IMG/VR virus record: IMGVR_UViG_2778261540_000002
Direction: 5' to 3' (one strand)
Source: a virus
Taxonomy: Duplodnaviria > Heunggongvirae > Uroviricota > Caudoviricetes
DNA: 9,576 bases
Shown here: positions 1-9,576 of the stretch, piece after piece
How positions within the stretch are numbered: position 1 is the first letter of the stretch
Layout of the letters: every line of letters begins with the position of its first letter
Notes under the pieces: model-generated
Databases searched by the model: none
What the model saw: only the letters and a program-made list of their open reading frames with translations
What the model was told of the DNA's origin: nothing
Made by a program: the position numbers and the translations under genes

Positions 1-3000
1 TGACGGTGTTTTCCGCGTTACCAGCAGCGTTAACGGTGATGGTGTGTCCATGTGAACCAATCGCAACGGAGTGCGTATGAGCACCAATACCGACAGTATG
101 CGCGTGTGCACCTGCAGATGCTGCTGTGCCGGACAGTGAATGGCTATGATTACCATCTGTACTGGTATTCGCTAACCACCCCGTAGACATACCTACTGAG
201 CCTTGTACACCCCAGGTATTTTGACCTGAGCTTGTATAACCATATTGATAAGTATCTTTAAAAACACTGGGGTTAAATCGACGGCCATCTCTATGGCTGT
301 GATTACCAGCTGCATTCGTGCTGCCACTTAAACTATGGGTATGCGCACCAGTGTTATTCGTGGATTTAGTGCCGTAATCAAACGACGATGTGGTTTTCGT
401 CCCCAAATCCGTACTGGATGCGCTGGCGCTGTGGGTGTGCGATTTAATGCCGTCCTGTTCCTGAGACAATACGGCCCGACCACTGGCAGGTTTGCCCTTA
501 ATCGTCCAGCCACGCATATCAGGGATCACGCCTGACGGATAAGCCGCTGCAAGTTTCGGGTATGCAGATTTGTCAAAAGCCTGCCCCTGCATCAGGGCAT
601 AGCCAGACGGAACGGTATCTGATGGCCACGGGATTGGTGCGCCGACTGGGTAGCTTTCTGGTGGAAGATTTTTCGAGGTATAAACTTCTGCCCAGTCTTC
701 CTCAAAACCATAACCGTCTCTTGAAGAACGGTAGAACAGACCACCATTTCTGTAATGCGCCTTCATCTGCAAGGTCCGGCAACTTCCGACTCCGGTATAG
801 AAGTTAACCAGAATATAGCTGTCGCCAGAGCGGGTGACATTATAAGCGCCTGATTCGGCATTCCAGGGAACGCCACCATCCGCATCGGCATATGTATCCG
901 TTGCCCTTCTGGCAAAAGCAGCCACATGCGCGGCGGTTAAAGTAATATCTTTGGAACCATCAAACTCAACACCAGAAACCCGTCTTGGCGTTTGCAGCTT
1001 TGTTGCTGTTAATGCATTACCGTTCAGACTTGCGGACAGTTTGGTTCCAATAACCAGTTCGCCGGTTGCGTTATCAATAGCAAACGGTCTTAATGTATTC
1101 CAGCCACCATAAACATCACCTTGATTGGTAAGCAGCAGGTAAGTTTTAGCGCCATCATTACGCCATAATGCCCCATACTCCCCACCTATCATTCGAATCT
1201 GATTACCACCACACGCTACAATTTCGTCTGTGGCAAAAAGTTTTTTGCACGACAAGTTATCGTTAACGATTAACGAATGAGACTCATAAAAACCACGCCC
1301 ACTCTTAAAATCAAGGATAACGTCCGCCGCGATACATTCAGTCGCCGGATTTGTTGCCCCAAACTTATAGGTCGTATCATTAACAACGAGATCAGCACCA
1401 GGTGCGGATATTGACAGGCCATCTTCGATAAACGCAAAAACAGGGAAAGCAGCGCCATCAACATAGAACACAGAGCGCAAATCATCGCCCTTATTACTCA
1501 TCATTATTGAGTGGATGGCTCGTTCATTGTTTTGATATTGCCAGAACATTCCATAAGCATAACGCCCCCTGTCAGTCCAGCCACCAGGCATAACAAATCC
1601 GTTAAACTCGCAGTTATTCATCGGATCGCCTGCGGTTCGCGTTGCCGTGGTGATAATGACCCTTGATGCCAGTTCGCTTACTGAGCCAGCAGAACGCATA
1701 ACAACAACAGGGTAATATTTTCCAGATGTTGCACCTGCAGGAGCGTTAACCCACACATAACGCATACCACGCTTATCAGCAAAGTCTGTTTTACTGACCG
1801 CGTTAATGTTGTTCAGGAAGCGTCCCTTATCGGGTATATCAGCGCCGTTCTGGTCTTTCTGCAGACGTTTCTCTGCATTGTCATAGGCTGATTTTACTGC
1901 CTTTGGCGTTGCCGCCAGCGTTTCAGACGTACTGTTGGTCGCACTGCTGAGCTGTACTATCCCCTTTTTCGTCGTACTTGCATCCTCAAGCGCCACGGCG
2001 GATGCAATATCCTCTGCCCGTTTTGCCGCTGTCTCGGCGCGCGTTGCCGCGGATTCCGCCGTACTTTTGCTCTGTGCTGCCGCCGTCGCACTGCCAGCTG
2101 CCTCTGTCGCCTTCGTGGATGCTGTCGTGGCGCTGCCCTTCGCTGCGGAAGCAGACCTCGCTGCTGCGCTGGCCTGTTCAGTGGCTTCGCCAGCCTTCGT
2201 TGTGGCTGTTGAAGCAGACGATGCGGCACTTTCTGCCGATTTTCCGGCGGCGGTGGCACTGGCTGAGGCCTGCCCGGCACTTGTTGACGCGGCACTGGCA
2301 GACGACGCAGCCGCTGTTGTTGAGCCTGCCGCAGCCGAGGCGCTCTGTCCCGCTGCCGTTTCAGAAGACCTGGCGTTTGTCTCAGACGTCTTTGCCGCCT
2401 TCGCGGAATTGCCTGCCGCCGTTGCCGAGGAAGCGGCACTACTGGCGCTTGATGATGCGTTCGTTTCTGATGATTTCGCTGCCTCTTTTGAGGCCGCCGC
2501 ATCCCGGGCTGAGGTGGCTGCTTCTGACGCCTTCGTGGTCGCGGCGGATGCAGAAGTGGCTGCTGATTGTTGTGACGCTGCCGCATTCGTTTCTGACGTT
2601 TTCGCCGCAGCGGCACTGGTAGCTGCCGCGCTTTTTGAGGACTCTGCAGCAGCAGCACTTTTCGATGCTTCACTGGCCTTTGTTGATGCCGTTCCTGCGC
2701 TGGAAGATGCTGACTGAGCCGACGACGCGGCCTGTCCGGCTGACGTGCTGGCTGCGCGTGCTGAGCCTGCAGCATCAGTCGCATGGGTTGCCGCCTCACG
2801 GGCTGATGTGCCGGCATCGCTGGCTGACTTCTTCGCGGCTGCCGTGTTCTGTGCCACCGCGGACGCGTTACGCGCCACCTCTTCCACCATCAGTTCAAAA
2901 CGGCGCAGTGCCTCAGGACGGGCATCATCCTCCGTCATGGCACCGAGAAAATCATTCAGCGTACCGGGTCGGGAATCTTCATACACGGTGATGGTCCCGG

Positions 3001-3214
3001 CATGTGACGGCGGGAATCCCTCCACCAACAGAATAACGCTGTACTGCCCGTACTCAACGTCCATGCTGTAACGCCCGGCTTCATCCGGATTTTCTGAGGC
3101 CAGCGTGTTCACCACCACCGTGGTGCTGTTACGTTTTGCTTTCAGCTGGATTGTGCAGTTCTGTACCGGTTTTCCTGTGCCGTCTTTCAGTACACCTGAA
3201 ATCTTTACTGCCAT
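1..3214 (-). CDS. stf: Side tail fibre protein, StfR/lambda Stf-like; 3' end truncated by the window edge (about 1071 codons in window, stop codon lies beyond position 1)
   Basis: ATG at 3214-3212 preceded by GGGGTG. My translation begins [81 protein letters not shown], the conserved lambda Stf N-terminal domain. Spot translations at 1801-1920 ([39 protein letters not shown]), 1441-1500 ([22 protein letters not shown]), 601-720 ([34 protein letters not shown]) and 1-360 (HxH-rich end ...[19 protein letters not shown]) stay in one frame. The ORF track lists no complete minus-strand ORF in this frame below 3214, consistent with one open frame running off the edge. Confidence 0.9.
1930..2870 (-). 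repeat. Low-complexity Ala/Ser/Thr-rich coding repeats forming the fibre shaft (motifs such as [30 protein letters not shown]), GC-rich
   Basis: Direct translation of the stf frame. At DNA level, near-repeats are visible, e.g. gtctcagacgtctttgccgcc (about 2380), gtttctgatgatttcgctgcc (about 2462) and gtttctgacgttttcgccgcagc (about 2590). This region produces the long Ala-rich and Arg/Gln/Pro-rich alternate-frame ORFs in the track. Boundaries are approximate. Confidence 0.6.
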
Positions 3215-3223
3215 ATTCACCCC

Positions 3224-3252
3224 ACAAAAAAGCCCGCCTGAACCGGCGGGCT
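3224..3252 (-). terminator. Putative rho-independent terminator downstream of lom: 8-bp GC-rich stem, 6-nt loop, then a run of 6 U on the minus-strand transcript
   Basis: Plus strand 3231-3238 agcccgcc and 3245-3252 ggcgggct are perfect reverse complements with loop tgaacc; an A-run at 3226-3231 on plus is the U-tract on minus. It sits between the lom stop (3279-3281) and the stf start (3214). Confidence 0.6.
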
Positions 3253-3278
3253 GTCATAACACTGTGTTACCTGGCTAA

Positions 3279-3878
3279 TCAGAATTTATAACCGACACCC
3301 ACGATGAAACCGTCAGTGCGCCAGTCACCACTGCCGGAGCCTTCATAAGCAATATCAATGGCCACGGATTCGGTCGGGTTAAACTGCACGCCAGCCCCCC
3401 ACGCCAGAGACGTGTTGCTGTGGCGACCGTCATCACTTCCGGTCAGCACATCGTGCTTTTTCCCCTTGTTGTCAGTTACGCGAAGATAATCCCCGGAGAA
3501 AGTCGACACACGGCTGTAAGCTACACCCGCCATCGCATACGCGCTGAACCATTCATTCACGCGCACAGACGGCCCCGCCATTACGCTGAACCAGCGGTTA
3601 CGAACGGAATCTTCATGCCAGCGGGTATCGCTGTAACGGGTCAGCTGGCGATTCTTGTCTCCTGCATAGCTGAATGACGTCACCAGCCCCAGTGTGTCCG
3701 TAAACTCATAACGGTATTTCACGTTAATCCCGTTCAGATCATCACTGCCGGGGACGTTCGTCGAGGCATGAAGATACCCCGCGCTCAGCGTGGACTGATG
3801 TTCAGACGCCCATGCAGGCGCACCGGATACGGCCAGACAAATGGCTGCGGACAAAATTGCTGCACAAACTTTACGCAT
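3279..3878 (-). CDS. lom: Outer-membrane beta-barrel protein of the Ail/Lom/PagC/OmpX family (Lom homologue), 199 aa, with N-terminal signal peptide
   Basis: ORF with ATG at 3878-3876 preceded by AGAGG. N-terminus MRKVCAAILSAAICLAVSGAPAWA is a signal peptide with an AxA cleavage site. C-terminus ...IAYEGSGSGDWRTDGFIVGVGYKF ends in an aromatic residue typical of outer-membrane barrels and matches my recollection of the lambda Lom C-terminus. Position immediately downstream of J is as in lambda. Confidence 0.9.
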   Translation of the reverse strand: MRKVCAAILSAAICLAVSGAPAWASEHQSTLSAGYLHASTNVPGSDDLNGINVKYRYEFTDTLGLVTSFSYAGDKNRQLTRYSDTRWHEDSVRNRWFSVMAGPSVRVNEWFSAYAMAGVAYSRVSTFSGDYLRVTDNKGKKHDVLTGSDDGRHSNTSLAWGAGVQFNPTESVAIDIAYEGSGSGDWRTDGFIVGVGYKF

Positions 3879-3900
3879 AATTACCTCTCGCTTTTCTGCA

Positions 3901-3930
3901 ATAAAAAAGGCGTCATTCCTGACGCCCTTT
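3901..3930 (-). terminator. Putative rho-independent terminator after J (tJ-like): 7-bp stem ggcgtca/tgacgcc, 4-nt loop, then UUUUUU on the minus-strand transcript
   Basis: Plus 3909-3915 ggcgtca and 3920-3926 tgacgcc are reverse complements with loop ttcc; A-run 3903-3908 on plus is the U-tract on minus. Located in the 70-bp gap between the J stop (3949) and the lom start (3878). Confidence 0.65.
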
Positions 3931-3948
3931 ATTGGGGTTATAAATATT

Positions 3949-6900
3949 TCAACGAATACTGATGCCGGAAGCGGCTTTTTTGGTCACAATCACCGTACAG
4001 TCGGTGATATTGCCTGCCCCCTGATTGCCTTTCTGGAAAATCTTAAACTCCAGAGTGACGCTTCCCCTGCCACTCGGCATATCAATAACTGCACTGTAAC
4101 TACCGGGAATGGCCCCTTTAGTTTCTCTGGATGCGATTAATACGCCGTTTTTGCGAACTTCAAAACCATAACCCGTGTATCGCGTGCCTCCTGGGTTATT
4201 TCCGCTCCCCGGATCGTCATACGCTATACCGTTAAAAATAATGGGCGGAATAATAATCTGGCGGTCAAAGTTATGATCATCGCTGATGGTGACTGTAACC
4301 GTACCGTTTGGTGTTTCCGTGTTACCCCACGTACCGACTTTTTTCGGGAAGGCTTTTGATACAGCTTTAACGAAATCTCCTCTGACCTGGGTCGCCTCCA
4401 GCATGCCCTTAATCGTACAGTTCTGGTTAATCGTGACATTGTTGAGCGTTCCTGAGTTCGCATTCACACTGCCACTGATATCCGCATTTTTCGCCGTCAG
4501 TCTCCCGTCTGATGTCAGGGAAAATGCCGGAGGATTACCGCCGCTGGTAATGGTGGGGGCCGTCAGGCGTTTCAGGAACACTTCATTCATGAATATCTGA
4601 TCGCCCTGACCAACAAACATCGGCTTTGTGTTGCCATTCGCAGGATTAATCATCGCAATCCTGTCTGCTGCCAGCAGCACCTGACTCTGCATGCCGTCAG
4701 GGGTGTTCTCAATACCGGCACCGATACCCGCAATATAAAGGCGTCCGTCCTGCATCTGCTGCAGCTTCACTGCCCACATGCTGTTCAGGTTATTATTTGT
4801 ATCAACCTGAACCTTCTGTATCTGCTGGATCGCTGCACTCTGGTCTTCCAGTTTCTTATTGACGGTCTGTGTTATTTCATTGCTGACATCCGTTATGGAC
4901 GTCCTGATTTCAGTCAGGTCAGGCGCAAGCTGACCGTTATCAATCTGCGTCCACAGCTCCTGAGCCAGATGGGTTTTCCCTATCTCGCCTTTGAAAAAAT
5001 CCAGATAGCCTGATGCATCATCACTCGGCTGACCGACAGCCTCCACGAATGCCGATTTGCCAACGGTGTTCACACTGCGAACGTAAAAATAATAATCATG
5101 GCCCGGTTTGATATTGATACTGGCGGCTATCCAGTACAGTGCCGTACCAAGATAACGCGCGCTGGTTTCAACCTGCCTGATATCCGCAATCCGTTTTTCC
5201 GAGAACCAGAACTCAAACTGTACCGTCGGGTCATAAACCGCAAGATGCGGCGTGGCGGTTATCTGAAAATAGCCCGGCGTCAGCTCAATCCGCGACGGCG
5301 CTGCCGGTGCGGCAATCCGGAACGATACCGACGCCGGATCGCCCTGCTGCCCCCACGCATTTACTGCCCGGACTGTCAGCCTGTAGTTCCCCAGAGCCAG
5401 TTGTGTGAAGCGGTAAGTGGTTTCCGTCGTCCGGGCCGTGCTGACCAGCCGCTCACGGCCGTCATCCGCTGCCACGGTCAGGCGAAGCAGGAAGCTCACG
5501 CCCTTCACCACCTTCGGCGTGTCCCAGCGCGCCAGCACCTGGTATTCCCCGCTGTCTGCGGTGACTTCTGCGGTCAGGTGCTGCACCGCTGGCGGCGTGA
5601 CACCATTTACCGTGCCGCTCTGGTCGCCGTCAAAGTGCGCCCCGTTATCCACGATGGCCTCTTTTTCCGGTACATGCTGCACGGCGGTGATGGCATACGT
5701 GCCGTCGTCGTTCTCACGGATACTCACGCAGCGGAACAGGCGCTGGCGCAACGTCGGCAGCTTCAGCCCCCATACGCTGTATTCAGCAACGCCGTCAGGA
5801 ACACGGCTCACTTTCACCTTCACGCCGTCGGTGACGGACTGAACCTCCACGCTGACCGGACTCCCCTGCCCGTCAACCAGGCTTATCAGCGTGGTGCCGG
5901 AAGATGGCAGCGTGATTTCACGGTCGAGCGTCAGCGTCCGGGTCTGGCTGTTTACCGCCAGCACGCGCCCGCCGGTGCGGATACCGGCATAGTCATCATC
6001 GCAGATTTCAATGACATCGCCCGGTACATGGCGAAGCCCTTCGGCACCCACGCTGAAGTCCACGGTCTGCGTTTCCAGCAGTTCTGTTTTAATCAGCCAC
6101 AGCCCGGCGCGGTGTGCCTGCCCCCGGCTGGTACAGCCAAAAGCATCCATCTTCGTGACGTTACGACCGTAACGGGCAATGGCCTGCGTGTCCTCCACAA
6201 GCTCTGTCGCCGTCTCCCAGCCGTTATTCGGGTCAATCCAGTTCACCTCAACGGCATTATGGCGGTCCTTCAGGGCGCTGAAGCTGTAGCGGAACGGCGC
6301 ACCATCATCCGGCATCACCACATTACTGCGGTTATAGGTCCACACCTTATCCGACGGTCGGTCCTGCACGAACGTCAGCGTCTGCCCGTTCCATACCGGC
6401 ATACAGCGCATCGCAGAGCAGAAATCACTGAGCACATCCCACGCCTTGCGCTGTGTGGTCAGGTACGCATTACAGGTGATGCGCGGCTCCGTGCCGCCAA
6501 AACCGTCCGGCACCGACTGATCGCAATGCTGGCCGATGACATACAGCGCCCATTTGTCCACATCCGCCGCACCAAGACGTTTCCCCATGCCGTAGCGCGG
6601 ATGGGTCAGCATATCCCACAGACACCAGGCCATGTTGTTGCTGTATGCTGGCTTAAACGTTCCGTCCCAGATACCGCTGTATTGCCGCGTCTGCGGGTTA
6701 TAGTTCGACGGCACCTGCAGAATGCGCCCGCGCAGATGATAATTACGGCTCACCTGCTGGCTGCCGAACTGCTCCGAATCCACCTGCACGCCGACCAGTG
6801 CCGTGTTCGGGTAGCACTGTTTCACATCGATGATTTCGGTGTATGACGACCAGAGCGTTTTGTTCTGCAGCTGGTCTGTGGTGCTGTCCGGCGTCATCCT

Positions 6901-7446
6901 GCGCATCCGTATATTGAACGGGCGCGGCGGCAGGTTACCCACCACCACCGAGGCCAGATACTGCGAGGTGGTTTTGCCCTTAATGGTGATGTCTTTTTCC
7001 GTCACCCAGCCACCATTACGCTGGATCTGAACCAGCAGGCGGACTTCCGACGGATTCCGGTCCCCCTTTGAGGTGGTTTCCACCAGTGCCTGCACGCCGA
7101 AGGTAAAGCGCAGACGGTCGATGTTTGCAGACGTAATGGTGCGGGTGATCGGCGTGTCATATTTCACTTCCGTACCCAGCACCGTCTCGGAGCCGGAGGA
7201 TTCAAACCCCTCCGGCGGTGTCTGCTCCTGCTCACCGGCACGGAACACCACCGTGACACCGGAGATGTTGGTATTCCCCTCAGTGTCCAGCACCGGCGTA
7301 CTGTTCAGCAGCACGCTTTTTAATCCATCCACCGGACCTTCAACCGGCCCTTCGCTGATGGCATCGATCACACTCAGCAGCTGCGTGGACTTCAGGTTGT
7401 CCTTCGCTTCGCGCGGGGTATGCCCCTTACTGCTGCCTTTACCCAT
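3949..7446 (-). CDS. J: Tail tip / central tail fibre host-specificity protein J (lambda gpJ homologue), 1165 aa
   Basis: Complete 1165-aa ORF. N-terminus [34 protein letters not shown]... and most of the first 800 or so residues match lambda J as I recall it. GGAG lies 8 nt upstream of the ATG. Gene order I then J then lom is conserved with lambda. Confidence 0.95.
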
Positions 7447-7468
7447 TCCTCACGCTCCATAAATGACA

Positions 7469-7488
7469 AAACCGCCCGCAGGCGGTTT
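7469..7488 (-). other. Perfect 8-bp stem-loop (aaaccgcc / cgca / ggcggttt) in the I-J intergenic spacer, followed by a U-rich stretch on the minus-strand transcript; possible attenuator or RNA-stabilising hairpin
   Basis: Seen directly in the 60-bp gap between the I stop (7507-7509) and the J start (7446). Function is not inferable from sequence alone. Confidence 0.35.
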
Positions 7489-7506
7489 CACATAAAACAT
7501 TTTGCA

Positions 7507-8178
7507 TCAGCGACCAATCACCACAACCTGACCACCGTCCCCTTCGTCTGCCGTGCTGATCTCCTGAGAAACCACGCGAGACCCCACGCGCATTTCCCCG
7601 TACAGAACAGGCAGAACATTGCCCTGGGCAACCATGTTATCCAGTGAGGAGAAATAGGTGTTCTGCTTACCGTTATCCGTTGTCTGTGTACGGGGAGTTC
7701 TGGCTTTCGGTGCCAGCATCTGCGCCACACCACCGAGCACCATACTGGCACCGAGAGAAAACAGGATGCCGGTCATACCACCGGTCCCAATGGCTGCCCC
7801 CCATGCTGCAAGGGTGGCTCCGGCGGTAAAGAATGATCCGGCAATGGCGGCAGCCCCCAGGACAATCTGGAATACGCCACCTGACTTGGCCCCGGCGACT
7901 CTGGGAACAATATGAATCACAGCGCCATCAGGCAGAGTCTCATGTAACTGCGCCGTTAACCCGGACGTGCTGACGTCCCGCCCGGCAATCCGTACCTGAT
8001 ACCAGCCGTCGCTCAGTTTCTGACGAAACGCCGGGAGCTGTGTGGCCAGTGCCCGGATGGCTTCAGCCCCCGTTTTCACACGAAGGTCGATGCGGCGACC
8101 AAATCGTTGTAAATCCCCGTAAAGGCAGATGCGCGCCATGCCCGGTGACGCCAGAGGGAGTGTGTGCGTCGCTGCCAT
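7507..8178 (-). CDS. I: Tail assembly protein I (lambda gpI homologue), 223 aa
   Basis: 223-aa ORF, the same length as lambda I as I recall it. Begins MAATHTLPLASPGMARICLYGDLQRFGRRIDLRV. Contains a long Gly/Ala-rich hydrophobic segment (GGVFQIVLGAAAIAGSFFTAGATLAAWGAAIGTGGMTGILFSLGASMVLGG). Overlaps the 3' end of K by 103 bp in another frame, as in lambda. Confidence 0.9.
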   Translation of the reverse strand: MAATHTLPLASPGMARICLYGDLQRFGRRIDLRVKTGAEAIRALATQLPAFRQKLSDGWYQVRIAGRDVSTSGLTAQLHETLPDGAVIHIVPRVAGAKSGGVFQIVLGAAAIAGSFFTAGATLAAWGAAIGTGGMTGILFSLGASMVLGGVAQMLAPKARTPRTQTTDNGKQNTYFSSLDNMVAQGNVLPVLYGEMRVGSRVVSQEISTADEGDGGQVVVIGR

Positions 8179-8819
8179 TTGTCGGTGTACCTCTCTCGTT
8201 TGCTCAGTTGTTCAGGAATATGGTGCAGCAGCTCGCCGTCGCCGCAGTAAATTGCGGCGTGATTCGGCACCGATGAACCAAAACAGCACAGCAGCACATC
8301 GCCCGGCTGTGCCGCTGACAACGGCACCTGATACAGCCCCGTCGCCTCCAGATTATCCAGATAGAGATTCTGGCCGTTACGCCACCAGTCATCCTCACGA
8401 TAAAAGTCCGGCATCTCAATCCCCGCCAGATGATAAGCATCCCGGAACAGTGTGTAACAGTCCGTCACACCGTGCTCAAAGCGCCGCCCGGTGAGATGCG
8501 GCACACAGCGGAACTTATGAATCGTCCCCCGGCAGACCAGCCACCACGGCAAATCACTCTGCACCTGCAGCCGCCGGTCGGCCTCACTCAGCCAGGGCAG
8601 ACCACCGGGGTGGCTGTGGACCAGCGCCACAATCTCACCCTGCATTTCTGCCTGCAGCCAGTCTTCCGGCGACATACGGAAATACGCCTCCGGCTCACCG
8701 GAGATATTCACGCAGGGAAAATATCTTTCCCCCTCCGGCGTGCTTACCACGAAGCCGCACGACTCCGCTGGCGCACATCGCCGGGCGTGCGCCAGAATCG
8801 CTGATTCTGTCTGTGTCAT
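8076..8819 (-). CDS. K: Tail assembly protein K (lambda gpK homologue) with a JAMM/MPN+ metalloprotease motif and a C-terminal NlpC/P60-like Cys/His region. Maximal ORF is 247 aa; the internal ATG at 8675 would give the 199-aa form I recall as the classical lambda annotation
   Basis: ORF MTQTESAILAHARRCAPAESCGFVVSTPEGERYF... HSHPGGLPWLSEAD fits the JAMM signature HxH-x7-S-xx-D. The downstream GVTDCYTLFRDAYH ... HHIPEQ provides candidate catalytic Cys and His. ATG at 8819 lies 5 nt after the L stop codon with only a weak SD; the internal ATG at 8675 has GGAGG 11 nt upstream. Confidence 0.85.
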   Translation of the reverse strand: MTQTESAILAHARRCAPAESCGFVVSTPEGERYFPCVNISGEPEAYFRMSPEDWLQAEMQGEIVALVHSHPGGLPWLSEADRRLQVQSDLPWWLVCRGTIHKFRCVPHLTGRRFEHGVTDCYTLFRDAYHLAGIEMPDFYREDDWWRNGQNLYLDNLEATGLYQVPLSAAQPGDVLLCCFGSSVPNHAAIYCGDGELLHHIPEQLSKRERYTDKWQRRTHSLWRHRAWRASAFTGIYNDLVAASTFV

Positions 8820-8824
8820 GGGAT

Positions 8825-9559
8825 TTACTGCGAAAGTTTGTTAATGGAAAGGAAGCCGCCAAAGTTGCCGACGTTATTGCGGAACTTACAACCGCTCAGG
8901 CATTTGCTGCATTTATCCTTCGTGATATCGGACGTTGGCTGGTCATATTCATCCGCGACAGCCGGACCGCTATAACCGCACTCGTCACCGCGATAGGTCC
9001 AGGTGCAGGTGTTGGCCAGCATGATACGTCCCGGAAAAACAGCGCCATCCGTTTCCGTCGGCGTGGACAGTACAAAGGAGGCACTCACCGCGCTCAGTTC
9101 GCTGCACTGCTCAATGCGCCAGCGGCTGATCACCTCCTGCTCCGGATCGGCGTAACTGTTTCCGTTGACGAAGTTCACCGCATCCAGAAAACGGGCGTAA
9201 ACCTTACGCCGGACCACCGTTCCGCCGACCAGACTCTGCATATCTTCCGCCATCCCGGTGACCATACCGTACAGGTTAGAAACCGTCAGCGTGGGGCGCG
9301 TACTGGTGCCTTTGCCATTCAGTTCAAAACCGCTCCCCTGAATGGGATACGGCTGATACTGTCGCCCCTGCCAGGTGACCGGCTCACCTTTTTCGTTCTG
9401 CTCATTACAGAAAAAATAACGTTCTCCACCGACCTCTGTCAGGTCGATTTCCCAGAGCACCACGCTGGCCGACTGCTCCGCACGGGTGCATTCATTCAGT
9501 GTTTCCTGCCGGATATCCGTATCCTGAGCCGTCTGCAGGTTCAGTGAGTCCCCCGGCAT
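8825..9559 (-). CDS. L: Tail tip protein L (lambda gpL homologue), about 244 aa from the ATG at 9559; C-terminal Cys cluster
   Basis: Translation ...DIRQETLNECTRAEQSASVVLWEIDLTEVGGERYFFCNEQNEKGEPVTWQGRQYQPYPIQGSGFELNGKG... matches lambda L as I recall it. The track's ORF begins at a GTG (9571) shown as M; the first ATG is at 9559-9557 and overlaps a TGA stop of the upstream frame (ATGA), as at the lambda M/L junction. C-terminus carries four Cys (GDECGY, DKCSKCLSGCKF). Confidence 0.85.
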   Translation of the reverse strand: MPGDSLNLQTAQDTDIRQETLNECTRAEQSASVVLWEIDLTEVGGERYFFCNEQNEKGEPVTWQGRQYQPYPIQGSGFELNGKGTSTRPTLTVSNLYGMVTGMAEDMQSLVGGTVVRRKVYARFLDAVNFVNGNSYADPEQEVISRWRIEQCSELSAVSASFVLSTPTETDGAVFPGRIMLANTCTWTYRGDECGYSGPAVADEYDQPTSDITKDKCSKCLSGCKFRNNVGNFGGFLSINKLSQ

Positions 9560-9576
9560 CAGGTGCGGCACTTTTG
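9559..9576 (-). CDS. M: Last five codons plus stop of the upstream tail gene (M-like by synteny); 5' part lies outside the window
   Basis: Minus-strand reading of 9576-9559 gives Q K C R T then TGA, with the stop overlapping the L ATG. Identity as M is by position only. Confidence 0.4.
   Translation of the reverse strand, partial: QKCRT

Follow-up and report, generated by a model that had tools for sequence, protein, structure and literature searches.

A side tail fibre gene of a lambda-like Escherichia coli prophage with a gp37-type HxH needle and an exchangeable tip

The window analyzed here, a 9,576-nt stretch of viral DNA, carries on its minus strand (2–3214) an stfR allele of a lambda-like E. 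coli prophage. The product of this gene very probably ends in a collar and metal-stapled needle of the T4 gp37 type, with an exchangeable tip, on a lambda-like prophage side fibre. This conclusion builds on what the sequences show directly: homology, the register of the motifs, their conservation, and the limits of the cassette. Published work already describes the metal ladder that HxH pairs form in needles of the gp37 type, its occurrence in lambda Stf, and the variability of the tip that separates the motifs, and more than 1000 genomes and several phage records already contain this exact allele. What the gene encodes is a textbook needle of the gp37 type, the stfR allele is a very common one, and the first-pass annotation overrated its novelty because the tip allele is very common. 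Its discovery value is small; its practical value lies in annotation and engineering.

The stf gene and its locus

A minus-strand reading frame is open from the window edge, where its last codon lies at 2–4, up to 3253, with an ATG at 3214. The ORF defined by this start is as follows:

2–3214, minus strand: ORF of the side tail fibre gene stf, of which the window holds 1071 codons; the 11 codons that precede the stop lie past the window edge

L, K, I, J, and Ail/Lom were found upstream on the same strand with intact ORFs, giving the gene order L-K-I-J-lom-stf. The Pfam matches of L, K, I, J, lom, and stf were full-length, and the L-K-I-J-lom block is the lambda tail-tip block. In stf, Pfam detected phage_tail_N (PF08400; residues 1–134, E = 1.5e-71), the gp34-type trimerisation domain Gp34_trimer (614–713), and Collar (PF07484; 858–905, E = 1.3e-11). 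A phmmer search against PDB chains matched the N-terminus to residues 1–94 of the lambda tail fibre (9e7m; E = 1.8e-51). The gene has both attributes of a lambda-type Stf, namely an N-terminal tail-docking domain and a position after J and lom. Between the lambda-type N-terminus and the gp37-type needle, the fibre is a mosaic in which residues 392–472, 614–728, and 764–858 matched other phage fibres; two of these segments matched the phage Mu tail fibre S/S' (5yvq, 8ju3) and one matched the T4 gp34 trimerisation domain (4uxe, 5nxf).

Many E. coli chromosomes are 99.9% identical to the whole window, and the gene is annotated there as stfR or prophage tail fibre. In one near-identical chromosome, the locus reads ydfJ'-ynfT-ydfK-pinQ-tfaQ-stf-lom-J. 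In copies 99.9–100% identical over the window, stf continues for 11 further residues (…NAENTVKNIAFNYIVRLA) before a stop that overlaps tfa. These residues correspond to KNIAFNYIVRLA minus its V, the V being inside the window; the C-terminal strand expected to return to the collar (KNIAFNYIVRLA) lies beyond the window and was seen in genes 99.9% identical over it. WP_024171883.1 has the full C-terminus, up to residue 1082. tfa is also outside the window, and it overlaps the stf stop in locus L001, phage Kati, and K-12. The presence of a pin invertase gene just past tfa in near-identical loci prompted a search for the crossover core of Din-family invertases (AAACCNNGGTTT, at most one mismatch), which gave no match in window positions 1–9576. 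Additionally, Tandem Repeats Finder detected no arrays in 1–3300.

Compared with its nearest relatives and K-12 stfR, the window stf is short of 147 nt (49 residues, in frame). The deletion site is at ca. 2150 (between 2147 and 2150) on the minus strand, in the Ala/Ser-rich shaft. Since the missing segment starts with the same 12 nt (TCCGCAGCGAAG) as follow it, the comparison suggests that the loss arose by deletion between short direct repeats.

HxH motifs and needle architecture

The first-pass annotation had reported six HxH motifs in the distal C-terminal part of the fibre, at 20–345. Its minus-strand translation was reproduced exactly, its count and range hold, and all six motifs within 20–345 are of the form G-x-H-x-H. 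However, the domain total is seven, the seventh motif being located at 431–439. The six motifs are present near the end of the in-window protein, but the location "distal C-terminal" needs adjustment, as the ORF leaves the window and 11 more residues follow in near-identical genes. The motifs and the parts of the needle that carry them are as follows:

500–643, minus strand: Collar domain (aa 858–905; PF07484), equivalent of gp37 D10 and base of the needle, aligned to 2xgf_A from chain residue 27
293–439, minus strand: ascending needle arm (aa 926–974) with HxH 1–3, one-to-one with T4 H883/885, H915/917, and H929/931
431–439, minus strand: HxH 1, KSHTH, without Gly, outside 20–345
335–343, minus strand: HxH 2, GAHTH
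293–301, minus strand: HxH 3, GNHSH
149–292, minus strand: hypervariable tip cassette (aa 975–1022, 48 aa), presumed receptor-binding tip, aligning with the gp37 tip
44–148, minus strand: descending needle arm (aa 1023–1057) with HxH 4–7, ungapped against T4 H966/968, H980/982, H989/991, and H998/1000
140–148, minus strand: HxH 4, GNHSH
98–106, minus strand: HxH 5, GAHAH
71–79, minus strand: HxH 6, GAHTH
44–52, minus strand: HxH 7, GSHGH
2–43, minus strand: start of the C-terminal return segment, 14 residues, the other 11 lying beyond the window

All 14 His residues among the last 219 in-window residues belong to the seven pairs, and the remaining 852 residues of stf contain only six His. The region is compositionally simple, as would be expected if the HxH repeats were a chance or low-complexity feature of a sequence rich in Gly, Ser, Thr, and His. 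However, when the 219-residue segment was shuffled 100,000 times, the mean number of HxH was 0.83 and the maximum was 6, so that no shuffle reached seven. The motifs also keep the register of a solved homologue and are conserved throughout the family. A chance or low-complexity origin is refuted by the shuffles, the 2xgf_A register, and the family conservation, and we give it practically no weight.

The best match of the protein among all PDB chains (phmmer) was 2xgf_A, the receptor-binding tip of T4 gp37 (E = 2.7e-75). Query residues 853–1071 aligned with chain residues 27–230, with gaps at one residue and in the tip only. The likeness to the T4 fibre tip, which the first-pass annotation had noticed from the motifs, is therefore one of direct homology beyond motif resemblance. 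In a four-way alignment of the window, K-12 StfR, lambda orf-314, and T4 gp37, all seven HxH were in register with the T4 pairs listed above, and the same seven were found in StfR. The spacings of the motifs (32, 14, tip, 14, 9, and 9) are the same in the window and T4; only the gap that holds the tip differs (51 versus 37).

Seven iron atoms are coordinated along the length of the gp37 needle; H929 and H931 of T4 bind iron and are essential, and Ala substitution of either abolishes plaque formation (PMC6957217). The seven Fe of the gp37 crystal structure are held by paired His, and the motifs are conserved in lambda too (PMC11705849). In the T4 short tail fibre gp12, a site formed by His445 and His447 coordinates Zn in octahedral geometry on the three-fold axis (PMC3004832). 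Because this HxH site holds Zn, the metal of the window's needle should not be assumed to be iron.

Taking trimer geometry and the binding and identity of the metal from the T4 structure, and the receptor from analogy, we propose the following architecture. The last ca. 220 residues would fold as a gp37-type collar plus needle, in which each chain of the trimer would run out to the tip and then back. The HxH pairs, three on the outgoing and four on the returning strand, would turn their imidazoles to the three-fold axis. With six His supplied to each site by the three chains, the thin needle would be stapled by seven octahedral sites, whose metal is Fe2+ in T4 gp37. The 48 residues between HxH 3 and HxH 4 would form the exposed tip that touches the host surface. 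Ur-lambda Stf has been described as a structural homologue of gp37, with its tip modelled onto OmpC (PMC12617516), and the parallel with Ur-lambda Stf and T4 gp37 would make OmpC and/or LPS the likeliest targets of the tip. Tfa, encoded just past the window in near-identical loci, would help the conserved scaffold fold. The HxH scaffold would stay constant while the tip is swapped as a ca. 150-nt cassette, with junctions in the flanking HxH codons. An AlphaFold2 monomer run on the C-terminal 294 residues (P0001), based on an alignment of 90 sequences, gave no usable model (pLDDT 42.6, pTM 0.16).

The motifs could in principle act in recognition directly. According to the "Ferrojan horse" hypothesis, which has been discussed for HxH-bearing tail fibres (PMC11705849), the His-bound iron itself would be offered to a siderophore receptor. 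However, the metals of gp37 are described as coordinated in the needle core by all six ligands, its receptor-binding mutations map to surface residues of the tip, and its receptors are OmpC and LPS (PMC6957217). In addition, host specificity varies, but the HxH positions do not. We consider this explanation very unlikely for the window's fibre.

Conservation of the scaffold and exchange of the tip

HMMER was run exhaustively against 1.84 billion cluster representatives and yielded 1672 relatives. Among the best 139 of these, the His positions were 95% conserved on average, compared with 70% for other positions and 42% for the tip. The HxH positions are conserved among homologous fibres, as the interpretation in the first-pass annotation demanded. 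The domains of the family have 5–8 HxH each, and nearly all of their His occur in such pairs. Lambda orf-314 and the gp37 of phage P896 have eight HxH, with one added repeat on each arm (SFDYGTKT-type on the ascending arm and IGAHxH on the descending arm). Judging from these two proteins, needle length changes in paired steps; the extra repeats would come in pairs on both arms because an out-and-back hairpin needle requires pairing.

The tip behaves differently from this scaffold. It is 48 aa long in the window versus 34 in T4 and 36 in K-12 StfR, and its identity is 8/48 with K-12 StfR, 12/48 with lambda, and 7/48 with T4. Compared with K-12 StfR, the flanks of the tip are identical at 118 of 122 and 48 of 49 residues, which bears out the first-pass remark that the stretch between the motifs differs from that of StfR. 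In 121 close homologues, we counted 47 distinct tips of 32–53 residues, belonging to about a dozen unrelated types, on a near-invariant scaffold. At the DNA level, the segment that differs from K-12 stfR is wider than the tip:

113–350, minus strand: DNA segment diverged from K-12 stfR, the exchanged module (28–68% identity versus about 98% elsewhere), which holds the codons of HxH 2–4

In the stem parts of this segment, 15 codon differences are synonymous only and 5 change the amino acid, and every His is kept. Therefore, selection acts on the protein.

Of 5426 complete E. coli genomes, 1138 contain the 162-nt stretch 140–301, tip included, with an identity of at least 95%; the needle as such is carried by 3820 E. 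coli genomes. Six lambdoid phage records (Kati, mEp460_ev081, PhiR26_1, PhiR34_1, PhiR42_1, and PhiR68_2) have exactly the same 48-residue tip, and lambdoid phage records with an identical needle and tip are deposited with named hosts. Our literature search found no paper on phage Kati or the PhiR phages.

These data bear on whether stf could be decaying within a cryptic prophage, its inherited motifs having lost their function. Such a fate would agree with the 147-nt deletion relative to the nearest relatives, with the fact that stfR, its nearest relative in K-12, belongs to the cryptic prophage Rac, and with the truncated terminase-fibre fusion ORFs that carry the same needle in many genomes. 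However, the deletion preserves the reading frame, the ORFs of L, K, I, J, lom, and stf are intact with full-length Pfam matches, the identical needle and tip occur in the lambdoid phage records with named hosts, and purifying selection is visible in the 15 synonymous versus 5 amino-acid changes. Decay is an unlikely account of this gene, and we retain the reading of stf as encoding a gp37-type needle.

The fusion ORFs are 348 residues long and join the N-terminus of the terminase GpA (PF05876) to the same collar, needle, and tip. They were found in many E. coli genomes (P0011, P0018–P0022, and match H1 on NZ_CM137005.1), P0011 alone being present on 480 contigs. The fusion was presumably left behind by a deletion in a Qin-type prophage. 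Another cluster representative, P0121 (938 aa), has two needle modules; the first ends inside a different tip and is followed by a second shaft, collar, and needle with the window's tip. P0121 must owe its structure either to recombination or to a chimeric assembly.

The virulent T-even phage P896 (Gaprivervirus; OL451225.1; locus L006, 2490–2650) has almost the same tip in its gp37. Window positions 141–298 differ from P896 at 4 nt in 158 nt, whereas the flanks of the shared segment show a mismatch about every 3 nt (about 50–80% identity). The junctions lie within the codons of HxH 3 (293–301) and HxH 4 (140–148). Judging from the sequence comparison, it looks as if virulent and temperate phages exchanged this cassette recently.

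Recombination at "His boxes" is an idea from older T-even literature; our literature search for "His box" found no paper using that term. In its strict form, this explanation holds that the HxH blocks are kept chiefly at the DNA level, as islands of homology for tip swapping rather than for metal binding. The P896 segment, with 4 mismatches inside and one about every 3 nt outside, ends within the HxH 3 and HxH 4 codons, and the segment diverged from stfR (113–350) is likewise bordered by HxH-bearing stem sequence; both are in line with it. Against it, the protein sequence is preserved at the His and at the neighbouring stem residues where the DNA has diverged (15 synonymous versus 5 non-synonymous differences), and the corresponding His of T4 bind iron and are essential, Ala in their place being lethal (PMC6957217). 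We regard this explanation as quite unlikely. A role of the HxH codons in recombination is best understood as something that follows additionally from the conserved scaffold rather than as a competing explanation.

K-12 TfaR and the Tfa encoded beside the window's tip share 97% identity, and Tfa is 93–98% identical among lambdoid loci whatever their tip (L001, 3388–3963; L002, 6519–7094; L003, 7412–7987). P896 gp38 is 87% identical to T4 gp38. Since Tfa is nearly constant across different tips, the tip is not matched to a dedicated chaperone variant. The tip boundaries are now mapped to the nucleotide (141–298 against P896 and 113–350 against stfR); together with a Tfa that does not co-vary with the tip, they are useful for constructing chimeric side fibres of altered host range.

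Tip variation may track variants of OmpC or LPS rather than new receptor classes. Somewhat short of an even chance, in our estimate, is the more specific reading that the window's tip is a distinct receptor-specificity allele that moves as a ca. 150-nt unit between T-even phages and lambdoid prophages. Its movement by recombination inside the HxH codons is held with the same tentativeness, as are examples of what such an allele might target, for instance a particular form of OmpC or type of LPS core that is not recognized by lambda Stf, StfR, or gp37. If this reading is true, the tip would be so frequent, being present in about one in five E. coli genomes, because it is a widely useful host-range determinant.

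Comparison with known fibres

T4 gp37, whose solved tip (PDB 2XGF) consists of the D10 collar and the D11 needle, is identical to the window's protein at 99 of 122 and 36 of 49 residues in two stem segments, shares the C-terminal KNIAFNYIVRLA with the window's close relatives, and likewise has a variable tip between HxH 3 and HxH 4. In contrast, the window's tip is an unrelated sequence (7/48 identical) that is 14 residues longer, the needle sits on a lambda-type Stf shaft rather than the T-even shaft of T4, and the chaperone encoded downstream in the window's relatives is Tfa, which is ca. 28% identical to gp38. T4 gp12 has a collar related to that of the window (9cuy_c match) and uses one HxH from each of three chains per metal; unlike the window's protein, it has a single Zn site and no multi-site needle.

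K-12 StfR (Rac prophage, b1372) is about 98% identical in DNA over nearly the whole gene, with the same domain order, the same seven HxH, and tfa and pin downstream. The window's gene differs in having another tip cassette (113–350 diverged) and the 147-nt in-frame shaft deletion. Ur-lambda Stf (orf-401 plus orf-314), which binds OmpC, shares the N-terminal tail-attachment domain, the needle scaffold, and the position after J and lom, but lambda has one more repeat per arm (8 HxH) and a different, 45-residue tip.

Follow-up and report, generated by a model that had tools for sequence, protein, structure and literature searches.

We propose that lom, in this lambda-like phage DNA, belongs to a cargo cassette seated at the terminator between the tail genes J and stf, and that the two hairpins now flanking lom lie inside the late operon, where they would be read through with the help of Q during lytic growth and would stop transcription in lysogens. 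We put the probability of this reading at roughly 0.78. It is built on the analysis of a 9576-nt stretch of DNA (hereafter, the window) and on 160 IMG/VR loci collected with the Lom of the window and lambda Lom as queries, together with representative phage records. As background, Q-modified polymerase that sets out from the late promoter of lambda passes terminators as it transcribes the late genes; both the Q gene and the late promoter fall outside the window.

The lom cassette and both flanking terminators are ordinary and already known in public phage genomes. The analysis carries little weight as a discovery because lom has been under study as a cargo gene of lambda-like phages since 1979, the terminators are already annotated, and the cassette has matches in most complete E. 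coli genomes (4709 of 5426, ~87%; median 2 copies, maximum 14). What is new here is the independence of the upstream terminator from lom, together with the negative result of the promoter search.

Gene layout of the window

The window corresponds to the tail-gene end of a lambda-like (pro)phage, and all its long genes lie on the minus strand, matching lambda tail genes. More specifically, L (9571-8825), K (8819-8076) and I (8178-7507) each match a lambda tail gene and are followed by J (7446-3949), the tail tip/host-specificity gene of 1165 aa, which was assigned using Pfam (domains PF13550, PF24421, PF24801, PF24489, PF09327 and PF12421) and the PDB (E = 0 to lambda J). Then come lom (3279..3878; 199 aa) and stf (1..3214), the side tail fibre gene, which is open for 1071 codons up to the window edge and was identified from its translation and from phage annotations; in the best phage matches stf is ~147 bases longer than in the window. 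K and I share 103 nt (8076-8178) in different reading frames, as they do in lambda.

The Stf protein contains an Ala/Ser/Thr-rich low-complexity part (about residues 110-420). Long ORFs on both strands of the corresponding DNA (1900-2850) are out-of-frame artefacts of this part: an Ala-rich ORF of 260 aa on the plus strand (1935-2717) and an Arg/Pro/Gln-rich ORF of 286 aa on the minus strand (1957-2817). No tandem DNA repeat was detected in this part of stf (1900-2850), and an Rfam search of the window returned nothing meaningful.

The segment running from the J end through lom to the start of stf is 99.9% identical at the DNA level in phages ev243 and PhiR34_1, where the genes are annotated as J, Lom and side tail fibre, and 100% identical in several E. 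coli chromosomes.

Two terminator-like hairpins flank lom

A hairpin followed by a T-tract is found on each side of lom on the minus strand. Hairpin A (3900..3927, including stem, loop and tail) has a stem that starts 22 nt beyond the J stop codon (3951-3949); the 18-nt spacer 3' of this codon (3931..3948) contains the conserved motif TTATAACCC. On the coding strand the hairpin reads GGGCGUCA-GGAA-UGACGCCU (3927-3908), with G3927-A3920 paired to U3915-U3908 (8 bp) around the loop GGAA (3919-3916), and it is followed by the tail TTTTTTATT (3908-3900). From this tail to the lom ATG (3878) runs a 21-nt leader (3879..3899) with the Shine-Dalgarno sequence GAGAGG (3889-3884), which is invariant in 16 of 16 variants. 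Hairpin B (3226..3252) starts 26 nt beyond the lom stop codon (3281-3279) and reads AGCCCGCC-GGUUCA-GGCGGGCU (3252-3231); a GC-rich stem of 8 bp is formed between A3252-C3245 and G3238-U3231, leaving the 6-nt loop GGUUCA. Its T run (3231-3226) is followed by GTGGGGTGAAT and ends 11 nt ahead of the stf ATG (3214).

Both sites have the sequence features of intrinsic terminators, that is, a short-looped, GC-rich stem of 5-12 bp with a T run immediately behind it on the transcribed strand (T6ATT in A and T6 in B). A loose consensus terminator scan gave 15 hits in the window, with hairpins A and B as the top two. A strict scan (seven or more perfect pairs, including five or more G-C, loops of 3-8 and six or more T among the eight bases that follow) returned exactly two sites on both strands of the window, again hairpins A and B. 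When 300 dinucleotide-preserving shuffles were subjected to the strict scan, a mean of 0.017 sites per strand was obtained and none of the shuffles had two. The initial annotation had placed a hairpin with a U-tract on either side of lom; both are present where it had put them, at a density beyond chance, and the minus-strand terminator prediction that it had proposed as a check ranks them first and yields them as the only strict sites.

Folding energies point the same way. The core stem of hairpin A has an energy of -13.0 kcal/mol (-16.9 including the flanking A/U extension) and reaches -17.6 in its local context (z = -4.5); the core stem of hairpin B has -17.6 kcal/mol and its local context -20.7 (z = -2.1). 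Both hairpins are strong by this measure. Tandem terminators (t'J1-4) were reportedly mapped downstream of J in lambda by Luk and Szybalski. In public records, both sites are annotated as rho-independent terminators in mEp460 (JQ182728) and as terminators in phage 434 (OL657226); no terminators are annotated in the region in the lambda records J02459 and NC_001416. Geometry, energy and annotation, with covariation in addition for hairpin A, support the assignment of both hairpins as putative intrinsic terminators.

On the plus strand (3895-3945), hairpin A is also terminator-like, the stem being followed there by CTTTATTGGG with an A-tract upstream, and the element could therefore act bidirectionally; no plus-strand gene is evident in the window.

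Conservation of the stems and of the T-tracts

Among 16 distinct J-lom spacers associated with this Lom type, the hairpin A stem occurs as GGGCGTC/GACGCC, GGGCACC/GGTGCC and GGGCGCC/GGCGCC, and one apparent recombinant pairs via G-U. Two of the eight pairs have changed on both sides across the 16 variants; 97.7% of cells are paired, versus 31-61% with a slid 3' partner, and the covariation score was reached by none of 500 shuffles. Because the sequences are closely related, this covariation is supportive of, and not conclusive for, a hairpin A structure kept under selection. Hairpin B is nearly invariant, its few substitutions being wobble-compatible only and without full compensation, and its counterpart in lambda is nearly identical.

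The structure after J is also formed by other sequences. At the same site, lambda has CGTCCG-GGAA-CGGGCG followed by TTTTATTAT, which differs in sequence from hairpin A and is again a hairpin with a T-tract; a third Lom type (61% identity to lambda Lom) has GGGCACCT-CAGG-AGGTGCC followed by TTTTTTATT.

Stem conservation of this kind could also be expected if the hairpins were RNA stability or processing elements of the late transcript and not working terminators. The J and lom segments would then be shielded from exonucleases by 3' stem-loops, and a 5' stem-loop for a lom mRNA might be provided by hairpin A. The covariation of the stem is compatible with any RNA-level function, Q-modified polymerase is expected to ignore the hairpins in the only heavily transcribed phase, and phages that have no lom still keep hairpin A between J and stf. 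We nevertheless regard this explanation as improbable, given the conserved runs of six T directly after both stems (extended to the 9-nt TTTTTTATT after A), a hallmark specific to intrinsic terminators which stability would not require. Moreover, the T-tract after hairpin A is invariant across variants whose stems differ. Termination is the function that we favour for both hairpins.

Lom-less relatives retain the hairpin A family

The relation of the hairpins to lom was examined in phages that lack the gene. A search with terminator B and the 5' end of stf identified lom-less relatives whose homology to the query sets in no earlier than the T-tract. In 4A7, PhiR47_2 and Tritos, lom is missing and just one hairpin separates J from stf. 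The junction reads J stop, (A)TTTTATAACCC..., GGGYRCCAGAAATGGYGCC, TTTTTTATT, TGTGGAGTGAATATG(stf), and the flank after J opens with TTTATAACCC.., then continues with the hairpin A family; in Tritos the 22 nt following the J stop are identical to those of the window. The junction is therefore a hybrid, with the left flank of hairpin A and the right flank of hairpin B joined in the T-tract. The hybrid hairpins lie at positions 359-420 of L170 (4A7), 359-420 of L171 (PhiR47_2) and 357-420 of L172 (Tritos).

Since the lom-less junctions keep the hairpin A family, without hairpin B, hairpin A is resident at the J-stf boundary. On this sequence comparison, the lom-specific DNA extends from about 3899 to about 3226 and consists of the leader, lom and hairpin B. 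The cassette is joined at both ends within or beside T-tracts, which suggests that the T-tracts of the terminators have served as joints for the gain or loss of lom. With hairpin A resident, the mobile unit is a leader, a gene and one terminator, and it would offer a clear example of cargo slotted into an antiterminated operon without disturbing that operon. The initial annotation had described lom as a cargo gene bracketed by two terminators: lom is indeed flanked by both and is dispensable, since close relatives have J then stf without it, but the upstream hairpin, being present in lom-less phages, is not part of the cargo.

The position of both hairpins exactly at mosaic boundaries, and the T-tract hybrid at the lom-less junction, would also be expected of functionless sequences, either chance inverted repeats or passive scars of recombination. 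We give this explanation almost no credence. Chance would supply only the 0.017 sites per strand found in the shuffles, compensatory changes keep the pairing, lambda and the third Lom type arrive at the same structure with independent sequences, and freely disrupted stems were not seen in the 150+ loci examined. Resident and cassette-borne terminators remain our preferred description of hairpins A and B, respectively.

In four loci (L130-L132 and L056), hairpin B and stf are replaced by unrelated sequence in the 80 nt after the lom stop. This sequence contains a perfect extended -10 (TGGTATAAT) and is therefore another downstream module, one that probably has a promoter of its own.

Lom protein and its variation

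The lom product scores 407.7 bits with the PF06316 profile (curated cut-off 23; E = 9.9e-123), in a match of residues 1-199 to the complete profile (positions 1-199). Over its whole length it can also be aligned with the structures of OmpX and Ail (E about 1e-18), and it matches the lambda Lom structure (PDB 9wso) with E = 7e-51. The N-terminus, MRKVCAAILSAAICLAVSGAPAWA|SEHQ, has a putative signal peptide ending in ...APAWA|SEHQ, and the C-terminus ends in ...GYKF with an aromatic residue. From these matches, lom is a genuine Ail/Lom gene, and its product is predicted to be the precursor of an 8-stranded outer-membrane beta-barrel; the earlier placement of Lom in the Ail family is thus borne out by both profile and structure alignments. 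PDB 9wso contains a solved full-length lambda Lom of 206 aa (chain C; two chains in the entry), and this structure may bear on the proposed role of Lom in blocking lambda adsorption.

Overall, the Lom of the window is 45% identical to lambda Lom. Strands and loops were assigned from the OmpX alignment, with the OmpX topology taken as our assumption for Lom (a single-sequence AlphaFold model had a pLDDT of 40 and was unusable). Within residues 29-169, identity to lambda Lom is 53% in the inferred strands and turns and 19% in the inferred loops L1-L3 (Fisher p about 8e-5). In residues 172-199, loop 4 among them, 26 of 28 positions are identical to lambda Lom. At the DNA level, identity to lambda is 30-60% over a block made up of the receptor-binding end of J, of hairpin A and of five-sixths of lom from its start; it rises to 90-97% at about position 3375 and keeps this level through hairpin B into stf. 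Because this jump in DNA identity continues into stf, the conserved C-terminus of Lom marks a mosaic recombination junction and does not reflect strand conservation alone. The initial annotation had ascribed the divergent N-terminal part and the conserved C-terminal strand to variable surface loops; the divergence does fall in the inferred loops, but the C-terminus, loop 4 included, is better accounted for by the junction.

Sliding DNA identity places the divergence of J from lambda in its last ~450 nt, the receptor-binding end. More precisely, the C-terminal ~150 codons of J (3949-4400) have 30-60% DNA identity to lambda, and J further upstream 85-95%. In the sampled loci, four J-end types (36-59% protein identity) reassort with four Lom types: the Lom type of the window occurs with three J-end types, and a single J type was seen together with three Lom types. 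If Lom masked the cognate receptor, its type should be linked to the receptor-binding type of J; the types reassort, and strict pairing of Lom with its own receptor-binding domain is therefore not supported.

Search for a lom promoter

Promoters were sought with the sigma-70 consensus, and weak or non-canonical promoters may escape such scans. A general promoter scan gave no site near lom, and no consensus match was found in the lom leader, in the post-J spacer or at a conserved position of the J 3' end. A position-weight scan of the 400 nt upstream of lom gave a maximum of 7.4 bits, which 36 other sites in the window attain as well; the top hits fall within J, 250-370 nt ahead of lom. The initial annotation likewise saw no sigma-70 promoter between hairpin A and the lom start, in an interval that it gave as 24 nt, counted from the end of the T run; our scans agree.

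Several candidates were considered and set aside. In eight representatives of the observed combinations of J-end and Lom types, coinciding hits occur about 250-260 nt upstream of the lom ATG. At the codon level, this coincidence at ~255 nt goes back to a ..KNG..I(F/Y).. motif that is conserved in J, and the hit is missing in several types; the same hit is found equally in the lom-less Tritos and was rejected. In the post-J spacer, ATAACCC is invariant in the 16 variants, and TATAAC is present in 15 of the 16 (CATAAC in L069). As a -10 element, TATAAC (3942-3937) has no matching -35, and a TG extension is present in some variants only; a transcript starting there would run directly into hairpin A. 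TTTATT, taken from the T-tract, lacks the essential A at position 2 of a -10 element.

A lysogenic lom promoter could thus not be identified from sequence in any Lom type examined, and its absence from the scans bears on the debate about whether Lom acts for the lysogen (adhesion) or for the phage (blocking unproductive late adsorption). Published data on lambda lom are divided. Transcription or expression of lom in lysogens is reported by several sources (PMC1151598; PMC7067206; PMC12366544); one microarray study did not detect it there and describes the lom promoter as little known (PMC2147009). Lambda Lom expression climbs strongly late in infection (PMC12366544 and PMC9836094, both citing Liu et al. 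2013). When over-expressed, lambda Lom blocks lambda-vir, and Lom has been proposed to protect kin during lysis (PMC12366544).

These observations leave room for an alternative in which lom is made only on the Q-antiterminated late transcript and the hairpins silence lom and stf in lysogens. Lom would then have a lytic role, for instance keeping new phage off infected cells, and would not act in lysogenic conversion. Such a role would agree with the late rise of Lom, the block to lambda-vir and the proposed kin protection, as well as with the lysogens in which lom went undetected. In the window, the 5' end of the cassette is a 21-nt leader straight after a terminator, and the scans gave no promoter within the cassette or close to it. 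We consider the alternative unlikely, however, as several sources report lambda lom transcription or expression in lysogens and consensus scans can miss weak or non-canonical promoters.

A further arrangement, which we think doubtful at best, would have lom without a promoter of its own and hairpin A as a leaky gate, with low amounts of Lom in lysogens arising from upstream starts that read partly through it. The start may be the TATAAC after the J stop or a site inside the J 3' end. The lom mRNA would in that case begin with hairpin A or close to it, and the hairpin may also stabilise this mRNA.

Proposed transcription of lom and stf

Under the reading that we prefer, a cassette inside an antiterminated late operon, Q-modified polymerase from the late promoter would ignore hairpins A and B in lytic growth, and J, lom and stf would be co-transcribed. 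In lysogens, unmodified polymerase would stop at both hairpins. Hairpin A would keep stray transcription of the tail genes out of lom and stf, and hairpin B would end any lom transcript ahead of stf. Because the 11 nt after the T run of hairpin B leave no room for a promoter, stf can be transcribed only through both hairpins. Lom itself would be exported and inserted into the outer membrane of the host, with surface loops that vary among phage lineages. It has been proposed that long operons curb spurious transcription by means of internal terminators together with processive antitermination (PMC8955417). How lom is transcribed had been left open by the initial annotation; for lytic growth the late transcript is the expected answer, and for lysogens the literature describes the promoter as little characterised (PMC2147009).

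Comparison with known systems

Close relatives of the window are mEp460, ev243 and PhiR34_1, with 96.9-99.9% DNA identity from the J end through lom to the stf start (97% for mEp460), and phage 434, whose Lom is 97% identical to that of the window at the protein level. All four differ from the window by point differences only and by nothing structural. Lambda (lom, NP_040601) has the same gene order, with lom at the orthologous position J-lom-stf. A hairpin and T-tract follow J there too (CGTCCGGGAACGGGCG TTTTATTAT), although the sequence of hairpin A differs. Lambda Lom has 206 aa versus 199 aa here, the divergence being mostly in the inferred loops L1-L3, and the stf region of the lambda reference record is split into two ORFs, orf-401 and orf-314, whereas the frame is open for 1071 codons here.

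The cassette can also be compared with morons, and lambda Lom is included among the moron-encoded proteins listed in a review (Cumby et al. 2012; PMC3594210). In the definition of Juhala et al. (2000), as quoted in that review, a moron is additional DNA separating two genes which are neighbours in related phages. Further features of morons are its own terminator, its own promoter for expression from the repressed prophage, a differing GC content, and a product that benefits or modifies the host. The GC difference is described as a general tendency and not a strict criterion (PMC3594210). The lom cassette is extra DNA between J and stf and has its own terminator (hairpin B). It differs from morons in that lom has no GC anomaly relative to its neighbours (0.552, versus 0.564 for J and 0.533 for stf), and hence no compositional sign of recent import, and that the upstream terminator is resident and not part of the insert; a promoter of its own was not recognised in the sigma-70 scans, which a weak or non-sigma-70 promoter may escape. 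Because the GC feature of morons is not seen, we use the term lom cargo cassette, orthologous to that of lambda, and keep 'moron' for the usage of the literature.

At the protein level, Lom has a putative signal peptide and a C-terminal aromatic residue, as expected of small outer-membrane barrels such as the Ail/OmpX/PagC family (PF06316, PF13505); compared with OmpX, the inferred loops L2 and L3 are longer in the Lom of the window. Prophage homologues of Ail/Lom are also present in Stx phages of the 933W/VT2-Sakai type and in Gifsy-2, where each is followed by a hairpin and T-tract. These homologues differ from lom in having another genomic position, with an AT-rich stretch of 90-100 nt upstream and no upstream terminator (the AT-rich regions lie at 243-334 of L085 and 439-538 of L087 for the VT2-Sakai/933W-type and Gifsy-2 homologues). 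Since the 933W/VT2-Sakai and Gifsy-2 types have only the downstream terminator, they fit the view that, of the two hairpins, only the downstream one belongs to lom.

Follow-up and report, generated by a model that had tools for sequence, protein, structure and literature searches.

Gene J of lambda-like phages encodes the tail tip protein, and the J gene found here raises two questions: from where its divergent C-terminal third is derived, and which outer-membrane receptor that part of the protein would recognize. The gene lies in a 9,576-nt stretch of DNA, the whole of which was analyzed and is hereafter called the window. An earlier note, made from the letters of this DNA, had described J as mosaic, with about 800 lambda-like N-terminal residues followed by a divergent C-terminal third, and had proposed that the receptor differs from that of lambda.

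Gene J and its neighbors

J is an intact gene for a tail tip protein (central tail fibre) of the lambda family. Pfam models, each above its curated cut-off, follow one another in the order FNIII-A_GpJ (aa 86-207), Phage-tail_3 (aa 330-498), Ig_J (aa 610-714), Ig_J_second (aa 716-818), Phage_Tail_Tip (aa 872-1000) and Ig_GpJ_C (aa 1029-1164, E = 4e-25), the last of which carries the Pfam label 'C-terminal receptor binding domain'; aa 819-871 were covered by no Pfam model. This is the domain order of a lambda-type J protein, i.e., a hub, two FNIII/Ig-like domains, a helical shaft, a straight-fibre beta prism and a C-terminal Ig-like receptor-binding domain (RBD). The naming of gpJ parts (FNIII, alpha-helical shaft, central straight fibre, Ig-like RBD) follows PMC11101478. 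A search of PDB sequences with J returned lambda gpJ (8xcj/8xck/8iyk, E = 1e-95 to 1e-96) and 'A8 gpJ 713' (9wca, E = 4e-104), with matches spanning the straight fibre and the RBD.

The genes of the window lie on the minus strand and make up the distal part of a lambda-like tail operon, in which L-K-I-J are followed by lom and stf; their order and sizes agree with those in lambda, 434 and PhiR34_1 (Table 1). The order and sizes of I and K are those of lambda I and 434 K, and Lom is annotated at the matching position in PhiR34_1, phiSTEC1575-Stx2k and lambda. The stf frame, which encodes a shaft rich in Ala and Ser and a tip of His-rich repeats, aligns with the 3405-nt 'side tail fiber protein Stf' gene of PhiR34_1.

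Table 1. Coordinates of genes and J modules in the window, with amino acid identity of J segments to lambda J
Feature	Coordinates	Strand	Description	Identity to lambda J
stf, side tail fibre	1..3220	-	open frame, 1073 codons, off the low-coordinate end of the window	
lom (Ail/Lom outer-membrane protein)	3279..3878	-	199-aa ORF, directly downstream of J	
J (tip attachment protein / central tail fibre)	3949..7446	-	single intact ORF, 1165 aa + stop	
434-type receptor-binding domain, aa 1002-1165 + stop	3949..4443	-	predicted OmpC binder	38% (aa 1002-1165)
Conserved lower central-straight-fibre block, aa 949-1001	4444..4602	-	holds the crossover from 21 type to 434 type	95% (aa 961-1001)
Phage-21-type shaft module, aa ~786-959	4570..5089	-	end of second Ig-like domain, alpha-helical shaft, upper central straight fibre	50.9% (aa 786-960)
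Most divergent stretch, aa 821-900 (inside aa 786-960)	4747..4986	-	alpha-helical shaft variant, 28 residues longer than lambda/434	24%, 28 extra residues
Backbone module, aa 1-785	5090..7446	-	hub + fibronectin/Ig-like domains, common to lambda, 434 and 21	98.2%
I, tail tip	7507..8178	-	223-aa ORF, upstream of J	
K, tail tip	8076..8819	-	247-aa ORF, upstream of J	
L, tail gene	8825..9518	-	without its first two codons, fused in frame to the portal fragment	
Portal fragment	9514..9576			

At the other end of the window, all database matches stop 58 nt before the high-coordinate end. A lambda-like portal gene of 1602 nt contains an internal piece (nt ~983-1045) that matches positions 9514-9576 with 100% identity and in the same orientation. 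The portal protein reads ...VPHLMPGDSLNLQTAQDTDNGY and ...LNLQTAQDTDNGY. Read in the frame of L, the portal codons CAG GAT ACG GAT (...AQDTD) run into ATC CGG CAG (IRQ...), and the translation passes from ...LNLQTAQDTD directly to IRQETLNEC..., which is tail protein L from codon 4. The junction is in frame, and the portal and L matches overlap there by a 5-nt microhomology, GGATA (9514-9518). In the standard lambda order, the genes for protease/scaffold, decoration, major capsid, head-tail joining, tail tube, tape measure and M lie between portal and L. The junction has the signature of a deletion from mid-portal to L, and because the fusion is in frame and shows microhomology, the source element is probably a defective prophage without most head and tail genes. 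The same portal::L junction occurred in none of 5426 complete genomes. As just 58 nt of portal evidence are inside the window, the junction might also be an assembly artefact.

Three modules in J and their breakpoints

J is 82% identical overall (BLASTP) to lambda J (NP_040600), and the lengths given in the earlier note for the two proteins, 1165 and 1132 aa, were both right. The lambda-like N-terminal part, which had been put at about 800 residues, corresponds to aa 1-785 with 98.2% identity. The divergence that the earlier note had placed at 3952-4990 was accurately located and equals aa 820-1165; at the nucleotide level, the departure from lambda begins slightly earlier, near window position 5089. 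A partly conserved block had been noticed within the divergent part, and it is real (aa 957-1001, 92-96% identity to lambda). With regard to the last 150 or so residues, said to be unlike the LamB-binding end of lambda, it had been proposed that a pairwise identity above 90% would speak against the idea; only 37% was found for aa 1016-1165.

The changes along the gene are abrupt. From one 50-nt bin to the next, nucleotide identity to lambda falls from 78-98% to just 6%, and GC3 shifts from 0.73 in the J backbone to 0.55 in the C-terminal third. Because of these step-like drops and the GC3 shift, the transitions are due to module exchange rather than to gradual drift or chance. The mosaic nature of J was thus borne out, and it could be sharpened to three parts, for each of which a different sequenced phage provides a match of 92-100% in nucleotides.

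The last 1.25 kb of J was aligned at the nucleotide level with lambda, 434 and 21, and sites matching one phage only were scored. Sites matching only 21 extend from window position 5089 down to about 4501, and 434-specific bases are found from about 4525 to the stop codon. The change from 21-only to 434-only sites occurs at about 4490-4570, inside the conserved block. When window positions 3949-4990 were compared by megablast with 50,697 phage records, phage 21 and its relatives matched query nt 1-574 (21 at 92%), phage 434 and its relatives matched query nt 364-1042 (434 at 95%), and the match to lambda was restricted to the shared block in the middle (query nt 364-596).

The backbone (aa 1-785) is 98.2%, 98.1% and 97.7% identical to that of lambda, 434 and 21, respectively; nt 1-2350 of J show 96% nucleotide identity to lambda, and backbone GC is 54-65%. 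In the shaft module, nucleotide identity per 50-nt bin is 92-100% to 21 versus 6-72% to lambda and 434, and at the protein level identity over aa 786-960 is 96.6% to 21 J versus 51% to lambda and 434. The alignment with 21 is gap-free over these residues, whereas 28 additional residues are present compared with lambda, visible as alignment gaps of 21 and 7 residues versus lambda/434. In the most divergent stretch (aa 821-900), identity is 24% to lambda and 25% to 434. The conserved block has 88-92% nucleotide identity to lambda and 434 and 76-90% to phage 21, and its aa 961-1001 are 90-95% identical to all three proteins.

The end of the gene, from about 4525 to the stop codon, is 90-100% identical in nucleotides to 434, with 28-72% for lambda and 33-82% for 21. 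The last ~160 aa match 434 J and not the lambda or 21 types: amino acid identity of the RBD is 97% to 434 J, 38-39% to lambda, 43-44% to 21 and 44% to A8. Five RBD residues differ from 434, namely N1047D, R1127G, I1136V, Q1138H and G1143R (window residue, position, 434 residue). GC content of the RBD is 47-49%, versus 56% for the lambda RBD.

The three-module make-up of J, its breakpoints and domain architecture, and the prevalence reported below are demonstrated here. As to its origin, we suggest that J was assembled by homologous recombination from three modules circulating among lambdoid phages of E. coli: a common hub and Ig/FNIII backbone (aa 1-785), a phage-21-type helical shaft and upper straight fibre that exceed those of lambda by 28 residues (aa ~786-960), and a phage-434-type C-terminal Ig-like receptor-binding domain (aa 1002-1165). 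The crossover between the second and the third module is located within the conserved block, at aa ~950-1000.

Fibre structure and predicted receptor

In the cryo-EM structure of lambda gpJ, four bottom loops of the Ig-like RBD insert into LamB, and receptor binding is relayed upward while the shaft refolds (PMC11101478). In window J, aa 821-900 align to the lambda helical shaft and have hydrophobic residues 3-4 apart, and the 28 extra residues equal four heptads. An AF2 monomer model of aa 801-1165 (based on a 16-sequence alignment) had low confidence, with a mean pLDDT of 45.7 and a pTM of 0.35; it placed helices at J residues 812-823, 826-836 and 844-887 (fragment residues 12-23, 26-36 and 44-87), followed by beta strands. 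Only its secondary structure was used, as the fibre is an intertwined trimer, and because of the low confidence the model lends no structural support beyond that. Based on the 98% hub identity to lambda J and on the solved lambda structures, we infer that J would be a homotrimer by which the tail tip is closed and the fibre extended. By analogy with lambda, three copies of J would form the fibre and would dock with their three terminal domains on an outer-membrane porin trimer; the binding would then be relayed up the straight fibre and the helical shaft until the tail tip opens for DNA ejection. Any effect of the longer shaft would be a presumptive one.

The receptor of lambda is LamB (PMC11101478; PMC12502783), and phage 434, as well as lambda with the 434 gene, uses OmpC rather than LamB (PMC11101478; PMC12502783, citing Fuerst and Bingham 1978). 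When the J proteins of lambda and 434 were compared with each other, 19 differences were found in lambda aa 1-973 (98% identity), and identity was 38% in aa 974-1132. This natural experiment therefore places the receptor determinant in the last module, in which window J and 434 J agree at 97%. Lambda particles are likewise redirected to OmpC when natural C-termini of gpJ are grafted at aa 964 (PMC11338833). Judged by its sequence, the window RBD is the classical h434 host-range module. Neither this nor the wide distribution of the allele had been recognized in the earlier note. Because the terminal domain is of the 434 (h434) type, OmpC is predicted, and the receptor of window J is very probably not LamB and most likely OmpC. 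The idea of a receptor different from that of lambda is thus supported by homology (last 164 aa, 97% to 434 J and 38% to lambda J). Our main reading, to which we assign a probability of roughly 0.85, is that J is a three-module recombinant, an intact tail tip gene with a 434-type end and OmpC as its predicted receptor.

The literature on phages with this exact J allele was searched for a receptor experiment, and none was found in the papers that could be read. The SNIPE paper covered ManYZ dependence and not outer-membrane receptors, a qPCR paper using mEp332 gave no receptor, the genome announcement for phages 21 and 434 did not discuss receptors, and a 2026 receptor-prediction preprint did not cover lambda-type RBDs.

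Several other explanations have to be weighed against this reading. The C-terminal divergence might reflect gradual drift under host-range selection in one lineage; rapid evolution is known for such ends of phage fibres that bind the receptor, and the conserved block between the divergent parts might be viewed as an island under constraint. However, identity changes in steps within 50-nt bins, GC3 changes at the module boundary, and the shaft matches 21 and the RBD 434 (92-100% in nucleotides) precisely where 21 and 434 differ from each other. The modules also occur independently in genomes (shaft type in 3562, RBD type in 2092, both in 1164). Gradual divergence, which we regard as extremely improbable, was rejected on the basis of the step-like boundaries and the separate, near-identical donors. 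The choice of porin is a more delicate matter. Phage 21 uses LamB, and a single mutation in its J adds the use of OmpC, with further mutations adding OmpF (PMC11336670). The A8 RBD binds OmpC (PMC11338833) and is nevertheless 81.5% identical to the RBD of LamB-using phage 21. Because of the one-mutation gain of OmpC by phage 21 and of this 81.5% identity despite differing receptors, sequence class is a strong guide to the receptor but not an absolute one. In addition, the gpJ chimeras A8 and 1A2 differ in the OmpC alleles they accept (PMC11338833), and the five substitutions relative to 434 could alter the accepted OmpC alleles in the window protein. It is conceivable, therefore, that through these substitutions the 434-like end uses another porin (LamB, OmpF or other), or certain OmpC alleles only. 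We consider this unlikely: the RBD is 97% identical over 164 aa to a classical OmpC-using RBD and is 100% identical in nucleotides in isolated phages, and the window residues at the five positions are the majority residues in 16 close homologues (a small set biased to relatives of the window). Moreover, evolved variants of 21 and lambda that add receptors at first keep the ancestral one (PMC11336670). A similarly doubtful, more speculative proposal is that the 21-type shaft combined with the substituted 434-type RBD might give a porin-allele range or triggering unlike that of 434 (for example, OmpC variants closed to 434, or dual porin use), and/or that the J of a deleted prophage might serve as a host-range reservoir for superinfecting lambdoid phages through conserved-block recombination.

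A different concern is whether this copy of J is in use. The chances are about even that it is a relic in a defective prophage that makes no functional fibre, in which case its receptor specificity would have no current phenotype. Judging by the in-frame portal::L fusion at 9514-9518, the genes that lie between portal and L have been lost, and because J appears to sit in a defective prophage, this copy may not currently serve in virions. However, J, I, K, lom and stf are all intact ORFs, and J is 99.9% identical in nucleotides to that of a sequenced Stx2k phage, with its C-terminal third identical to that of isolated phages, which means that decay has not begun. It should also be noted that the portal sequence amounts to 58 nt and may be an assembly artefact. 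The relic explanation concerns expression and not protein identity, and it is compatible with J being a three-module recombinant with a 434-type, predicted OmpC-binding end.

Relatives of J and its prevalence in E. coli

Phage 434 resembles the window at the receptor-binding end. Its J (UMO75286.1, the h434 allele) is 97% identical in the last 164 aa and 98% in the backbone aa 1-785, its RBD module has 90-100% nucleotide identity to the window per 50-nt bin, and the gene order K-I-J-lom-stf is that of the window. Unlike that of window J, however, its shaft is of the short, lambda-like type (aa 786-960 51% identical, 28 residues fewer, 1137 aa in total), and five substitutions separate the two RBDs. 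J of phage 21 (UMO75436.1) has 96.6% identity over aa 786-960, including the 28-residue longer helical shaft, and 97.7% in the backbone, but only 43% in the RBD; the receptor of phage 21 is LamB (PMC11336670). Lambda J (NP_040600; PDB 8iyk, 8xck, 8xcj) resembles window J in aa 1-785 (98%), in the Pfam order and in the lower straight-fibre block, and differs from it by the shorter shaft, the LamB-binding RBD (38% identical) and the length of 1132 aa.

The complete three-module allele is already known; it has been sequenced and annotated and is very common. Over the full 3498 nt, such alleles have 95-99.9% nucleotide identity. The 'host specificity protein J' of phiSTEC1575-Stx2k (WCJ00196.1) is 99.9% identical in nucleotides over the whole gene, and J of Kati, PhiR42_1, vB_EcoS-569R4, ev243, ev099, cdtI and Ayreon is the same three-module allele with point differences only. 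Identities of 95-99% were found in vB_EcoS-569R4, PhiR42_1, ev243, Kati, PhiR34_1, mEp332, ev099, Ayreon, phi458 and cdtI. In Kati and PhiR42_1 the C-terminal 1042 nt are 100% identical, and over the whole gene phiSTEC1575-Stx2k, PhiR34_1 and mEp332 reach 97-99.9%; for PhiR34_1 and mEp332, K-12 MG1655 is listed as host. Because J genes that are near-identical, or identical in the C-terminal part, are present in Kati, PhiR42_1, phiSTEC1575-Stx2k, PhiR34_1 and mEp332, the allele works in isolated phages. The copies of the phiSTEC1575-Stx2k group are located in complete phage genomes, whereas the window copy is apparently in a deleted prophage.

Of 5426 complete E. coli genomes, 3562 (66%) contain the 21-type shaft segment and 2092 (39%) the 434-type RBD; both were present on one stretch in 1164 genomes, about a fifth. 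Prophage regions with 99.9% identity to the whole 9.5-kb window are present in many strains. Window J is thus a typical version among E. coli prophages. With the long 21-type shaft in 66% of the complete genomes, the short one of lambda is in the minority, and neither this shaft nor the LamB-type end of lambda is the commonest version in these prophages. The analysis assigns a prophage tail tip to the 434/OmpC host-range class and not to that of lambda/LamB, which has little significance beyond correct annotation. The class assignment helps to predict which strains could be entered by a phage or transducing particle with window J.

The arrangement of J also has a man-made counterpart. In the Eligo lambda gpJ chimeras A8 and 1A2, a natural C-terminus was joined to a lambda-type backbone in the conserved block (lambda aa 964), and the resulting particles use OmpC (PMC11338833). 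These chimeras were constructed, whereas the combination in window J is natural; recombination between natural J genes thus takes place in the very block that engineers have chosen for retargeting lambda particles. The A8 RBD sequence was read from the PDB alignment of 9wca. The possibility that A8 is of the 434 type was ruled out, as the RBD in 9wca belongs to the phage-21 sequence type, with 81.5% identity to 21 and 44% to the window RBD.

Receptor choice by the two tail fibres

OmpC is the predicted receptor to which J, the central tail fibre, would bind by its receptor-binding domain (RBD). The porin used, however, can differ among members of one RBD sequence class: the RBDs of A8, an engineered lambda gpJ chimera (PDB 9wca), and of phage 21 J (L005:1045-4524) are 81.5% identical, yet A8 binds OmpC whereas phage 21 uses LamB. 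Downstream of the lom gene lies the side tail fibre gene stf, whose product has a long Ala/Ser-rich shaft followed by a tip of His-rich repeats (GAHTHS, GNHSHS, GAHAHT and GSHGHT). The literature gives OmpC as the binding target of Ur-lambda Stf (PMC11338833). If this is also true for the Stf encoded here, both fibres of the element would target the same porin.

Features of the lambda-like tail region
Feature	Window position	Strand	Description
stf	1-3220	minus	Ur-lambda-type full-length side tail fibre gene, downstream of lom; frame reaches the window edge
Terminator-like hairpin with T-run	3231-3252	minus	Coding strand, after lom
Second hairpin	3909-3926	plus	Between J and lom, on the strand opposite to coding
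portal::L fusion	9514-9576 (junction 9514-9518)	minus	Tail gene L joined to part of the interior of a lambda-like portal gene

Shaft length and residue 952 of J

The long helical-shaft segment of the phage 21 type was detected in 3562 of the 5426 complete E. coli genomes (66%), and the short shaft common to lambda and 434 therefore looks like the minority form. Residue 952 of J (about window 4591-4593), which lies within an 11-residue segment and aligns with F924 of lambda J, is Phe. Gifsy prophages are reported to have Ile at this site and thereby to escape triggering of the abortive-infection nuclease HepS (PMC13043305). With Phe kept at this site, the J protein in the window would be predicted to belong to the HepS-triggering type.

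Hairpins and the portal::L junction

One hairpin lies on either side of lom; the counts showed no excess over the shuffle expectation. At the other end of the window, the reading frame of L is continuous with the portal fragment, L being entered at its third or fourth codon, and the junction coincides with a 5-nt microhomology, GGATA. This junction was found in none of the 5426 complete E. coli genomes. The in-frame fusion points to a deletion of the head and tail genes between portal and L; thus, the source prophage is probably defective.

What the first reader, a model, noticed from the sequence alone, without database searches (positions are those of the whole stretch)
8076..8819. K start is ambiguous; the long form carries a full JAMM motif plus an NlpC/P60-like region; 103-bp out-of-frame overlap with I
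The maximal ORF (247 aa) starts 5 nt after the L stop and has a weak SD, suggesting translational coupling. The internal ATG at 8675 has GGAGG upstream and gives the 199-aa form that I recall as the classical lambda K annotation. The HxH-x7-S-xx-D motif sits just downstream of that internal start, so the extra 48 N-terminal residues may be needed for a complete JAMM fold. The 3' 103 bp of K (8076-8178) also encode the N-terminus of I in another frame.
Basis: partly seen in the sequence, partly recalled or inferred. Interest (0 to 1): 0.4.

Follow-up and report, generated by a model that had tools for sequence, protein, structure and literature searches.

The report
Lambda tail gene K, full-length form
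Tail-assembly gene K of this lambda-like prophage encodes the 247-residue, two-protease protein, and the textbook 199-residue version traces to one G missing from the 1982 lambda reference sequence, so the finding is correct but describes a known protein family.

Summary
On the minus strand a 247-codon ORF (8819..8076) starts 5 nt after the L stop. It contains an internal ATG at 8675 preceded by GGAGG, and its last 103 nt overlap gene I out of frame.

The start-site ambiguity has a simple cause. The reference lambda record J02459/NC_001416 lacks one G (window 8685, after lambda position 14266). That breaks the long ORF, so ATG 14276 (199 aa) was the only start left. Every independent lambda sequence examined has the G.

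The long form is the real protein:
- Pfam Prok-JAB covers residues 3-104. The short form falls below threshold.
- The catalytic Glu (E19, in the P-x-E-x-C-G motif) lies in the extra 48 residues.
- Codons 2-48 are under purifying selection (dN/dS 0.26).
- The extra 48 residues are conserved in 93 distant homologues.
- Residue 49 is Met in only 12 of 94 aligned proteins.
- The AlphaFold model (pLDDT 97.5) matches archaeal JAMM1 plus MepS-type NlpC/P60.

The JAB+NlpC/P60 architecture was published in 2006, and RefSeq already annotates 247 aa in E. coli prophages. Two refinements follow. Amino-acid-level dual coding with I covers only the last 64 nt. The I start at 8178 is kept by a conserved SD embedded in K codons.

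The parts
8076..8819 (-). Gene K, full-length ORF (247 aa including Met1; stop TGA 8078-8076)
   Evidence: One residue differs from corrected lambda K (Y140 vs H140). RefSeq PGAP annotates the same 744-nt CDS as WP_000194783.1.
8820..8827 (-). L stop codon TAA (8827-8825) plus 5-nt spacer ATCCC before the K ATG; inferred termination-reinitiation junction
   Evidence: The gap is 4-10 nt in 178 of 201 distinct junctions and overlapping (TGATG, ATGA; gaps -1, -4, -8) in 11 more. Median anti-SD dG is +0.7.
8508..8813 (-). JAB/JAMM (MPN+) metalloprotease domain, residues 3-104
   Evidence: Pfam PF14464: 52.3 bits, profile positions 3-112 of 114. PDB profile hits 2kks, 2kcq and 5lda start at profile position 3 or 16. 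Foldseek aligns 107-112 columns to PfJAMM1.
8676..8819 (-). The 48 N-terminal codons missing from the classical annotation (helix 3-15, strands 21-27 and 30-36)
   Evidence: dN/dS 0.26 against 0.23 for codons 49-104. Mean identity to 93 distant homologues is 0.34 against 0.37, with almost no gaps. pLDDT is 97-98.
8763..8765 (-). E19, predicted catalytic Glu of the JAMM motif (P17-x-E19-x-C21-G22)
   Evidence: E in 93 of 94 aligned proteins; G22 invariant; C21 in 88 of 94. Aligns with the E-x-C-G motif of solved JAMM proteins.
8577..8618 (-). H68-S-H70-x7-S78-x2-D81, zinc-binding part of the JAMM motif
   Evidence: H68, H70 and D81 are invariant; S78 is S or T in 94 of 94. Coordinates.
8673..8675 (-). 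Internal ATG (M49), the start of the classical 199-aa annotation; most likely just a hydrophobic core codon
   Evidence: ATG in 118 of 207 unique alleles, ATT/ATC/ATA/CTG in 89. Met in 12 of 94 aligned proteins, Ile in 59.
8687..8691 (-). GGAGG 11 nt upstream of the internal ATG; lies within codons P43-E44-A45
   Evidence: dG -9.5. Present in 68 of 89 alleles whose codon 49 is not ATG.
8685..8685 (-). The G that is absent from J02459/NC_001416 (after lambda position 14266)
   Evidence: Without it the K frame has a TGA 6 codons upstream of ATG 14276, and the ORF from ATG 14133 ends after 76 aa.
8148..8489 (-). NlpC/P60 (C40) papain-like peptidase domain, residues 111-224, with C121, H187 and H199
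   Evidence: Pfam PF00877, 48.3 bits. C121 and H187 are at least 90% conserved and H199 is invariant. Foldseek and HMM hits to MepS/Spr, LytE and Acd33800.
7507..8178 (-). Gene I (223 aa from ATG 8178); Ub-like beta-grasp domain at residues 14-97 (8139-7888)
   Evidence: Pfam PF06805, 99.9 bits, residues 14-97. Weak MoaD-family match.
8190..8195 (-). GAGAGG Shine-Dalgarno sequence for I, embedded in K codons E209-R210
   Evidence: dG -9.3. GAG in 203 of 207 alleles and the rare Arg codon AGG in 190 of 207.
8140..8178 (-). Overlap part A: I codons 1-13 over K codons 214-226; constrained by K only
   Evidence: K frame dN/dS 0.14 with pS 0.36, not reduced. I frame dN/dS 2.9.
8076..8139 (-). Overlap part B: I codons 14-34 (start of the Ub-like domain) over the K C-terminal helix (residues 227-247); dual coding at the amino-acid level
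   Evidence: pS falls to 0.16 (K frame) and 0.18 (I frame), against 0.39-0.52 in the flanks. Relatives at 48-50% K identity overlap by 58 nt.

Best explanation
Gene K is translated from the ATG at 8819, 5 nt after the L stop. The product is a 247-residue protein with two peptidase domains. Residues 3-104 form a complete JAB/JAMM metalloprotease domain (E19, H68, H70, S78, D81). Residues 111-224 form an NlpC/P60 cysteine peptidase domain (C121, H187, H199).

The 199-residue K of the textbook lambda annotation is not a biological alternative. The 1982 reference sequence J02459 omits one G (window 8685). This frameshifts the first 48 codons, leaving ATG 14276 as the only usable start.

The following steps are inferred, not shown:
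- The SD-less start is served by ribosomes terminating on L (termination-reinitiation).
- K acts as a non-structural assembly protease.
- Following Iyer et al. 2006, its JAMM domain clips the ubiquitin-like N-terminal domain off gpI near G96-G101, releasing the C-terminal plug that is the only part of gpI seen in virions.

Gene I is initiated independently inside K at ATG 8178, from an SD kept intact by synonymous constraint on K.
For: Reference artefact:
- J02459 differs from the window by one missing G, 10 nt upstream of the internal ATG.
- In J02459 this puts a TGA 6 codons upstream of ATG 14276 and ends the upstream ORF after 76 aa.
- Lambda imm21, PV340536, KT232076, HK630 and at least 10 de novo lambda contigs in unrelated assemblies match J02459 with 0 mismatches over 2016 bp, but all carry the G.
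- Of 305 loci, the only lambda-type copies with this frameshift are three that carry the J02459 sequence (J02459, NC_001416 and OR974322).

Domain:
- PF14464 scores 52.3 bits over residues 3-104 in the long form. The short form scores 23.3 bits, below the cutoff of 25, and matches only profile positions 63-112.
- A family profile aligns to solved JAMM proteins from position 3, including the E-x-C-G motif.
- The AF2 model has pLDDT 97.5, with residues 1-48 forming a helix and two strands.
- Foldseek aligns 107-112 columns to PfJAMM1, more than the 56 residues available after M49.

Evolution:
- 93 homologues at 35-60% identity conserve residues 1-48 as well as the rest of the JAB domain. E19 is conserved in 93 of 94 aligned proteins, and M49 is Met in only 12 of 94.
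- dN/dS is 0.26 for codons 2-48.
- Codon 49 is not ATG in 89 of 207 alleles.
- GGAGG occurs independently of the ATG.

Junction:
- The K ATG lies 4-10 nt after the L stop, or overlaps it, in about 190 of 201 contexts and has no SD.

Function:
- The JAB + NlpC/P60 + Ub-like gene neighbourhood and the predicted cleavage of I are described in PMC1779556.
- Only gpI residues 134/135-223 are seen in virions, and gpK is absent from them.
- The single gpI peptide found by virion MS (9.87% coverage) fits only the C-terminal tryptic peptide 202-223.
- There is precedent for a bacterial JAMM cleaving a Ubl fusion: DRJAMM cleaves MoaD-MoaE (PMC8832034 abstract).
Against: - The long start has no SD at all, whereas the internal ATG has a first-percentile SD match (-9.5 kcal/mol). 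Some internal initiation in this phage cannot be excluded.
- No ribosome-profiling or N-terminal protein data could be read.
- NlpC/P60-only versions of TAPK exist in some phages (PMC1779556), so a JAB-less product is not inconceivable.
- Cleavage of gpI by K has never been shown. The absence of the gpI N-terminus from cryo-EM maps could simply reflect disorder.
- No paper was found that documents the 14266 omission. That it is a sequencing error rather than a clone-specific mutation is inferred from the other sequences.
Confidence: 0.9

Rival explanations
1. The functional product is the classical 199-aa protein started at ATG 8675 from the GGAGG site. On this view the upstream 144 nt are an untranslated or vestigial L-K spacer and the half JAB domain is a relic.
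For: - Strong SD match (-9.5 kcal/mol) 11 nt upstream, the same spacing as the accepted I start.
- The lambda reference and several curated records annotate this form, even records that contain the G.
- About a fifth of database gene calls use it (199-aa clusters P0058, P0060, P0065, P0066).
Against: - The annotation derives from a frameshifted reference.
- Codons 2-48 are under purifying selection in frame.
- The region is conserved, with an almost invariant catalytic Glu, in homologues down to 35% identity.
- Codon 49 is not ATG in 43% of alleles, and residue 49 is Ile in 59 of 94 aligned proteins.
- The short form fails the Pfam JAB threshold.
Confidence: 0.03
2. Both forms are made: K247 by coupling to L, and a nested in-frame K199 (NlpC/P60 with a JAB stub) from the internal SD+ATG. 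This would resemble the other nested in-frame lambda gene pairs (C/Nu3, S107/S105; recalled from general knowledge). The short form would have its own role in lambda-type phages.
For: - SD plus ATG are present together in 113 of 207 unique alleles.
- NlpC/P60-only TAPK genes exist elsewhere.
- Nothing in the sequence prevents internal initiation.
Against: - ATG49 is absent from 43% of close alleles and from most distant homologues.
- GGAGG is equally present where no ATG follows, so it is explained by the P-E-A codons.
- A product starting at M49 would lack helix 1 and two core strands of the JAB fold and would probably misfold there.
Confidence: 0.1
3. The missing G in J02459 is a real mutation of the sequenced cI857 S7 stock. 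That viable phage would then make only K199, so the JAB domain would be dispensable.
For: Four records lack the G: J02459, NC_001416, OR974322 and OR474059.
Against: - NC_001416 is the same sequence as J02459.
- OR974322 matches the reference coordinate for coordinate and carries its annotation, which suggests reference-guided assembly.
- Every de novo lambda contig and every resequenced lambda derivative has the G, with 0 other differences over 2 kb.
- Strong purifying selection on the JAB half argues against dispensability.
Confidence: 0.04

Closest known systems
Bacteriophage lambda gpK / 'TAPK' family (Iyer, Burroughs & Aravind 2006, PMC1779556); RefSeq 'C40 family peptidase' WP_000194783.1
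   Same: - One amino-acid difference from corrected lambda K.
- Same L-K-I-J synteny.
- Same JAB + NlpC/P60 architecture.
- The same 247-aa CDS is annotated by PGAP.
- Sequence matching this query (K plus the L-K junction) is present in 4364 of 5426 complete E. coli genomes.
   Different: There is no biological difference. The only difference is from the lambda reference record, whose K is 199 aa because of the missing G.
Prokaryotic JAMM/MPN+ Ubl proteases (Pyrococcus furiosus JAMM1, PDB 5ld9/5lda; HvJAMM1; Deinococcus DRJAMM)
   Same: - Full E...HxH-x7-S-xx-D motif.
- Single-domain fold match: TM 0.68-0.69 normalised to the target, rmsd 2.5-2.7 A over 107-112 columns.
- A ThiS/MoaD-like beta-grasp protein is encoded next door.
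   Different: - Fused to an NlpC/P60 domain.
- No E1-like partner is encoded alongside it in the tail-tip module (L, K, I, J, lom and stf-like ORFs only).
- The presumed substrate is a Ubl domain fused in cis to a tail-tip plug domain.
- Activity is untested.
NlpC/P60 (C40) peptidases such as E. coli MepS/Spr, B. subtilis LytE and C. difficile Acd33800
   Same: - Pfam PF00877 above threshold.
- Conserved Cys-His-His residues.
- Fold matches.
   Different: - The protein is non-structural and absent from virions, so it is unlikely to be a cell-wall-degrading virion enzyme.
- Scores are far below the NCBIfam cutoffs for the named cell-wall hydrolase equivalogs.
- The substrate is unknown.

Membership tests
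JAB/JAMM (MPN+) metalloprotease | Sequence motif E-x(n)-H-x-H-x7-S-x2-D | tested here: met
   E19, H68, H70, S78 and D81 are present. They are invariant or nearly so in 94 aligned proteins. The short form lacks E19.
JAB/JAMM (MPN+) metalloprotease | Curated family model matched above its gathering score over the whole domain | tested here: met
   PF14464: 52.3 bits against a cutoff of 25, profile positions 3-112 of 114. The 199-aa form scores 23.3 bits and fails.
JAB/JAMM (MPN+) metalloprotease | MPN fold (N-terminal helix plus a beta-sheet core carrying the Glu strand) | tested here: met
   AF2 model with pLDDT 97.5. Foldseek hits to PfJAMM1, AMSH, CSN5 and Rpn11. HMM alignment to 2kks, 2kcq and 5lda.
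JAB/JAMM (MPN+) metalloprotease | Zn2+-dependent (iso)peptidase activity on a Ubl C-terminus | not testable with these tools
   This needs biochemistry. Only circumstantial support exists: the gpI N-terminal domain is not seen in virions.
NlpC/P60 (C40) peptidase | Family model above threshold, with the catalytic Cys at a helix N-terminus plus His and a third polar residue | tested here: met
   PF00877: 48.3 bits against a cutoff of 23. C121 starts helix 121-131. C121 and H187 are at least 90% conserved and H199 is invariant.
NlpC/P60 (C40) peptidase | Peptidoglycan or peptide hydrolase activity | not testable with these tools
Scores against named hydrolase equivalogs are far below their cutoffs.
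Lambda tail assembly protein K (TAPK) | Position between L and I in a lambda-type tail-tip module, with high identity to lambda K | tested here: met
   Gene order L-K-I-J-lom. The region is 99.6% identical at the nucleotide level to lambda. One amino-acid difference from corrected lambda K.
Nested in-frame gene pair (two products from one ORF) | Internal start codon and its SD conserved among relatives | tested here: not met
   Codon 49 is ATG in only 118 of 207 alleles, and residue 49 is Met in 12 of 94 aligned proteins. GGAGG is not linked to the ATG.

The most novel reading that the evidence does not exclude
Full-length K is an active two-headed assembly protease. Its JAMM head removes the ubiquitin-like domain of gpI near G96-G101, so that only the C-terminal membrane-active plug enters the tail tip. 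This would be an E1/E2-free Ubl 'pro-domain' system in virus morphogenesis. Its NlpC/P60 head might perform another of lambda's unassigned tail cleavages, for example gpH to gpH*, whose protease is stated to be unknown in PMC12617516. The truncated reference annotation would have kept the catalytic Glu out of sight of people working from NC_001416. The first part restates the 2006 Iyer et al. prediction, which is still untested. The gpH link is my speculation.
Probability: 0.3. Interest if true: 0.6.

Novelty: already known. Interest (0 to 1): 0.2.

Why it matters
The practical value is a correction to the reference. NC_001416/J02459 still lists a 199-residue K that lacks the first 48 residues, including the catalytic Glu of its JAMM protease domain. 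From memory, the UniProt entry derived from it does the same. Proteomic searches, structure predictions, mutagenesis designs and CRISPRi or essentiality maps built on that record work with a protein that probably does not exist.

RefSeq prophage annotations have the opposite error. They give K correctly but truncate I to 190 aa, which removes the first strands of its ubiquitin-like domain.

Knowing the true ends of both proteins is a prerequisite for testing what gpK does. It is one of the few lambda morphogenetic proteins whose role is still unassigned. There is no conceptual novelty: the architecture and the proposed K-I relationship were published in 2006.

Tried and rejected
Literature:
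- Searches for a published note on the 14266 omission, or on a 247-aa lambda K, found nothing relevant.
- The lambda ribosome-profiling paper (Liu et al. 2013) and the Casjens & Hendrix 2015 review are not in the held library, so no experimental start-site data could be used.
- A search for later work on TAPK/TAPI biochemistry found only general JAMM papers.

Ideas considered and dropped:
- I considered treating ORF openness upstream of M49 as evidence. It is not informative, because 31% of ATGs in the window have at least 48 open codons upstream.
- I considered modelling a K-I complex using a database K-I fusion protein such as P0031. I did not run it. The fusions are frameshift joins, and the structure tool returns no coordinates, so docking of the I C-terminal glycines into the JAMM site could not have been checked.
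- I first read the unconstrained I codons 1-13 as meaning that I starts at M14. I withdrew this because M14 has no SD (-2.5 kcal/mol). The M1 start has a strong SD, and that SD is preserved by synonymous constraint, including a rare AGG codon in K.
Full report
What is in the window. The window carries a lambda-type tail-tip module on the minus strand:
- L, whose ORF ends at 8825.
- K (8819..8076).
- I (8178..7507).
- J (7446..3949, 1165 aa).
- lom (3878..3279).
- A long stf-like ORF that runs off the window start.
The L-K-I region is 99.6% identical to phage lambda and 100% identical to phiSTEC1575-Stx2k.

Check of the observation.
- TAA (8827-8825), then ATCCC, then ATG (8819). This opens a 247-codon ORF ending at TGA 8078-8076.
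- An in-frame ATG lies at 8675, with GGAGG (8691-8687) 11 nt upstream.
- H68-x-H70-x7-S78-xx-D81 lies at 8618-8577.
- The I ORF starts at 8178, so K and I share 8076-8178 (103 nt) in different frames.
The lambda reference does annotate K as 199 aa (14276..14875). One detail needs correcting: the long start has no Shine-Dalgarno sequence rather than a weak one. Its anti-SD duplex energy is +0.7 kcal/mol, against -9.5 for the internal ATG and a window-wide mean of -3.3.

Why the start looked ambiguous. Aligning the window to J02459 shows a single indel. J02459 lacks one G, at window 8685, after lambda position 14266 and 10 nt upstream of the internal ATG. This has two consequences in J02459:
- The K reading frame has a TGA six codons upstream of ATG 14276.
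- The ORF that begins at ATG 14133, 5 nt after the L stop, shifts frame and dies after 76 codons.
The 1982 annotators therefore had no choice but ATG 14276.

Over the 2016 bp from the L start to the I stop, many sequences show zero mismatches to J02459 but all contain the extra G. They are lambda imm21 (OM418625), PV340536, KT232076, HK630, and at least ten de novo assembled lambda contigs that contaminate unrelated bacterial genome assemblies. Among 305 loci collected, the only lambda-type copies with this frameshift are three that carry the J02459 sequence: J02459, NC_001416 and OR974322, which matches the reference coordinate for coordinate. I recall a vendor note listing a G insertion at 14266 relative to J02459. 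I could not find a paper documenting it, so this point rests on the sequence comparison.

Current annotations are inconsistent.
- Some records that contain the G still annotate 199 aa, with the GGAGG marked as the RBS. One annotates 211 aa.
- PV340536, phiSTEC1575 and RefSeq PGAP annotate 247 aa.
- In the protein collection, 247-aa clusters dominate, but 199-aa clusters still hold thousands of members.

Domain boundaries.
- Pfam Prok-JAB (PF14464) matches residues 3-104 of the long form, covering profile positions 3-112 of 114 at 52.3 bits (cutoff 25). The 199-aa form matches only profile positions 63-112 at 23.3 bits and fails the threshold.
- NlpC/P60 (PF00877) covers residues 111-224 in either form.
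- A profile built from 101 family members aligns with solved JAMM proteins (2kks, 2kcq, PfJAMM1 5ld9/5lda) from profile position 3 or 16. The alignment includes the P-x-E-x-C-G segment that carries the catalytic Glu.
The Glu is E19 (8765-8763), inside the disputed 48 residues.
- An AlphaFold2 model built on that alignment has mean pLDDT 97.5 and pTM 0.92. Residues 1-48 form helix 3-15 and strands 21-27 and 30-36.
- Foldseek against the PDB aligns 107-112 columns with PfJAMM1 (TM 0.68-0.69 normalised to the target, rmsd 2.5-2.7 A). That is about twice the 56 residues available between M49 and residue 104. The C-terminal half matches MepS/Spr, LytE and Acd33800.

Evolutionary tests.
- An exhaustive HMMER search found 2773 relatives.
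- I aligned 93 full-length representatives at 35-60% identity with the window protein, giving 94 sequences. Residues 1-48 are as conserved as the rest of the JAB domain: mean identity to K is 0.34 against 0.37, with 2% gaps.
- In that alignment G22 is invariant, E19 is present in 93 of 94 sequences and C21 in 88 of 94. In the 101-sequence alignment P17 is at least 90% conserved.
- Position 49 is Ile in 59, Met in 12 and Leu in 12 of the 94.
- In 207 unique K alleles from 275 full-length loci, Nei-Gojobori dN/dS is 0.26 for codons 2-48, 0.23 for codons 49-104 and 0.15 for codons 105-213.
- Codon 49 is ATG in 118 alleles and ATT/ATC/ATA/CTG in 89.
- GGAGG is present in 68 of those 89 non-ATG alleles, so it follows from the Pro-Glu-Ala codons (CCG GAG GCG) rather than from selection for an internal start.

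How the long form is probably initiated (inferred).
- The K ATG lies 4-10 nt after the L stop in 178 of 201 distinct junctions and overlaps it in 11 more.
- In relatives at 48-50% identity the junction is TGATG or ATGA.
- SD complementarity is essentially absent: the median dG is +0.7, and only 1% of junctions reach -6 or lower.
- Synonymous diversity is lowest in codons 1-8.
This pattern fits termination-reinitiation from L. It is not direct evidence.

The K/I overlap. The ATG at 103-nt overlap is present in 197 of 214 unique loci. A second ATG, I M14, lies at 64-nt overlap. In relatives at 48-50% K identity the overlap is 58 nt. Splitting the overlap gives two different pictures.
- Part A is I codons 1-13 over K codons 214-226.
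  - It evolves as K only. K-frame dN/dS is 0.14 and pS is 0.36, against 0.39 in K-only sequence.
  - I-frame dN/dS is 2.9.
- Part B is I codons 14-34 over K codons 227-247.
  - pS drops to 0.16-0.18 in both frames, against 0.39-0.52 in the flanks.
  - This is the signature of real dual coding.
- Part B holds the first strands of the I ubiquitin-like domain (Pfam PF06805 starts at I residue 14). It also holds the K C-terminal helix, which is poorly conserved or absent in distant homologues.

The I start at 8178 is nevertheless probably real.
- It has a GAGAGG SD (-9.3 kcal/mol). M14 has none (-2.5 kcal/mol).
- The K codons forming that SD are frozen: GAG in 203 of 207 alleles and the rare Arg codon AGG in 190 of 207. 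The AAA of AAA-TGG, which creates the ATG, is present in 196 of 207.
- PGAP's 190-aa I, starting at GTG 8079, removes profile positions 2-25 of the Ub-like domain. The Pfam score drops from 99.9 to 68.8 bits.

Function.
- Iyer, Burroughs and Aravind (2006, PMC1779556) described TAPK as JAB + NlpC/P60 and TAPI as a ThiS/MoaD-like Ub-fold protein with a conserved C-terminal Gly. They predicted that the JAB domain releases the Ub-like domain of I.
- Both active sites are intact in the window protein.
- Two cryo-EM studies see only gpI residues 134/135-223 in the tail tip. They do not detect gpK in virions.
- The only gpI peptide found by virion MS covers 9.87% of 223 residues, that is 22 residues. 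This fits only the C-terminal tryptic peptide 202-223.
- These observations are compatible with removal of the Ub-like domain, but they do not show it. Disorder and low copy number are alternative explanations.
- DRJAMM cleaving a MoaD-MoaE fusion is a bacterial precedent (PMC8832034 abstract).

Verdict. A minor internal-start isoform in ATG49-bearing phages cannot be excluded (about 0.1). The protein, its architecture and its presumed partner are already known, and RefSeq already annotates the 247-aa form in E. coli genomes. DNA matching K and the L-K junction is present in 4364 of 5426 complete E. coli genomes. The useful outputs are the explanation of the 199-aa annotation as a one-base reference artefact, and the refined picture of the K/I overlap. 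Interest is low.

Noticed in passing
L010, L012, L013, L014, L016, L017, L018, L019, L020, L021 (genome-contig loci): Contigs in species-representative assemblies of unrelated bacteria are phage lambda DNA. The genera include Neobacillus, Pseudomonas, Chromatium, Paenibacillus, Shewanella, Desulfosporosinus, Bradyrhizobium and Leeuwenhoekiella. Each has 0 mismatches to J02459 over the aligned L-K-I region (2016 bp; 1669 bp for the truncated L018). These are presumably spike-in or reagent contamination left in public genomes.
   Followed up: partly
window 8077-8079 (GTG) versus 8176-8178 (ATG); L305 1722-2294: RefSeq PGAP and some GenBank lambda records start gene I at the GTG that overlaps the K stop, giving 190 aa. 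This removes the first ~24 profile positions of the ubiquitin-like domain: PF06805 drops from 99.9 to 68.8 bits. The classical 223-aa start keeps the whole domain.
   Followed up: yes
window 8190-8195 and 8176-8180: The SD for gene I (GAGAGG) is built from K codons E209-R210. The rare Arg codon AGG is kept in 190 of 207 alleles and GAG in 203 of 207. This is synonymous-site selection inside K for initiation of I, even though I residues 1-13 show no amino-acid constraint.
   Followed up: yes
window 2-3253, minus strand: One open frame of at least 1084 codons begins [17 protein letters not shown]... just downstream of lom and runs off the window start. It looks like an intact side-tail-fibre (stf-like) gene, unlike the frameshifted stf of laboratory lambda. 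The odd Ala/Asp-rich and Arg/Gln/Pro-rich ORFs listed at 1935-2889 are its off-frame shadows.
   Followed up: partly
window 9518-9576: Identity to lambda stops at window 9518, where the megablast match begins at query base 59. Upstream of this the 5' end of L and the end of M differ from lambda, so the L start in this phage is not the lambda one. The candidates are GTG 9571 and an ATG about 12 nt downstream of it.
   Followed up: no
P0031, P0079, P0012, P0116, P0071, P0091, P0113; P0019, P0035, P0042: The protein collection contains K-I and L-K 'fusion' proteins. The K-I ones join the two frames inside the overlap or carry further frameshifts, so they look like sequencing errors or pseudogenes rather than real fusions. 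Such entries may underlie the 'TAPI fused to JAB' architecture reported in 2006.
   Followed up: partly
L058, L059, L061 (E. coli ECMA0423, Shigella flexneri SFBU1023): These are degraded K copies with frameshifts or premature stops in cryptic prophages. They matched as several HSPs or as short ORFs.
   Followed up: no
PMC10721106 S2 Table; lambda gpI residues 202-223: Virion mass spectrometry reported a single gpI peptide with 9.87% coverage. The only tryptic peptide of that length is the C-terminal VVSQEISTADEGDGGQVVVIGR. No peptide from the ubiquitin-like half of gpI was detected.
   Followed up: partly
window 3949-7446: J is 1165 aa here, against 1132 aa in lambda. The receptor-binding end therefore differs from lambda J. 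It matches the phiSTEC1575-Stx2k type, whose J CDS has the same length (38568-42065 in that record).
   Followed up: no
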